From Candidatus Caldarchaeales archaeon (lineage in GTDB: Archaea > Thermoproteota > Nitrososphaeria_A > Caldarchaeales > Calditenuaceae): 64,000 nucleotides of DNA. Made by a program: the position numbers and the translations under genes. Of the stretch, positions 1 to 64,000 are shown in pieces (positions within the stretch are counted from its first letter, which is position 1; each line of letters opens with the position of its first letter). Below the pieces are notes generated by a model. It saw nothing but the letters and a program-made list of their open reading frames with translations, had not been told where the DNA came from and made no database searches. The stretch is taken from NCBI GenBank assembly GCA_039630085.1, contig JBCNVM010000001.1, positions 64,001 to 128,000 on the forward strand, read 5' to 3'.

Positions 1-2
1 TC

Positions 3-1466
3 GAAGGTGATCAGCAGCGGCACCGGGGACGGGTTGAGCTTCCCGATCAGGAAGAAGTGGCCCTCGGGAAGCCTCAGGAGCTGGTCGCTGGAGACGTAAG
101 AGGTCGCGAAGTACTTCTCCGCCTCCGGCGCGTCGAGCGGGTGTATCCTACCTACGAAGAGGGTGTTCAGGTTCCTCCGGACGGCCGCGTTTATCCCGAT
201 CTCTCCAGCGATGCCCTGTGAGATCAGCGTCAGGGCGAGCTTGTAGGACCTCCCCAGCGCGGCGAGCTCCGTCAGCGTCTTCGTGGTCCTCTCCTCGAGC
301 CCCTTCGGCTGCCAGGGGCAGTACTGGGGAGCCTCGTCGATCACCAGCGCCACGTTGAGCTTCTGCTTATTCTCCATCATCCTCTTCAGGTACCTCGCGA
401 TCGAGAGGAAGACGCTCAGCTTCTGCTCCTTCGCGCCGTAGCTCAGGTCCAGGACCAGCAGGTGCTCCCTCCTGAGCCTCTCCATGATCTCGCTCGGCTT
501 CATCTTCCCCATCACGGGCTTCAGGTGCTGCGGGTCGAGGTTGTTGAAGGCCCTCCTCGCCTTCCTGAGGTAGGTGACTCCCCACTTTGATACCTTCCCG
601 CCCTGCTCCAGGTTGTCCTCCGTGATCACCTGCTCCATGCCCTCCAGTAGTCTCTCCTTCGTCTCGAGTTCGTCCTCGCCCTTCCAATCGTAGGTCGCTA
701 TCACCTCCCCGAGGTAGAGCTCGAGCCGCTTCCCGATGTCGCCGCCCCCGAAGTAGTTCAGCGCAGACGTCAGGTAGTCAACGATCGCCTCGTCGTCTAG
801 CTCGACGTCTCCCATGTTCAGGACCTTCTCGGGGTAATGGGGCGCGTAATCGGAGCCCTTCCAGTCGAGGATCAGGACGTCGTAGCCGTTCCTGAGCAGC
901 ATCGGCACGACCTGGTGCCTGCAGAGGAAGGACTTCCCCGACCCCGTGACCCCGAAGATCCCGATATGTGAGGAGATGTACTCCGCCTGGACCGGGACCT
1001 CCCACGTCCTGTACCCGGTCGCGTAGTAGCCGAGCCGCTGCTCCGAAGAGGAGAGGAACCTCATCGGGTTGAACCTCTCGTTGAACCGGTAGACCTTCGA
1101 GCCCGGCGCTATGATAGTCGCGTTCTGCACGATCTTCCCGCTGGTCACGTCCCCGATCGCCACCAGCCTGAAGGCGTAGTACTCCTTCGCGGTGCTTGTC
1201 GTTCCTCCCCTCCTGGCGTAGGCGATCCCCGGCGTGTACCCGGAGGTCCTGAGCGAGTCGTTGACCCCGAAACCGCCCCTGCACACCGCGAGGACCCTGT
1301 TGCCGTTCCTGTTGTCGATGAGGACCAGCGACTCGTTCGTCACGACCTTCTCCATTCCCTCGTAGAGGACGACCAGGCTCTCGTTCTCCTTAGAACCGCT
1401 CGCGACGACTCCGATCTCCTCGAGGCTCCCGGTCAGCCTCTCGAGGTCCAAGGTCTCCTGCTCCAT
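3..1466 (-). CDS. HerA/FtsK-like ATPase (DUF87 family), 3' end runs off the window
   Basis: Manual translation from ATG at 1466: MEQETLDLERLTGSLEEIGVV..., Walker A HIGIFGVTGSGKS, Walker B NVALVIDEAPQY, followed by LGRSYKLALTLISQG. Not in the ORF track because it is truncated by the edge. Confidence 0.85.
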   Translation of the reverse strand, partial: MEQETLDLERLTGSLEEIGVVASGSKENESLVVLYEGMEKVVTNESLVLIDNRNGNRVLAVCRGGFGVNDSLRTSGYTPGIAYARRGGTTSTAKEYYAFRLVAIGDVTSGKIVQNATIIAPGSKVYRFNERFNPMRFLSSSEQRLGYYATGYRTWEVPVQAEYISSHIGIFGVTGSGKSFLCRHQVVPMLLRNGYDVLILDWKGSDYAPHYPEKVLNMGDVELDDEAIVDYLTSALNYFGGGDIGKRLELYLGEVIATYDWKGEDELETKERLLEGMEQVITEDNLEQGGKVSKWGVTYLRKARRAFNNLDPQHLKPVMGKMKPSEIMERLRREHLLVLDLSYGAKEQKLSVFLSIARYLKRMMENKQKLNVALVIDEAPQYCPWQPKGLEERTTKTLTELAALGRSYKLALTLISQGIAGEIGINAAVRRNLNTLFVGRIHPLDAPEAEKYFATSYVSSDQLLRLPEGHFFLIGKLNPSPVPLLITF

Positions 1467-1568
1467 CCTCCCCGGACAGGTCGCGAACCGATAATAAGCT
1501 TAGATCCGGTCGGATATCCGACGCCTTAGGGTGCCGGTTAATAACGACCGCCGGGACATACCCCCGGG

Positions 1569-2612
1569 TTGAACGTCGACGAGGTGCTGGTGGAGCTCCT
1601 GCGGGTCTACACGCCTAGCGGCCAGGAGGCGGCGCTGGAGCCGTTGATGAGGAGGCTCCAGAGGGAGCTGGGCTACGACGAGCTCGAGGTCGACTCGGCG
1701 GGGAACTACCTCTTCGCGAAGGGGAGCGGCGAGAGGACGATACTGTTCGCGGGCCACGTCGACACGGTGCCCGGCATGCTCGAGGTGGTGAGGAGGGGCG
1801 ACAGGATCAAGGGAAGGGGAGCGGTGGACGCGAAGGGCCCGTTCGCGGCGATGCTCTTCGCGGGGTCGAAGGCCGCCGTGCGGAGGGGCTTCAGGCTCGT
1901 GGTGGGAGGACTGGTCGACGAGGAGGGCGAGGGCTCCGGCGCGAAGGCACTCCTCAACTCGGGCTTCAGGGCCGATCACATCGTCATCGGAGAGCCCACC
2001 GGGACCACGGGGGTCGCGATCAGCTACCGGGGCAGCGTAACCCTCGCGCTCACCAGCAGGGGGAGGGGAGGCCACAGCTCGGCCCCTTACATGGGCGACT
2101 CGGCCCTCGACAGACTCCTCGACGCGATAGAGACGATAAGGTCCGTGTTCAACGGGAGGAGTTACGACGAGCCGACCTCCGCGGTCACCGTGATCAGAGC
2201 CGGGGACTGGCCGACGAGGCTCCCCGAGCACGCGGAGGCCGTTGTGAACATCCGGTTCCCGCCCACGGTCGAGACCCGCTCGATACTCGAGAGGGTTGAG
2301 GCGATCTGCTCGCTCTACGACTGCTCCTTCACCGTGAGGGACGTCACCGAGCCCTTCCAGACCAGCGTCTCCCAGCCGGTCCCCAGATCCCTCATCAGGT
2401 CGATGCTCAAGCTGGGAGTCAGGCCGAGGGTCGTGAAGAAGACGGGGAGCAGCGATATGAACGTCCTCTGGAAGCTGACGATGAGCATCTCCGCCTGCGG
2501 CCCGGGCAACTCGCTCCTCGCCCACACCTCCGAGGAGGAGGTCAGCGTCTCGGACCTCGAGCTGGCCTCGAGGATCTACGCTGGAGCCGCGGAGGACCTC
2601 CAGTCCAGATGA
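1569..2612 (+). CDS. lysK: M20 family metallo-hydrolase, [LysW]-lysine/[LysW]-ornithine hydrolase (LysK/ArgE-like)
   Basis: Motifs GHVDTVPG, GRGAVDAKG, DEEG, IGEP, GHSS, GSSDMN, GPGNSLLAHT. Confidence 0.8.
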   Translation: MNVDEVLVELLRVYTPSGQEAALEPLMRRLQRELGYDELEVDSAGNYLFAKGSGERTILFAGHVDTVPGMLEVVRRGDRIKGRGAVDAKGPFAAMLFAGSKAAVRRGFRLVVGGLVDEEGEGSGAKALLNSGFRADHIVIGEPTGTTGVAISYRGSVTLALTSRGRGGHSSAPYMGDSALDRLLDAIETIRSVFNGRSYDEPTSAVTVIRAGDWPTRLPEHAEAVVNIRFPPTVETRSILERVEAICSLYDCSFTVRDVTEPFQTSVSQPVPRSLIRSMLKLGVRPRVVKKTGSSDMNVLWKLTMSISACGPGNSLLAHTSEEEVSVSDLELASRIYAGAAEDLQSR

Positions 2613-2621
2613 TCCCGTCGC

Positions 2622-4046
2622 TCAGGGCCCTCTGAGGAGCCTCTCCCTCGTCCTCGCCATATACCCGAGGGTCTCCTCGGCCCAGGCCCTCAGCTCCCTG
2701 GCCTCCCCCGCGAGCTCCGCGCAGGCCCTCTTGACCTCCTCCGGGTGTGACGATCCGATCGCCCTGTAGGCCCTGAGCGCGCGTCCGGGATCGAGGAAGC
2801 CCCTCAGCATCTCGAGCGACTCCTCGTCGAGCCCCAGTGCCCTCCCCTCGGAGACCACGCGACCGAAGTCCGCGCCCGAGACGACGAGCCTCGAGAGCCT
2901 CGCGGCTATGCCGTGGGCACTCCTGAACCCCATCTTGCCCCTGAGCGCCAGCGCCGCCGCGAACTCGGTCAGCCCCGAGACCGGGTGGACCGCCTCCCTC
3001 GCCCTCTCCGTGACCGAGATCCCCGAGAACATCCCCCTCATGACCCTCAGCGTCTCGAGGACCGACCTCGACGCCGGCCATAGGTGCCTCGTCGACTCCT
3101 GGAGGTCGAGGACGTAGCCGCCGAGCCTGCGGTCGACCGTCGCCACGAACCCCACCATCCCCGCGAGGGCCTTCGGGGAGCAGGTCCTCGCGACCTCCGC
3201 CACGACCGGGTTCCTCTTGTGGGGCATGACGCTGCTGGTGGAGCAGTACTCGTCCCCGATCTCGACGAGTCCCATGCCGACGTACCTCACCACCTCCTCC
3301 GCGAGGTCCGACAGCGCGACAGAGAGCCTGCAGAGCGCGCCGAGATACGTTATCGCGAAGTCCCTAGAAGAGCTGGCCTCGAGGGCGTTTACGGCGACGC
3401 GCCTGAACCCTAGGAGCTCCGAGAGGAGGACGCGGTCGTGGGGGACGGAGGTCCCGCCGACCGGCCCGGCTCCGAGCGGCGACTCGGCGATGTCGTCGTA
3501 GAGGGACTTGAGGACCTTCAGGGACTTCAGGAGCCTTGAGGCGTGGGAGCTCAGGACGAAACCGAACGTCCCGGGAGCCGCTACCTGCTCGTGGGTGAAG
3601 AGCGGGAAGAGGGTCTCCGCGTGGGTTAGGGCCTTCGCGACCAGCTCCTCCGCGAGCCTCGCTCCCTCCCCGACGATCTCGGCGACGTAACGCATCAGCC
3701 TCAGCCTTATCGCCGCCGCGACCGCGTCGTTCCTGCTCTTCCCCAGGGCCAGGTTCTCTCCTGCCTCCGGTGCCAGAGCCTTGAGGTGCTCCTCGATGAC
3801 CATGTGGACGTCCTCGAGCCTGTGGTCGGTCATGGGGAGCGCCGACGGTTCCGCCCTCCTTAGCGCGTCCAGGGCCCTCTCGAGCGTCTCCCGTCCTATC
3901 ACGCCCATCCTCTCGAGGGAGACCAGGTGTGCCGCGTTGACCATCACGACCTCGTCGAAGATCTCCGGGTCGACGTCGAGGGACGAGATGTACCTCGCGA
4001 CCTCCTCGGGCATCTCCGCCTCCAGTCGTCCGGACCTGAACGACAC
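2622..4046 (-). CDS. argH: argininosuccinate lyase
   Basis: EDVH, GKSRND, SPLGAG, SSVMPHKRNP fumarase/ASL signature. Start moved to GTG at 4046 (MSFRSGRL) because the longer ORF overlaps the Lsm gene. Confidence 0.9.
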   Translation of the reverse strand: MSFRSGRLEAEMPEEVARYISSLDVDPEIFDEVVMVNAAHLVSLERMGVIGRETLERALDALRRAEPSALPMTDHRLEDVHMVIEEHLKALAPEAGENLALGKSRNDAVAAAIRLRLMRYVAEIVGEGARLAEELVAKALTHAETLFPLFTHEQVAAPGTFGFVLSSHASRLLKSLKVLKSLYDDIAESPLGAGPVGGTSVPHDRVLLSELLGFRRVAVNALEASSSRDFAITYLGALCRLSVALSDLAEEVVRYVGMGLVEIGDEYCSTSSVMPHKRNPVVAEVARTCSPKALAGMVGFVATVDRRLGGYVLDLQESTRHLWPASRSVLETLRVMRGMFSGISVTERAREAVHPVSGLTEFAAALALRGKMGFRSAHGIAARLSRLVVSGADFGRVVSEGRALGLDEESLEMLRGFLDPGRALRAYRAIGSSHPEEVKRACAELAGEARELRAWAEETLGYMARTRERLLRGP

Positions 4047-4145
4047 GGCCCTTCGGGGACCGAGCCCGTTATCACCGTTTTCCCGTCCCGTCCTCTGTTG
4101 CCAGCAGATTAATATGGACCGTTCAGGCGAAGACCGTGTGCGGAC

Positions 4146-4394
4146 ATGTCGGCCGACATCACGCTGAAGCTCCTGAACAGGAGCCTCGGGAACCAGGTGC
4201 TGATCAAGCTGAGGAGCGGCAGGATGATAAGGGGGGTCCTGATAGGCTTCGATCAGCACATGAACGTCGTCCTGAACCCCGCGGAGGAGGTCAACCAAGA
4301 CGGGAGCGCGAACAGGCTGGGCACGGTCATCCTGAGGGGCGACAACATCGTGATGATCTCCCCCGGCCAGCTGAGGGAGGATGAGCAGAGGTGA
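4146..4394 (+). CDS. Sm-like (Lsm/SmAP1) RNA-binding protein
   Basis: Sm1 motif GVLIGFDQHMNVVL, Sm2 motif ILRGDNI; directly upstream of rpl37e as in many archaea. Confidence 0.92.
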   Translation: MSADITLKLLNRSLGNQVLIKLRSGRMIRGVLIGFDQHMNVVLNPAEEVNQDGSANRLGTVILRGDNIVMISPGQLREDEQR

Positions 4395-4564
4395 CGAAGG
4401 GAACCCCCTCGATGGGGAAGTTCAAGACGCCGACGCACGCGAGGTGCCGGAGGTGCGGAAGGAGGTCCTTCCACTACAGGTCGAGGAGGTGCGCGCACTG
4501 CGGCTTCCCCGACCCGAAGTGGAGGAAGTACAGGTGGACGAATAGCCTGAAGGAGAGGACGTAA
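4391..4564 (+). CDS. rpl37e: 50S ribosomal protein eL37 (L37e)
   Basis: Manual translation from GTG: MTKGTPSMGKFKTPTHARCRRCGRRSFHYRSRRCAHCGFPDPKWRKYRW (C4 zinc finger); below the ORF-track length cutoff. Confidence 0.95.
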   Translation: MTKGTPSMGKFKTPTHARCRRCGRRSFHYRSRRCAHCGFPDPKWRKYRWTNSLKERT

Positions 4565-4569
4565 TCGCC

Positions 4570-5154
4570 TCAGAGCCTCGCAAGCTCCTCCAACAGCTCC
4601 AGGACCTTCCTCCCGCTCTCCGTGAGCCTGTAGGTCCTACCCCGCTCGTCGACCAGCTCTATCAGCCCATACTTGCCCAAGACCTCGACGTGCCTGTCGA
4701 CGGTCTTCCAGTCCATCCCCAGCTCCTCCGCGAGCTGGTTCCTGTTCATGGGCTCGTTCAGCCTCTTGAGGATCTCGACCCTAGTCCTCGCGCCCTTCAT
4801 CCTGACCAGCAGCCTGAAGACGTCGTAGTCGAAGTAACTCCTCGTCCAGACCCTCCTCACGTAACCCTTGAACGCCACCATCCCCGCGAAGGCCGCCCAC
4901 GTGCCTGCCGCGCCGACCAGCAGGGCCGGAGACGGTCCGGACGCGACCAAGGCCCCCTCCCTCCCGAACGCCCTCGCGACTCCTGCTTCGTCCCGCCTCT
5001 CCTCCCCCTCCCGCTCCGGGACTTGAGCGGGCTGCTGCGGAGGCCAAGACGTGACCAGCAGCAGGCTGAGGGCTACCGCCGCGACGGCCAGCGCTACCGT
5101 CGCATAATCGTACCACCTGCTCGTCACCGCGACGACCGCCCTCTCCACCCTCAA
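4570..5154 (-). CDS. membrane-anchored winged-helix (ArsR-like) transcription regulator
   Basis: Two hydrophobic N-terminal segments, then wHTH TRVEILKRLNEPMNRNQLAEELGMDWKTVDRHVEVLGKYGLI...YRLTESGR. Confidence 0.8.
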   Translation of the reverse strand: MRVERAVVAVTSRWYDYATVALAVAAVALSLLLVTSWPPQQPAQVPEREGEERRDEAGVARAFGREGALVASGPSPALLVGAAGTWAAFAGMVAFKGYVRRVWTRSYFDYDVFRLLVRMKGARTRVEILKRLNEPMNRNQLAEELGMDWKTVDRHVEVLGKYGLIELVDERGRTYRLTESGRKVLELLEELARL

Positions 5155-5177
5155 CCCCGATCTCCTGACACGTCGGT

Positions 5178-5204
5178 GAATATTTCTGAATTTTCCCGAA
5201 TTTC
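5178..5204. promoter_or_regulatory. three 10-bp-phased GAAT(A/T)TT direct repeats in a divergent promoter region (candidate operator)
   Basis: GAATATTT at 5178, GAATTTT at 5188, GAATTT at 5198, in an AT-rich gap between divergent genes. Confidence 0.45.
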
Positions 5205-5261
5205 ATAGCAACTGTAACGCTCTGGCAAAAGTAGACATATACACTGCGCGGTAGTTTAGTC

Positions 5262-6026
5262 GTGAGCGGTGGGACCGGATTGAGCAGGGCATTAGACCTA
5301 GCGCTGATCGCTGCGATAGTGGTGCTCGCGTTCGGACTGGTGGTGCTGGCGTCGGGCGACAGGACCGTGCAGGTGGTCTCGAGGAACGAAGGCAAGGACT
5401 ACACGATTACGGTCACGGGCTCGGCCTCGGCGAGGGTCGTCCCCGATGAGGCCAGGGTAATCGTGGGAGTCGTGGCTAAGGCGCAGAGCGCGTCGGAGGC
5501 GATGGGGCTCGCTTCGGAGGCGGCGAACAGGGTGATCTCGGCGCTGACCAGATTGGGGCTCAGAGAGGGGGACCTCAAGACCGTCAGACTCCACGTCGGG
5601 CCCTACTACGACTGCAGCTCCGGCCGGTGCGTGCAGAGCGGTTACGTCGCGAACAACATGATCGAGGTGACGCTGAGGGGCGCTTTCGTGGGCAGAGCGG
5701 GCGAGGTACTCGACGCGGCCGTGAACGCGGGAGCGAACGAGATCTTCGGCGTGAGTTTCTACGTCTCCAAGGAGATGAGGAGCCAAATGGCGAAGGACCT
5801 GCTAAGGGCTGCGGTCTCGGACGCCCGCGCGAAGGCCGAGCAGGTCGCGAGGGAGCTCGGGCTCAGGGTAGTGGGCGTTTCATGGGTAAGCGTGGACCTC
5901 CAAGAGCCGCTCCCGCAGGCCGTCCCCGCCGAGGGGGTGCGCGCCGCTCCGGAGACAGTGCCCGTGATGCCCGGCGAGCAGGAGTTCAGGGTGACGGTCT
6001 CGGTATCCTTCAGAATCGGCGACTAG
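5262..6026 (+). CDS. SIMPL domain (DUF541) membrane-anchored/exported protein
   Basis: N-terminal TM/signal, TITVTGSASARVVPDEA, AVNAGANEI, AVSDARAKAEQVA, PGEQEFRVTVSVSF. Confidence 0.88.
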   Translation: MSGGTGLSRALDLALIAAIVVLAFGLVVLASGDRTVQVVSRNEGKDYTITVTGSASARVVPDEARVIVGVVAKAQSASEAMGLASEAANRVISALTRLGLREGDLKTVRLHVGPYYDCSSGRCVQSGYVANNMIEVTLRGAFVGRAGEVLDAAVNAGANEIFGVSFYVSKEMRSQMAKDLLRAAVSDARAKAEQVARELGLRVVGVSWVSVDLQEPLPQAVPAEGVRAAPETVPVMPGEQEFRVTVSVSFRIGD

Positions 6027-8740
6027 GAGCTCAAGAGCTTCCTCAACACGTAGTTCAGAATTCCTCCGTTTCTGTAGTACTCGACCTCAATCGGGGTGTC
6101 GAGCCTCGCTATCGCGTTGAACTCGATGACCGAACCGTCGGCCTTCTTAGCCCTTACCAACAGCCTCTTCCTCGGGTGAAGGCCCTCGGAGATCCCGAGG
6201 ACGTCGATGGTCTCGGTCCCGTCGAGCCCCAAGCTCTTCCAGCTCTGGCCTTGCTCGAACTGGAGCGGAAGGACCCCCATTCCGACGAGGTTGCTCCTGT
6301 GGATCCTCTCGAAGCTCTCGGCGATCACGACCTTCACCCCGAGCAGATGGACGCCCTTAGCCGCCCAGTCCCTCGAGCTGCCGGTTCCGTACTGTTTGCC
6401 CGCGAGGACCAAGAGCGGCACCCCCTCGTCCCTGTACCTCATTGCGGCCTCGTAAACGCTCGTCACCTCTCCGGTCGGGAGGTATTTGGTCCACCAGCCC
6501 TCCCTCCCGGGGACCAGGAGGTTCTTCAGCCTCACGTTCGCGAACGTGCCCCTCATCATCACCTCGTGGTTGCCCCTCCTCGCGCCGTAGGTGTTGAAGT
6601 CGTCGGGCGTCACCCCGAGGGACCTCAGGTACTCTCCGGCGGGGCTCCCGGGCAGTATCGCTCCGGCGGGCGAGATGTGGTCGGTCGTGATCCTGTCGCC
6701 GAGCAGGACGAGGACTCTGGCTCCGACGATGTCCTCGGGTTCCTTAGGCTTCAGCGAGAAGCCCTCGAAGAAGGGCGGCTCCCTGATGTATGTCGAGCTC
6801 GGGTCCCACTCGAAGACCTCGCCGGTCGGGGCCTCGAGCGCCCTCCACCTCTCGTCGCCCCTGAAGACGTCCGCGTACTTCCTCCTGAAGAGCTCGGGGC
6901 TGACGGACCTCTCTATCACGTCCGCGATCTCCCTCATCGAGGGCCAGATGTCCCTCAGGTAGACCGGCTTCCCCTCCCCGTCGAGGGCCAGAGGCTCCTC
7001 CGTGACGTCGATGTCGACCCTGCCCGCTATCGCGTACGCCACGACCAGCATCGGAGAGGCCAGGAAGTTGCCCCTGACCTGCGGGTGAATCCTTCCCTCG
7101 AAGTTCCTGTTGCCGCTCAGGACGGAGAACGTGATCAGGTTGTGCCTCTCGATCGCCTCCGCGACCGGCTGGGGCAGAGGGCCGCTGTTCCCGATGCAGG
7201 TGGTGCACCCGTAGCCCACCAGCGTGAACCCCAGTTTCTCGAGGTACCGGTAGAGCCCAGTCTCTCTGAGGTACTCCATGACGACCTGGGACCCAGGCGC
7301 GAGACTCGTCTTGACGTAAGCGGGGACCGAAAGCCCCCTCTCGACGGCCTTCTTCGCGAGGAGCCCGGCGCCGACCATCACGGTAGGGTTGGAGGTGTTG
7401 GTGCAGCTCGTGATCGCCGCGATCACCAACGACCCGTCCCTGAGCTCATGGGTCTGCCCGTTCAGCGTCACCTTGACGGAGACCGCTCCGGCAGTCCCCG
7501 CGCCCCCTTCGCCCTCCCACCTGTTGACGCCAACCTCCTGCGCCGCGAGGCCCCTGCTCCTCCTGACGTACTCCGTGACGATCCTCTTCAGCCGTTTGAT
7601 GTCCAGCCTGTCCTCGGGGTTCGCGGGCCCCGCGAGGCTCGGCTCCACGCCCGAGAGGTCCAGCTCGACGACCTCGGTGTACGCCCCCCTCCACTCGTAG
7701 TCCTCCAGGAACAGCCTCTGCACCCTCGCGTAGGCCTCGACGAGCCTCACCCTCTCCTCGCTCCTCCCGGTCAGCCTGAGGTAGGAGAGCGTGTGACCGT
7801 CGATCGGGAAGAAGCCCACCGTCGCTCCGTACTCGGGGGCCATGTTCGCGACCGTCGCCCTGTCGGGGACCGTGATGTTCCTGAGGCCCGGCCCGAAGAA
7901 CTCGACGAACTTCCCCACCACGTCGTTCTTCCTGAGGAGCTCCGTCACCGTGAGGACGAGGTCCGTCGCGGTCACGCCCTCCCTCAGCTCCCCGACCAGC
8001 CTCACGCCCACGACCTCGGGCACCGTCATGTAGTAGGGCTGGCCGAGCATCACGGCCTCCGCCTCTATCCCGCCAACTCCCCACCCGAGGACCCCGAGGC
8101 CGTTTACCATCGGCGTGTGCGAGTCGGTGCCGAGGACCGTGTCTGGGAAGGCGACCCTGAACCCGTCCTGGACCCTGTCGTCGACGACGGTCGCTAGGTA
8201 CTCGAGGTTCACCTGGTGGACGATCCCTGTTCCCGGAGGGACGACCTGGAAGTTCGAGAAGGCGTTCTGGGCCCACTTCAGCAGCTGGTATCTCTCCCTG
8301 TTCCTCTCGTACTCGAGCTCGAGGTTGAGGGCGAAGGCGTCGGCCCTCCTGAAGAAGTCGACCTGGATCGAGTGGTCGACGACCAGGTGGACCGGGACCT
8401 GCGGGTTGATCAGCCTCGGATCCCTGTTCAGCCTCTTCGCGACGCCCCTCATGGCCGCGAGGTCTACGATCAGCGGGACTCCTGTGAAGTCCTGGAGGAG
8501 GACTCTGCTCGGGTAGAAGGGGATCTCCTCGACCGTGCTAGGTCCGGCGCCCCAGTGCCCCACCGCCCTTACCTCATCCTCGGTGACCACGCCGTTGCCG
8601 AGGTGCCTGTAGAGGTTCTCGAGCAGCACCCTGACCGAGAAAGGTAATTTGTCGACGTCCTTCGCGAGCCCGACCTCCTCGAGCTCCCTCAGAGGGTAGT
8701 ACCTGAACTTCCCAAAGGGAAGGCCCAGCTCCCCCGGCAT
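6023..8740 (-). CDS. acnA: aconitate hydratase AcnA
   Basis: LLQDFTGVP, DHS, GTDSHT, AAITSCTNTSNP, GCTTCIGNSG, DHISPAG, GSSRDWAAKG. Confidence 0.97.
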   Translation of the reverse strand: MPGELGLPFGKFRYYPLRELEEVGLAKDVDKLPFSVRVLLENLYRHLGNGVVTEDEVRAVGHWGAGPSTVEEIPFYPSRVLLQDFTGVPLIVDLAAMRGVAKRLNRDPRLINPQVPVHLVVDHSIQVDFFRRADAFALNLELEYERNRERYQLLKWAQNAFSNFQVVPPGTGIVHQVNLEYLATVVDDRVQDGFRVAFPDTVLGTDSHTPMVNGLGVLGWGVGGIEAEAVMLGQPYYMTVPEVVGVRLVGELREGVTATDLVLTVTELLRKNDVVGKFVEFFGPGLRNITVPDRATVANMAPEYGATVGFFPIDGHTLSYLRLTGRSEERVRLVEAYARVQRLFLEDYEWRGAYTEVVELDLSGVEPSLAGPANPEDRLDIKRLKRIVTEYVRRSRGLAAQEVGVNRWEGEGGAGTAGAVSVKVTLNGQTHELRDGSLVIAAITSCTNTSNPTVMVGAGLLAKKAVERGLSVPAYVKTSLAPGSQVVMEYLRETGLYRYLEKLGFTLVGYGCTTCIGNSGPLPQPVAEAIERHNLITFSVLSGNRNFEGRIHPQVRGNFLASPMLVVAYAIAGRVDIDVTEEPLALDGEGKPVYLRDIWPSMREIADVIERSVSPELFRRKYADVFRGDERWRALEAPTGEVFEWDPSSTYIREPPFFEGFSLKPKEPEDIVGARVLVLLGDRITTDHISPAGAILPGSPAGEYLRSLGVTPDDFNTYGARRGNHEVMMRGTFANVRLKNLLVPGREGWWTKYLPTGEVTSVYEAAMRYRDEGVPLLVLAGKQYGTGSSRDWAAKGVHLLGVKVVIAESFERIHRSNLVGMGVLPLQFEQGQSWKSLGLDGTETIDVLGISEGLHPRKRLLVRAKKADGSVIEFNAIARLDTPIEVEYYRNGGILNYVLRKLLSS

Positions 8741-8801
8741 CCCGCACCGGTCGCTCAGACGCTCGTTATATAAGTTGAGACCCGGAGCGGAGGACGCGAG
8801 C

Positions 8802-9410
8802 TCACCTGCGGGCGCAGACGCCGACGAAGTTCCTCAGGACCCTCCTCCCGGTCTCGCCGGACTTCTCGGGGTGGAACTGAGTGCCGAAGACGTTGCCGGA
8901 CCCGACGATCGATGGGAACGCGTAGCCGCCGTACTCCGTCGTCGCGAGGACGATCGAGCGGTCCCTAGGATCGGGCGCGTAGGAGTGGACGAAGTAGACC
9001 CAATCGCCCGAGGAGATCCCCTCGAGGAGTTCAGACTCCCTGATGACTCTGAGCCTGTTCCAGCCGATGTGCGGGAGCTTCGCCGAGGTCCTCAGCCTCA
9101 CCACCCTTCCCCCGAAGACCGAGAGCCCCCTCCCCTCTCCCTCCTCGCTCCCCTCGAAGAGCAGCTGCATCCCGAGGCAGATCCCGAGCGTCGGCGTGCC
9201 CGAGCCCACCAGCTCGAGGACCGCGTCCCTCTGGGCCGCGAGGTTGACTGCCCCCTCCGTGAAGTTCCCGACGCCGGGCAGCACGAGCCCGTCGAGCTCC
9301 GCCCGGTCGAGGGACTCGAGCAGCTCGACCTCGGCGCCCAGCCTCCTGAGGGCGCTGACGACGCTGAAGAGGTTCCCGACGCCGTAGTTCAGGACGCCTA
9401 TCCTCGGCAA
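8802..9410 (-). CDS. hisH: imidazole glycerol phosphate synthase glutamine amidotransferase subunit
   Basis: GN-x-x-SV, LPGVGNF, LGICLGMQLL, PHIGWN, YFVHSY, QFHPEKS. Confidence 0.95.
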   Translation of the reverse strand: MPRIGVLNYGVGNLFSVVSALRRLGAEVELLESLDRAELDGLVLPGVGNFTEGAVNLAAQRDAVLELVGSGTPTLGICLGMQLLFEGSEEGEGRGLSVFGGRVVRLRTSAKLPHIGWNRLRVIRESELLEGISSGDWVYFVHSYAPDPRDRSIVLATTEYGGYAFPSIVGSGNVFGTQFHPEKSGETGRRVLRNFVGVCARR

Positions 9411-9493
9411 CCTCAGGATCGGGCCCCAGGGGCGCTAAAGAGGTTATTCACGGTTCAAATCCTCCGGGAGCCGGTATGGATCGGGTGGTCGGG

Positions 9494-9913
9494 ATGAAGG
9501 TCGCGACCTACGAGTTCAGGCTCCGGACGAGGGGCGAGGGCGACGTGCTGGACGTCACGGACCGGGTCGCCGAGGCGGTCTCGAGGTCGGGCGTGAAGGA
9601 GGGGATGGCGAACGCCTTCGTCGCGGGCTCGACCGCGGCGGTCTCGACGATGGAGTACGAGCCCGGGCTGATCGAGGACCTCCCAAGGATGCTGGAGCAC
9701 GTCGCTCCGAAGTCCGAGGTCTACAAGCACCACCTCCGCTGGGGCGACGACAACGGCCACTCCCACGTCAGGGCCACGATCATAGGGCCCAGCGTCACGG
9801 TCCCGGTCAGCGGCGGGAGGCCTCTGCTCGGGACGTGGCAGCAGGTCGTACTCATCGAGCTCGACACGAGGCCGCGGGAGAGGAGACTGATCGTTACGGT
9901 CATGGGCGAGTGA
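9494..9913 (+). CDS. yjbQ: YjbQ/UPF0047 family protein (secondary thiamine-phosphate synthase-like)
   Basis: GSTAAV, EYEPGL, DNGHSHVRA, LLGTWQQV. Confidence 0.88.
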   Translation: MKVATYEFRLRTRGEGDVLDVTDRVAEAVSRSGVKEGMANAFVAGSTAAVSTMEYEPGLIEDLPRMLEHVAPKSEVYKHHLRWGDDNGHSHVRATIIGPSVTVPVSGGRPLLGTWQQVVLIELDTRPRERRLIVTVMGE

Positions 9914-9958
9914 CCAGCGGGAACTCGCCGACCTGCCCGCAGGTGCCAGGTGCTCCGG

Positions 9959-10624
9959 TCAGCCCGTGAGGGACCTGAGGGCTAGGATCACGGCGAGGGC
10001 AGTGGCCGGGACGATCACGTTGTCGTCGACCGGCCCGAACTCGAACCTCTCGACCAGCGAGGCCAGCAGCCCAGCCACGGCGCCGGGGACGCCGAGGACC
10101 GCGAAACCGTACGGAACGCAGAACCCCATCATCGCGAGGTTCCCCATGAAGGCCTTCGTCCTCCTTCGGTGGAGGGCGTTCCTTACGAAGCCCGTGACGC
10201 CGTCGCCCACCGCCATGAACATCACCGGCACTACGGCGAGCCAGAGGTCGTTCAGGAGGAACCCGACGAACACGACCGCTCCCCACATCAGTATGAAGTT
10301 GACCTCGTACATGTTCTCCTTCACTTGGTACCAATAGAACAGCTTCCCCCTCAGATGTGGGAGAAGGTTGCCGATCGCCAGCACCGCGACCATCAGCCCG
10401 ATCATCGTGTAAGACTTGTAGAGATAGGGGACGAGCGCCGCGACAACGCCTCCGGCCAGCACGTGGATGACCTTGCGGTTGTAATATACCGCGACGTGGT
10501 GCTCCGAGCCCCTCCTCCTCATCGCTTCGTAGGTCCACTTGGTGAGGACCAGTGCGACGAAGAGCACCCAACTCAGAAGCACGGCGGTGTAGATAACCTC
10601 CTCAACGGAGGGCACTGACAGCAC
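9959..10624 (-). CDS. polyprenol/dolichol (phytol) kinase-like CTP-dependent membrane kinase
   Basis: Multi-TM protein with RKVIH, GDG, RRTK-x-x-x-G and DDN motifs. Confidence 0.75.
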   Translation of the reverse strand: MLSVPSVEEVIYTAVLLSWVLFVALVLTKWTYEAMRRRGSEHHVAVYYNRKVIHVLAGGVVAALVPYLYKSYTMIGLMVAVLAIGNLLPHLRGKLFYWYQVKENMYEVNFILMWGAVVFVGFLLNDLWLAVVPVMFMAVGDGVTGFVRNALHRRRTKAFMGNLAMMGFCVPYGFAVLGVPGAVAGLLASLVERFEFGPVDDNVIVPATALAVILALRSLTG

Positions 10625-10672
10625 GAGTTCTCTGTTGTTGGGCTCCGTATAAGGAGTTGCGGGGTTTCCTCC

Positions 10673-11638
10673 TCAGCCGGTGCCCCTCTCCTGCATCCTC
10701 AGCTCGAGGGTCTTCAGGTCGAGTCCAGCCATCGACTTCGTCTCGGAGACCATCCTCTGCGCCTCCGTGACCACCTCAGGCCTGTCCCAGTAGGTAGTCG
10801 CGAGCACGATGGCCTTCGCCCTCTCGAGCGGATCGCTGGACTTGAAGATCCCCGAGCCGACGAAGATCCCGTCGCACCCGAGGCCCATCATCAGCGCCGC
10901 GTCCGCAGGGGTCGCTATTCCGCCAGCGGCGAAGTTCACTACGGGCAGCCTTCCCAGCCTCGCGGTCTCGACGACGACCTCGTAGGAGACCCGCATCTCC
11001 CTGGCGGCCCTCACGAGCTCCTGCTCGTCGCCCTCCTCGTAGACCGCCCTGATCCTCCTGATCTCGGCCTTAACGATTCTCATGTGCCTGACTGCCTCGG
11101 CGACGTTCCCGGTCCCCGGCTCGCCCTTGGTCCTGATCATCGAGGCTCCCTCCTCGATCCTCCTGAGGGCCTCGCCGAGGTCCCTGGCTCCGCAGACGAA
11201 GGGCGTCGTGAAGTCCCACTTCCAGATGTGCCTCTCCTCGTCTGCAGGCGTCAGCACCTCGGACTCGTCGATCATGTCGACCCCGACCTCCTCCAACACC
11301 TTCGCCTCCCACGTGTGCCCGATCCTGCACTTCGCCATGACCGGTATCGTGACGTGGTCCATGATCTCCTCGATGACCTTGACCGAGGCCGTCCTCGCGA
11401 CCCCTCCGGCCTTCCTGACGTCGTAGGGGAGCTTGTCGAGGACCATCACCGCGACCGCGCCGGCGTCCTCAGCGATCTGCGCCTGCTCGACGGTCGTCAC
11501 GTCCATCACGACGCCGTGCTTCAGCATGTGCGCGAACCCCCTCTTGACCAGAGTCGTGCCCCTCCTCACTAGGGCGCCGTAACCCTCGGAGGTCCTGACG
11601 CCCGGCGCCTCCCTCTCGGAGAGGACGAGCGAGATCAT
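10673..11638 (-). CDS. pdxS: pyridoxal 5'-phosphate synthase lyase subunit
   Basis: [51 protein letters not shown]; ATG at 11638 preceded by GGAGGA. Confidence 0.95.
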
Positions 11639-11692
11639 TCCTCCGGCGAATGGTCGACCCCACAATAAGAGTTTACCCGGAACTCTCACCGC

Positions 11693-12253
11693 TCAAGTCA
11701 GTCCTATCCTCCTCGCCTTCCCCGAGGAGACGAGCGGTCCGGCCAGCTCTCGAGGCAAGGCCGCAAGGCTTCCCCTCCTGAAGGGCCCCCTCTTCTTGCC
11801 AGAGGCGTCGACGAGCGCGGGGACGTCCTCCAGCACGGCCACCGTCACCGTCTCCCTCCTCGCGAAGCCCCTCGAGAGGTCTAAGGTCCTAGAGCACTCC
11901 CCGACGAACTCGGCGTAGTCCTCGAGGAGCGACCTGAGCTCGGAGTAGAGGCTCTGCTCGAACGGGAGGGCCTCGCCGGGGTCGGAACCGGTCTGTGCGG
12001 CCCTGATCAGGATCTTGAGCCTCTCCCTGAGGAGCTCCGAGGTCATCAGCGTGAGGGCCCCGAGCTCGGCCTCCTTCAACCTGCAAGCGAGGGACCTCCT
12101 GTCGGCGACCGTCCTGATCGACTGCCTCAGCTGGGACGCCCTCGACCTGAGCAGGTCGGTCAGCGACCGGGGGACGGTCACCAGCGTCGCGCTCTTCCTC
12201 TGCTCCTCGAGCGCCTTCAGGAGCGCCTCGTAAACAGTACCGGCCTCGCCCAT
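11693..12253 (-). CDS. DNA replication GINS complex subunit GINS15 (Gins51)
   Basis: Helical A-domain (ERLKIL..., LPFEQSLY) followed by C-terminal B-domain VAVLEDVPALVDASGKKRGPFRRGSLAALPRELAGPLVSSGKA. Confidence 0.7.
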   Translation of the reverse strand: MGEAGTVYEALLKALEEQRKSATLVTVPRSLTDLLRSRASQLRQSIRTVADRRSLACRLKEAELGALTLMTSELLRERLKILIRAAQTGSDPGEALPFEQSLYSELRSLLEDYAEFVGECSRTLDLSRGFARRETVTVAVLEDVPALVDASGKKRGPFRRGSLAALPRELAGPLVSSGKARRIGLT

Positions 12254-12339
12254 TACCTATCGGCGTCTGAGGGCCGTGATATTATCCTGAATGCCCACGG
12301 GCCGGACGAGGTTATCAACCAGGCGCAGCGCTCGCCGGC

Positions 12340-12903
12340 GTGGCAGCGAAGCTGAGGTTCGTCACCTCCAACGAGGGTAAGTGGCTCGAGGTCTCGAGGC
12401 TCCTGTCGTCGATGGGAATCGAGTGCGAGTGGGTCAGGGCAAAACTGACGGAGGTCCAGTCCGACGACCTCTCCGAGATAGCACGGAGGTCCGCGGTCGA
12501 GGCCTACGGCGAGTTCGGTGGTCCGGTGGCCGTGGAGGACGCGGGGCTCTTCGTTGAAGCGCTGCGGGGCTTCCCCGGTCCCTACTCCTCCTACGTCTAC
12601 AGGACGATCGGGGTCGAGGGGCTCCTGAAGTTGATGTCGGGCGTCGAGGACCGGAGCGCGTACTTCCTATCAGCGGTGGGCTTCGCCGACTCCGACGGGA
12701 ACGTCGCGGTCTTCACGGGCCGCGTCGACGGGCGGATCGCTCACGCGCCCCGGGGCTCGAGCGGCTTCGGCTTCGATCCGGTCTTCGTACCCGAGGGAGA
12801 GACGAGGACCTTCGCCGAGATGGCGGCCGACGAGAAGAACCTGTACTCCCACAGGGCCAGGGCCTTCAGGTCGCTGGCGGAGCACCTACTGCGCCGGCGC
12901 TGA
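12340..12903 (+). CDS. rdgB: non-canonical purine NTP pyrophosphatase (RdgB/HAM1)
   Basis: TSNEGK, EDAGLFVEAL-GFPGPYS, GFGFDPVF, KNLYSHRARA. Confidence 0.95.
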   Translation: MAAKLRFVTSNEGKWLEVSRLLSSMGIECEWVRAKLTEVQSDDLSEIARRSAVEAYGEFGGPVAVEDAGLFVEALRGFPGPYSSYVYRTIGVEGLLKLMSGVEDRSAYFLSAVGFADSDGNVAVFTGRVDGRIAHAPRGSSGFGFDPVFVPEGETRTFAEMAADEKNLYSHRARAFRSLAEHLLRRR

Positions 12904-12935
12904 TCGCACGGCCACCGACGTTTAGGGCTCGAACA

Positions 12936-14048
12936 TCAGGGCTCCGAATCCATGACGGAGAACCTCGTGACGTAGAGGCCGTCATCGCCGGGCATGACGT
13001 AGATCCTGTCGCTGTAAATGAGCGTGAGCCCGTTGACGAAGTTGTGGAGCTCCTTCGGCGTCATCAGGTAGTTGTTCTCGAGGAGCGAGAAGGCCGCGGC
13101 CAACTCGAGGGCCCTCAGGCCCACGGGCTCCCTCCCTCCTCCCGAGAGCGACCTGAAGGACCTCGAGAGCTCCTGGAGCACGACCTGCTTCGTGGGGGCC
13201 TTCACGTACTTCACGTAGAGCGGCGCGACCGAGGAGAAGAGCGCATCGGTCCCTGAAGACGGCGGGAACTCCATCGCCTTCCTGAAGGCATCGGCGTTGG
13301 AGAGGAGGAACGGCGTGGCGGCGTACTTCCCCCTTCCGACCTTCTCGACGAGGCCGAGGTCGACCAGCCACTCGATCCTCGGGGGCGCGATGTGCCTGTA
13401 CTTCGCGTAGAGGGTGCTCCTGATCCAGTCGGCCTTCCTCCCGTAGCTTTCTCTGATCTCCCTGAACTTCATCGCCTCCTCGAGCTTCTGGAGGTATTCG
13501 GCCTTCCTCCTCCTACCTGCACTGGACGCGGCGAGCCTAAGGGCCTCCGGGTAGACCTCCTCCATGAGGTAGTTCATGCCGTCGTTCCTGCTGAACTCCC
13601 TCCTCTCCGTCACGAAGTGTATCAGCCTCTTCAGGACCAGGTGGTCCCTGGAGTAGACCGCGTGGAGCATGAAGAACCTCTCGAAGGGGCTGAGGGAGAT
13701 GAGGTCCCTGTGGGCAAGCCTCGCGTCGCCCCTGACCAGCGCGACGAACTTCGCGGATGACCTCAGCGAGACGAAGAGCTTCCCCATCGGCCCTAGCAGT
13801 CCGGACCTCGGACTGACGAACCCCAGCTCCTTCGCGAGCGTCACGTAGTTCCTCGCCGTGACAGGGTTCCTGATCACGCCGGTGGTTTTTGCCTCGGTGG
13901 GGCTGGAGAAGGGAGCGTTGGCGGAGATGTTGTTGAGGACAGCGGCGACGTACTCCAGCGAGGCGCTCCCCTCGAGCGTTGCCGCTACGGCCGCGATGAC
14001 CCTGAGGTAGCCGAGCCTGCAGACCTCGCCGTGGGTCTCAACGAGCAA
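12936..14048 (-). CDS. hypothetical protein with probable tandem winged-helix DNA-binding domains
   Basis: 370-aa ORF overlapping the MTase stop by 11 nt; wHTH-like segments TARNYVTLAKELGFV...LGPMGK and PRIEWLVDLGLVEKVGRGKYAATP. Confidence 0.6.
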   Translation of the reverse strand: MLVETHGEVCRLGYLRVIAAVAATLEGSASLEYVAAVLNNISANAPFSSPTEAKTTGVIRNPVTARNYVTLAKELGFVSPRSGLLGPMGKLFVSLRSSAKFVALVRGDARLAHRDLISLSPFERFFMLHAVYSRDHLVLKRLIHFVTERREFSRNDGMNYLMEEVYPEALRLAASSAGRRRKAEYLQKLEEAMKFREIRESYGRKADWIRSTLYAKYRHIAPPRIEWLVDLGLVEKVGRGKYAATPFLLSNADAFRKAMEFPPSSGTDALFSSVAPLYVKYVKAPTKQVVLQELSRSFRSLSGGGREPVGLRALELAAAFSLLENNYLMTPKELHNFVNGLTLIYSDRIYVMPGDDGLYVTRFSVMDSEP

Positions 14049-15222
14049 CGGCGATCAGCCCGCCGCGACCCGCTGCTAGGGGGCGCTCCGCTGCGGCCTC
14101 GGGCTTCCTAAGCTCCAGGACCACCTCCCTCCTCACGCCCTGGTCGGCGCCGAGGTACATCAGGTACTTCTTCTCCTTGGGGATCTCGTCCGTGATCACC
14201 CTCACCGGCTCGAACCCCGTACCCTCAACGACGTCCAGCAAGAGCTCGGCCATGTTGACCGTCTCGCCCCTCAGCCTCACGACGCCCAACACCAAGAAGC
14301 AGGACCCGCCCGGCCTCAGGACCCTGTTGAACTCCCTCAAGAACTCCTCGGCGAAGGAGAGGAACCTGCTCACCGAGTCCGTGTGGAAGAGCCTCTTGGC
14401 CACTTCCCTGTAGTCGTGGCCGAGGAACCAGAGCCTCAGCCAGTTGTCCCATGCGTACGTCTGCATGTTGAAGTAGGGCGGGGAGGTGACGATCAGGTCG
14501 ACGGACTCGGGAGGAAGGGGCAGGGAACGGGCGTCGCCGTCGAACGCGATCCCCTTGACCGGGGGCAGCCCGTCAGCGAGGACCCTCTCGGCGCGCCTCA
14601 GAATGCAGTCGGCCACGTTCCTCTCGGGCCTTTTTAGCCCCGAAACCCTGACGGCCTTCTCGACGTACCTGGGCGACATAGAGAAGGAGTGGGAGCACTT
14701 GACCGAGAGCGAGTCCGAGGAGGATCCGTGAAGTATTCCCAGCATCACCGCCGTCACGAAGTAGTCGACGTCCGTCTCGGGCTCGGAGAGCAGCTCCCTC
14801 GCGGCCAGTACCTGCCTAAGCGTGCTCCTGCTGTAGAAGACCTGGACTTCCTCCGGAGCGTCGGTGCCCCGGTAGGACTCGATGAAGCTCCTGTTCCTCC
14901 AAACCCAATCGACGACCTCCTCAAACCTCACGGGCCTGATCTTCGCCCTCGTGAGCACGTAGGCCTCCGGCGCGAGGTCGTTGCCCAGACCGATCCGTCC
15001 CGCGAGGCAGGCCTCGAGCGGCGCGGTGCCCTTCCCGGAGAACGGGTCGAGAACCACCGCACCCGGCCTCGAGAACCTCTCGACGAAGAACCTCGCGAGT
15101 GCTGGCGGGAATGAGCCTGTCCTTGAGCAGAGCGAGTGCAGCGAGTGGCCGTCTGACCTCCTCGCGCCCTTCCAAGTCCCCTCAAGCTCCCAAGCGGAGA
15201 CGCACTCGACCTGCCGGAGCAT
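14038..15222 (-). CDS. amino-(N4-cytosine/N6-adenine) DNA methyltransferase
   Basis: SAM-binding motif I VLDPFSGKGT near the N-terminus, catalytic motif IV VDLIVTSPPY later (alpha-like order); SPPY is typical of m4C MTases. Confidence 0.8.
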   Translation of the reverse strand: MLRQVECVSAWELEGTWKGARRSDGHSLHSLCSRTGSFPPALARFFVERFSRPGAVVLDPFSGKGTAPLEACLAGRIGLGNDLAPEAYVLTRAKIRPVRFEEVVDWVWRNRSFIESYRGTDAPEEVQVFYSRSTLRQVLAARELLSEPETDVDYFVTAVMLGILHGSSSDSLSVKCSHSFSMSPRYVEKAVRVSGLKRPERNVADCILRRAERVLADGLPPVKGIAFDGDARSLPLPPESVDLIVTSPPYFNMQTYAWDNWLRLWFLGHDYREVAKRLFHTDSVSRFLSFAEEFLREFNRVLRPGGSCFLVLGVVRLRGETVNMAELLLDVVEGTGFEPVRVITDEIPKEKKYLMYLGADQGVRREVVLELRKPEAAAERPLAAGRGGLIAVAR

Positions 15223-15286
15223 CGTCGACGTGCCTTGGCCAGAGACCTCCTATAACGCTGATGTGTAATCGTTCGCGACAACATAT

Positions 15287-15339
15287 TTTGAGAATCCGTG
15301 AGGAATCGACGAAGAACTTCCCCGTTATGTTTGAGAATC
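15287..15339. repeat. TTTGAGAATC direct repeat (2 exact copies plus a degenerate one) in the AT-rich region upstream of the MTase
   Basis: Exact copies at 15287-15296 and 15330-15339; TGAGGAATC at 15299-15307. Confidence 0.55.
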
Positions 15340-15371
15340 GTCCTACCGCTCTCCCATGTATTACTATGAGA

Positions 15372-17936
15372 TCACCGGCGAGGAACTCTGCGCTTACGCA
15401 GAGATATCGCGATACCCGCTGCGACGGCTGCGAGGGACGCCCAGAGGGCCGCTTGGATCGCGACCTCGAGGGGTATCGGTGAGCCGAGGAACGCGATGAA
15501 CGGGACGCTTATCGAAGCCTCTCCCTGGGCGGTCATCGTGAACCTTCGGCCGTCGACTATCACCACGACCTCGAAGGGGGCATGGAGGGCTGGGAGGCCC
15601 GGGAAGCGCGCGGTGCCCGTCAGGTCGGTAGTCGCGGTCCCGTACGTCAGGCCGGACTTGAGGACGTAGACCCTCGCGCCGGGGAGGGGCGACCCGAGCT
15701 GGTCCGAGACCCTCACCGTCAGCGAGGTCTGGGGGACGCTGATCGATATCGGCGCTCCGGCGTGGGAGATCCTGCCCTTCGCGACCTCGAGGCCGCGGGC
15801 GTCGACGACGCTGTAACCGTACTCGCCGAACGGCAGCGTCGATGTCCTCGAAGGCACTCCGGCCCTCAGGGGCATCGCTAGTCTCGAGCCCGCGAACTCT
15901 AGGATCAACGCCCCGTCCAACCTCGAGCCGTCCTCCCAGACCACGATCACGGAGATGTCTCCGACCGGCAGGGCGAGGTCCGCGGCCGGCCAGACCTCCG
16001 AAGCCCGGAGGCTCCGCGAGAGGAGGTGAAAGGTAGCGTTCATGGCCCTGAACGACACGTCGAGCCTCAGCTCCACGTCCGGCACGCCGACCAGCCTCAC
16101 CGATGTCCCGTTTCCGGAGCTGACGGCGTCGAGGTAGGTCACGCGCCAGGAGACGTTCAAGGGCCTGGACGAGGCGTCGAGGAACCTGAGCTCGACGTCG
16201 TAGACCCTGGTCCTGAGCTGAACGACCACATCGGACGTCAGACTGATCACGGACTCGTGGACCACGACCCCCTTGTAAACGACAGAGACGGCGTGGCTTC
16301 CTCCGGGGAAGAGGTCGAAGGAGATCTCCCCCGTCCTCAGGGTGATCTCCCTGCCGAGGGCCCTCAGCGCGGCGTCCCTCAGCGGCCTGCCGTCCTGGGT
16401 GACCAAGCCGATCGAGAGCCTGTAGAGCGGGAACGAGAAGGTCACGCTGCGTCCCGGCACGGCCTCCGCCTCCCTCACGTGGACCGTCCCCAGCGAGTCG
16501 TTGACGCTCGCCCGCACCTTGTAAGCCACGACCGGCAGCTGGAGGAGCTCAGCTCGGCCGTCCCTCGAGGCGACGGCGGTGAACGTCCTGCCCCGAGGGT
16601 CAGTGAGGCTCACGGTCGCCGCCAGCGGCCTCCCCATGCCGTCGGTCACGGTCACAGAGATGTCGTCGAGCGCTGAGGTCAAGGTCACTGAGGGCGGCAG
16701 CCTGCCGTAGGTCGGGTGGTAGCCGACGTACCTGGTGACCCTTCCGACCTCGAAGCCCATCACCTCCAGCGATGCCGTGTAGTTCCCCGTCGGGACCAGG
16801 CGGAACTCCGCGGTGCCGTTGAAGACCCTCGCCTCCGATGGAACGGTGATCGCCGCGAACACAATCTCGATGGGCGTCAGCCTCGCGACTCCCTCCTTGA
16901 CCGGCCTGCCCTTCGCGTCGACGGCGCTCAGCCTGAGCGTGTAGAGCTCGGTCCTGATGGACCCTGACCTCGCGAGTTCGAGGGCCGTTGCGTCGAAGAC
17001 CGAAACCGGTATTGGGTCTGGTGCGTAGGGCGTCTTGAAGAGGACTGTGACGCTGTAGACGAACCTTTCTGGCAGCCTAGTGAACGCGACGTATCCTTCT
17101 CCGTCCGAGGAGAGCCTCAGCGAGTATTGAGCGTAGACGTGGGCCTGCAGCCTGACCTCGGCCCCCGCGAGCGGCATCCTCCCCTCGTTGTCGAGGAGCC
17201 TCAGCCTGAAGGTCCTGAACGGCGCCACCTCGAGGTCCCCGACGACCCGGACCTCGGGCAGACCGAAAGGCCTCCCGAACGTGTAAGTGGTTCCCCCGAC
17301 CGTGGCGTCCACCTCCACGTTCGGCCTGCTGTTACCGAGGAGCTCTGTGGGGAGGTCCGCAGGGACTCGGAACTCGAACCTCAGGTCGAGCCTGAAGGCG
17401 GAGGTCGAGCCGGTCGCGATGTAGCCCGGGACGTCGAAGGACAGGAGCGACCTCTCCACGGCCCTCTCCGCGTAGAGTGCCCTTCCGAGGCCGGGCCACG
17501 GGAACCAGACCCTAACGGCCTTCACGTGGACAGACCTCCCGACGCAGACTCCTCTGACGACCAGCGTGTAGTCCGAGACGGGAATCGCGCCGACCATCCT
17601 GGTCGCGTTGACCGAGAAGGTGTAGTTGAGGACGAGGTTCTGCTGCTTCAGGTAGTCCAGCCGGCCCTTGAGCTCCTCGAGTTGGGCGTCGGTCAGGTTC
17701 CTGAGGAAGGCGTGGGTCGCGTACGTGAACTTCACCGAGGGCGTCCTCGATGCGCAGTCGAGGTTGAACAGGGACGCTTCGATGGTGCCGGACTCGCCGG
17801 GGTAAAGCGGCCCTCCAGAGACCTGGACCAGGAAGTCCCAATTAGGCTGGGAGTGAGCTGGCTCCGGCGCCACCGAGACCAGTACGAGGACGAGGGTCAA
17901 GAGGGACGTCGCCAGCGACAGCGCCCTCAGATGCAT
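15372..17936 (-). CDS. large cell-surface protein with repeated carboxypeptidase-regulatory-like beta-sandwich domains
   Basis: Signal peptide MHLRALSLATSLLTLVLVLVSVAPEPAHS, about 7 repeats of (V/L)xDxxGRPL-x-x-A-x-V, C-terminal TM plus basic tail LRKRRVPRR. Confidence 0.75.
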   Translation of the reverse strand: MHLRALSLATSLLTLVLVLVSVAPEPAHSQPNWDFLVQVSGGPLYPGESGTIEASLFNLDCASRTPSVKFTYATHAFLRNLTDAQLEELKGRLDYLKQQNLVLNYTFSVNATRMVGAIPVSDYTLVVRGVCVGRSVHVKAVRVWFPWPGLGRALYAERAVERSLLSFDVPGYIATGSTSAFRLDLRFEFRVPADLPTELLGNSRPNVEVDATVGGTTYTFGRPFGLPEVRVVGDLEVAPFRTFRLRLLDNEGRMPLAGAEVRLQAHVYAQYSLRLSSDGEGYVAFTRLPERFVYSVTVLFKTPYAPDPIPVSVFDATALELARSGSIRTELYTLRLSAVDAKGRPVKEGVARLTPIEIVFAAITVPSEARVFNGTAEFRLVPTGNYTASLEVMGFEVGRVTRYVGYHPTYGRLPPSVTLTSALDDISVTVTDGMGRPLAATVSLTDPRGRTFTAVASRDGRAELLQLPVVAYKVRASVNDSLGTVHVREAEAVPGRSVTFSFPLYRLSIGLVTQDGRPLRDAALRALGREITLRTGEISFDLFPGGSHAVSVVYKGVVVHESVISLTSDVVVQLRTRVYDVELRFLDASSRPLNVSWRVTYLDAVSSGNGTSVRLVGVPDVELRLDVSFRAMNATFHLLSRSLRASEVWPAADLALPVGDISVIVVWEDGSRLDGALILEFAGSRLAMPLRAGVPSRTSTLPFGEYGYSVVDARGLEVAKGRISHAGAPISISVPQTSLTVRVSDQLGSPLPGARVYVLKSGLTYGTATTDLTGTARFPGLPALHAPFEVVVIVDGRRFTMTAQGEASISVPFIAFLGSPIPLEVAIQAALWASLAAVAAGIAISLRKRRVPRR

Positions 17937-17950
17937 CCTACCCGACCGAC

Positions 17951-18907
17951 TCAACCCCCGCTCATCCTCTTGAGCAACAGGGCCGCGACCGCGGCATCCT
18001 GGACCGCGAGGCCCACGCTCTTGAAGACGGTGACCTCGTCTTCGTTCTCCCTCCCGGGCCTGATCCCAGCGACGACCTCCCCGAGCTCGGCGTGGACGTC
18101 CTCCCACCTCATCAGACCCTTTTGAACCGCCTGGATGACGTCCCCGGCCTCGGCCTTCGCGGCCTCCCTCGAGTCGACCACGACCTTTGAGGATGCGACC
18201 AGCTCGGCCTCGAGCTCGGCCATCTGCGGCGTGAAGGCCCCGATCGCGGAGATGTGGGTCCCGGGCTTGACCCACTCCGCCTTGAGGAAAGGCTCCGAAG
18301 AAGTGGTGGCGGTGATGATGACGTCGCTCCCGGCCGCGAGGCGCCTGACCCCGTCCGCGACCTCCACGTCGAGCCCGTACCTCCCCGAGGCCTCCTCCCC
18401 GAGCTCGACCGCCCTAGACCTGACGACGTCGTGGAGGAACAGCTTCTCGACCCTCATCACCTCGAGCGCCGCCCTTAGCTGCCACCTCGCCTGGTATCCG
18501 CACCCGACGATGCCGAGCGCCCCCTCCCTCGTCCTCGAGAGGTGCTTGATCGAGACGGCCGTCGCCGCGCCGGTCCTCATCCCCGTCGCAGCCCTCGCGT
18601 CCGCTAAGACCTTCGGCTCGCCGGTCGTGGGGTCGGAGATGAGGAGGGAGGCGAAGATGGTCGGGAGGCCCCTCGAGGGGTTCGCGGGGTAGACGGTGAC
18701 GTACTTCACCGAGAAGACGCCCATCTCGGGGAGGTAACAGGGCATGAGGAGGATGGTGCCTCCATGCTCCCTGACCGGCACGTGGACCCTCTGGGGCATC
18801 AGGGCCCTCCCGGTGCTGTAGAGCGCGAAAGCCCGCTCGACGGCCTCGATCACTTCCCTCATGCTCAGGGCCCGCTCGACTTCCTCGTCGCCCAGTAACC
18901 TGACCAA
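17951..18907 (-). CDS. ornithine cyclodeaminase/mu-crystallin family protein (archaeal alanine dehydrogenase-like)
   Basis: VKYVTVYPANPSRGLPTI, TGMRTGAA, GCGYQA, HISAIGA, FKSVGLAVQD. Confidence 0.88.
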   Translation of the reverse strand: MVRLLGDEEVERALSMREVIEAVERAFALYSTGRALMPQRVHVPVREHGGTILLMPCYLPEMGVFSVKYVTVYPANPSRGLPTIFASLLISDPTTGEPKVLADARAATGMRTGAATAVSIKHLSRTREGALGIVGCGYQARWQLRAALEVMRVEKLFLHDVVRSRAVELGEEASGRYGLDVEVADGVRRLAAGSDVIITATTSSEPFLKAEWVKPGTHISAIGAFTPQMAELEAELVASSKVVVDSREAAKAEAGDVIQAVQKGLMRWEDVHAELGEVVAGIRPGRENEDEVTVFKSVGLAVQDAAVAALLLKRMSGG

Positions 18908-18963
18908 GCCGCGGGTGATCGTTCGGCTCGAGATTTATCAGTGTTCCGAGGGCCTCACGGGCG

Positions 18964-19755
18964 ATGAGGGTGATCGGCTTCCTCTCCGATTACGGGCTGA
19001 GGGACCCATACGTGGGGGAGGTGAAGGCGGTCGTCCTCAGGCACTGCCCCGACGCGACGGTCGTCGACGTCACGCACGAAGTCGAGCCGTTCAACGTACT
19101 GCAGGGCGCCTTCCTGCTCCACCTCGCCTACAGGCACTTCCCCATGGGCTCGGTGTTCCTAGCGGTCGTCGACCCCGGAGTGGGCACGGAGCGGAGGGGA
19201 GTGGCCATCAGGACTAGGAACCACTGGTTCGTCGGGCCCGACAACGGCCTCCTCTACCCGGCCGCGTCGGAGGACGGGATCGAGGCATGTTACGCGATAC
19301 CGCCCGAGAGATACCCAAGGTCCGGGGGCGAGACCTTCCACGGGAGGGACGTCTTCGCGCCGGTCGCGGGCTCGCTGGCTGCCGGGAGGCTCCCCGACCT
19401 CGTTCCCGTCGAACCGATGACCCTCGCGGCGCTGGAGCTGCCTCACCCCACTGTCACGGACGACGAGCTGAGGGCCGTCGTCCTCCACGTGGACCGGTTC
19501 GGGAACTGCGTGACCAACGTAGGGCTGGGCTCGCTGCCCGGCTGGATGGAGCTGGGCTCGAGGTACCTCGTCGAGGCTAAGGGCAGGACCGTAGATGCGG
19601 CCTTCGTCAGGGCCTACGGTTTCGCAGGGCCCGGCGAGTTCCTTCTGACCTTCGGGGGCACAGGATATCTGGAGCTCTCGGTGAACAGGGGTAACGCCGC
19701 CGCTGAACTAGGGATCGGGCCCGGAAGCGAGATCATGGTGCTCAGAAGGGGGTGA
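18964..19755 (+). CDS. S-adenosyl-L-methionine hydroxide adenosyltransferase (DUF62, chlorinase/fluorinase family)
   Basis: SDYGLRDPYV, VVDPGVGTER, GPDNG, TFHGRDVFAP, DRFGN, ELSVNRGNAA. Confidence 0.92.
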   Translation: MRVIGFLSDYGLRDPYVGEVKAVVLRHCPDATVVDVTHEVEPFNVLQGAFLLHLAYRHFPMGSVFLAVVDPGVGTERRGVAIRTRNHWFVGPDNGLLYPAASEDGIEACYAIPPERYPRSGGETFHGRDVFAPVAGSLAAGRLPDLVPVEPMTLAALELPHPTVTDDELRAVVLHVDRFGNCVTNVGLGSLPGWMELGSRYLVEAKGRTVDAAFVRAYGFAGPGEFLLTFGGTGYLELSVNRGNAAAELGIGPGSEIMVLRRG

Positions 19756-19761
19756 GTCGGC

Positions 19762-21555
19762 TCAGGCGAGGATCTCAGGCCTGAGGGCCGATATCGCGGC
19801 CTTGGCCTCCTGCTCGAGGGCCTCGACCTTCTCGACCTCCTCGTTCCTGAACTCGGCCTTGGCCCTGACGATCCTCGTGATGATCGGGAGCTGTCTGATC
19901 TTGATCAGCGGGACGCCCTTCCTCAGGACTTCCTCCGCGTGCCTGTGGAACGTGACGAAGAGCCTCATCAGCGCGTACTGCTTCCTCGGCGAGCAGTAGG
20001 AGTCGACCTCGTCGAAGGCGCTCTGCTGGAGGAAACCCTCCCTGATCATCCTGCCCACGTCTAAGATCAGCTTCTCCTCGTCAGCCAGCGACTCGGGCCC
20101 GAGGAGCCTCACGAGCTCCAGCAGCTCCTCCTCCCTCCTCAGGAGCCTGTAGACGTAGGCCCTCAGCTCGAACCAGTCCTCGCTGACGCTCTTCCCCCAC
20201 CAGTCCTTGACGGTCCCGACGTAGCCGGAGTAGGACATCATCCAGTTGATCGCGGGGTAGTGTCTGGTGTAGGCGAGGTTCGGGTCGAGCGCCCAGAAGG
20301 TCCTCACGAACCTGAGCGTGTGCGTCGTGACGGGCTCGGTGAAGTCGCCGCCCGGAGGCGAGACCGCTCCCACGAGCGTCATGCTCCCGACCCTCTCGGG
20401 CCTCCCCAGTACCTCGACGCGCCCGGCCCTCTCGTAGAACTCGGCGAGCCTGCTGGCCAGGTAGCTGGGATACCCCTCCTCCGCGGGCATCTCCTCCAGC
20501 CTTCCGCTGATCTCCCTGAGGGCCTCGGCCCACCTGCTCGTCGAGTCGGCCACCAGCAGGACATCGTAGCCCATGTCCCTGTAGAACTCGGCGATGGTCG
20601 CGCCGGTGTAGATGCTCGCCTCCCTCGCGGCGACGGGCATGTTGCTGGTGTTCGCGATCAGCACGGTCCTCTCCATCAGCGGCCTCCCGGTGTAGGGGTC
20701 CTTGAGGTGCGGGAACTCGGTGAGGACCTCTGCCTCCTCGTTCCCCCTCTCGCCGCAACCTATGTGTAGGATCACCTTGGCGTCGCTCCACTTCGCGAGC
20801 TGGTGGAGCGTGACCGTCTTGCCGGTCCCGAAGGCCCCCGGTATGCACCCGGTCCCTCCCTTCGCCATCGGGAAGAGGACGTCGAGGACCCTCTGTCCCG
20901 TGATCAGTGGCACGACGGGGTCCAGCCTCCTCCTGAACGGCCTCGGGGTCCTGACGGGCCACTCGTGGGCCATCCTCACCCTCTCGACGCCGTCCTTCGT
21001 CCTCACCTCCGCGATTACCTCGTCGACCGCGTAGTCCCCCTCAGGTGCCACCTCCTGGACCGTCCCCCTCGGCCCGTCGGGCGGGACCATCACTCTCGTC
21101 GTTACCAGCGGCGTCTCCTGGACCTCTCCGATCACGGTCCCTGGCTCGACCTCCTCGCCCCTCTTGACCGTCGGGACGAAGCGCCACTTCTTCTCCCGGG
21201 GGACGGCCGGGACGTCGACGCCCCTCCTGACGAAGGGCCCGACCCTCTCCGCGATCCTGTCGAGGGGCCTCTGGATGCCGTCGTAGACGCTCCCGATCAT
21301 CCCCGGACCGAGGGTTACCGAGAGCGGTGCGCCCGTCCCCTCCACCGGTTCGCCCGGCGAGAGGCCCGACGTGTTCTCGTAGACCTGGATGAACGCGACG
21401 TCGCCCGTGAGCTTGATCACCTCCCCCACGAGCTTCTCCTTCCCGACCCGGACGACCTCGTACATCTTCGCGCCCATCATGCCGTCGGCCTTCACGGCCG
21501 GGCCCGCGATCCAGACGATCCTCCCCTTTACCGGCATCTCGAGGTGCCTGCTCAC
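19762..21555 (-). CDS. atpA: A/V-type ATP synthase subunit A
   Basis: [51 protein letters not shown]; no intein. Confidence 0.97.
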
Positions 21556-21631
21556 GGCTCTCTAAAAAGGATCTTCCCCGGACCGGCTTCTCCCCGCACC
21601 GCTAAATCGGGGCCGGAGCCGCTCGGGCCGG

Positions 21632-22324
21632 ATGTCGTTCGAGCTGCTGAGGTCGAGGCTGGACGAGCTCACCTCGAGGTTCCCCGAGCTCGGGGAGCTC
21701 TGCGACCGCTGCCTCTCCTCGAGGAGGTGGGGAGGGAGCGCGGTCCTGATGGTGGTCGACGCGGCCTTCACCTCGATCGGGCTGAGCTACTTCAGGTCCG
21801 TCGTGCCAGCGGTCGCAAGAATCAAGCGGGAGCTGCTCGACCGGGGAGTCCTGACCTCCCTCGAGGAGCTCGCGGAGGTCGACGTGGACTCCGTCAGGGG
21901 TTGCTGGAGGAACAGGAGGTCGTGGGAGGTGGCGAGGGGCGTCGCGGCCAGGCTGATCGAGCTCGAGGGCGACGACGTCTCGAGGCTGAGGCGCTGGGCC
22001 TCCTCCGCGACGCTGGAGGGCTGGAAGGTAGACCCGATAGGTTCGGTGAAGGGGGTCGGACTCGTGACCTACCAGTACCTCAGGATGATGGGGGGCGTCG
22101 ACACATCCATGCCCGACAGGGTCGTCAAGCGGGTGGTCAACGGCCTCCTGAGCGAGTGCGGGTTCGAGCCGGTCGAGGACGACGTCGAGTTCGTCAGGAC
22201 TGTCGAGCGGATCTCGAGGGCCACGGGGTACAGGGCGGTCGAGCTGACGTGGTTCACGTGGCTCCTCCACGAGACCGAGCTGATGAGGAGGCCATCCTAC
22301 AGGGAGGTCGTACACCTGATCTGA
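21632..22324 (+). CDS. uncharacterised helix-hairpin-helix (HhH-GPD-like) protein
   Basis: IGSVKGVGLVTYQYLRMMGGVDTSMPDRVVKR resembles the HhH plus conserved Asp of DNA glycosylases. Confidence 0.55.
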   Translation: MSFELLRSRLDELTSRFPELGELCDRCLSSRRWGGSAVLMVVDAAFTSIGLSYFRSVVPAVARIKRELLDRGVLTSLEELAEVDVDSVRGCWRNRRSWEVARGVAARLIELEGDDVSRLRRWASSATLEGWKVDPIGSVKGVGLVTYQYLRMMGGVDTSMPDRVVKRVVNGLLSECGFEPVEDDVEFVRTVERISRATGYRAVELTWFTWLLHETELMRRPSYREVVHLI

Positions 22325-22331
22325 GCCCGCG

Positions 22332-22721
22332 TCAGTACACGTACCCGAGGAGCTTCCCTCCCAGCCCCTTCTGCTTCGCCTCCCTGTGCGACATCACGCC
22401 CTGGTTCGTGGTCACCACCAGGATCCCCACGTCCCTGCTCGGGAGGAAGCGCTTCTCGAACTCCTCATAGCCGTCCTTGCTCACGCTGTACCTCGGCCTT
22501 ATCGGTCCGGCCCTGTTGATCCTTCCGAGGAGTTGGATCACGACCTTCCCTCCCCTGCCGTCCTCGATGTACTCGAAGGCCCCGACGTACCCGTTCCTCT
22601 GGAGCGTCTTGAGGACCTCGACCACCAGCTTCGAGTACTTGTGGACGCACTCCTTGTTCCTGGCCATCTCGTTGTTGTAGAGCTTCGTGAAGAGCCCGCT
22701 GACCCAGTCGAACGTCGCCAT
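22332..22721 (-). CDS. rps8: 30S ribosomal protein uS8
   Basis: [56 protein letters not shown]. Confidence 0.96.
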
Positions 22722-22938
22722 CTCCTTCCCTCCGCCGCGCCGTCCCTCCTAAAATACATGGGACCTATACCATCAGGGATTCGGCCTGGCGGCCACCGAC
22801 GCACATCCGGCCAACCCCTAAAGCGGTTGAGGTGTAACGCACTCGCCACGCTTGACGCGGTAGAGGAGGGCACGACCGTATGGGACATCGGCGAAGAGTC
22901 AGCGCTCAAGGCCACGTCGAGACGAGAGCCGTAATACA

Positions 22939-23023
22939 TGCGGGGGGTGGGATTCGAACCCACGAACCCCTACGGGACAGGGCCCTCAACCCTGCGCCTT
23001 TGACCAGGCTTGGCTACCCCCGC
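22939..23023 (-). tRNA. tRNA-Leu(GAG), intronless, long variable arm, CCA not encoded
   Basis: Reverse complement GCGGGGGTAGCCAAGCCTGGTCAAAGGCGCAGGG-TTGAGGG-CCCTGTCCCGTAGGGGTTCGTGGGTTCGAATCCCACCCCCCGCA folds as a cloverleaf. Confidence 0.95.
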
Positions 23024-23133
23024 TTCCCCGTCTCACCGAGCGAATTCCGAGCCGTCCTATTAGCCTTAATCCCAAGATATTGGGCCGCGATACGATTCGG
23101 AAGGAATAAAGCAGTGGCGGTCGGATCGGCGGC

Positions 23134-24915
23134 GTGGGACCGCTCGAGCGGATCGAGAGGGTGCTCAGGACGCCGGACCTCGTCCTCCTGGACCTCTCGA
23201 GGGACGGCGAACGCGCCTTGGTCCTCTCTAACCTCAGCGGCTCGTATCAGCTCTGGGCCTTCGGTGTGAGGGACGGTAGCGCGAAGCAGGTCACGCACGG
23301 AGACCAGAGGGTAACCCATGCGGCGATCGCTCCCGACTCGAGGACGGTAGCCTTCGCGAGGGACTTCGGCGGCGCCGAGCGGCACCAGCTCTTCGTCGCA
23401 TCGCTCGAGGGGGAATCGGAGGAGGTCCAGGTCTCCGAGTTCGAGGAGCTGAGGGTCTCGGGCCTCGCGTGGTCGCCAGAAATGAAAGAGCTGGCCGTGA
23501 CCGGGAGCACCAGCAGGTCAAACGTCCTGATGGCACACGACCTCCGGTCGCGCAGGTCCGAGGTCCTCTTCGCGTCCAAGGGGTGGGTCTTCTCGCCCGC
23601 GTGGCACGAGAGGAGGGGAGTCATCGCGGCCTCCGCGGTCACCACGGAGGCGCCGAGGTCCTCGGAGCTCGTGTTCGTCCACGTCGACGAGGGCAGGGCC
23701 GAGGTCTTCACGCCGAAGCCCGGGAGCGAGAACGCCGGACCCCGTTGGCATCCCAGCGATCCGAAGGTCCTCTTCAGGACCAACTGCACCGGCGAGTACG
23801 ACATCGCGGTCCACGACCTCGGGTCCGGGTCCACGCAGCTCCTCGGGCTCTCGGGGCACGGCGTCGACTTCCCCGTCTTCGGCTGGCTCGGCGACGGAGG
23901 TGACGTCTGGTTCGCCGCGAGGAGGAGGGGCAGGACGAGGCTCTACGTCAGGAGGCGCGACGGCTCTGTCGATGAGCTCCCAACCCCCGAGGGGACGGTG
24001 AGCGGCGTCTCGTTCGACGGCTCGGGCTCGATCGGGGCGTTCTCCTGGTCTTCGCTCTCGAGGCCTCCCGCGCTGTTCAGGCTCGACGCGAGGACGCGCT
24101 CCTTCTCCGAGGTCTACTCCGTCCGCGTGCCAGAGGGGGTGGAGCTGGGCAGGGCCGAGTTCGTGACCTACAGGTCCTTCGACGGCCTCGAGGTGCCCGC
24201 CTTCCTCTTGCTCCACGGGGGCCTCAGGGACAGGAGGGCCTGCGTCGTCTGGGCGCACGGGGGTCCGTGGTGGGAGGTCGCTGACGAGTGGAACGCGGCG
24301 ATTCAGGCGATCTCGGCAGCGGGCTTCCACGTCCTCTGCCCCAACTTCAGGGGTAGCACGGGGTACGGCGCGGAGTTCGAGCGGATGAACGTCGGCGACC
24401 CCGGCGGCGGCGACCTGATGGACGTGCTCCACGGCGTCGAGTTCCTCCGGAGCGAGGGCCTCCTCGACGACGACAGGGTCGCGATCGTCGGCGCGAGCTA
24501 CGGCGGCTTCATGACCTTCCTCGCCATGGTCAAGCACCCGGAGGTATGGAGGGCCGGCGCGGCGATAGTCGGCGTCACCGACTGGGAGGAGATGTACAGG
24601 CTCTCGGACGCGGCCTTCAGGAACTTCATCGAGCAGCTGCTCGGGAAGCCCGAGGAGAGGCCCGAGCTCTTCAGGGACAGGTCCCCGATCAGCTTCGTCC
24701 ACCGGATAAGGGCTCCCATATTGGTCTGGCACAGGGCCAACGACAGCAGGTGTCCGCTCCAGCCGGTGGCTAAGTTCGTGGAGAGGCTGAGGGAGCTCGG
24801 GAGGCCGCACGAGTTCCACGTCGTGGAGGGCGAGGGGCACGGGCACCAGCGGCTCGAGAACTTCGTGAGACAGTACAGGGCCGTCGTTGACTTCCTCCTC
24901 AGGCACCTAGCGTGA
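23134..24915 (+). CDS. S9 family (acylaminoacyl/prolyl oligo) peptidase
   Basis: N-terminal beta-propeller; HGGP, NFRGSTGYG, GASYGG nucleophile, NDSRCP, EGHG. Confidence 0.92.
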   Translation: MGPLERIERVLRTPDLVLLDLSRDGERALVLSNLSGSYQLWAFGVRDGSAKQVTHGDQRVTHAAIAPDSRTVAFARDFGGAERHQLFVASLEGESEEVQVSEFEELRVSGLAWSPEMKELAVTGSTSRSNVLMAHDLRSRRSEVLFASKGWVFSPAWHERRGVIAASAVTTEAPRSSELVFVHVDEGRAEVFTPKPGSENAGPRWHPSDPKVLFRTNCTGEYDIAVHDLGSGSTQLLGLSGHGVDFPVFGWLGDGGDVWFAARRRGRTRLYVRRRDGSVDELPTPEGTVSGVSFDGSGSIGAFSWSSLSRPPALFRLDARTRSFSEVYSVRVPEGVELGRAEFVTYRSFDGLEVPAFLLLHGGLRDRRACVVWAHGGPWWEVADEWNAAIQAISAAGFHVLCPNFRGSTGYGAEFERMNVGDPGGGDLMDVLHGVEFLRSEGLLDDDRVAIVGASYGGFMTFLAMVKHPEVWRAGAAIVGVTDWEEMYRLSDAAFRNFIEQLLGKPEERPELFRDRSPISFVHRIRAPILVWHRANDSRCPLQPVAKFVERLRELGRPHEFHVVEGEGHGHQRLENFVRQYRAVVDFLLRHLA

Positions 24916-24983
24916 GGTACCCCGAATATTTCTCGAGGTCAGGGAAAAATAAAAGAACCTAGGCTGCACCCGATTGGCAGAGC

Positions 24984-27900
24984 ATGTACGCCCTCCCGCC
25001 GATCTACGAGCCGGCCAAGGTCGAGGAGGAGGTGGCGAGGTTCTGGAGGGAGAACGACGTGATCAAGAAGTTCCTCGAGCTGAACAAGGGAGGGCCCGTC
25101 TTCTCGTTCCTGGAGGGGCCTCCTACGGTCAACGGGTACATGCACGTCGGGCACGCGAGGGGCAGGGTCTGCAAGGACGTGGTCCTGAGGTTCAAGGCGA
25201 TGCAGGGGTTCTACGTCTGGAAGAGGGCCGGTTGGGACTGTCAGGGCCTCCCGACGGAGATCGAGGTCGAGAAGGCGCTAGGGATCAGGTCGAAGAAGGA
25301 CGTCGAGGCGATCGGGATGGAGAGGTTCGTCGGGGAGGCGAACAAGCTGGTCGACCACTACATCGGTCACTGGAGGGCCGACTCGGAGAGGCTCGGGCTC
25401 TGGCTCGACTACGACACCGCCTATGAGACCAGAAGCGAGCGCTACATGGAGCACGTCTGGTACCTCCTCAAAAAGGCCCACGAGGAGGGCGACCTGGTCG
25501 TCAGCTACAAGGTCGTCCCCTTCTGCCCCAGGTGCGAGACCCCCCTCTCCTCCCACGAGGTCTCCCAAGGCTACGAGGAGGTCGAGGACTTCTCCCTGTA
25601 CGTCCTCTTCCCCATCGAGTCCAGGCCCGGGACCTATGCGGTAATCTGGACGACGACCCCCTGGACGCTTCTGGCCAACGAGGCGATAGCCGTCAGCGGA
25701 GACGAGGTCTACGTCGAGGTCAGCACCGACCGGGGCAATCTGATCGTCGCGGAGAAGCTGCTCGACCAGGTCAGGAGCAACGCGAGGCTCGGGACCGTGG
25801 ACGTGGTGAGGAGGTTCCCGGGCTCCGAGCTCGAGGGCCTGAGGTACGTCCACCCGTTCGCGGAGGAGGTCAGGGTCCACGGCCAGCACCAGCATCCGGC
25901 ACACTCGATACTCACGGCCGAGTTCGTCTCGATGGAGGAGGGCACCGGGCTCGTCCACATCGCGCCCGGCCACGGCCCCGAGGACTTCGAGCTCGGGAAG
26001 AGGCACGGGCTGCCGGTCTTCTGCCCGATCGCCACCAACGGCGCCTTTACGGACGATGTCGGGCCCTTCTCCGGGAGGGACCACAGGGAGTCCGCGGAGG
26101 ACGTCATCCGGCTCCTCTCGAGGAAGGGGCTCCTGCTCCACAGGGGGACGGTCATCCACAACTACCCTCACTGCTGGAGGTGCGGGACGCCGCTCGTCTA
26201 CCTGGCGAGCAGGCAGTGGTTTCTCAAGGTCGACAGGATAAAGAGGCTGATGCTCGAGGAGAACAGCAGGGTCAGGTGGGTCCCCGCCTGGGCCGGCTCC
26301 GCGAGGTTCAGGGAGTGGCTCGAGAACGCCGAGGACTGGTGCATCTCGAGGACCAAGGTCTGGGGAACCCCGCTGAACGTCTGGACCTGCGAGTCCTGCG
26401 GCTCGAGGAGGGTCGTCGGGTCTAAGGCCGAGATCGAGAGGGATGCGATCGAGTTCCCGAGGCCGCTAAGGCTCCACAGGCCGTGGGTCGACGCGGTCGT
26501 CTTCAGGTGCGAGAGGTGCGGGGGGATGATGAGGAGGGAGCCCTTCGTCCTGGACACCTGGCTCGACTCGGGCGTCGCCCACTTCGCGAGCGTCGACTAC
26601 CTCTCGAACCCCACCCTCTTCAACAGGCTCTCCCCCTACGACTTCATCACCGAGGCGATCGACCAGACCCGCGGTTGGTTCTACACGCTCCTCTTCACAT
26701 CCGCCCTCCTCTTCGGCAGGTCGCCCTTCAAGTCGGTCCTGACCCAGAACCACGTCCTCGACAAGGAGGGGAAGAAGATGTCCAAGAGCAGGGGGAACGT
26801 GATCTGGGCCAGAGAGTCGTTCGAGAGGTTCGGGGTCGACAACCTTCGCCTCTACCTGCTCGTCAAGTCGCAGGTCTGGGAGACGATGAACTTCGACCCG
26901 GACGAGGTCAGGCAGGTCCAAGCAAACCTCAACGTCCTCTGGAACGTCGTCTCCTTCGCGAAGACCTACTTCGAGCTGGACAAGTACGACCCGGAGAGGG
27001 AGGGGTATGACGCCTACGAGAGGTTCGCGGAGCCCGAGGACAGGTGGATAGTCTCGAGGGTCAACTCGCTGATAAGGTCGGTCACTTCGTCGATAGAGAG
27101 GTACGAGCTCACGGACGCCGCGAGGGCGCTGCTGAGGTTCGCGACCGACGAGCTGAGCAGGAGGTACATCAGGGCTGTCAGGAGGAGGTTCTGGGAGGAG
27201 ACCAGGTCCCCGAAGAAGATCGCCTCCTACGCCGCGACCTACTACGTGCTGGTCAGGTATCTGACGATGCTCTCGGCCTTCGCGCCCTACGTCGCCGAGT
27301 ACCTCTACCAGCGCCTGCGGACGAAGTCGATGCCGGAGAGCGTCTCTCTAATGAAGTGGCCGAGGGTCGAGCCGGAGAAGGTCGACCAGGAGCTGGAGGA
27401 CGCGATGGAGGTCGTCGACGACGTCATCTCCGCCTCCCTCAGCGCGAGGCAGAGGGCCGGGTACAAGCTGAGGTGGCCCGTATCGAGGGTCGTTGTGTCG
27501 CCGAACTCGCCGAGGACGAGGGACTCGATCCTTAAGCTCTCCGACTACCTCGCGAGGATGACCAACGCGATGCGCGTCGAGGTGCTTGAGGTCAGCGAGT
27601 CTCCGAGGGAGGCGTGGAAGGAGCTGGAGCCGGTCCTGAGCGAGCTGGGGCCCGCGGCGGGCAGGAGGCTCAACGACGTCGTGGCCGCCCTCAGGTCCTC
27701 CAAGCCCGTCGAGGTGATCGAGGCGCTCAACGCCAACGGCGAGTGCGTCCTCAACCTCCCCGACGGGTCCGTCTTCGTCCTCAGGCCCGAACACGTGCAG
27801 GTCGTCGAGAGGTTGCCGGACTGGCTCAAGTCATCGAGCGGGAGGTTCGCGACCGTCTACGTCGACGTGAGGACCGACCAAGTCCTGAAGTCGATGGCTT

Positions 27901-28178
27901 TCGCCAACGAGGTGATCAGGCGGGTCCAAGTGATGAGGAAGGAGCTGAGCCTGGAGCTGACCGAGGTCGTCGACTGCAGCGTCTACGTCTCCGACCCCCT
28001 CAAGGCCGAAGGCCTCAGGTCCCTCGCCGAACACATCGAGGAGGAGACGAGGACCAGGCTGGAGCTCGCGGGCGCGCCTCCCTCCGAGGGGGAGTTCGAG
28101 AGGGTGAGCGAGTGGGACGTGGAGGGCGCCAAGCTCGTCATCGGGCTGGTGAGAAGGAGAGGCGTTGGAGCTGGCTAG
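24984..28178 (+). CDS. ileS: isoleucine--tRNA ligase
   Basis: EGPPTVNG, HVGH, GWDCQGLP, WTTTPWTL, GTGLVHIAP, DQTRGWF, KMSKS. Confidence 0.97.
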   Translation: MYALPPIYEPAKVEEEVARFWRENDVIKKFLELNKGGPVFSFLEGPPTVNGYMHVGHARGRVCKDVVLRFKAMQGFYVWKRAGWDCQGLPTEIEVEKALGIRSKKDVEAIGMERFVGEANKLVDHYIGHWRADSERLGLWLDYDTAYETRSERYMEHVWYLLKKAHEEGDLVVSYKVVPFCPRCETPLSSHEVSQGYEEVEDFSLYVLFPIESRPGTYAVIWTTTPWTLLANEAIAVSGDEVYVEVSTDRGNLIVAEKLLDQVRSNARLGTVDVVRRFPGSELEGLRYVHPFAEEVRVHGQHQHPAHSILTAEFVSMEEGTGLVHIAPGHGPEDFELGKRHGLPVFCPIATNGAFTDDVGPFSGRDHRESAEDVIRLLSRKGLLLHRGTVIHNYPHCWRCGTPLVYLASRQWFLKVDRIKRLMLEENSRVRWVPAWAGSARFREWLENAEDWCISRTKVWGTPLNVWTCESCGSRRVVGSKAEIERDAIEFPRPLRLHRPWVDAVVFRCERCGGMMRREPFVLDTWLDSGVAHFASVDYLSNPTLFNRLSPYDFITEAIDQTRGWFYTLLFTSALLFGRSPFKSVLTQNHVLDKEGKKMSKSRGNVIWARESFERFGVDNLRLYLLVKSQVWETMNFDPDEVRQVQANLNVLWNVVSFAKTYFELDKYDPEREGYDAYERFAEPEDRWIVSRVNSLIRSVTSSIERYELTDAARALLRFATDELSRRYIRAVRRRFWEETRSPKKIASYAATYYVLVRYLTMLSAFAPYVAEYLYQRLRTKSMPESVSLMKWPRVEPEKVDQELEDAMEVVDDVISASLSARQRAGYKLRWPVSRVVVSPNSPRTRDSILKLSDYLARMTNAMRVEVLEVSESPREAWKELEPVLSELGPAAGRRLNDVVAALRSSKPVEVIEALNANGECVLNLPDGSVFVLRPEHVQVVERLPDWLKSSSGRFATVYVDVRTDQVLKSMAFANEVIRRVQVMRKELSLELTEVVDCSVYVSDPLKAEGLRSLAEHIEEETRTRLELAGAPPSEGEFERVSEWDVEGAKLVIGLVRRRGVGAG

Positions 28179-29064
28179 GACCCTGAGGGCGGTCGAGGAG
28201 CTCTCCGACAGGCACTTCAACGTCCTCCGGGCGATCGAGCGGAGCTCGCTGAGGGGTTCCGCGACCCTCCCCGAGGCGATCTCGAGGGCCCTCGGTCTCT
28301 CGGGGGACTACGTCGCGAGGCTGCTGGGGGATCTCCACGGGGCCTCGCTGATCTGGGCTCCCCGCGGGAGGAAGCAGGGATACGTCCTGAACTACGCCGG
28401 CCTCGACGCCCTCGCCCTCAGGACGATGTTGAGGAGGGGCATCCTGGCCTCGGTCGGCGGAGCGCTCGGGGTCGGGAAGGAGGCCGACGTCTACGAGGCG
28501 GTCACGCCAGAGGGCGAGCGGGTCTCCCTGAAGCTGTACAGAGCCGGTCGAGCCAGCATGACCAAGTACAGAAGGACGAGGGGGCTTCCCTCCGAGCTCG
28601 GGAGCTATTTAGCCGCCTCGGTGAGGTTTGCGGCTGACGAAGTCCGTGCCCTGAGGACCCTGAGCGCAGCAGGGCTCCCGGTCCCGAGCCCGGTCTACAG
28701 GAACAGGCACGCGGTCGTCGCCCAGCTGATCGAGGGCCGCCTGCTGGTGAAGGCCAGATCGGTCCAGAGGCCTCCCGAGCTGATCCTCGAGGAGCTCCTG
28801 AAGTCCATCAGGGACGCCTACGAGGCCGGGGTCATTCACCGGGACCTCAGCGCCTACAACGTGATGGTCGACCAGGAGGGGAGGCCTTGGATAATAGACT
28901 GGCCGCAGTGGGTCGGCAGGGACCACCCCAACGCGCAGCTCTGCCTCAGGAGGGACGTCCAGAACGTCGTCGACTTCTTCGTGAGGCGCTACCACCTCGC
29001 GGTCCCTTCGAATATGGTCGAGGACTTCCTGAGTTCCGTCCTGCAGTCGGGCGCCCCGCAGTAG
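28165..29064 (+). CDS. rio2: RIO2-type serine/threonine protein kinase
   Basis: N-terminal wHTH (GYVLNYAGLDALAL), GVGKEADVY, IHRDLSAYNV, IIDWPQ. Confidence 0.9.
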   Translation: MELARTLRAVEELSDRHFNVLRAIERSSLRGSATLPEAISRALGLSGDYVARLLGDLHGASLIWAPRGRKQGYVLNYAGLDALALRTMLRRGILASVGGALGVGKEADVYEAVTPEGERVSLKLYRAGRASMTKYRRTRGLPSELGSYLAASVRFAADEVRALRTLSAAGLPVPSPVYRNRHAVVAQLIEGRLLVKARSVQRPPELILEELLKSIRDAYEAGVIHRDLSAYNVMVDQEGRPWIIDWPQWVGRDHPNAQLCLRRDVQNVVDFFVRRYHLAVPSNMVEDFLSSVLQSGAPQ

Positions 29065-29126
29065 GACTGAAGTGCCCGATCGGAAATAATGTTATAAATA
29101 CGGACGGGCCGGAGTGGGGGGCAAGC

Positions 29127-29792
29127 ATGCCGTCAAAGATCACCGTCGGGCTCGTGCTCTCCGTTCTGGGCCTCGGCGTCGCCCTCGCCCCGACCCTCAT
29201 CTACCTGCTCGCGCTGGGGACGCCGATAGGTGACGCCCTCGCGGTCGAGGTTATCCCCTCGGTCCCCGTCTACCTCATCCTGTCGATGGCTGGCGTTCCT
29301 CCGTCGCTCGTAGGAGCTTATACGTTCAGGAAGGGCGTCAGGGAGCTAGTCGCCTCGCAGGTCCTCGAGTCGAGGCTCGCCGAGGCGGAGAGGGCAGCGC
29401 CTCCGACGGGGGCAGTCCAGGGGGCGTCGGCACCGGCGGTCGGGCCCCAGCGGTCCCGGCGGGCGGCTGCCGGACGGGCGTCGGCCCCGAGTCCCTCGGC
29501 GGAGTCGGTACCGGCGGTTAGGCAGAGCAACCCGGGCCCTCAAATCTCCGTGACTCCCGCAACCCGGCAGTTCTCCGTGAAGACGAGGAGCGAGTGGAAG
29601 GTCTGCCCCCAGTGCGGACAGAGCGCGGAGCTCGAGGCTGACTCGTGCGGTTACTGCGGGTACGGCTTCCCCAGGTCCCACGTCGAATCGTGTCCGGTCT
29701 GCGGCGCGCCGCTCAGCTACGCGAGGCGGATCTCCGGAAACCTCTACGCTTGCGGCATCTGCTTCAGCGAGCTCGTAAAGGTCGCGTCCTGA
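29127..29792 (+). CDS. membrane protein with C-terminal double zinc ribbon
   Basis: Two TM segments, Ala/Pro-rich linker, CPQC...CGYC...CPVC...CGIC. Confidence 0.7.
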   Translation: MPSKITVGLVLSVLGLGVALAPTLIYLLALGTPIGDALAVEVIPSVPVYLILSMAGVPPSLVGAYTFRKGVRELVASQVLESRLAEAERAAPPTGAVQGASAPAVGPQRSRRAAAGRASAPSPSAESVPAVRQSNPGPQISVTPATRQFSVKTRSEWKVCPQCGQSAELEADSCGYCGYGFPRSHVESCPVCGAPLSYARRISGNLYACGICFSELVKVAS

Positions 29793-29865
29793 CCTCGCGT
29801 CCCTCGCTCCGCGACGGAAATACACTTATGAGGATCTGGCGGGCAACTGCGTTTGAGAAGGGAGG

Positions 29866-30105
29866 TTGTCGTTGCAGAGCGGAAGGCCGATCGAGGTGCT
29901 CAGGAACTCGGTCAACAGGGAGGTGCGCGTGGTTCTGAAGAACGAGGCGGAGTACGTCGGGAGGCTGATCGAGGTCGACGCGTACATGAACCTGGTCCTA
30001 GAGAGGGTCGAGGAGTACGTCAACGGGAACCGAAGGGCCTCCTACCCGCACCTCCTGATACGCGGCAATAACGTCGTGTACGTCGCCGTCGTCGATTCCC
30101 TCTGA
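29866..30105 (+). CDS. second Sm-like (Lsm/SmAP2) protein
   Basis: GRLIEVDAYMNLVL and LIRGNNV motifs; lies upstream of mat. Confidence 0.9.
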   Translation: MSLQSGRPIEVLRNSVNREVRVVLKNEAEYVGRLIEVDAYMNLVLERVEEYVNGNRRASYPHLLIRGNNVVYVAVVDSL

Positions 30106-30164
30106 CCGTTCGGTCGATGAGGGGTAGATCAAAATAGGAGCTGTCTCGGGGAGAGCGCGTAGAG

Positions 30165-31403
30165 ATGACGATGTCAGGCCGCAACGTCGTCCTCGAGGAG
30201 GTCAAGTCGCTACCGGTTCACAGAAGGGACGCGGAGATTGTCGAGAGGAAGGGGCTGGGCCACCCGGACTTCATCATTGACTCGGTCTGCGAGGCGTCGA
30301 GCGTGAAGCTCTCGAAGTACTACCTCGAGCGGTTCAACAGGATACTCCACCACAACCTCGACAAGGGCCTCCTCGTCGGGGGGAGGTCGGCCCCGAGGTT
30401 CGGGGGAGGCGAGCTCCTTGAGCCGATACTGATCGTCGTCGCGGGGAGAGCCACGACCCGGGTCAGCAAGGGCGGCAACAACGAGGAGATACCCGTGGGG
30501 GAGATCATTTTGGAGGCGGGAAGGGAGTTCGTGAGGAGGAACTTCAGGTTCCTCGACCCCGACAGGCACATCATCTTCGACTACAAGGTGAAGCCCGGGA
30601 GCATCGACCTCGTGAGCGTCGTCGAGGCCCGCGAGGAGGTCCCTCTCGCCAACGACACCTCCTTCGGCGTCGGGTTCGCGCCCTTCACGCCCCTCGAGAG
30701 ACTGGTCTTCACGACCGAGAGGACGATCAACTCCAAGGAGTTCAAGTCGAGGATCAAGGAGAGCGGGGAGGACTGCAAGGTCATGGGCCTGAGGGTCGGG
30801 AACAGGGTGACCCTGACCGTCGCCGACGGAATCGTCTCGCACCTGACGTACGACCTGGACCATTACGTCAACGTGAAGCAGCAGATAGCCGACGAGGTTG
30901 CGGACCTCGCAGCGAAGATAGCGCCCGAGTTCGAGGTCACGGTGAACGTCAACGCCGCCGACAGGATCTACCCCGGCCAGCCCGACAGGAGCACCGTTTA
31001 CCTCACGGTGACCGGGACGTCCGCGGAGCACGGCGACGACGGCAACGCTGGCAGGGGCAACAGGGCCTCGGGGCTGATAACGCCGTTCAGGTACATGTCG
31101 ATGGAGGCCACCGCGGGGAAGAACCCGATCTCCCACGTCGGGAAGATCTACAACGTCCTCGCGTTCAGGATGGCCAAGAGGATTTACGAGAGCACCGACG
31201 CCTTTGAGGAGGTCTACGTCAAGCTCCTCTCCCAAATAGGGAAGAGGATCGACCAGCCGCTCTCCGTCACGGTCAGCTACGTGCCCGCGAGGGCCGTCAG
31301 GTCCGGCGACGTCAACGAGGTCAACGACATCGTCAACGAGGAGCTCGACGGAATCACCAAGCTGACATCGGAGATACTGGAGGGGAAGGTCACGCTCTTC
31401 TGA
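30165..31403 (+). CDS. mat: archaeal S-adenosylmethionine synthetase
   Basis: [49 protein letters not shown]. Confidence 0.95.
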
Positions 31404-31406
31404 GGG

Positions 31407-32987
31407 TCAGCGGATGTCCTTCGCGACGTAAGGCCCGAACCTCCTGTAGCCCAGCCTGCAGTAGTACTCCCTAACTCCGACGCCGCTGATCACCAGCACC
31501 CTCCTCCTCCCCTCAGACCCCGCTATCTCCTCGGCCCTGGCCATTAGCCTGGCTCCGATCCCCCTGTGCTGCCAGGACCCCGGGTCCTTGACGCCGACCG
31601 GGACCATCGGGCCGTATACGTGGAGCTCCCTGACCAGCGCCGCGCTCTCTGTCAGTCCTCCCGCGTCCTTCTCGGGGAGCCTGAGCCTCAGGAGGCCGGC
31701 CAGCAGTCCGCTCTCCGGGTCCTCGTAGGAGAGGAAGACCTCCGTCCCTCCCGACGCCTCGTAGCGGAGCTCCGCGACCTCGAACGTAACCCGCGAAGGG
31801 TCGACGCCGTCCCAGGCCTCCGGGTTCCCGACCTCCCTGCACCTCACGCACCTGCACCTCAGCCCCCTGCTCCGCATTCTCGCCTCGACCAGCTGCCTCA
31901 GGTTCCCGGGCCACGCACCTGCGACCGCGGCCTCCTCCGGTATCTCCCTCCTGATCCTGTTCACCCTGACGTACGGAGGCACGGAGCTCAGCCAGTCCAC
32001 CAGCAGCTCCACCATCTCCTCGAGGCCGTAGGGCTCGTACTCGCCCCGCACGTACATCGCGTGGAGCGGTGTCTCTGGCAGGACCATCGTCGGGTAGACT
32101 TTGAGCGCATCGGGCCTGAACCTCGGGTCGTCGAAGAGCTGCCTGAACCACTCCCGGTCCCTCTGGGGCGTGCTCCCGGGGAGGCCCGGCATCACGTGGT
32201 AAGTCACCTTGAAGGCCCTGTCCCTCAGGTCCGCGGTCGCCTCAGCGACGTCTTGGACCGTGTGGCCCCTCCTCACGACCCGGTAGACCTCGTCGTCGAG
32301 CGCCTGGACCCCGACCTCGACCCTCGTCACGCCCATCCGGAGGAGCTCGTCGCCGACGCTACCCTTCGCCCAGTCGGGCTTCGTCTCGACGGTTATCCCT
32401 GAGACCCGGGGCCTCGCGACCTCGGCCCTCTCCAGAGCCTCCGCGAGCGAATTGGAGGGGCCGTGGAGTCCGTCGAGCGCCTCCTTGATCGCCCTCCTCT
32501 GGAACTCCAGCGGAGCCGCGGTGAACGTCCCGCCGATGAAGATCAGCTCGACCTTGTCGACCTGGTGGCCCATGTCCCTCAGCCTTGAAGCCTGGGCCTC
32601 GACCTGGAGTCTGACGTCGTAGCCGATCGACCTCGCGAAGGCGACCCACGCCTCCCTCCCCGTGTAGCTCTGGGGTATTCCCGTGCTGCCTCCTCCCGGA
32701 CAGTAGACGCAGCGGCCGTGGGGGCAGAGGAAGAGCGGGAGGACCACCGTGATGACCGACACGCCGGACCTCGTCTTCACGGGCTTCGCCCTGAGCGCCT
32801 CCGCGATCTCCTGGTGGCCCATCTCGACCAGCGCGCGGACGACCTCGGCGTCCGAGGGGACCGAGCCCGCCCTCAGCGACCTCGCGACCTCGACCTTGAC
32901 CCTGTTCGCCTCGGACTTGTCGGTGACCCTCCTCCTGGCGATCTCCGCGGCCACCCTCCTCGCGAGGTCCGCTGCCGTCCCGCTCAT
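31407..32987 (-). CDS. elp3: Elp3 tRNA uridine(34) carboxymethyl/acetyltransferase (radical SAM + GNAT)
   Basis: CPHGRCVYCPGG, PQSYTG, GGTF, ETKPD, LKVYPT, VRELHVYG, QHRGIG, ISGVGVREYY; start set at ATG overlapping the nitroreductase stop. Confidence 0.93.
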   Translation of the reverse strand: MSGTAADLARRVAAEIARRRVTDKSEANRVKVEVARSLRAGSVPSDAEVVRALVEMGHQEIAEALRAKPVKTRSGVSVITVVLPLFLCPHGRCVYCPGGGSTGIPQSYTGREAWVAFARSIGYDVRLQVEAQASRLRDMGHQVDKVELIFIGGTFTAAPLEFQRRAIKEALDGLHGPSNSLAEALERAEVARPRVSGITVETKPDWAKGSVGDELLRMGVTRVEVGVQALDDEVYRVVRRGHTVQDVAEATADLRDRAFKVTYHVMPGLPGSTPQRDREWFRQLFDDPRFRPDALKVYPTMVLPETPLHAMYVRGEYEPYGLEEMVELLVDWLSSVPPYVRVNRIRREIPEEAAVAGAWPGNLRQLVEARMRSRGLRCRCVRCREVGNPEAWDGVDPSRVTFEVAELRYEASGGTEVFLSYEDPESGLLAGLLRLRLPEKDAGGLTESAALVRELHVYGPMVPVGVKDPGSWQHRGIGARLMARAEEIAGSEGRRRVLVISGVGVREYYCRLGYRRFGPYVAKDIR

Positions 32988-33499
32988 GCCCTGAGCGGCG
33001 CGCCGTATCTGCCCTCGTACGCCAGCTCCCGGAGCGGCCTCCTGCTCTTCCTCCCGACCAGTCTCCTGTCCGGGTAGCCGAAGCCGACGATGAGGTCTAC
33101 CGAGCGCCCCTCGGGTATGCCGTACCTCTCCCTGATCGCCCTCTCGTCGAAGCCCGTGGTGATGCAGGAGACTATCCCCCTGCTCCAGGCCTCGAGCTGC
33201 ATGTGCGTAAGGGCCCTGCCGGCGTCGAGCTTGTGGTAGGGGTAGGAGGGGTCCGTCGTCACGATCACCGCGAACGCGGCCCCGGCCAGCCACCGGCCGC
33301 TCGGCGAGTGGTCCGCGAGCCAACGCAGCTCCTCTCTGCCCTCGACCAACACGAACCTCCAGTGCTGGGTGTTCTTCCCGCTCCCCGCCCACCTCGCGGC
33401 GTCGAGTATCGAGATCACGTCCTCCCTCGCGACTGGCCTCTCCGCGAAGCTCCTCCAGTCGAGCCTCCTCCGGATCGCCTCCGAGACCGTCTGGGACAT
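32984..33499 (-). CDS. nitroreductase family protein
   Basis: AIRRR...RSF, AARWAGSGKNTQHWRF, DAG, GFGYP. Confidence 0.88.
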   Translation of the reverse strand: MSQTVSEAIRRRLDWRSFAERPVAREDVISILDAARWAGSGKNTQHWRFVLVEGREELRWLADHSPSGRWLAGAAFAVIVTTDPSYPYHKLDAGRALTHMQLEAWSRGIVSCITTGFDERAIRERYGIPEGRSVDLIVGFGYPDRRLVGRKSRRPLRELAYEGRYGAPLRA

Positions 33500-33617
33500 T
33501 CCCCCGGAGCCTTCGTCCCTCCGGATTTATTCCCTACTCCCCCGCGCGGATCCGGACGGCCTCCCCTCTTCGCGCCGTGAACGGTTTATGAGGTTCTACC
33601 GAGCGACGGATCGTGAA

Positions 33618-35069
33618 ATGTCGCTGGCCCCGGGCTTCCCGACGCTCCTCCTCACGGTCGCGGTCCCCCTGGGCTTCGCCCCCATCGCCCTGATCTACGG
33701 GAGGATCGCGGGCTGGAGGGCCTCCGCGGCGATCTCTTCGGTCGCGCTGGCGGTCCCGTTCGCCCTGACGCTCCTCCATCTCCCCGACGTCCTCGCGGGC
33801 AGGATTGTCGAGGAGTCGATACCCTGGCTCCCGCAGCTCGGCCTCACGCTCGGCTTCAAGCTGGACGGCCTCAGCTACTTCTTCCTGCTCCTGATCACGC
33901 TCGTGGGTTTCCTCTCCAGCGTCTACTCCTGGAGGTACATGGAGAGGGAGAGGGCCCTGGAGGTGTACTACCCGCTCCTGATGCTCTTCGTGGGAGGGAT
34001 GATCGGCGTCGTGCTGGTCACGAACCTCTTCCTCTTCTACATCTTCTGGGAAGTGATGCTGATACCGAGCTATTTCCTGATCGCCTACTGGGGGACCGGG
34101 AACGCGAGGGTGATCGGTTTCAAGTACTTCGCGATGACCCACGCCGGCGCGCTCTCCCTTCTCGCGGGGATCATCTGGCTCAACGCCCTCTACGGCAACG
34201 TCGAGTTCTCAACGATCGAGAGGATGGCGGGCCTGAGCCCGAGGCCCGAGCTGGTGGCGATATCCGCGCTGATTCTGGTGGGAGCCGCGGTCAAGATGGC
34301 CCTCTTCCCGGTCCACACCTGGCTCCCTGACGCCCACGCCGAGGCCCCGACCCCTATAAGCGTCCTGCTGAGCGGCGTGATGATCAAGACCGGCGCCTAC
34401 GCCTTCGCGAGGATCGTGATAGGCATGCTCGGCGAAGCGTTCAGGGTCTACTCGGACGTGGTCGCGCTCCTCTCGGTCGTCACCATGATATGGGGCGGGG
34501 CGATGGCGCTGGTCCAGACCGACATCAAGAGGATACTGGCGTACAGCTCGGTAAGCCAGATCGGGTACATCGCCTTCGGCCTCTCGGTCTTCGTCCCGCT
34601 CGGCGTCAACGGCGGCCTCCTCCAGGTCTTCACCCACGGGCTCGCGAAGTCGCTGCTCTTCATGACCGCGGGCGTCATCATCCACTCTGTGGGGGAGAGG
34701 GACATCAGGAAGCTGGGAGGGCTGATGGGAGCGATGCCCTTCACCGCGGTCGCCTTCCTCGTCGGAGGCCTATCGATCGCCGGCACTCCTCCCCTTGCGG
34801 GCTTCTTCAGCGAGCTGGTGATCTTCCTCGGAGGTTTCAGGGCCGGTCTCTGGACGCTGACCTTCGTCGCGATCCTCGCGACCGCGATCACCCTCGGGTA
34901 CTACACCAGGACCTTCATGTACGTCTTCCAAGTCGGTGAGCACAGGCACGCCCACGACGCTCCGCTCAGCATGGCCGCGCCGATGGCGGTCCTCCTCGCG
35001 CTGATAGCGTCGTTCGGGCTCTACCTGCCCCAGGTCCAGTCCCTGATCCTGTACTGGCTGGGAGCGTAA
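33618..35069 (+). CDS. complex I/Mrp-type proton-translocating antiporter-like subunit (NuoM/NuoL/MrpD family)
   Basis: Highly hydrophobic; LDGLS, FWEVMLIP, KMALFPVHTWLPDAHAEAPTPISVLLSG, KRILAYSS, HGLAKSLLF, PPLAGFFSE. Confidence 0.9.
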   Translation: MSLAPGFPTLLLTVAVPLGFAPIALIYGRIAGWRASAAISSVALAVPFALTLLHLPDVLAGRIVEESIPWLPQLGLTLGFKLDGLSYFFLLLITLVGFLSSVYSWRYMERERALEVYYPLLMLFVGGMIGVVLVTNLFLFYIFWEVMLIPSYFLIAYWGTGNARVIGFKYFAMTHAGALSLLAGIIWLNALYGNVEFSTIERMAGLSPRPELVAISALILVGAAVKMALFPVHTWLPDAHAEAPTPISVLLSGVMIKTGAYAFARIVIGMLGEAFRVYSDVVALLSVVTMIWGGAMALVQTDIKRILAYSSVSQIGYIAFGLSVFVPLGVNGGLLQVFTHGLAKSLLFMTAGVIIHSVGERDIRKLGGLMGAMPFTAVAFLVGGLSIAGTPPLAGFFSELVIFLGGFRAGLWTLTFVAILATAITLGYYTRTFMYVFQVGEHRHAHDAPLSMAAPMAVLLALIASFGLYLPQVQSLILYWLGA

Positions 35070-35092
35070 AGAAGAAGCCTAGGTTCGGGGCC

Positions 35093-35989
35093 CTACAGCG
35101 CCTTCACTCCGTTGCGCGGGTCCCTCTTCACCCTGTTGAACTCCTCGAGGATCCTCCTGAAGATCGGGCCCGGGCGACCGTCGTTGATCGGGAGCTTGTT
35201 CACGAACCCTATCGGGACCAGCTCCGTTCCGGTGCCTGTGACGAAGGCCTCGTCGGCGATCATCAGCTCGACCGGCGTGAGGTCCCGCTCGATCACCTGT
35301 ATCCCGAGCCTGCTGGCGATCTCCATCACTACGGCCCTCGTTATCCCCGGGAGGATGCCCGCGGTGACGGGCGGCGTGAAGAGCTTCCCGTCCCTCACGA
35401 TGAAGAGGTTCGCGCCCGTGGCCTCGGAGAGGAAGCCGCGGCTGTCGAGCATTATCGCGTCGTCGGCGCCGGCCTCAATCGCTTCGATCTTCGCGAGTAT
35501 CGAGTTGAGGTAGTTGAGGGACTTGACCTCGTGGCTCGTGGCGTAGACCGGGTCCCTCCTCGTTGAGCTGATAATCACGGACACCCCGAACTCCCTCTCC
35601 CCCTTCCCGAGTATCGGCTCCAGGTGCTCGACGATGATGATCACGCTCGGCCTCCCGCACTTCCTTGGGTCCAGGCCTAGGTCGCCGACGCCCCTCGTGA
35701 CCACGAGCCTGATGTACGCGTCCCTGAAGCCGTTGGCCCTGACGGTCCTCACGACCTCGCCGATCATCGTCTCCTTGTCCATCGGTATCTTGATCCTGAG
35801 GACCTTCGCGGAGTTGTAGAGCCTGTCGATGTGCTCCCTTAGCTTGAAGACCACGCCGTCGTAGACCCTGATCCCCTCGAAGACGCCGTCGCCGTAGAGG
35901 AGGCCGTGGTCGAAGACCGAGATCTTCGCCTGGGACTTGGGATAGAACTCGCCGTCGATGTAGACGAGCGGCTCGCGCTGCTCGCTCAT
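35093..35989 (-). CDS. ilvE: branched-chain amino acid aminotransferase
   Basis: DHGLLYGDGVFEGIR, KSLNYL, EATGANLF, ILPGITR, DEAFVTGT. Confidence 0.95.
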   Translation of the reverse strand: MSEQREPLVYIDGEFYPKSQAKISVFDHGLLYGDGVFEGIRVYDGVVFKLREHIDRLYNSAKVLRIKIPMDKETMIGEVVRTVRANGFRDAYIRLVVTRGVGDLGLDPRKCGRPSVIIIVEHLEPILGKGEREFGVSVIISSTRRDPVYATSHEVKSLNYLNSILAKIEAIEAGADDAIMLDSRGFLSEATGANLFIVRDGKLFTPPVTAGILPGITRAVVMEIASRLGIQVIERDLTPVELMIADEAFVTGTGTELVPIGFVNKLPINDGRPGPIFRRILEEFNRVKRDPRNGVKAL

Positions 35990-36021
35990 CGCCCTGAGAT
36001 CGTCGGGGACTCAATATGTCT

Positions 36022-36618
36022 TTACGCGTCCCCTCGACGGACCAGCGGGATCAGCCCGAAGCCCGTGCGGCCCTCCCCGAGGACCCGCCTGACCGCACCG
36101 GCTATAGCGCCGACGTCGAGGCCCCTGTACTCGCGGACCCCCGATGCCTCCATCCTCCCCAGGGCCCTCCCGAGGAGCCTGAAGTAGCCCTCCACGTCGC
36201 CGGTCTGAAGCTTGACGTGTGCCGCCGCGAGCAGGATCAACCCGTTGAGCAGGGCCCTCTCCGGGCCTTCGGAACTCCTCCAGAGCGGCTCGAGGGCCTC
36301 GTGGGCCTCCCAGTACCTCCTGTTGGCGTAGAGCGTGACCGCCCTCTCGAATGGGTCCGCGCCGGGCTCCTCGACTCCCACCTCGACGCGGTACTGGACC
36401 TCGCCGAGCGTCCTCAGCCTCCCGAGGGCCTCTGCTATCGCCTCCGTCCGCAGATCGACCTCGACCCGCGCGTCGGAGATTCTGACCTCGATGACCTGAG
36501 CATCTGTCCCGCTCAGGAGCGACCTGACCCTAGAGAAGAGATCTCGGTGGTCCGAGGGCTCTGCTCCCGGAACCGAGAGGCCTACCAAGTAGCGCCTGGG
36601 ACTCGGGGCCCTGATCAT
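36022..36618 (-). CDS. DUF309 domain protein with extra N-terminal domain
   Basis: YWEAHEALEPLW...LNGLILLAAAHVK motif. Confidence 0.8.
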   Translation of the reverse strand: MIRAPSPRRYLVGLSVPGAEPSDHRDLFSRVRSLLSGTDAQVIEVRISDARVEVDLRTEAIAEALGRLRTLGEVQYRVEVGVEEPGADPFERAVTLYANRRYWEAHEALEPLWRSSEGPERALLNGLILLAAAHVKLQTGDVEGYFRLLGRALGRMEASGVREYRGLDVGAIAGAVRRVLGEGRTGFGLIPLVRRGDA

Positions 36619-37145
36619 TCGAAGGGCTGGAGCACCTGGCCGACCGGCTTAACGCCCCTCCTCCCGAGCCTCTTCACGACCCTCCTCCTGAGCGGGTCCG
36701 GGATCCTCAGCTGGCGGTCGTTGTAGACGGCGGGGTGGTAGGGGTCGACCGCGATCACCTCGAACCAGTGGTAGAGGCTGTCCGACGCGAGGGGGTAGCC
36801 TCCGAGGATGTGGATGTTCGGGTACCTCCTCTTCACCCTCGAGATCGCCTCCTCGAGCGCCGTGACGTTCACCTTGTGCTTCACGACGCCCAGCGCCTTC
36901 GGCCTCCTCCCGGAGTTCGGCCTGGGCCTCGCGAACCCTCCCCTCCTCACCCTGACCCTCAGGACGACGAATCCCTGCTTCGCCCTGTACCCGATCTGCC
37001 TCGCCCTGTCGAGCCTGAGCGGCTTCTCGACCCTCACGACGGACGCCTCCCTCCTCCACCTGATCCTCCTCTCCCTGAGGAGCCTCACCAGCTCCTCCGG
37101 CCTCTCCCTCCAGAGCTCGTTCAGCCTCGCGTAGGCGCCGGGCAT
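36615..37145 (-). CDS. rpl15e: 50S ribosomal protein eL15
   Basis: RLDRARQIGYRAKQGFVVLRVRVRRGG, SGRRPK, WFEVIAVDPYHP. Confidence 0.95.
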   Translation of the reverse strand: MPGAYARLNELWRERPEELVRLLRERRIRWRREASVVRVEKPLRLDRARQIGYRAKQGFVVLRVRVRRGGFARPRPNSGRRPKALGVVKHKVNVTALEEAISRVKRRYPNIHILGGYPLASDSLYHWFEVIAVDPYHPAVYNDRQLRIPDPLRRRVVKRLGRRGVKPVGQVLQPFE

Positions 37146-37196
37146 CGGCGTCATTCCACGTCGGCTTCTAAAAAGCATAGCGACGCGAAGGCCGTT

Positions 37197-38159
37197 CTAA
37201 CGTTGCGGGATCAGGACCCTACCGATCGACCTGATCGCCTCCTCCGGGTCCCGGCCGAGTGGGTAACCGAGGCAGACCAGCGTGACCCCCGACTTGGACA
37301 TCTCGTGCAGCTGCTCCCCGAGCTCCTCGACGGTCCCGAAGAACGCGAACCTCCTCGCGACCTCCTCGGCCCTCTCCGAAGGCCTCAGTAGCGCCTCCTC
37401 CACGTGGCCGACGTCGAGCCCTGCTTGTCTGAGCATCGGCGAGTTCCCGACTAGGCGGACCAAGTACTGCCTCAGGACCGGGACGAGGGCCTCGAGCGCC
37501 TCTCTTCTGTCATCCGAGACGTAACAGAACGGTCTCGCGACCAGCTCGAAGCCCTTTGGGTCCAGAGAGGCCGAGGCCTTAGCCTCCCTTGCGGTGGAGG
37601 CCATCACCCTCGCGTACTCCGGGTCCCAGAGGTTGTCGACCACGACGCCCGAGACGAAGGGCAGTGAGGCGGCGATTGCGCAGAGCCTAGTGCCGGAGGT
37701 CCCGACGTAGAGCTTGGGCATCTTCCCGACGGCCCAGCTTAGCATGGGAGGGCTCCCGTCGGCGGCCAAGAGAATGTGAACGGCCTTCAGGTATGCGACG
37801 AACTCGCTGACGCTCGGCCTCCTCCTCCCGACGAGCTCCCCGAAGGCTCCCCTCGAGACGCCGAGCACCGCCCTGCTTCCCGCGACCTCGCTCAGCGCAG
37901 CCGCGAACCTCGCCAGGACAACCGGCTCGTAGGCGAACGCCGGCACGGTCACCGGACCCACGCGGACCACCGAGGTCTCCCTCGCGACGAGGAACGCGGA
38001 TGCCCAGGCCGGTCTGTGGGGCAGGTGCTCGTAGAGGTGGACCGAGTCGAACCCGAGCCTCTCGGCGAGCGAGGCGAGCCTCACCAGCTCTGCGTTCGGC
38101 CTGTCGCCCTCGAGGACTATTCCCAGGGAAGGCAGCCCCGAGGTCGCTCTCGCGGTCAA
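37197..38159 (-). CDS. LLM-class (luciferase-like/Mer-like) flavin-dependent oxidoreductase
   Basis: LAERLGFDSVHLYEH, RVGPVTVP, RAVLGVSRG, FFGTVEEL. Confidence 0.8.
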   Translation of the reverse strand: MTARATSGLPSLGIVLEGDRPNAELVRLASLAERLGFDSVHLYEHLPHRPAWASAFLVARETSVVRVGPVTVPAFAYEPVVLARFAAALSEVAGSRAVLGVSRGAFGELVGRRRPSVSEFVAYLKAVHILLAADGSPPMLSWAVGKMPKLYVGTSGTRLCAIAASLPFVSGVVVDNLWDPEYARVMASTAREAKASASLDPKGFELVARPFCYVSDDRREALEALVPVLRQYLVRLVGNSPMLRQAGLDVGHVEEALLRPSERAEEVARRFAFFGTVEELGEQLHEMSKSGVTLVCLGYPLGRDPEEAIRSIGRVLIPQR

Positions 38160-38221
38160 CCTCGTTCGGGTTCACGCGGCCTCGATGGGGTTATTAAATC
38201 CGGCACGGAGGTGGCGCGAGG

Positions 38222-38836
38222 ATGCCTGAAGGGAAGGCGAAGGAGGAGTACGTGATCAGGGCTCCGAGGTACTTCGGAGAGCGGGAGCTGGGCTACACCT
38301 ACGCCGACGACCCCGCGAAGCTCATCGGGAGGACGGTCTCCGTCAGCCTCTACACGCTCACCGACGACATCACGAAGCAGTACATGCTGGTGAAGTTCAG
38401 GGTCGTCAGGATCAACGGGAGGTACGCCGAGACCGTCTTCTACGGCCACGAGTACGGCAGGGAGTACCTCAGGAGCCTGATCAGGAGGGGGACGACGATG
38501 GTCGAGGGGATCTCCGACGTCACAACGCGGGACGGGTTCGGAATGAGGGTCTACGGGGTCGTGTTCACCAACAGGCGGATAAGGCACGGGAAGGTCGTGG
38601 ACATCAGAAGGACGATGCGGTCGGTCTTCGAGGACGCGGCCTCGAGGCTCAACCACGACCAGTTCGCGATCGAGATGGTCCTAGGGAAAATGGGCTCGGA
38701 CGTCTTCAACCAGGTCAAGAGGATCCTGATTCCGAGGCACGTCGGGGTCTACAAGTCTAAGGTGGTCGCGCTCCCGGACTGGGTCTCCACATCCCCCGAG
38801 CCGCCGGCGAAGGCCGCGGAGGCCGTAGGGACCTAG
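38222..38836 (+). CDS. rps3ae: 30S ribosomal protein eS1 (S3Ae)
   Basis: YVIRAPRYFG, LIGRTVSVSL, REYLRSLIRRGTT, VTTRDG, KSKV. Confidence 0.93.
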   Translation: MPEGKAKEEYVIRAPRYFGERELGYTYADDPAKLIGRTVSVSLYTLTDDITKQYMLVKFRVVRINGRYAETVFYGHEYGREYLRSLIRRGTTMVEGISDVTTRDGFGMRVYGVVFTNRRIRHGKVVDIRRTMRSVFEDAASRLNHDQFAIEMVLGKMGSDVFNQVKRILIPRHVGVYKSKVVALPDWVSTSPEPPAKAAEAVGT

Positions 38837-39144
38837 ACGCCGGACCCGAACCTCCTGAGGTAGTAGCCCTCCTCCCGCTTCTCGATCAGTCCACGGACTC
38901 CTTCGCTTCGGATCCTCGACTTGAGCTCCTCGGCCTCCCTCTCGGTCAGCTCTCCCCTCCCGAGGAGGTAGTCGACCACGCTGATCGCCTCCTCGTCGCT
39001 GGAGCACCTCGAGAGGTAGTCGATGGGGCCAGGCATGAAGCCCCTGAGCGCGTCGACCCTCGTCCTCAGCTGCGGCCTCGACCTGAGCTCCTCGGAGAGG
39101 TGCGGGAAGGCCTTCTCGAAGTCCTCGAGGTCCCACTCGCTCAC
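38833..39144 (-). CDS. DUF2095 family protein
   Basis: FPHLSEEL, PGPIDYLSRC, EEAISVVDYL, KREEGYY; GTG start chosen. Confidence 0.75.
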   Translation of the reverse strand: MSEWDLEDFEKAFPHLSEELRSRPQLRTRVDALRGFMPGPIDYLSRCSSDEEAISVVDYLLGRGELTEREAEELKSRIRSEGVRGLIEKREEGYYLRRFGSGV

Positions 39145-39256
39145 GCCCTCATCTCCCTCCCCGGATATTAGAGGGTTCAGCGGACTTCCGGCTGACGGTT
39201 CGCGCAGTATTAATCGGGTCGGCTGGCCTCGTCGGCCCGGAAGGCGCTTGAGGGCG

Positions 39257-40399
39257 ATGGCGACGACGTTCACCGGGCTGGAGGACGTTGCCGCGTCCGA
39301 GGTCGAGTCGCTGCTGGGGAGGAGGGCCGAGCAGGACGTCTCGAAGGTGGTCGTCGAGTGCGACCGGAGGGAGCTGGTGAGGCTCGTCCTCGCCTCCCGG
39401 GGGATCAACAAGGTCTTCCTGGAGCTCGTCGGAGCGAGCGTCTCCGGGCTGAGGGGGATCAGCGAGGTCGTGAAGTCCGTCGACCTGAGGGAGGTCATCT
39501 CGCCTGACCAGAGCTTCGCGGTCAGGGCGGAGAGGGTCGGGACGCACGGCTTCACGAGCATGGACGTGGCCGCGGAGGTCGGGGCAGCCGTAATCCGGTC
39601 CTACCTTGAGGCGACCGGCGCGAGGCTGAGGGTGGACCTGAACGATCCCGACGTCGAGCTCTACGCGCTCCTCAGGGACGACCGGTTCACGCTCGGGGTC
39701 AACTTGGTCGGGAGGTCGCTTCAGAGGAGGTTCTACAGGGCCTCCGGCCACAGGACCGCGCTTCCCGCCACCCTCGCGTACCTCATGGTGAGGTTCTCCG
39801 GGTGGACACCCGAGAGGGCCCTGATCGACCCCTTCTGCGGAACTGGGACCATACCGATCGAGGCCGCGCTGGCCGGGCTCGACGTCTGCCCCACCGTCTA
39901 CAGAGACCCGAGGGACCTCGCGCTGACGAGGCTCAGGCTCCTCGACGGGGAGCTGGTGGAGTCGGTGAGGTCGGAGCTCATCGGGTCCGAGCGGAGGGAG
40001 AGGGAGCTCAAGGTGGTCGGGACGGACGTCTCGACCAAGGCCCTCGAGGCGGCGAGGAGGAACGTGGAGGCGGCCGGCCTCCCGGGGAAGGTGCTGCTGG
40101 AGAGGTTGGACGCCCAGAGGTTCGACTCCTGGCCGAGGCTAAGGGAGCTGGGGACCGACGCGCTGGTCGTGACCGACCCTCCCTTCGGTATCAGGAGCGG
40201 GCCCTCTGATCCCTATCAGTTCTACGTCAGGTCCTTCTCCTCGATCAGGAGGGGGCTGCGCGGCGGGACGCTGGTGGCCGTCTTCAGCAAGCACGCGGTC
40301 GCGACGAGGGCCCTGACGGAGGCCGGGTGGAGCGTCACGGGGACGAGGAGGGTGAAGTACGGCCACTTGGAAGTCCTGCTGGTCAGGGCCGAGGCCTAG
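39257..40399 (+). CDS. trm14: THUMP-domain tRNA (guanine-N2) methyltransferase, Trm14 (m2G6)-like
   Basis: TFTGLED, FAVRAERVGTHGFTSMDVA, VDLNDPD, IDPFCGTGTIPIEAA, TDPPFG. Confidence 0.8.
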   Translation: MATTFTGLEDVAASEVESLLGRRAEQDVSKVVVECDRRELVRLVLASRGINKVFLELVGASVSGLRGISEVVKSVDLREVISPDQSFAVRAERVGTHGFTSMDVAAEVGAAVIRSYLEATGARLRVDLNDPDVELYALLRDDRFTLGVNLVGRSLQRRFYRASGHRTALPATLAYLMVRFSGWTPERALIDPFCGTGTIPIEAALAGLDVCPTVYRDPRDLALTRLRLLDGELVESVRSELIGSERRERELKVVGTDVSTKALEAARRNVEAAGLPGKVLLERLDAQRFDSWPRLRELGTDALVVTDPPFGIRSGPSDPYQFYVRSFSSIRRGLRGGTLVAVFSKHAVATRALTEAGWSVTGTRRVKYGHLEVLLVRAEA

Positions 40400-40400
40400 C

Positions 40401-41162
40401 TCAGTCCATCCTCGGGGCTATCAGGTAGTCGACTCTGCCCCCAGTGAGCGGGAAGCTCAGCTTGACGGGCCTGTTGTTGCTGAGGTGAACGGTCATCTCG
40501 TCGGAGAGCTGCTTCGCCGGCCTCACGATCTTCTCCAAGTACGCGATGCTGAAGGAGGCCGAGACGTCAGACCTCGCGTCCACCTCGTAGAGCGCGGCGC
40601 CTCCCTTCACGAACTTGTGCTGGGAGGACTTAGCCTCTCCCTTGGCTAGGATGATCAGGGCGTCGGGCCTGATGGTGATCCTCACCGCGTCCGAGATGGC
40701 CTTCGCGTCCTCGATCGCCTCGTAGAACTCGTCCGAGGAGACCCTCGCCCACGCCTCGAAGCTGAGTTTCGGGGGATTGATGGTCCCTCCCATGGGCTCG
40801 AGGGTGTTGACCACGAAGTCCCTCTCCTTCCCTCCCCTGACGTCGACCAGCGAGAGGGTCAGCCTCCTGACTTCGTCGTCGTAGGAGAGGACGAGGGCCT
40901 CGTTCTTCCTGGCCCTCCTAAGAAGCTTCACGAGGTCCTCAAAGTTCAGCGTGATCTCGACCTCCTTCGTGACCCTGTACTCCTCGGCGGCCTCCCTCCT
41001 CAGCTCCATGTCCACCAAGGAGATGTGGGCCGGATCCATCGCTGTAAGCCTCACCGACTCCGGCGAGACCTTGAAGGTCCCCTCCCCAATCACGGCGGTG
41101 ATCGCCCTGAGCACGTCGGTCACGTAGTCGGCGTTCGGGAACCTCAGGTGGGCTACCTCCAT
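40401..41162 (-). CDS. pcn: DNA polymerase sliding clamp PCNA
   Basis: AMDPAHISLV, SASFSIAYL, YLIAPR. Confidence 0.92.
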   Translation of the reverse strand: MEVAHLRFPNADYVTDVLRAITAVIGEGTFKVSPESVRLTAMDPAHISLVDMELRREAAEEYRVTKEVEITLNFEDLVKLLRRARKNEALVLSYDDEVRRLTLSLVDVRGGKERDFVVNTLEPMGGTINPPKLSFEAWARVSSDEFYEAIEDAKAISDAVRITIRPDALIILAKGEAKSSQHKFVKGGAALYEVDARSDVSASFSIAYLEKIVRPAKQLSDEMTVHLSNNRPVKLSFPLTGGRVDYLIAPRMD

Positions 41163-41252
41163 CCCGCCCCCGTCTAGGACCCAGTCCGTAAAGAGGTTAT
41201 CAAGGCTAGCGGCCCTCCGGGGTAAGGGCTTCCCGAGCCGGTGTCCCGAGTA

Positions 41253-41732
41253 CTACGCGACGATGAAGTCCGGTATGGAGGAGATCTCGAGGAGCGCGTC
41301 GCAGTAGTAGCACTGGACGTAACCCTGCTCCTTCAGCACCCTGAACCTCCTCACGACCGGCTCCCTCTTGGCGTTCGAGATGCAGGTGACTTCGGGGCAC
41401 CGGACCTTCCCCACCAGTTCCTCGGGGAGGTTCGGGACGTACTTCTGGACCTTCCAGTCACTGATGAAGTTGATGGTCGCGGTGGGGAAGAGCAGCTTGA
41501 TCAGCGCCGCGTCCGGCTCCCTGATGTAGTAGTGGTAGAGCTTTACCACGTCCTTCCTTCCGTACTTCCTGCTCGGGACGCTCTTCAGGACGATCACCGA
41601 GACGTCGGGGTCCTTTGTCAGCGACTCGGCCTCGATCAGCTTCAGGACCTGGTCGGCCCTCCAGCTCGGGATGTGGTCGATGACCGTCCCCCAGTCGATC
41701 TTCCTGACCAGGAGCTGCTCCTCTCCGCTCAT
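41253..41732 (-). CDS. pyrI: aspartate carbamoyltransferase regulatory subunit
   Basis: GTVIDHIP, SRKYGRKDVVK, PTATIN, RCPEVTCISN...CYYC. Confidence 0.93.
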   Translation of the reverse strand: MSGEEQLLVRKIDWGTVIDHIPSWRADQVLKLIEAESLTKDPDVSVIVLKSVPSRKYGRKDVVKLYHYYIREPDAALIKLLFPTATINFISDWKVQKYVPNLPEELVGKVRCPEVTCISNAKREPVVRRFRVLKEQGYVQCYYCDALLEISSIPDFIVA

Positions 41733-42703
41733 CCCGCATCACCCAGGACCAGCGCGTAGAGCGCCATCCTGACCGGCAGACCGTAGCTCGCCTGGTCGAA
41801 GTACCAGGCGTGTGGGGTCCTGTCGATCTCGGCGTCGAGCTCGTCGACCCTCGGGAGCGGGTGCATCACGCCCAGCGTCGGCCTCGCGTGCCTCAACATC
41901 TCCACGTCGACCCTGTAGCTCCCCCTCAGCCTCTCGTATTCCGACGGGTCCGGGAACCTCTCCTTCTGGAGCCTGGTAACGTAGAGGACGTCGAGCCTCG
42001 AGATCGCGTCCTGGATCTCCTGCTGCCTCGTCACCTTCGAGTAGCTCACGCCCCTATCCCTGAGGAACAGCTCGACCTCCTGCCTCACTTGGAGCGCAGG
42101 CGGAGCAATGAAGGTCAGCTCGACGCCGTCGAAGTTCGAGATCAGGTAGGCCAGAGAAGGGACAGTCCTCGAGAACTTCAGGTCCCCCAGCATGCCGAGC
42201 GAAGTCCCGTCGACCTTGCCCCTCTTCCTCAGGATCGTGTAGACGTCCAGGAGCGCCTGGGTCGGATGTTCCTGGCTCCCGGACCCAGCGTTGATCACCG
42301 GCGCGGACATCACGTCGGCAGCGAACCTCGCAGCTCCCCTCGCGGGGTGGCGCATCACGACGCAGTCGACCCCGTACCCCTCGAGCATCTTGAGGGTGTC
42401 GTAGAGGGTCTCGCCCTTGCTGAGCGAGGTCATCTCGGGCTCGTTCAGCGGCAGGACGTCCCCTCCAAGCCTCCTCGCGGCGATGTAGAAGCTCGAGAAG
42501 GTCCTGGTCGAGGGCTCCACGAAGAGCAGCGCGACCCTCTTCCCCTTCAGGACGCTCGAGAACCGGCCTGGATCAGCCTCCACCTCCCTCGCGACGTCGA
42601 AGATCCGCTCCGCTTCCTCCCTCGTCAGGTCCTTCGCGCTGACGATGTCCCTCCCCCTTAGCTCACCCCTCAGGAGAGCTCCGGCGCCGCGCTCTCCGGA
42701 CAC
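41729..42703 (-). CDS. pyrB: aspartate carbamoyltransferase catalytic subunit
   Basis: EPSTRT, KGETLYDT, HPTQALLD, TRLQKERF, MHPLPR. Confidence 0.96.
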   Translation of the reverse strand: MSGERGAGALLRGELRGRDIVSAKDLTREEAERIFDVAREVEADPGRFSSVLKGKRVALLFVEPSTRTFSSFYIAARRLGGDVLPLNEPEMTSLSKGETLYDTLKMLEGYGVDCVVMRHPARGAARFAADVMSAPVINAGSGSQEHPTQALLDVYTILRKRGKVDGTSLGMLGDLKFSRTVPSLAYLISNFDGVELTFIAPPALQVRQEVELFLRDRGVSYSKVTRQQEIQDAISRLDVLYVTRLQKERFPDPSEYERLRGSYRVDVEMLRHARPTLGVMHPLPRVDELDAEIDRTPHAWYFDQASYGLPVRMALYALVLGDAG

Positions 42704-42720
42704 GAGAACCCGCCTTTGCC

Positions 42721-42736
42721 AACGAGGAGCCTCGTT
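42721..42736. promoter_or_regulatory. perfect inverted repeat AACGAGG-AG-CCTCGTT overlapping the putative pyrBI TATA box
   Basis: 7-2-7 palindrome; on the minus strand TTTTAACG (42733-42740) lies about 30 nt upstream of the pyrB GTG. Confidence 0.45.
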
Positions 42737-43000
42737 AAAAGCGTTGACCGTGCCGGACGGAAGTGGAGGGCTTGTGTATCTCTCACGTCCGACTTAGCTC
42801 AGTCGGGCGCCCGCTATCCGCCGAGCGCGCCGAACCGCGGAGAACCCCGCGGACCTTCTTGAGCTGCGGAACACCGAACGGCCCCGAAGAGGCCGAAGGC
42901 CATAGAGCGACGTCGACGGAGCGGAGGCTGAGATGTCTGGGCGTCGTGAGGGGACTAAGGGCGAAGAGGTTTTTGAGTGGGCTCTCACGGCCGGATTCCG

Positions 43001-43168
43001 ATGGGGCTGCTGAAGGTCGGGCTGATCCTCTTCTTCGCGATCGCGGGCCTCGGGACCGGGCTGATCGTCGGAGGCTACCTCACTAGCAACCCGGCGATGA
43101 TGAGCTGGGGTCTAGTCCTGGCCTTCGTCAGCGTGGTCCCCCTGTTGGGCTCAGCGCTCTCTAAGTGA
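43001..43168 (+). CDS. small two-TM membrane protein
   Basis: MGLLKVGLILFFAIAGLGTGLIVGGYL...WGLVLAFVSVVPLL; genome-typical codon usage. Confidence 0.55.
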   Translation: MGLLKVGLILFFAIAGLGTGLIVGGYLTSNPAMMSWGLVLAFVSVVPLLGSALSK

Positions 43169-43198
43169 CGCCTCACTTCTGCCAGAACGGGAGCACGG

Positions 43199-43501
43199 TC
43201 AGTACTGTCCGGCCTTGACGGTCTCGAGCAGGGAGATGGCCAGCCAGAGCTGCGTCCTGGTGTAGGAGGGGATGTTCCCGTCGGAGAGGACCTCCTCGAT
43301 CATCTCGATCGCGTTCGCGGCCCTGACCGAGGGAGAGTACTTCTCGTTGAAGAGCTCGTCCATCGCGCCCTTCACCGCCTTCCTGAGGTTGCGGGGGGCG
43401 GTGTTGTCGTTCGCGATGGTCTCGAGTATCTGGGCTATCCTCTTCCTCTTCTCCTCCCACGACCACCCTCCAGACTCCACGACCCCTTCCCCCCCTTCCA
43501 C
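43199..43501 (-). CDS. UPF0147 family archaeal protein
   Basis: IANDNTAPRNLRKA, VRAANAI, DGNIPSYTRTQLW. Confidence 0.85.
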   Translation of the reverse strand: MEGGEGVVESGGWSWEEKRKRIAQILETIANDNTAPRNLRKAVKGAMDELFNEKYSPSVRAANAIEMIEEVLSDGNIPSYTRTQLWLAISLLETVKAGQY

Positions 43502-43565
43502 CGGGGGTCCGGGCCTTACGGTATTAAGATTTGCAGTCCGACTGCTCGGCGCGAAGGGCCCGGTT

Positions 43566-44606
43566 CTACCTGACCGGGCATCCCGGTAGGCGCGAGATGA
43601 CCTTGGCCATCTCCACGTTCCTCCTCCAGCTCTCCGCGTCCCTCACCGCGACGATAATCACGCTGACGCTGTCCAGCATGACCGGCCGGTAGGACGTGTG
43701 GCTCAGGACCTCGTCCGCGAACTCCTTCAGCTCCTCGAACCTCGGGGACGCCGACTGGTCGAGCCTCCGCCTCGACTGTCCGAGCCACGCGTAGCCCTTG
43801 AACTCGACGAAGTTCGGCCTGAACCTGTTCACGATCTCCGCGTAACCCTTGGGGTCCTTCATGTTGAGGCCCTTGACGAGGGTCAGCCTGATAACAGTCC
43901 TGCTCCCCCTCCTCTCGAACTCGCCGAGCAGGGCGAGGCTCTCCATCACCCTCTCGTAGGCGTCGAGGACCACCGACTTCGTGACCCTCACGTATTCCTT
44001 GGGGTCGGTGGCGTAGACGCTGACGAAGAGGTTGGTCGGTATCGCGCCCTTCTCCAACATCTCCCTAAGCCTGTGGGGCATCGTGCCGTTGGTGACGAGG
44101 AACGTCGTCATCCCCCTCGAGTTGATCTCCTTGATCAGGTCCGCGATCATCGGGTACAGGGTCGGCTCGCCGTCAAGGGAGATCGCCACGTGGGCCGGTC
44201 TCATCGCCAGCCTGAAGTAAGCCCTGTCGGTCTTCGGGTTGCCCCCGAACCCGGAGAGGAGCTCCTTCTGGGCCCTCAGCATCTCGTCGACGACGGTCTT
44301 GGGGTCGTCCCAGTCGGCGCCGTGGGCCTTGTGTCTGAACGGCCCGAACGGCCTCCAGCACCAGGGGCATCCGAAGTTGCAGAAGTCGAGCGTTGGGGTC
44401 ATCTGGATGCACCTCCCGGAGTCGATCCCGTAGATCGACTTGTAGCAGTTCCTCTCCCCCCTCAGCCTCGACTTCGTCCACCTGCAGACCTCGACCGCGG
44501 TGTGCCTGTGCTCCCCCAGGACCCTGTACCCTGCCCTCCTGTACCTCTCGAGTCTCGCCTCGTCCATCTTCACGAACTGGACGCCGGCCTCCGCGCCGTC
44601 GGCCAT
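43566..44606 (-). CDS. taw1: 4-demethylwyosine synthase (radical SAM, Taw1/TYW1)
   Basis: VCRWTK, CYKS-IYGI-S-RCIQMTP, CNFGCPWCWR, HVAISLDGEPTLYP, FLVTNG. Confidence 0.93.
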   Translation of the reverse strand: MADGAEAGVQFVKMDEARLERYRRAGYRVLGEHRHTAVEVCRWTKSRLRGERNCYKSIYGIDSGRCIQMTPTLDFCNFGCPWCWRPFGPFRHKAHGADWDDPKTVVDEMLRAQKELLSGFGGNPKTDRAYFRLAMRPAHVAISLDGEPTLYPMIADLIKEINSRGMTTFLVTNGTMPHRLREMLEKGAIPTNLFVSVYATDPKEYVRVTKSVVLDAYERVMESLALLGEFERRGSRTVIRLTLVKGLNMKDPKGYAEIVNRFRPNFVEFKGYAWLGQSRRRLDQSASPRFEELKEFADEVLSHTSYRPVMLDSVSVIIVAVRDAESWRRNVEMAKVISRLPGCPVR

Positions 44607-44664
44607 GTTCCCACCTCGTCACCGAGAGGCCGCCATAAGAGTTTGGGACCTGTGCGGGTGCGCG

Positions 44665-45684
<1,020 letters not shown>

Positions 45685-45787
45685 TCATACCTCGTTACCC
45701 GGGAAGGTCGGAGCGGCTGGCGCCTGTCCGATCAGGTCTCCGCAAGGTATTTAACAGGAGGGTGGCGAGAAATGGTGTCGGAGAAGT

Positions 45788-46294
45788 TTGTACTACATCG
45801 AGCCCTCCGAGGTCGTCAAGCTGACAGAGGTCTTCGGAGGCGAGGAGGCGACGAGGGTCGTCAAGCTGCTCCTGGAAGAGCCCGGGCTCTCTGACGAGGA
45901 GCTGGCCGGCAAGCTCGGGGTCGACGTCAAGCAGGTGAGGAAGACGCTCCACAGGCTCCTCGAGCTCTCCCTGGTCACGTACACGGTCAGCTTCGAGAAG
46001 GAGAACGGCAAGAGGACCTTCAGGTGGAGGCTCCAGCTGGAGCAGGTGGTGAGCGCGGTCCGCGGCCAGGCGATCAGGATCATCGAGAGGCTGAAGATGC
46101 TGAGGGAGTTCTACTCGTCGAACGTCGTCTACTGGTGCGGTAACGCGAGCTGCAGGAAGCTCGACTTCTCGACCTCGGTCGACCACTTCTTCAAGTGCCC
46201 TTACTGCGGCAACCAGCTCCAGCCCTACGACCCCTCTGAGATGCTGAGGGCGATCGACGAGAAGATAGCCGAGCTCAGCAAGCTTCTGAGATGA
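45788..46294 (+). CDS. tfe: transcription factor E (TFE alpha)
   Basis: wHTH SDEELAGKLG...VRKTLHRL...FRWRL and zinc ribbon YWC...C...FKCPYCG; TTG start after GGAG. Confidence 0.9.
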   Translation: MYYIEPSEVVKLTEVFGGEEATRVVKLLLEEPGLSDEELAGKLGVDVKQVRKTLHRLLELSLVTYTVSFEKENGKRTFRWRLQLEQVVSAVRGQAIRIIERLKMLREFYSSNVVYWCGNASCRKLDFSTSVDHFFKCPYCGNQLQPYDPSEMLRAIDEKIAELSKLLR

Positions 46295-46860
46295 GCAGGG
46301 TCACGGTCCTGAGGCTCTTCCACAGGGTCGGGAGGGACGACAGGGTCACCGCCCACGTGGCGCTGACCGCGAGGGCCTTCGGCGCGTCGGGGGTCGTCGT
46401 CTCCGGCGACAGGGACGACGGGCTGATCGAGTCGATCAGGAAGGTGACCGAGGAGTGGGGAGGGCCCTTCGACATCTCCTTCGTCGGTGACTGGGAGGGC
46501 TACCTGAGGGAGCGGAAGTCCGCGGGCGATGTCCTAGTCCATCTGACGATGTACGGGGTGAGCCTGCTCGACGTCATCGGGGAGATCCGGGACCAGCTCG
46601 GCCGGAGGGGAGTGGTCGTGGTGGTCGGGTCCAGCAAGGTACCGAGGGTCGTCTACGAGCTGGCCGACTACAACGTCTCGATCGGGAACCAGCCCCACAG
46701 CGAGGTCGCCGCGCTCGCGGTCTTCCTCGACAGGCTCCTCGAGGGCCGAGTCTTCAGGGCCGAGTTCCAAGACGCCAAGCTGAAGGTCGTCCCGGACCCG
46801 AGGGGGAAGAGGGTCGTGAGGCTGAGGGGAGGTAACCTTAAGAGCGAAGCGTGGGACTGA
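46291..46860 (+). CDS. tRNA (cytidine(56)-2'-O)-methyltransferase aTrm56
   Basis: RDDRVTAHVALTARAFGA, WGGPF, VHLTMYG, NQPHSEVAALAVFLDR. Confidence 0.93.
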   Translation: MSRVTVLRLFHRVGRDDRVTAHVALTARAFGASGVVVSGDRDDGLIESIRKVTEEWGGPFDISFVGDWEGYLRERKSAGDVLVHLTMYGVSLLDVIGEIRDQLGRRGVVVVVGSSKVPRVVYELADYNVSIGNQPHSEVAALAVFLDRLLEGRVFRAEFQDAKLKVVPDPRGKRVVRLRGGNLKSEAWD

Positions 46861-46869
46861 GATCGAGCG

Positions 46870-46917
46870 GGGGCCGTGGTCTAGCGGCATGACGCCGCCC
46901 TCACACGGCGGAGGTCG
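46870..46917 (+). pseudogene. 5' fragment of tRNA-Val(CAC) (acceptor 5' strand, D arm, anticodon arm, variable loop); candidate split-tRNA half or remnant
   Basis: GGGGCCG-TG-GTCTAGCGGCATGAC-G-CCGCC-CTCACAC-GGCGG-AGGTC-G; no TTCGA loop or 3' acceptor strand follows. Confidence 0.75.
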
Positions 46918-46967
46918 GAGATGCTAACACGGTTTCCTTTATTACAAGGCTAGGAGCTTTTACGGCA

Positions 46968-47058
46968 GGGGCCGTGGTCTAGGGGTATGACGCCGCTCTC
47001 ACATGACTGATGTCGGGGGAGGCAGCGGCAGCCGTGGGTTCGAGTCCCACCGGCCCCA
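46968..47058 (+). tRNA. tRNA-Val(CAC) with a 19-nt anticodon-loop intron (about 47004-47022)
   Basis: GGGGCCG/CGGCCCC acceptor stem, CCGCT/AGCGG anticodon stem, CTCACA[intron]C loop, GTGGG-TTCGAGT-CCCAC T arm, A73; TTTATTA about 30 nt upstream. Confidence 0.8.
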
Positions 47059-47219
47059 TCGTGATTTTATACATCTTGCACTGGAAAATTATCTTGTATC
47101 GGTGCGATCAGAATAATATGAGTGACTGTGAAGAGGGAAAAAGAGGGGGGAGCGCTTCGTCGGATTCTCCTCAGCGTTTTCTGAAATCGAAGCCGAAAAG
47201 AGAATTTCGTCTTTCCGTC

Positions 47220-47510
47220 TCCGCCGACGTCTGCTGCCTCTTCTGCAACGCCGAGCAGGCGCTCTTCCTTATGACCGCGACAGACCTCGCTATTATCGGG
47301 AAGCCTGCCTGTGCAGCGCTGGCCAAGGCCCTGAACGAGAAGAGGGCTGTGATCAGCATGGGGTGCACCGCGAGCAGGACTAGGGCTGGCTACGGCCCTG
47401 ACGAGCTGGTCGCCTTCATACCAGCCGAGAAGCTAGAGCAGGTCGTGATGTCGCTCCGCGTGGTGGTCCCGATCGAGAGAAAGGTCCGCGAAATCGCCAA
47501 GTCGAAGTAA
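47220..47510 (+). pseudogene. C-terminal fragment of a DUF169-like protein
   Basis: ADVCCLFCNAEQA, PACAALAKAL, SMGCTASRTRAGYGPDELVAFIP; the upstream in-frame sequence is AT-rich and overlaps the tRNA, so there is no credible N-terminal half. Confidence 0.55.
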
Positions 47511-47664
47511 TCTCCGCACACGCGGGACCGGCGAACAACTACCTGGCTCTCAATTTTTCTCCGAAGACTCGTCGTCCGTAATACTGTCCGGACTGAAGCT
47601 GGACGCGTGACGAGGCTCAACCGTTTTTACCTCGAGGGGCGCAATACGTCAGGGTGTCGCGCGC

Positions 47665-48291
47665 ATGGCCTACCAGATCAGGGTAGGCGTCACAACCTTC
47701 CAGGGCGACGTGGAGGAGCACCTGCTCGCGCTGAGGGAGGCGATGAGGAAGCTCAATGTGAGGGGTGAGGCGGTGACCGCGAAGCTCCCGGAGGAGATCG
47801 AGCAGCTCGACGCGGTCGTCGTCCCGGGAGGCGAGAGCACGGTGATGGGGAGGCTCGCACAGCGGTCGAGGTCGCTCGACGTCCTCAGGAGGAGGGTCCT
47901 CGAGGGCCTTCCGGTCCTCGGCACCTGCGCCGGCCTCATCTTCCTCGCGAGCAGGGTCTACGACAGGGTCGTCGGCGAGACGAGGCAACCGATACTCGGG
48001 GTCCTCGACGTCACGGTCGAGCGGAACTCCTACGGCAGGCAGAGGGACTCCTTCGAGGTGCAGATACCGGTGCCGGCCCTCGGGAGGGAGGGCTTCAGGG
48101 CGGTCTTCATCAGGGCTCCCTCGATCGTCGAGGTGGGGCCGGAGGTGGAGGTCCTAGCTAGGTACGCCGAGAGGCCGGTCGCGGTCAGGCAGGGCTCGAT
48201 CTACGGTACGACCTTCCACCCAGAGCTCTCCGGCGACACGGCTTTCCACGAGGTCCTCGTCGAGGAGGCCCTCAGGTTCAGCAGGCGGTGA
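47665..48291 (+). CDS. pdxT: pyridoxal 5'-phosphate synthase glutaminase subunit
   Basis: QGDVEEH, PGGEST, LGTCAGLI, RNSYGRQRDSFE, FIRAP, FHPEL. Confidence 0.95.
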   Translation: MAYQIRVGVTTFQGDVEEHLLALREAMRKLNVRGEAVTAKLPEEIEQLDAVVVPGGESTVMGRLAQRSRSLDVLRRRVLEGLPVLGTCAGLIFLASRVYDRVVGETRQPILGVLDVTVERNSYGRQRDSFEVQIPVPALGREGFRAVFIRAPSIVEVGPEVEVLARYAERPVAVRQGSIYGTTFHPELSGDTAFHEVLVEEALRFSRR

Positions 48292-48352
48292 CCCTCCGAG
48301 CTCGCCGACCCTTCACGGCAAGACTTTTATCAGTTCCTGAGAGGCCGAGGGC

Positions 48353-48802
48353 GTGGTCAACTACTGGCTGATGAGCGCGAAGGACCACAGGGGCCGCGAC
48401 GGCAAGCCGGTCCCCGCGAGGTCGGTCGTCGAGAGGAGGGTTGCGAACGGCGTCTGGTTCGTCTCCTACAGGAACCCCTACCTCAGGAAAGTCAGTCCCG
48501 GAGACGTCGGGATATTGCTCGCTCTCGGGAGGGAGAGGAAGGAGCTGCTCGGGGACTGCAGGGTGATCGGCGGGCCCTATCCGGTCGATGCGGCGCGGGC
48601 CGCGCTGATCGAGGGGCCTCCGTCATCGGCGCTCACCCATTACCTCAAGATCGAGGGGAAGCTCTGGCCACAGCCGAAGGACCTGATGGACTACCTGGGG
48701 AGGCTGAGCTTCGTCGGGGAGACCTCGAGGTGGTACGCGTACTTCCAAGGAGGTCTGAAGCCGCTGACCGAGGCCGACGTCGCTGTCCTGCTCTCCCGTT
48801 AG
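48353..48802 (+). CDS. EVE domain (UPF0310/PUA-like) protein
   Basis: NYWLM, GVW, LRKVSPGD, LSFV...W...FQGG...LTEAD. Confidence 0.7.
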   Translation: MVNYWLMSAKDHRGRDGKPVPARSVVERRVANGVWFVSYRNPYLRKVSPGDVGILLALGRERKELLGDCRVIGGPYPVDAARAALIEGPPSSALTHYLKIEGKLWPQPKDLMDYLGRLSFVGETSRWYAYFQGGLKPLTEADVAVLLSR

Positions 48803-49488
48803 GGCGCGACTAGGTAGGGCCTTACGTACTTCTCGAAGAGCCTCCTCCTCTCTGGTTGTGAGAGCTCCACGTAGCCCGTTGCCGGCGAGATGTAGGCTAC
48901 CTCGATGCTGTCCCCGCTCCCTATGTCCCTCCTTATCGCGACCGCGACCGCCTTGTAGGCCAGCTCGATCGCCTCGTCGAGGCCCATCCCGTCCCTGAAC
49001 TCGGACTCGAGGACGCCCAGCGCGATCGGGGAGCCAGAGCCGGTGCTGATGACCTTCTCCTCGGTTATTCCGCCGAACGGGTCGATGTTGAAGATGTGGG
49101 GCCCGGCCTCGTCGTAACCCCCGATCAGGAGCTGGGTCTGATACGGGAAGAACCTGTAGTAGAACATGTACGTCGAGAGGAGCGTCGCCGCTGCCCTCAC
49201 CTGCATCGGCCTGCCCTGAACGACCTGGTAGTGCCTGACGTTCGCCCTCAGCAGGTCCACTAGGGCCTGAGCGTCCGCGACCCTCCCGGCTATCGTCATC
49301 GCCATGTTGTCGGCCACCTTGTGGATCTTCTTCGCGCGCTTGTGGGCGATGAAGAAGCCGGCAGTGGCCCTCGTGTCGGTCGCGAAGACGACGAGGTCGT
49401 TCACCGTGAAGGCGAGCGTCGTCGTCCCGGTCTTCAGCGGCCGCGGTCCTGCGCCGGCGTCGCTGCCGAACATTCCGGTCGACTCCAC
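48799..49488 (-). CDS. psmB: proteasome subunit beta
   Basis: Propeptide then LKTG|TTT, ATDTRATAG, AGRVADAQ, STGSGSPIA, RDIGSG. Confidence 0.95.
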   Translation of the reverse strand: MESTGMFGSDAGAGPRPLKTGTTTLAFTVNDLVVFATDTRATAGFFIAHKRAKKIHKVADNMAMTIAGRVADAQALVDLLRANVRHYQVVQGRPMQVRAAATLLSTYMFYYRFFPYQTQLLIGGYDEAGPHIFNIDPFGGITEEKVISTGSGSPIALGVLESEFRDGMGLDEAIELAYKAVAVAIRRDIGSGDSIEVAYISPATGYVELSQPERRRLFEKYVRPYLVAP

Positions 49489-49587
49489 CCTCCTCCCACT
49501 AAAAAGTTGTTCGCGAGCGGACGTGACGCGGTCCGGAGCAGATCCGACGTCACCTCTTTATCCTTCTGCGAACCTGTCGGTCGATGA

Positions 49588-49685
49588 GGGCCCGTAGCTC
49601 AGCGGTAGAGCGCCCGGCTGTTAACCGGATGGCGGGCGCGGGGCTCGCCCGGGAGAGGTCGTGGGTTCGAGTCCCACCGGGCCCG
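49588..49685 (+). tRNA. tRNA-Asn(GTT) with a 26-nt non-canonical intron (about 49629-49654)
   Basis: GGGCCCG/CGGGCCC acceptor, GCTC/GAGC D stem, CCCGG-CTGTTAA-CCGG, insert containing the GGCGGGC/GCTCGCC hairpin, AGGTC, GTGGG-TTCGAGT-CCCAC, G73; TTTATC about 30 nt upstream. Confidence 0.88.
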
Positions 49686-49738
49686 CTCTCTTCTGCGGCT
49701 CTCGGTCCGCGAAGAGGGGTTCGATAGGCGCATCGCTT

Positions 49739-50398
49739 TCAGTCGCTCCCGACCGGCGTCGTGCCCGACGCGAGCATCTTCCTCGCCAAGTAGACAGCGG
49801 ACCCGAGGGCACCGGACTCAGCCGCGTGGTAGCTCCTCGCTCCGGCGATCAGCATGACGTCGCCGTCGTTGGGGCATAGCTCGTCCAGCAGCTTCCTCGC
49901 GAACCCGGGGTGCTCCTCAGAGATATCGCTGACCTCAGGCATCAGCACCCTCCCCATGACGTAGCTCAGGACCATAGCGGCCTCCGCCCCGTGCCTGATC
50001 GCCTCGTCTCGCTCGTCGAGCCCCCTCCCCACGTGTCCCGAGGCCCTCCTGACGATGACCCCGACGCTGTGCTCGTAACTCCAGACCTCGTCGAGCCTGA
50101 TGGGCTTCGGCTCGGTCATCAACTCAGACAGCCCCTTGAGGAACTCCCTGCCGCGGTCGCTCAGGATGCACCCCGACCTGATCACGTTCACGAGTCCACG
50201 CTGGGCCAGCCTCCTGATGATCGTCCTCGCTGTACCCTCTCCGACGCCGAGCCTCGCGCCCAGAGCCGACCTGCTGATCATGTTCTCCCTGCTGAGCGCG
50301 AAGAGGGCCCTCAGGTAGATCACGGGACCGAGGGGGACGCCCTGACCCAGCCTTCCGGCCCCCTCGAGGAGAAGGTCCCGAGGCCCCTCCGCCCTCAA
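49739..50398 (-). CDS. winged-helix + DUF4443-like domain protein
   Basis: SRSALGARLGVGEGTARTIIRRL (wHTH); GLDERDEAIRHGAEAA. Confidence 0.7.
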   Translation of the reverse strand: MRAEGPRDLLLEGAGRLGQGVPLGPVIYLRALFALSRENMISRSALGARLGVGEGTARTIIRRLAQRGLVNVIRSGCILSDRGREFLKGLSELMTEPKPIRLDEVWSYEHSVGVIVRRASGHVGRGLDERDEAIRHGAEAAMVLSYVMGRVLMPEVSDISEEHPGFARKLLDELCPNDGDVMLIAGARSYHAAESGALGSAVYLARKMLASGTTPVGSD

Positions 50399-50467
50399 GC
50401 CCTCGGAACTTATTCCCGCCGTCTGTAGTTAAGTTTTTAACGCGTGTCCCCCTCTTCCCGGTCGATC

Positions 50468-50986
50468 TTAGAGCAGGGCGACCTGCGGCTCGATCGGCGT
50501 CCTCAAGCTGTAGATCGCCGGGCACCGGTCCTTCGCCTCCTCCACCAGCCGCTCCATCACCTCCCTCGGCGCGTCGCCGGAGAGCTTGACCTCGAACCTC
50601 ACCGACCTGACGATCGGCCGGTCATGGACGCCCAGCGGCTTCGAGAAGTCGACCTCGCACGACCCCTTGACCTCCGCGCCCGTGAGCCTCACTCCCCTCT
50701 CCGCCGCGATCCCGACGAGCGTCGCCATGAAGCACGACGCCATCCCGACCAGGCAGTAGTGCATCGGGCCGGGCCTGCTCCCGCTCCCTCCGAGGAAGCT
50801 CGGCGAGTCGACCTCGATCCTGAACTCTCCCGACTCGGCCCTGCACCTCGCGACGAACTGGACTTCTCCCGGCTCTGTGACCCAGTGTCCGCTCACCTCG
50901 ATCGTCCTGACGGCCTTCGTCGGGTCCGACTTCAGCAGCTCAATGGTCCCAGAGACCTTCTCGATGTCGACGTTGTTGAACCTCAC
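50468..50986 (-). CDS. OsmC family protein
   Basis: DSPSFLGGSGSRPGP, GMASCF, RCPAIYSL. Confidence 0.85.
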   Translation of the reverse strand: MRFNNVDIEKVSGTIELLKSDPTKAVRTIEVSGHWVTEPGEVQFVARCRAESGEFRIEVDSPSFLGGSGSRPGPMHYCLVGMASCFMATLVGIAAERGVRLTGAEVKGSCEVDFSKPLGVHDRPIVRSVRFEVKLSGDAPREVMERLVEEAKDRCPAIYSLRTPIEPQVALL

Positions 50987-51070
50987 GCCCGTGCGGCCAT
51001 CGGCGCGGCTATAAACGTGCGACCTTCACTCGTGAACTTAATACGATGCCCGTCGGGTCGGGACCCGGAA

Positions 51071-52606
51071 TTGGGCTCGGACGCGGGGAAGCTCGCCCTC
51101 CACCCGATCGAGGCGAGGGTGCTCTGGGCGCTCTCCTCGGGAGAGAGGCTCAGCTTCGGCGAGGTCTCGAGGAGGACGGGCCTCGACCAGGGAGCGGTCG
51201 CGAAGTCGGTCGAGAGGCTCGCGTCGAAGGGGCTGGTCAGCGTCAGCGAGGTCACCGTGAGGACCGTCGCAGAGCTGAGCGCGGAGGGCCTCGAGTACAG
51301 CCTGAGGGGCCTTCCGGAGAGGAGGCTGGTTGACTTCCTGAGGTTGAGGGGAGGTAGGGCGAGCCTGGCGGAGCTCCGGTCGATCGAGGGGATGGACGAG
51401 GAGGGGGTGAGGATCGGGGTCCTCTGGGCGAAGAAGCAAGGGTGGGTCGAGGTCGCGAAGGAGGGCGGCGAGACCTACGTCGAGCTGGTCACTTACCCCG
51501 ACTACAGGACGGACGAAGAGATGGCGCTGGATGCGCTGAGGTCGGGCCCCAGGAGCTTGGAGGAGCTCGGGGCGCTCGCGGGCACCGCGGCGAGGCTCTC
51601 GAGGAGGGCCGGGCTCGTGAGGCTGAGGGAGGAGAGGGAGCACGTCGTCGAGGCGACCCGCGAGGGGCTGGAGGTCGCGAAGTCCGTTGAGCTCCCAGTC
51701 TACGCGGTGAGCCAGCTCACGCCCGAGCTGATCAAGACCGGGAGGTGGAGGTCGGTCCACCTGATCAGGTACGACGTCCTCGCGCCGGTCAAGCCGGTCT
51801 TCGCGGCCAAGGAGCACCCGCTCACCTCGCTGATCAGGAGGGTGAAGGAGGCCTTCGTCGAGCTGGGCTTCGAGGAGGTCCAGGGCCCTCTCGTCGAGCT
51901 GGCGTTCTGGAACTTCGACGCCCTCTTTCAGCCCCAGGACCACCCGGCGAGGGAGATGCACGACACCTTCTACCTCGAGTGGCCCTCGACAGGCAGGCTC
52001 CCCGAGGGGCTGGCGGGAAGGGTGAAGGAGGCCCACGAGACCGGAGGCGACACCGGGTCGAGGGGGTGGAGGTACAGGTGGAGCGCTGAGGAGGCCTCGA
52101 GGCTCGTCCTGAGGACCCACACCACCGCGACCACGATCAGGTACCTCGCGGAGCGCAGGGAGCCCCCCGTCAAGGTCTTCTCGGTCGACAGGATCTTCAG
52201 GAACGAGAGGGTCAACTGGAAGAGGCTCGCGGAGTTCCACCAGATCGAGGGCATCCTGATGGACCGGGGAGTCGGGATGAGGCACCTGATGGGGACGATC
52301 AGGGAGTTCTACGCGAGGCTCGGGCTGAAGGAGGTCAGGTTCAGGCCGAGCTACTTCCCATACACGGAGCCCTCGGCCGAGGTCGACGTCTACTTCGAGG
52401 ACCTCGGGAGGTGGGTCGAGCTGGGAGGGATGGGCGTCTTCAGGCCCGAGGTGACGAGGCCGCTCGGCGTCGAGCACCCGGTCCTCGCCTGGGGCCTAGG
52501 ACTCGAGAGGCTTGCCCTCATCCTCCACGGCCTCGAGGACATCAGGACCTTCTACCTGAACGACCTCTCTTGGATCAGGTCCGCAAACCCCTTCGTGGTC
52601 AGGTGA
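51071..52606 (+). CDS. pheS: phenylalanine--tRNA ligase alpha subunit
   Basis: N-terminal wHTH domains, FWNFDALFQPQDHPAREMHDTF, LRTHTT, FRNE, YFPYTEPS, WGLGLER; TTG start at 51071 chosen. Confidence 0.95.
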   Translation: MGSDAGKLALHPIEARVLWALSSGERLSFGEVSRRTGLDQGAVAKSVERLASKGLVSVSEVTVRTVAELSAEGLEYSLRGLPERRLVDFLRLRGGRASLAELRSIEGMDEEGVRIGVLWAKKQGWVEVAKEGGETYVELVTYPDYRTDEEMALDALRSGPRSLEELGALAGTAARLSRRAGLVRLREEREHVVEATREGLEVAKSVELPVYAVSQLTPELIKTGRWRSVHLIRYDVLAPVKPVFAAKEHPLTSLIRRVKEAFVELGFEEVQGPLVELAFWNFDALFQPQDHPAREMHDTFYLEWPSTGRLPEGLAGRVKEAHETGGDTGSRGWRYRWSAEEASRLVLRTHTTATTIRYLAERREPPVKVFSVDRIFRNERVNWKRLAEFHQIEGILMDRGVGMRHLMGTIREFYARLGLKEVRFRPSYFPYTEPSAEVDVYFEDLGRWVELGGMGVFRPEVTRPLGVEHPVLAWGLGLERLALILHGLEDIRTFYLNDLSWIRSANPFVVR

Positions 52607-52612
52607 CACTGT

Positions 52613-54265
52613 TTGCCCGCGATCACGGTCAGGGCCAGCAAGCTCAGCAGGTTGGTCGGGATGGACCTCACGCCCGATCGGGTCGCTGAGCTCCTCGCGA
52701 GGCTGGGCGTCTCGGTCGACGAGGTGGTCGGGGACGAGGTGAAGGCCGAGTACAACCCCAACAGGCCGGACTTCTCGTCGCACGCGGGGCTCGCGAGGGC
52801 CCTGAAGGGCCTGCTCGGGATCGAGGCGGGGCTTTACAGGGTCAGGGCGAGGAGGTCGGGGTGGAGGCTGGTCGTCGACCCCAGCGTGAAGTCGGTGAGG
52901 CCCTACGCGGTCGGCGCGATCGTGAAGGGCCTCAAGCTCACCGAGGAGGACCTGGTGGAGCTGATCGCGGTCCAAGAGGACCTCCACTGGGTCCTCGGGA
53001 GGAACAGGAGGAAGGTCGCGATAGGGCTCCACGACCTTTCGAGGGTCAGGCCGCCGGTCCGGTACGTGGCCAGACCTCTGGACGGGGTGAGGTTCGTCCC
53101 GCTCCACGGCACCGTGCCGATGACCTGCGCGGAGATCCTCGAGAGGCACCCCACCGGGAGGGCCTACGGCGACCTAGTGAAACACACGGGCCTGGCGCCG
53201 CTCATCCTCGACGGCAGGGGCGAGGTGATGTCGTTCCCGCCGGTGATCAACTCCTCCCTGACCGAGGTGACCACTTCGACCCGAGACGTCTTCATCGACG
53301 TGACCGGCACCGACCCCGAGGCGATCGGCCGCGCCCTGAACGTCCTGGTCTCGCATCTGAACGACCTCGGCGGGAGGGTCTACACCGTCGAGGTGGTCGA
53401 CGGCAGGAGGAGGTTCGCGTCGCCTGACCTCAGGCCGGTGAGGTGGAAGGTCGACCTCGGGACGATCGCCGAGGCGCTCGGCGTGGAGCTGAGCGGGAGG
53501 GAGGTCGTCGAGGCGCTCAGGAGGATGAGGTTCGGAGCGACCCTGAGGAAGGGGAAGGTCCTCGTCGAGGCCCCGCCTTACAGGACCGACCTTCTCCACC
53601 CGGTGGACATCGCGGAGGAGGTGGCGATCGCTGTCTGGGACAAACTCGAGCCGGAGGTCCCTAGGACTCACGGCTTCGGCGCGGTCCTCCAGAGGACACG
53701 CGTCGAGGAGGTCCTCAGGTCCATGATGGTCGGCCTGGGGTTCACGGAGGTCGTGAACACGGTCCTAGCCAACCGCTCGGTCCTAGAGAGGTTCCTACCT
53801 CCCGACTCGCCAGGGCCCATCAGGCTCCTCAACCCCGCTTCCTCCGAGTACGACTCGCTGAGGACGACCCTGATCCCGGGGCTGCTGAATAACCTCGCCG
53901 CGAACAGGCACAACCCCTACCCGCAGAGGCTCTTCGAGCTGGGCGACGTCGTCCTCTACGACGACTCGAGGCCGGAGATGTCAAGAAGGTCCCTGAGGCT
54001 CGCCTGCGCGTCGAGCCACTCCCAGGCCTCCTACACCGAGGTCAAGTCGGTCTTCGAGGAGGTCTCGAGGTTCCTGAAGGTCGAGCTCGTGCCCACCGAG
54101 CGGGACTACCCGTTCCTGATCGGCGGAAGGTCCGTTGCCCTCGTCAGCAGGGGGATCGAGGTGGGGCTCGCGGGGGAGGTGCACCCCTCGGTGCTGGAGG
54201 AGTTCGGGATCGAGATGCCCACTGTCGTCATGGAGCTTGACGTTGAGTCGCTCGCGCTCTTCTGA
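52613..54265 (+). CDS. pheT: phenylalanine--tRNA ligase beta subunit
   Basis: NPNRPD, GRNRRKVAIGLHD, SFPPVINS, YRTDLLHPVDIAEEVAI, GEVHP. Confidence 0.95.
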   Translation: MPAITVRASKLSRLVGMDLTPDRVAELLARLGVSVDEVVGDEVKAEYNPNRPDFSSHAGLARALKGLLGIEAGLYRVRARRSGWRLVVDPSVKSVRPYAVGAIVKGLKLTEEDLVELIAVQEDLHWVLGRNRRKVAIGLHDLSRVRPPVRYVARPLDGVRFVPLHGTVPMTCAEILERHPTGRAYGDLVKHTGLAPLILDGRGEVMSFPPVINSSLTEVTTSTRDVFIDVTGTDPEAIGRALNVLVSHLNDLGGRVYTVEVVDGRRRFASPDLRPVRWKVDLGTIAEALGVELSGREVVEALRRMRFGATLRKGKVLVEAPPYRTDLLHPVDIAEEVAIAVWDKLEPEVPRTHGFGAVLQRTRVEEVLRSMMVGLGFTEVVNTVLANRSVLERFLPPDSPGPIRLLNPASSEYDSLRTTLIPGLLNNLAANRHNPYPQRLFELGDVVLYDDSRPEMSRRSLRLACASSHSQASYTEVKSVFEEVSRFLKVELVPTERDYPFLIGGRSVALVSRGIEVGLAGEVHPSVLEEFGIEMPTVVMELDVESLALF

Positions 54266-54336
54266 GCCGCTTTCTCAGACAAGTGGTAAAAGATCTTCTA
54301 CAGAGGCGGTTTAGGTAAAAACGATGTGCGAGCATC

Positions 54337-54768
54337 TCAGGTCCCGACGAGGCGTCTGTGCTCCTTCATCATGCACCTGTCCCAGACGATCGTGACCCCG
54401 TGTCTCCTCGCGATCTCGACGGCCTCCGGGTGGTAGATCCCCTCCTGGAGCCAGATGACCTTCGGGTTCAGCTTCACCGCCTCCCTGACGACGCCCGGGA
54501 CCTCCTCGGAGGGCCTGAAGACGTCAACTATGTCCACCGGGCCCTTCACCTCTGAGAGCGACTTGTGGACCTTGAGGCCGAGGATCTCGTCAGCGGTCGG
54601 GTTCACGGGGATCACCTCGTAGCCCCTCTCGTGAAGATACCTCGGGACGTAGTGGGCGGGCTTCGCGGGGTCCTTCGACATCCCGACCACCACGACCCTC
54701 CTCAGCGCGAGTATCCTCCTGACCTCCTCGTCGGAGAGCCCGTCCTTCGGGATCGACATCGCATTCAC
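54337..54768 (-). CDS. CoA-binding protein (YccU-like)
   Basis: VVGMS...PAHYV, IPVNP, DIVDVFRP, IWLQEGI, DRCM. Confidence 0.9.
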   Translation of the reverse strand: MNAMSIPKDGLSDEEVRRILALRRVVVVGMSKDPAKPAHYVPRYLHERGYEVIPVNPTADEILGLKVHKSLSEVKGPVDIVDVFRPSEEVPGVVREAVKLNPKVIWLQEGIYHPEAVEIARRHGVTIVWDRCMMKEHRRLVGT

Positions 54769-54814
54769 TCTCGAGGTCCTAGATAAAACGGTTGGCGCTC
54801 CCTGCCCCTTTGTC

Positions 54815-55843
54815 TCAGACCCGGAGGACGTTGATCGTCCTGATCAGCGAGGAGTGGACCCTGTAGGTGTACCTCTCGACGACCATGGGGCCCTCGAGGA
54901 TCGCCGGAGCCCTGCGTCCGAGCGGGTAGGCCACGACGATCCTCCTGCCCTTCTCGAGGAGCTCCGCGAGCTCTGAGAGGACCCGGTCGACGAGGTCCGC
55001 GAGGGACGGGCCGATCACCCTCGTCGACTTCCCATAGGGAGGGTCCGTCGCGACGCCACCGACCCCTCCCCTCAGGGGCAGCGACGTCGAGTCCCCCGCG
55101 ATCACGTCCGACCCGCCGGACAGCCCGAACGCCTTCAGGTTCCTCAGCGATCCCCTGGCGATCCAAGTCCTCACCTCGATCCCGACCGCGTCGTAACTGA
55201 GCGAGGCCGCCTCCATCAGTATCGCGCCGGTCCCCGAGAACGGGTCCAGAAGCCTTGAACCCGGAGGCGTCCTGGTAAGGTTCACCATCACCCTCGCCTC
55301 CTTTGGCTGGAGCGTCGACGGCAGCCTGAAGGGCCTGTTCACAGGCGCCCTTCTCGAGAGCCCCGAGCCGTCCCTGATCCCCACGACGGGCCCTCCGGTG
55401 ACGAGCCTCTCGGTGACGTAGACCCTGAAGACGGTCCTGGGAGACTTCAGGTCGACCCTGAGCCCCGGCCTCGCTCTCTCGACTGCCGACGCGGCCCAGC
55501 GCTCGATTTCGACCCTCGAGGGCCCCTCAGCTCCCCCGAGCTTCACCGCCCTGACCGCGTACGGTTCACCGATCCCCTCCAGCGCAGAGGGGTCCACCTC
55601 GACGCTAGACCCGATCAGCTCAGGCCCGACCGCGACCGCCAGCCCGATCACCTCCTTCACGAACGCGCACCTCGTGGCCGCCTTCCGCGCCGTCTCCTCG
55701 GGAGCCTCGAAGGACGCGAGCCTCTCGCAGAGGAGCTCCGGCTCGCCCTTCACTCCTAGGACTTCGAGGACGGCCCTCAGCTCGCCGAGTCCGAGCTCAG
55801 GGTGGTCTCCCGAGAGGAGGGCGACGTACTTCCCGGCCCTCAC
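54815..55843 (-). CDS. THUMP-domain tRNA (guanine(10)-N2) methyltransferase, Trm11/TrmG10-like
   Basis: LSGDHPEL, VDLKSP, RPF-x-PSTL-PKEARVMVNL, LDPFSGTG, TDPPYG. Confidence 0.82.
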   Translation of the reverse strand: MRAGKYVALLSGDHPELGLGELRAVLEVLGVKGEPELLCERLASFEAPEETARKAATRCAFVKEVIGLAVAVGPELIGSSVEVDPSALEGIGEPYAVRAVKLGGAEGPSRVEIERWAASAVERARPGLRVDLKSPRTVFRVYVTERLVTGGPVVGIRDGSGLSRRAPVNRPFRLPSTLQPKEARVMVNLTRTPPGSRLLDPFSGTGAILMEAASLSYDAVGIEVRTWIARGSLRNLKAFGLSGGSDVIAGDSTSLPLRGGVGGVATDPPYGKSTRVIGPSLADLVDRVLSELAELLEKGRRIVVAYPLGRRAPAILEGPMVVERYTYRVHSSLIRTINVLRV

Positions 55844-56730
55844 GCTATCATCGGCCTCAGGACCTCTGCGAGAGCCCCCGCGACCGAGAGCCTCGAGTGC
55901 TCGGATGGGACGGTGTCGGTCGAGTGGACTGCCGACGCGCCGCTCTCGATGATCCTCCTGGCCGCGCTTCCGACGAAGAGGCCGTGGACGCAGGCGACGA
56001 CGACCTCAGAGGCTCCGAGGGACCTGAGCGCCCTCACCGCCTCGACCATCGTCCCACCGGTGCTTACGATGTCGTCGACTAAGAGGACCCTCCGGCCCTC
56101 GACGTCTGTCCCGGGGACGCTCACCTCCACCCTGCCCGTCACCGGGTCCCTGCTGCTCGTCAGGCCGGCCCACGACGCGCCGATCGCCTCGCCCGCTGCC
56201 CTCGCCATCCTCTCGCCCTTCTTCCCAGGAGAGGCGACGATGTCGAACCTCCCGTGACGCCTCGCGGCCTCCCTCGCGACCTCGGCGGTCACGTCGACCG
56301 CGACCGACCTCATCCCCTCGCGTTCCAGCGCCCACGGCGAGTGCGGGTTCACCGTGACGAGCGTCCCGATCCCGGAGTCGGCCATGAGTCCCAGGAGCTG
56401 CCTGAGGCTCACGACCTCTCCCCTGAGGAACTCCCTGTCCTGCCTCGCGTAGGCCAGGTACGGCACGACCGCGATCACCTCTGAAGCCCCCCTCTCCCTC
56501 AGCGTCCTCGAGAGCATCAGGAGCTGTAGCGCGTGGACGTCCTGGGGCGGGTGGGTGCCCTGGAAGAGGACCGCCGTCTTCCCGCCGACGTCGCACTCGA
56601 GCCGCAGGTAGGACTCGCCGTCAGGGAAGAACCTGTGCTGGACCTCCGACGTCTCCAGGCCCAGCACCGACGCGACCCTCCTCGAGAGGTCGACCGACGC
56701 CGGCCCCGCGACGACGACCACAGAGCCCAT
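55840..56730 (-). CDS. prs: ribose-phosphate pyrophosphokinase
   Basis: FPDGE, PYLAYARQD, VDDIVSTGGT, ACVHG, STDTV. Confidence 0.92.
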   Translation of the reverse strand: MGSVVVVAGPASVDLSRRVASVLGLETSEVQHRFFPDGESYLRLECDVGGKTAVLFQGTHPPQDVHALQLLMLSRTLRERGASEVIAVVPYLAYARQDREFLRGEVVSLRQLLGLMADSGIGTLVTVNPHSPWALEREGMRSVAVDVTAEVAREAARRHGRFDIVASPGKKGERMARAAGEAIGASWAGLTSSRDPVTGRVEVSVPGTDVEGRRVLLVDDIVSTGGTMVEAVRALRSLGASEVVVACVHGLFVGSAARRIIESGASAVHSTDTVPSEHSRLSVAGALAEVLRPMIA

Positions 56731-56811
56731 CCGCCGGGACGGCCTGCCGGAGGCTATTCAACCTCTTCGGGGCGGTTCCACTTTTTAGGAGCCTGGAGGC
56801 GTTCGGGCCCG

Positions 56812-57318
56812 ATGGGCGCAGGGGACCTCGTGAGGAGGCTGAGGGGGATCTTCGCGGAGAGCCCGCAGAACTTCGGGTGGTTCGAGGACGGGGTGGCGGC
56901 CTCGGGCAGGCCCGTCAACAGGTCCCAGCTCCTCTACGTCGCCAGCAGGGGCGTAGACGCGGTCCTCTCGCTCACGGAGGACCCTATACCCGACGAGCTG
57001 CTCGAGGGGCTCGGGCTCGAGTACCACCACGTCCCGATGAGGAACCACGAGATGCCTCCTGCCGGCGACCTCTTCGCGGCGGTCAGGACGATCAGGGACC
57101 TCAGGTCGAGGGGCAAGAGGGTTCTGGTCCACTGCGCGGCCGGAAAGGGCAGGACGGGGACGGTTCTCGCGGCGTACCTGATGGCCACGAAGGGGCTCGC
57201 GGCCGAGGAGGCGATAGCGCGGGTCAGGTCCGTCAGGAGGGGCTCGATCGAGGAGGTCCAAGAGAGGGGGCTTAAGCAGCTGGAGCGAGTTCTGAGGGGC
57301 GCGCTCGCGGACCGGTGA
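56812..57318 (+). CDS. dual-specificity/protein-tyrosine phosphatase
   Basis: VLVHCAAGKGRTG (CX5R) signature. Confidence 0.9.
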   Translation: MGAGDLVRRLRGIFAESPQNFGWFEDGVAASGRPVNRSQLLYVASRGVDAVLSLTEDPIPDELLEGLGLEYHHVPMRNHEMPPAGDLFAAVRTIRDLRSRGKRVLVHCAAGKGRTGTVLAAYLMATKGLAAEEAIARVRSVRRGSIEEVQERGLKQLERVLRGALADR

Positions 57319-57512
57319 CCTCCGAGAACAGGGGGCTCGGACTGCCCATCGGCGCCTCACCGCTCGGCATGGACGTTGCTCCTCACCGCCCCGCCCATCC
57401 GTTGGCTCCCTGAGGATTTAGGGCTGACGCCCTGTGGGCGCTCGACGGGCCCGCTCCGTGTCAGACCGAGATCGCGGTCAAGACCGAACGTCCGCATCAA
57501 GCTTAATCCTTA

Positions 57513-58937
57513 ATGTCAACGTCCAGTGGAGGCTTGAGGTACACTGACCAGCTCGAGGTCGGGCTGATCGACTTCGGCCCCAAGTCGAGGGTCGACGGCA
57601 CCCAGCTGGGACCCGACGAGGTGATCGCGATCGAGGGCGTGGGGACCTTCTCGACCGTGGACATCGCGAGGAACGCTTCCGAGCTTGTCGCGAAGGGGAA
57701 GGACCTCAGGAAGTTCGCGGCGAAGGTCCACTTCGAGTCGACGCGGAGGGGGCACGCGTCGCTCACGACGTCGTTCGTCCCGTTCCTAGAAGTCCGGTGG
57801 TGCTCGAGGGCGCTCTCGATGCTGGCGCTCAGCACCCGGTTCGGGAGCTTCCTCCAGGAGAGCCAGAGGAGGTCGCCGGTGACGGAGGAGAAGATGCTGG
57901 TCCCCGCGGAGGTGAGGGGGACTGTACTCGAGGGCGATGTCGTGGGGGGCATCCGGAAGGCCTTCGTGGGGTACTCTCAGCTCGTGGAGGGGGGCGTTGC
58001 GATCGAGGACGCGAGGTACGTCCTCCCGCTCGCGACCGCCACGTCGTTCTTCTCCGCCTCCTCCTTCGAGTCAGCGGTCTACCTGATCAGGAAGGCGCAG
58101 CAGGGCCTTGGGATCGTGACGGAGGAGCTGAGGGCCTTCGCGTCGGCGCTGGCGAGGGAGCTCGAGGCCGCGGCCCCGCTGACCGTGAGGTCGAGGCTCT
58201 CCTTCTCCGGTAGGTGGACCGAGTACGCGCTCCTGGACCCGTTGAGGGAGCCCGACGGCCTGCTCGAGAGGGTCTCCGGCGGCCGAGTCCCGCAGGACGC
58301 CGAGCTCCTCGAGCTGAGGGCGCTCAGTGGCGTCGAAGAAGTCCTCGCGGAGAGGCCGGACCTCGCGCCCCACATTCAAGGGCTCGTGGAGGCGGTGGTC
58401 CTAGAGGCTCCCTCCCTCGCTGCCTACCACCAGTCGATCAGGCACAGGACGGTCCCGACAGCGGTCGAGTCGATCCTCGAGGCCTCCTCGAGGGCCATCA
58501 GGGACCCGCAGAGGAACGTCGTCGTCCCGCCGGAGCTGAGGTCCTCGGAGTCGAAGTCCTCTGGCTTCATCGACTCCTGCGTCGAGGCGCTCGAGCTTCA
58601 CGAGAGGGTCAGGGAGGAGGTGGGGGCCGCTGCGTCGGTCTACCTCGTCCCCCAGTCGGTCAGGATAAGGACCGTCAGGGTCTACGACCTCTTCAACCTC
58701 CTCAGCCCGATGGGCTTCGTCGCGACGAGGACCTGCAGCGCCGCCCAGTGGGAGGAGAGATCGATAGCCTACAGGGTCTGGAGGGAGGTGGAGAGGGCCG
58801 CGCCCCGGATCGGCTCGCTGATCGGCGAGAAGTGCAGGCACCTCGGGTACTGTCCGGAGAGGGAGTGGTGCCCGATCATACTGAAGTACTTCTGGTACTC
58901 GGACGAGGAGCACGCCCACCGCAACAGGCCTCCCTAG
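57513..58937 (+). CDS. thyX: tandem two-domain flavin-dependent thymidylate synthase (ThyX-like)
   Basis: GHASL, QESQRR, EDARYVLP in the first half; HQSIRHR, RTCSAAQWE in the second half. Confidence 0.75.
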   Translation: MSTSSGGLRYTDQLEVGLIDFGPKSRVDGTQLGPDEVIAIEGVGTFSTVDIARNASELVAKGKDLRKFAAKVHFESTRRGHASLTTSFVPFLEVRWCSRALSMLALSTRFGSFLQESQRRSPVTEEKMLVPAEVRGTVLEGDVVGGIRKAFVGYSQLVEGGVAIEDARYVLPLATATSFFSASSFESAVYLIRKAQQGLGIVTEELRAFASALARELEAAAPLTVRSRLSFSGRWTEYALLDPLREPDGLLERVSGGRVPQDAELLELRALSGVEEVLAERPDLAPHIQGLVEAVVLEAPSLAAYHQSIRHRTVPTAVESILEASSRAIRDPQRNVVVPPELRSSESKSSGFIDSCVEALELHERVREEVGAAASVYLVPQSVRIRTVRVYDLFNLLSPMGFVATRTCSAAQWEERSIAYRVWREVERAAPRIGSLIGEKCRHLGYCPEREWCPIILKYFWYSDEEHAHRNRPP

Positions 58938-58994
58938 TCCCGTCCCGGGACAAGGTGATAACGGCCCGAGGGCTTGAGACCTGTGGGCTGACCC

Positions 58995-59927
58995 ATGCCT
59001 GAGCGGTTAGCGGTCGTGGGAGGAGGAGTCGTGGGGAGCTTCGCGGCGATGTCGGCCGCGCTGGACGGACTGGACGCGACGGTGATCGACCCCAGGGGCC
59101 CGCTGGGCGGAGCGGCGTCGAGGTCCGCGGGCGTGAGCTACGAGCTGCTCTCGCCGGACGACGTGAGGCACAGGTGGCCGGAACTCCGGGTCAACGAGGG
59201 CGAGCTCTCCGTCTACACGGACCTGGACCTCTCGGTCGAGCCGACGCTCCTCGCGTCCGAGGTCGAGGCGAGGCTGAAGGAGCTGGGCGTGAGGGTGTTG
59301 AGGGACGAGGCCTCCTCGATCAGGGTCTCCGGAGGATCCGCGACCGGGGTCTCGCTCGCGGGCGGCGAGCTGCTCAGCGCTGACTCGGTGATCCTAGCGG
59401 CCGGCGCCCACAACAGGGACCTCTTGGGCAGGCTGGGGCTGAGCTTAAGGGTCGCGGTCATCACGTGCTACGCGTATCGCTTCGACCTCGGGAGGGAACT
59501 GGGCCTTCCCTGCTTCTCCGACGAGCGCCGCCACTCCTACTGGAGGCCCTGGGGCTCCGAGATGGTGGGGGGCGGGTACGACGCGGAGTGGTCCGACGAA
59601 CCGGTCTACGAGCACCGGGAGCCTCCCCGCTCCTACGTCGAGAGGTCGCTCAGGATGCTCACCTACAGGCTCAGGGCCCAAGTCAGGCCGGTGTACGTCC
59701 GCAGCGTCAGCGGCCCCTGCGAGATAACCGAGGACTTCGAGCCCTACCTCGGTGAGGTCGAGGGGGTCTCGAACCTCGTCGTCGCGGGAGGTTTGAGGGG
59801 CTACGGCCTGATGCGGGGCCCGAGGCTCGGCGAGATGGCGTACGCGGTCGCGGCCGGGAAACGGGTTCCGCCCGTCGTCGCGAAATACGGCCTCAGGAGG
59901 CTCCTGACGCCCACCGACGTCCGTTAG
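58995..59927 (+). CDS. FAD-dependent oxidoreductase (DAO/glycine oxidase/sarcosine oxidase family), apparently internally shortened
   Basis: VVGGGVVG Rossmann motif, ASRSAG, VILAAGA, TEDFEPYLG, GYGLMRGP. Confidence 0.75.
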   Translation: MPERLAVVGGGVVGSFAAMSAALDGLDATVIDPRGPLGGAASRSAGVSYELLSPDDVRHRWPELRVNEGELSVYTDLDLSVEPTLLASEVEARLKELGVRVLRDEASSIRVSGGSATGVSLAGGELLSADSVILAAGAHNRDLLGRLGLSLRVAVITCYAYRFDLGRELGLPCFSDERRHSYWRPWGSEMVGGGYDAEWSDEPVYEHREPPRSYVERSLRMLTYRLRAQVRPVYVRSVSGPCEITEDFEPYLGEVEGVSNLVVAGGLRGYGLMRGPRLGEMAYAVAAGKRVPPVVAKYGLRRLLTPTDVR

Positions 59928-59969
59928 GTTTGCTTTATTAGTGGAGCTGCGTTTGTTTTACGTGCGGGC

Positions 59970-61238
59970 ATGTCTCTCCAAGCCCCTTCGCTCAAGGGCC
60001 ATGAGTTCTTGGCGGAGGTCCTCAGGAGGGTCAAGGAGAGCATAGAGGTCACGCGCGTCGGGTACGATTACTACGAGTTCCTGAGGTACCCCAAGGTCCA
60101 GCTCACCGTCTCGATACCGGTGAAGATGCGGGACGGCTCCGTCAGAACCTTCGTCGGGTACAGGGTCCAGCACAACAACGCGAGGGGGCCCTACAAGGGC
60201 GGGATCAGGTACTACCCGACGACCGACCTCGACGAGGTGACCGCGCTCGCGATGCTGATGACCTACAAGTGCGCGGTCGTGGACCTCCCCTACGGCGGAG
60301 CGAAAGGAGGAGTCCAGTGCAACCCGAAGGAGCTGAACAGGGACGAGCTCGAGCGGATCACGAGGAGGTACACCTACATGATCGCGGACATCATCGGCCC
60401 CTACAAGGACATCCCCGCACCCGACGTCTACACCGACGCGCAGGTGATGGCGTGGCTGATGGACACGTACTCCCAGATCGTCGGGAAGCTCACGCCCGAG
60501 GTCGTTACCGGGAAGCCCGTGGCGCTCGGCGGGAGCGAGGGCAGGGAGGAGGCCACGGGTCTGGGCACCGCGATAGGCGCGAGGGAGGCGGTCAAGGCCC
60601 TGAACGTGGGCATGAAGGGGATCAGGGTCGCGGTGGAGGGCTTCGGGAACGTTGGGAGCTATGCGGCCCGCTACCTCCACAGCTGGGGGGCGAAGGTGGT
60701 CGCGGTCAGCGACAGCAAGGGAGCCATCTACAGCCCGGAGGGCCTGAACGTCCCCGCCCTGATCGAGCACAAGAGGAGGACCGGGACCGTGCTGGGCTTC
60801 GACGGCGCCATGACCATCACCCACACGGAGCTCCTGCACCTCGACGTCGAGGTCCTGATACCCTCGGCCATCGAGGGGTCCATAAATGCGAAGACCGTCG
60901 ACGGAATCAGGGCTAAGGTCATCAGCGAGGGCGCGAACGGTCCCACCACCTCCGACGCCGACAGGGTCCTAAGGGAGAAGGGGGTCTTCGTGGTGCCCGA
61001 CATCCTCGCGAACGCCGGAGGCGTGACCGTCAGCTACTTCGAGTGGGTCCAGAACCTGAAGCGCGAGAAGTGGCCGAAGGAGGAGGTCCTCTCGAGGATG
61101 GAGGCGAAGCTGGTGAGGGCCTTCCAGGACGTGATCGGCTCCGCGAGGAAGTACGAGGTCGACAACAGGTCCGCGGCCTTCTGCCTGGCCGTGGAGAGGG
61201 TCTGCGAGGCCATCAGGCTGCTCGGGATCTGGCCGTAG
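59970..61238 (+). CDS. gdhA: glutamate dehydrogenase
   Basis: RGPYKGGIRY, LPYGGAKGG, DIPAPDV, TGKP, GFGNVG, EGANGP, PDILANAGGV. Confidence 0.96.
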   Translation: MSLQAPSLKGHEFLAEVLRRVKESIEVTRVGYDYYEFLRYPKVQLTVSIPVKMRDGSVRTFVGYRVQHNNARGPYKGGIRYYPTTDLDEVTALAMLMTYKCAVVDLPYGGAKGGVQCNPKELNRDELERITRRYTYMIADIIGPYKDIPAPDVYTDAQVMAWLMDTYSQIVGKLTPEVVTGKPVALGGSEGREEATGLGTAIGAREAVKALNVGMKGIRVAVEGFGNVGSYAARYLHSWGAKVVAVSDSKGAIYSPEGLNVPALIEHKRRTGTVLGFDGAMTITHTELLHLDVEVLIPSAIEGSINAKTVDGIRAKVISEGANGPTTSDADRVLREKGVFVVPDILANAGGVTVSYFEWVQNLKREKWPKEEVLSRMEAKLVRAFQDVIGSARKYEVDNRSAAFCLAVERVCEAIRLLGIWP

Positions 61239-61242
61239 CAGG

Positions 61243-62094
61243 TCACCGGTCGAAGGCGATCGAGGCGTACCCGACCACCGAGGACCTGTCGCCGCCCGTG
61301 TCACCGCTCGTGGCATATTTCAGAAGTCTGGCCCTGGTGAAGGACTTCAATTTGGCGTACTGTATGACCGCGGCTATCGGCCCATAGCCGCAGAGCGTCG
61401 CGTCGACCTCCCTCATGGTCCTGTAGAACCCGTCGACGTCGAGGTTCAGGATCCTCGAGATGACGGCGGAGTCCCTCCTGACCGCCTCCTCGTGGGGCTC
61501 GTAGTGGGTGAAGTCGCTGCTGGCTATCACCGCGACCTCCTCCGGGCGCTCTACCGCCGCCGCGAGGGCCCTTCCGACCTCGATCGCGGCCTCCTTCGTC
61601 TGGTCGAGCATGCAGACCGGGACGAACTTGATGCCCTCGCCGTAGACGAACTGGATGAAGGGGACCTGCACCTCTATCGAGTGCTCCCTCTCGTGGCTGA
61701 CCTCGTCGAGCGTGAAGACGTCCGATGCGGCCGCGAGCCTCGAGACTAGCTCCACGTCGACCTCGATGTCCCCGAGGGGCGTGGACCACTTCCCTCCCGG
61801 ATAGATCGAGACGTCGGAGCCTATGCCGTAGTGGTTCGGCCCTACCACCACGACCGTCCTCGGCCTCCTCCTCTTGGAGAGCTCGAGGTAGCCGTGCGCG
61901 GCGACGGGGCCCGAGTAGACGTAGCCCGCGTGGGGCGAGATCAGGACCGGCACCGGGTCGCCCGACGGCGGAGGCCTCTCCGCGAGCCTGCCGGGGCCGT
62001 GGGGCGAGAGGAAGCAGGACCTTATCTCCTCCGAGAGCGACTCTCTGGTGCCCGCGTAGAAGAACGAGGCGACGGCCGGCCTCCTCCTCATCAA
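61243..62094 (-). CDS. MEMO1 family protein
   Basis: PHAGYVYSG, GPNH, EHSIEVQVPF, ASSDFTHY, CGYGP, YATSGD, VVGY. Confidence 0.92.
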   Translation of the reverse strand: MMRRRPAVASFFYAGTRESLSEEIRSCFLSPHGPGRLAERPPPSGDPVPVLISPHAGYVYSGPVAAHGYLELSKRRRPRTVVVVGPNHYGIGSDVSIYPGGKWSTPLGDIEVDVELVSRLAAASDVFTLDEVSHEREHSIEVQVPFIQFVYGEGIKFVPVCMLDQTKEAAIEVGRALAAAVERPEEVAVIASSDFTHYEPHEEAVRRDSAVISRILNLDVDGFYRTMREVDATLCGYGPIAAVIQYAKLKSFTRARLLKYATSGDTGGDRSSVVGYASIAFDR

Positions 62095-62123
62095 GGTCCT
62101 ACGGCCTCCTCAAGGGATAAGCC

Positions 62124-62366
62124 TTAGCCTCCGCTCCGCTCGTCTCCGGAGCGACCGCGCTTCGGAACGGGGGCGGTGAGGGCGACGTACCCGAGGAGCG
62201 CGACCAGAAGCATGAGGCCGACCGAGATGGCGTAGACGCTCCAGGTTATCAGGACCTCCTTCTCCACGAGCCTCACCAGCCCCGTCATCACGCCGGTGTA
62301 GACCGCGACCCCGAGGATCCCTCCGACCATCATCAGCGCCCCTACCATCCTGACGAAGAACGCCAA
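62124..62366 (-). CDS. small two-TM membrane protein
   Basis: Two hydrophobic helices and a basic/polar C-terminal tail. Confidence 0.6.
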   Translation of the reverse strand: MAFFVRMVGALMMVGGILGVAVYTGVMTGLVRLVEKEVLITWSVYAISVGLMLLVALLGYVALTAPVPKRGRSGDERSGG

Positions 62367-62470
62367 GCCCCCTCGACCCGGACCGCTCCCTTGGAGAGAT
62401 AGAGGTTTCCCGAAGGGGGACCGCGGGGGAGCTGATCGGTTTTTATCCTGAGGGCCCGTGAGGCGGAGGG

Positions 62471-62986
62471 ATGAAGGCGAAGAACTTCAGGGCGATCGAG
62501 AGGCCGTACACGCGGGTCGACATGATAGCGGGCGCTCCGCAGCCGAGGATCGCGAAGTACGACTACGGCTCTTGGAGGGAGAACTACGAGTACAGGCTGG
62601 ACCTAGTGACGAACACCGACTGTCAGATTCGGGACGTGGCCCTCGAGTCGTCCAGGGTCGCGGCGGGGAAGTTCCTCAGCTCGAAGATCGGGAACGACTT
62701 CTACCTCGTGATCAAGGCCCACCCGCACCACGTCCTGAGGGAGAACAAGCTGATCTTCGGGGCCCACGCCGACAGGCTACAGGAGGGCATGAGCAGGGCC
62801 TTCGGGAGGCCGGTGGGAAGGGCCGCGCAGGTCTTCGCGGGGAAGGAGGTGATGAGCCTCTACGTCGACGGCAAGAACCTCGAGCTCGGGAAGGAGGCGC
62901 TGAGGATCGCCGCCAGCAAGCTCCCGAAGGACTACAGGATCGTCGTGACCAAGTTGGCGGAGGCCGAGGCCGGGCAGCCCCACTGA
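62471..62986 (+). CDS. rpl10e: 50S ribosomal protein uL16 (L10e)
   Basis: QIRDVALESSR, PHHVLRENK, ADRLQEGM-x-RAFGRPVGRAA, AASKLP. Confidence 0.95.
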   Translation: MKAKNFRAIERPYTRVDMIAGAPQPRIAKYDYGSWRENYEYRLDLVTNTDCQIRDVALESSRVAAGKFLSSKIGNDFYLVIKAHPHHVLRENKLIFGAHADRLQEGMSRAFGRPVGRAAQVFAGKEVMSLYVDGKNLELGKEALRIAASKLPKDYRIVVTKLAEAEAGQPH

Positions 62987-63034
62987 GCGCATCGCGTATG
63001 GGTTTATGAGAATCCGGCCGGACGGTCCAGCGGG

Positions 63035-63571
63035 TTGAAGCCGGACATCCTAGCAGACCCGGTGATAAAGCACGCCAGGACCGATTACGTCGTCCTCGAC
63101 GAGAACACGTCCGTCTCGGATGCGGTCAGGACGATGCGGGACAGGGGCGTGACCAGCGTCCTCGTCTCGAAGGGAGGGAAGGCGGTTGGTATCGTGACCG
63201 AGAGGGACGTGCTCTACAGGGTGGTGGCGGAGGGGAAGGACCCGAGGAAGGTGAAGCTCGGCGAGATCAAGTCCTCTCCGCTCGTCACCATCTCCCCCGA
63301 CAGGAGGGTCAGCGACGCGATAGCCGTCATGTCCCAGAAAGGGATAAGGAGGATAGTCGTCACGGAGGGCGACAGGGTCCTCGGGGTCCTGACGACCGTC
63401 GCGCTCGCCGGTGAGCTGGTCGAGAAGTCCCTGCTCCCGGAGCTGGAGGAGGAGAAGGGGATCACGTGCCCCTACTGCGGCTCGACGCTGAAGGACGCGA
63501 AGGAGCTCTCCAAGCACATCGACAGGGTCCACATCAGCGAGATGCTGCGCGGCGAGACCGGGAAGTGGTGA
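63035..63571 (+). CDS. CBS-pair protein with C-terminal C2H2 zinc finger
   Basis: GIVTERDVL CBS motifs; CPYCGSTLKDAKELSKHIDRVH. Confidence 0.88.
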   Translation: MKPDILADPVIKHARTDYVVLDENTSVSDAVRTMRDRGVTSVLVSKGGKAVGIVTERDVLYRVVAEGKDPRKVKLGEIKSSPLVTISPDRRVSDAIAVMSQKGIRRIVVTEGDRVLGVLTTVALAGELVEKSLLPELEEEKGITCPYCGSTLKDAKELSKHIDRVHISEMLRGETGKW

Positions 63572-63633
63572 CCTCCTGAAGCTTCGGGCCCCGCGGGACA
63601 AGAATTATCACTCGGCTCGGGCCTCTCGGCTGC

Positions 63634-64000
63634 GTGGAGCTCAGGTGGTTCGTCGCGGCCCTCCTCGCCCTCCTCTTCTGGGGGACTTGGGGCCTCCTCG
63701 GGAGGGTGCTCTCCCAGCAGCTCGGATGGCGGGAGATGACGGCCCTCGCGGCCCTCGGACAGCTCCTCGCGAGCACGAGCTTCATCCTGATCGCGCGGCC
63801 CTCGATCTTCCAATCGCTGCCCCTCGCGGCGCTGGGACTGGTCACGGGGGCTCTCGGCTTCCTCGGCGCCGCCATGTTCTACGTCGCCCTCGAGGCGAAC
63901 CCCTCTTCGATCGTCGTAGTGGCCACCTCGCTCTACCCCATGGTCACGGTCGTGCTGGCCCTCGTCCTGCTGGGGGAGGTCCCCAATCCGCGCCAACTCC
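63634..64000 (+). CDS. EamA/DMT family transporter, runs off the window
   Basis: Manual translation from GTG: MELRWFVAALLALLFWGTWGLLG...FYVALEANPSSIVVVATSLYPMVTVVLALVLLGE. Confidence 0.85.
   Translation, partial: MELRWFVAALLALLFWGTWGLLGRVLSQQLGWREMTALAALGQLLASTSFILIARPSIFQSLPLAALGLVTGALGFLGAAMFYVALEANPSSIVVVATSLYPMVTVVLALVLLGEVPNPRQL

Follow-up and report, generated by a model that had tools for sequence, protein, structure and literature searches.

A 5' fragment of a tRNA-Val(CAC) gene, with a promoter-like element of its own, stands in this DNA directly before a second, divergent and complete gene for the same tRNA. Does the fragment still contribute to a tRNA, as half of a split gene or as an alternative exon, or is it what was left when another gene took its place? 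The interruption, fragmentation and splitting of archaeal tRNA genes is an old open question, and this locus appears to show the process caught recently, with an undecayed native stub beside a xenologous substitute that has its own promoter and intron. The locus lies in a window of 64,000 nt, within an assembly (G000) of 1.41 Mb that is 89.9% complete, and contains the following features.

46291..46860, + strand: aTrm56 (tRNA C56 2'-O-methyltransferase; Pfam PF01994, E 6.7e-45), with its stop codon at 46858-46860
46831..46842, + strand: promoter-like GGTAACCTTAAG, assigned to the ancestral tRNA-Val, within the 3' end of aTrm56 and upstream of copy 1
46870..46917, + strand: copy 1, the probable 48-nt 5' remnant of an intronless tRNA-Val(CAC), canonical positions 1-49 (from identity with congeners)
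46918..46967, + strand: putative start of the incoming DNA, a 13-nt junction piece and then the copy 2 promoter at 46931-46967 (from homology to the tRNA-Val(GAC) promoter)
46968..47058, + strand: copy 2, complete tRNA-Val(CAC), interrupted at 37/38 by a 19-nt intron (47004-47022) (ARAGORN; Rfam, 55 bits)
47105..47211, + strand: 3' flank of copy 2, of the type found at LAGLIDADG genes (homologous to the stretch that follows LAGLIDADG stop codons elsewhere)
47224..47510, + strand: DUF169 gene without its 5' part; what is left encodes about residues 129-222 of 222 (it matches Pfam PF02596 from position 122 to 207 of a profile of 209)

The initial annotation had described two copies of a tRNA-Val 5' part, 98 nt apart, and this description holds: the copies (46870-46917 and 46968-47058) start at 46870 and 46968 and are identical at 33 of 36 positions over the stretch that it quoted. 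The window has two occurrences of a degenerate 29-mer, for which 100 dinucleotide shuffles give an expectation of 0.00. ARAGORN with introns allowed gave many spurious giant-intron calls and was used for anticodons only.

Copy 1 and the ancestral tRNA-Val gene

Copy 1 has an intact D arm and an intronless anticodon arm (CCGCC/CUCACAC/GGCGG), followed by AGGTC and a G; as first described, it is truncated before the T loop. Downstream of the G the sequence continues with GAGATGCTAACACGG and then TTTCCTTTATTAC. Together with this tail copy 1 scores 26.1 bits, below the Rfam RF00005 gathering score of 29, and the score depends on a pairing of GGGGCCG with CGGUUUC that includes three G.U pairs. We rejected the view that CGGTTTC in the tail is a decayed acceptor strand; since it lies within a segment homologous to the promoter of tRNA-Val(GAC), the acceptor-like pairing is taken as coincidental.

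Among the findings that, taken together, would make copy 1 a dead remnant, the initial annotation had named relatives with a single intact tRNA-Val at this place, and this is what three congeners (G003, G006 and G004) have: an intact, intronless 72-nt tRNA-Val(CAC) directly after aTrm56. On its left side the ancestral tRNA-Val has aTrm56 as a conserved neighbour, and the pairing is found in these three and in other genera of the family. Copy 1 matches the first 48 nt of the congener genes at 48/48 positions in G006, 48/48 in G004 and 46/48 in G003, whereas the flanks are just 78-90% identical. Homology to all three ends exactly at 46917, which corresponds to a cut after G49, at the boundary between variable loop and T stem, and it resumes inside DUF169, at 47224 for G003 and at 47232 for G006. 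The DUF169 proteins of G003 and G006 are 222-223 aa long, and G000 has the C-terminal part only (tblastn).

The promoter-like element that had been assigned to copy 1 is indeed present in the end of aTrm56 and is conserved: it is identical in G003 and reads GCTACGTTTAAG in G006 and G004, with an intact tRNA-Val downstream in all three. Judged by sequence and position, however, GGTAACCTTAAG appears to be simply the promoter-like element of the ancestral intact tRNA-Val(CAC), inherited with the fragment.

We consider it highly probable that copy 1 is what remains, at the 5' end and without function, of the intronless tRNA-Val(CAC) that the lineage originally had next to aTrm56, and that incoming DNA replaced the rest of that gene. 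That an incoming copy with an intron took the place of the ancestral gene had been the last alternative offered by the initial annotation, and it is the one that the breakpoints and the intact genes of the congeners favour. Copy 1 may still be transcribed from the old promoter, and nothing suggests that the product is joined to a T arm. Its undecayed state (0 changes in 48 nt) fits a recent event; selection on copy 1 would fit too.

Copy 2 and the proposed incoming DNA

Copy 2 scores 55.0 bits against RF00005 (gathering score 29) and is the sole full tRNA-Val(CAC) gene in the assembly. It had been called complete yet odd, and the oddities are all there: the stem pair CCGCT/AGCGG, the variable loop CAGCC and the 19-nt intron. 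Bases that tell the two apart are C16, C19, the pair C31:G39 and AGGUC in copy 1, and G16, the pair U31:A39, CAGCC and a GUGGG T stem in copy 2. An exact-pattern search for its combination of stem and variable loop gave 0 matches in genome, viral and metagenome contig collections. At minimum free energy it folds into a cloverleaf whose anticodon helix is extended. This fold lacks a strict BHB (3-nt bulge, 4-bp helix, 3-nt bulge) and contains a relaxed motif, in which a 2-nt bulge holds the 3' splice site, a 3x3 internal loop holds the 5' splice site and 3 bp lie between the two; for the related Caldiarchaeum the available text of PMC3082918 reports a heterotetrameric endonuclease to which relaxed motifs are acceptable.

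The exons of copy 2 are identical to the native gene of the genus at 61/72 positions and to a gene of another genus at 65/72. Six of the 11 exon differences from the native gene fall within 12 nt around the breakpoint. The intron is identical at 14/19 positions to that of tRNA-Val(UAC) in G003. On these comparisons the intron appears to be of the 37/38 type typical of the family, and the T arm of a type seen in another genus.

The T-rich tract after copy 1 had been read as a short tail with oligo-T, the expected ending of a split half. Its sequence instead identifies it, in all likelihood, as the TATA/BRE promoter of copy 2 and not as a terminator. A TATA-like TTTATTA lies at 46938-46944, 24-30 nt before the gene, and 46931-47015 is 80% identical to positions 851-935 of contig C3 in the same assembly, which comprise the promoter of tRNA-Val(GAC) and the first 48 nt of the gene itself. 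Taken separately, the stretch before the gene (46931-46967) is identical to that promoter at 29/37 positions, and the promoter region also matches G003 (C3:102767-102851). The spacer between the copies has no second copy in the genome (blastn-short, self match only), and a 20-mer from it gave 0 matches in metagenome contigs.

A search of 76 genomes of the class for a donor of 46918-47223 gave only tRNA-length matches and two flank homologies. The flank at 47105..47211 is 84% identical over 73 nt to C64:21964-22036 of G000, which lies between tRNA-Ala and a LAGLIDADG ORF, and it aligns with the 3' flanks of LAGLIDADG ORFs on C64, C2, C24 and, in G004, C20. The genome has four strong copies of this flank motif, three of which adjoin a LAGLIDADG ORF (nhmmer). 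At the tRNA-Val locus the motif stands alone at 47105-47211, with no LAGLIDADG ORF in the window and no match on contig C1. As a candidate C/D-box sRNA the motif was rejected, its box spacing being unfit and Rfam giving no match.

The ancestral state, the two breakpoints and the promoter homology can be read directly from these alignments, as can the recurrence of the layout and the LAGLIDADG-tRNA linkage in the class, which are described below. We propose that foreign or ectopic DNA, extending from 46918 to about 47223, displaced three native parts: the last 24 nt of tRNA-Val, the intergenic region and about 384 nt of DUF169. It would have brought a full substitute, consisting of a TATA/BRE promoter, a divergent intron-bearing tRNA-Val(CAC) and a LAGLIDADG-type 3' flank, and copy 2 would now supply tRNA-Val(CAC).

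Junctions and other readings of the tandem

Could the arrangement, or part of it, be an assembly chimera of co-existing strains, produced via shared tRNA k-mers? Read mapping had been suggested in the initial annotation, and contigs of two runs (X1 and X2) bear on this point. X1 record 2, at depth 11 where the flanks have 15, matches 46905-47058 without a difference, and X2 records 12 and 13 span 46888-46999 and 46970-47142; the 3' part of copy 1, the tail and copy 2 are therefore physically joined in real DNA. The right junction, however, is unbridged by the public contigs (47220-47223 uncovered in X1, 47220-47343 in X2), and both long X1 flanking contigs leave the window path: a 10.2-kb contig identical to 47224-47500 runs leftwards into an intact DUF169, and the aTrm56 contig enters a 20-nt intron after 46904. 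Beyond 47211 an X2 contig carries sequence that resembles the LAGLIDADG ORF on C64 at its 3' end. The alternative continuations in X1 imply either that the population is heterogeneous or that the right junction, as assembled, is false or a minority form; the alleles co-existing in X1 are the intact-DUF169 form, the intron-bearing aTrm56 continuation and the tandem form. Several other tRNA stubs of this genome sit on contigs shorter than 2.1 kb or at contig ends, as a chimera would also allow. Set against this are the X1 and X2 records that join stub, tail and copy 2, and the identical layout that arises independently in a genome of another genus (G017), and we hold a chimera to be unlikely. 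In G003, 20 kb lie between tRNA-Val and DUF169; a provirus was considered for this interval and rejected, as it is found as ordinary chromosome in G000 (C1:244448-259340), which indicates rearrangement.

The headline proposal of the initial annotation was a split tRNA-Val joined by trans-splicing, to which copy 1 would contribute the 5' half and a gene elsewhere the 3' half, whose complementary leader would form a BHB. The conserved promoter-like element retained upstream, the perfect match of copy 1 to G006 and G004 and the incompleteness of the assembly (only 89.9%) would all suit such a half. The search that it called for, for an orphan 3' piece with a leader complementary to the tail, found none in the roughly 90% complete assembly: all six genome sites with a T loop and a Val-type acceptor CGGCCCC(A) lie inside complete tRNA genes, the Rfam genome scan holds no orphan Val 3' half, and the 18-nt tail (GAGAUGCUAACACGG) has no complement in the assembly at up to 3 mismatches, its own site excepted. 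The tail moreover merges into a promoter homologous to another tRNA-Val promoter, an intact gene with the same anticodon (copy 2, 55 bits) lies 50 nt downstream, and relatives have one intact tRNA-Val at the exact place, all of which leaves a split gene extremely improbable. No greater chance can be given to the suggestion that the copies are alternative 5' exons of one read-through transcript, sharing the T arm and acceptor of copy 2. No obvious terminator lies between them, and in a 189-nt fold copy 1 is able, through the 5' strand of its acceptor, to pair with copy 2 at the 3' end of the latter, a trivial consequence of the repeat. The same fold has no helix-bulge-helix around the would-be splice sites (46917/46918 and 47033/47034), the flanks of these two sites are non-complementary, and the fold energy is unremarkable (z -1.10).

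The locus had also been called an integration scar, which is apt as far as replacement by incoming DNA goes, but not in the sense of an integrase att scar. In the latter, an integrase-type element (pNOB8- or SSV-like) would have entered tRNA-Val and then been almost wholly deleted. The usual integration sites in archaea are tRNA genes, and a direct repeat of the 5' part resembles attL/attR. For the tRNA-Thr of Caldiarchaeum such an origin is proposed in the available text of Sugahara et al. 2012 (PMC3293823). Here merely 50 nt, with only a promoter and no element, separate the repeats; the stub is native to nt 49 but resembles copy 2 only as far as nt 36, so that the junction has no shared crossover core; and the 3' part of copy 2 and its downstream flank are non-native. 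The tyrosine recombinase domain PF00589 has 0 matches in the 1.41-Mb assembly, against a positive control of 14/14 reference genomes. We consider an att scar improbable, if somewhat less remote than a split gene.

LAGLIDADG genes, recurrence and known systems

The layout of a native stub, a TATA spacer and a new tRNA recurs within G000 and, independently, in G017. On C2 of G000 a 9-nt tRNA-Lys stub is followed by a spacer of about 51 nt that includes a TATA-like tract, then by a new tRNA-Lys(CUU) with an intron and a convergent LAGLIDADG ORF; the remainder of the native tRNA-Lys gene begins contig C14 and overlaps the stub by 4 nt (CGTA). Contigs C43 and C15 carry tRNA-Gly stubs, each followed by a new tRNA-Gly gene, and G000 has eight further short tRNA fragments. 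In G017 the orthologous aTrm56 locus (C17) has a stub of tRNA-Val(UAC), separated by 46 nt of AT-rich spacer from a new gene for the same tRNA. The stubs break at nt 9, ~27, 31-34, 38 and 48-49; as these breakpoints differ between cases, a single cleavage site is not evident.

The LAGLIDADG ORF on C64 matches PF14528 (E 1.3e-11), and its best match among solved structures is I-DmoI (PDB 5ak9, 1b24 and others; E 1e-5), with which both LAGLIDADG motifs align and the acids of GDG and SEG are kept. The family is found in 43 of the 76 genomes of the class, with 0 to at least 26 copies per genome, many of them broken; within the genus G000 has six LAGLIDADG matches and G003, G005 and G006 have none. 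A single-protein search of viral contigs with the ORF gave 0 relatives. The family is tightly linked to tRNA genes: of 27 distinct loci, 16 have a tRNA gene that is convergent to the ORF and 60-310 nt away from its 3' end, compared with an estimated chance expectation of about 0.14 in 27. At the analogous tRNA-Lys and tRNA-Ala loci of G000 the LAGLIDADG gene is present.

Other observations count against the endonuclease as the cause. The G017 locus has no LAGLIDADG ORF within 4 kb (tblastn), some tRNAs adjoining such an ORF are canonical and not divergent (for example on C25 of G012), and nine tRNA-linked LAGLIDADG loci scanned at E <= 1 yielded one doubtful tRNA fragment only. Among the matches listed, Rfam tRNA counts do not separate LAGLIDADG-rich from LAGLIDADG-free genomes; G003, with no LAGLIDADG match, has 58 such matches to the 46 of G000.

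We infer that the replacement at tRNA-Val is part of a mobile-element-driven process of tRNA disruption and replacement known from Caldiarchaeum. Its cause is possibly, though we say so tentatively, a free-standing I-DmoI-like LAGLIDADG cassette: the native gene would have been cut, the break repaired from a diverged donor and the LAGLIDADG gene later lost. Still more tentative is the generalization that the class harbours I-DmoI-like LAGLIDADG cassettes that invade or convert tRNA genes and spare the host by means of a promoter-equipped replacement tRNA with the same anticodon, which may often bear an intron and be altered around the break site. If this were so, the Val stub and copy 2 would be the footprint of one such event after endonuclease loss, and such cassettes would at the present day be driving the gain of tRNA introns, the scattering of tRNA fragments and the lateral replacement of tRNA genes. 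The locus also carries a warning for annotation: tRNA finders that allow long introns can fuse a stub with its neighbour gene, and a stub may pass for half of a split tRNA.

Split tRNA genes, which PMC3293823 also summarizes, occur in Nanoarchaeum equitans, Caldivirga and Staphylothermus. A stand-alone 5' piece with an upstream promoter-like element is common to these and to our locus, whereas here no partner half, complementary leader or BHB was found and an intact gene lies next door. I-DmoI is an intron-encoded LAGLIDADG endonuclease of Desulfurococcus, inside an rRNA intron; ORFs of the G000 type are, in contrast, free-standing, have N-terminal helix-turn-helix-like extensions and are convergent to tRNA genes.

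A functional likeness is offered by SegB of phage T4, a free-standing GIY-YIG homing endonuclease in a tRNA gene cluster that, in the available text of PMC2330249, drives the inheritance of neighbouring genes. Both systems have an endonuclease gene beside tRNAs, patchy among close relatives, with flanking markers that apparently move along; SegB is a phage GIY-YIG enzyme, whereas here the enzyme is a predicted I-DmoI-like LAGLIDADG protein of archaeal chromosomes, its gene gone at the Val locus.

The nearest precedent is tRNA-Thr(GGU) of Caldiarchaeum subterraneum, a host from the same archaeal order, where, as the available text describes it, fragment and gene stand apart, on either side of 1.87 kb of inserted DNA that includes an 813-bp ORF (Sugahara et al. 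2012, PMC3293823). There the insertion separates the two, whereas here just 50 nt do, and the multi-copy sequence, the LAGLIDADG flank motif, stands 3' of copy 2 and not between the copies. In Caldiarchaeum the new gene has a native 3' part; here the whole gene and its 3' flank are non-native. An integrase-type model was put forward for Caldiarchaeum, while the family linked to our loci is LAGLIDADG; neither LAGLIDADG nor homing appears as a word in the available text of that paper, and the multi-copy, tightly tRNA-linked family provides a testable suspect that it leaves unnamed. The two loci share, on the same source, a 5' fragment identical to an intact allele, a full intron-carrying gene of the same anticodon downstream, multi-copy mobile DNA and a heterogeneous population.

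The interrupted tRNA-Val(CAC) gene beside aTrm56

The 5' part of a tRNA-Val(CAC) gene is present twice in the window, as the initial annotation described, and the degenerate 29-mer that captures it occurs 2 times against 0.00 expected (100 shuffles). The two copies are:

46870-46917: copy 1, partial tRNA-Val(CAC)
46968-47058: copy 2, complete tRNA-Val(CAC), with anticodon CAC at 47000-47002 and a 19-nt intron at 47004-47022

Only copy 2 is called as a tRNA by ARAGORN and Rfam (55.0 bits; gathering score 29), which confirm its completeness and intron, and no other full tRNA-Val(CAC) is present in the genome assembly (1.41 Mb, 66 contigs, 89.9% complete). Copy 1 with its tail scored 26.1 bits in cmscan, under the gathering score, and owes this solely to a GGGGCCG/CGGUUUC pairing with three G.U pairs in which the T arm is skipped.

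In three genomes of the same genus (G003, G004 and G006), aTrm56 (PF01994) is followed by one intact, intronless 72-nt tRNA-Val(CAC). Copy 1 matches the first 48 nt of this gene at 48/48 positions in G006 and G004, despite flanks that are merely 78% identical to the window, and at 46/48 in G003, whose flanks are ~90% identical; all three alignments end exactly at 46917. The promoter-like GGTAACCTTAAG noted upstream of copy 1 is indeed there, and is identical in G003 (GCTACGTTTAAG in G006 and G004); it is the promoter region of the ancestral intact gene. The matching congener genes, their common end point and the conserved promoter region indicate that copy 1 is the ancestral tRNA-Val(CAC) gene, severed after G49 at the variable-loop/T-stem boundary.

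Copy 1 had been read as the 5' half of a trans-spliced split tRNA, on the grounds of its own promoter, short tail and T-rich tract. On the evidence of the 89.9%-complete assembly this reading is wrong, although the underlying observation is real: the native gene was replaced. A T loop with a Val-type acceptor strand occurs at 6 sites in the assembly, all 6 within complete tRNA genes, leaving no orphan 3' piece in this 89.9%-complete assembly, and the complement of the 18-nt tail is absent from it at up to 3 mismatches. The spacer between the copies matched only itself in the genome search. Were the copies two 5' exons sharing one 3' exon, as also suggested, the 189-nt read-through transcript would be the substrate; its predicted fold is of ordinary stability (z -1.10) and lacks a helix-bulge-helix where the exons would join. 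Thus neither the split nor the shared-exon reading shows any of the defining features that could be tested.

Origin and boundaries of the incoming DNA

The T-rich tract belongs to copy 2. Positions 46931-47015 are 80% identical to C3:851-935 of the same assembly, where tRNA-Val(GAC) is represented by its upstream region and first 48 nt. Taken by itself, the upstream part matches that promoter at 29/37 positions, with TTTATTA (46938-46944) aligned to TTTATAA, and the promoter of the G003 tRNA-Val(GAC) matches likewise. Because 46931-46967 resembles a tRNA-Val(GAC) promoter, the tract is the TATA/BRE region of copy 2 and not a terminator of copy 1.

The exons of copy 2 are identical to the native gene of the genus at 61/72 positions and to the tRNA-Val(CAC) of G018, another genus of the family, at 65/72; the T stem GTGGG/CCCAC is common to copy 2 and the latter. 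Its intron matches that of the G003 tRNA-Val(UAC) at 14/19 positions and resembles the introns at position 37/38 of tRNA-Val genes throughout the class. The combination CCGCT...AGCGG CAGCC had 0 matches in collections of genome, viral and metagenome contigs. The predicted fold of copy 2 is a cloverleaf whose anticodon helix is extended; one splice site falls in a 2-nt bulge and the other in a 3x3 loop, making the motif a relaxed one, not a strict BHB. A local duplication of the native gene is unlikely, because copy 2 has a promoter like that of Val(GAC) and exons that differ from the native gene at 11 positions, whereas copy 1 has no differences.

On the right, synteny restarts inside a DUF169 gene, at 47224 against G003 and 47232 against G006. 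The DUF169 protein has 222-223 residues in relatives; approximately residues 129-222 remain here (positions 122-207 of the 209 in the Pfam profile), and the N-terminal part was not found by tblastn anywhere in the assembly. Compared with G006, ~0.6 kb has been lost (24 nt of tRNA, ~206 nt intergenic and ~384 nt of DUF169), with 306 nt (46918-47223) in its place. A frame of 130 codons (47118-47510, starting with ATG) joins 35 new cassette-flank codons to the last 95 residues of DUF169 and may be a chimeric ORF or a pseudogene. In the G003 genome, which is the closest relative, tRNA-Val and DUF169 are separated by 20 kb with tRNA-Arg(CCG) at the end (contig C1; L014, L015); the same segment lies in our assembly at C1:244448-259340, 91% identical, inverted and 133 kb away. 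This difference is a rearrangement bounded by tRNA genes.

The congener genes, the breakpoints and the non-native copy 2 agree with the remaining suggestion of the initial annotation, replacement by an incoming intron-containing copy. Judged from these comparisons, a cassette of promoter plus gene very probably came in recently and took the place of the native tRNA-Val(CAC), displacing the tRNA 3' end, the intergenic region and part of DUF169.

Read support came from Logan contigs of two DNA runs (X1 and X2) of one study. The tandem form is supported by X1 record 2 (46905-47058, 0 differences; depth 11, flanks ~15) and by X2 records 12 (46888-46999) and 13 (46970-47142). Other contigs diverge. 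The 23.9-kb aTrm56 contig of X1 enters a 20-nt intron after 46904 and continues with CGGCGGAGGT; this 46904/46905 branch suggests an allele with an intron in the aTrm56-linked tRNA-Val piece. A 10.2-kb X1 contig identical to 47224-47500 runs leftward into intact DUF169, and an X2 contig leaves 47211 into sequence resembling the 3' end of a LAGLIDADG ORF on C64. Several alleles therefore co-exist in the community, probably including one carrying the endonuclease gene, and what the assembly shows as the right junction is a minor allele, or else a mis-join.

Recurrent architecture and LAGLIDADG genes

Related arrangements occur elsewhere in the assembly (G000) and in relatives.

Truncated tRNA genes and related loci
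G000 C2:44023-46210 (L089): tRNA-Lys(CUU) stub, G003 synteny stopping 9 nt into the native gene; ~51 nt with a TATA-like tract; new intron-bearing tRNA-Lys(CUU); convergent 667-aa LAGLIDADG ORF
G000 C14:1-101: rest of native tRNA-Lys, from nt 6 onward, at the contig start, with 1.5 kb of downstream synteny
G000 C43:1-158: tRNA-Gly(CCC) stub, 35-nt TATA spacer, new intron-bearing tRNA-Gly
G000 C15:1409-1700: tRNA-Gly stub, 186 nt, tRNA-Gly(UCC); one promoter motif precedes both
G000, additional fragments: Trp 1-48, Gln 1-27, two Gly 3', two Leu 3', Ala 3' and Val 3' pieces (C1:584-631; C10:14248-14271; C24:70-96; C50:557-583; C28:194-217; C56:67244-67277 and 81593-81622; C64:19729-19747)
G017 (another genus) C17:4900-6200, minus strand (L107): orthologous aTrm56 locus with native tRNA-Val(UAC) stub of ~38 nt
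G017 C3:6394-6714 (L068/L010): two identical tandem intron-bearing tRNA-Val(CAC), 227-nt period; locus partly N-masked
G004 C20: tRNA, flank motif, frameshifted LAGLIDADG ORF, decayed tRNA 3' remnant

The two tRNA-Lys remnants overlap by 4 nt (CGTA). The 667-aa ORF has a long, helix-turn-helix-like N-terminal extension; to its right lie at least 5 kb that have no same-genus counterpart and carry repeats shared with C1, C12, C64 and C66. Outside its tRNA genes, the 1.4 Mb of G000 contain twelve tRNA fragments, and at 2 of them (Gly, C43 and C15) the layout of stub, TATA spacer and new tRNA recurs. ARAGORN also called several "tRNAs" in G000 whose introns would span 424-2140 nt, and some of these at least are probably fusions of a stray fragment with a remote gene part. 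At the G017 aTrm56 locus, a 46-nt AT-rich spacer separates the stub from a new, divergent tRNA-Val(UAC), downstream of which lies a convergent 216-aa ORF of unassigned family; no LAGLIDADG match turned up within 4 kb. The tandem G017 tRNA-Val(CAC) genes, the best full-length match to copy 2 (83%), lie 68 nt from a convergent LAGLIDADG ORF.

The 3' flank of copy 2 (47115-47185) is 84% identical to C64:21964-22036, a spacer that separates tRNA-Ala(GGC) from a convergent ORF of 359 aa; this ORF matches PF14528 (E 1.3e-11) and I-DmoI (E 1e-5) and retains both LAGLIDADG motifs and acids. Homologous ORFs on C2, C24 and G004 C20 have the same block after their stop; of its 4 strong nhmmer copies in G000, 3 adjoin a LAGLIDADG ORF and the fourth is the window copy. 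On C24 a Gly 3' piece abuts the ORF 3' end. The family is patchy and multi-copy, found in 43/76 genomes of the class, with 6 matches in G000, 0 in G003, G005 and G006 of the same genus, and up to at least 26 elsewhere, many with stops. Among 20 fetched loci, 17 have a tRNA within 1.5 kb, and in 12 it is convergent, 60-310 nt from the ORF 3' end; 7 additional distinct loci gave 4 convergent tRNAs and one tRNA-like match scored only under the tmRNA model. Overall, 16/27 loci have a convergent tRNA, against ~0.14 expected by chance as estimated from tRNA density. The linked tRNAs are of many different identities. No PF00589 (Phage_integrase) match was found in the 89.9%-complete assembly, which therefore holds not even an Xer-type recombinase.

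Comparison with known systems

The locus adds a new case to a phenomenon that has been published before in this archaeal group. In Caldiarchaeum subterraneum, the tRNA-Thr account of Sugahara et al. 2012 (PMC3293823) describes a 5' fragment that precedes a tRNA-Thr carrying an extra intron; between the two lies a multi-copy insertion of 1.87 kb whose ORF was termed a putative recombinase; it reports co-existing alleles and proposes pNOB8-type integration. Its text mentions neither LAGLIDADG nor homing, and, in the portion that concerns them, the Caldiarchaeum genome paper names homing endonucleases for rRNA introns only. Judged by title and abstract, we found no literature tying LAGLIDADG or homing endonucleases to archaeal tRNA genes or to Caldiarchaeum tRNA. 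What goes beyond the published description is the systematic LAGLIDADG-tRNA linkage and the recurrent architecture. That a free-standing I-DmoI-like endonuclease may drive the replacements is a tentative proposal, to which we give rather less than even weight; if true, linkage and architecture would supply a testable mechanism for tRNA gene replacement. Its closest functional analogue, as far as the account in PMC2330249 goes, is T4 SegB, an endonuclease that promotes the inheritance of adjacent tRNA genes.
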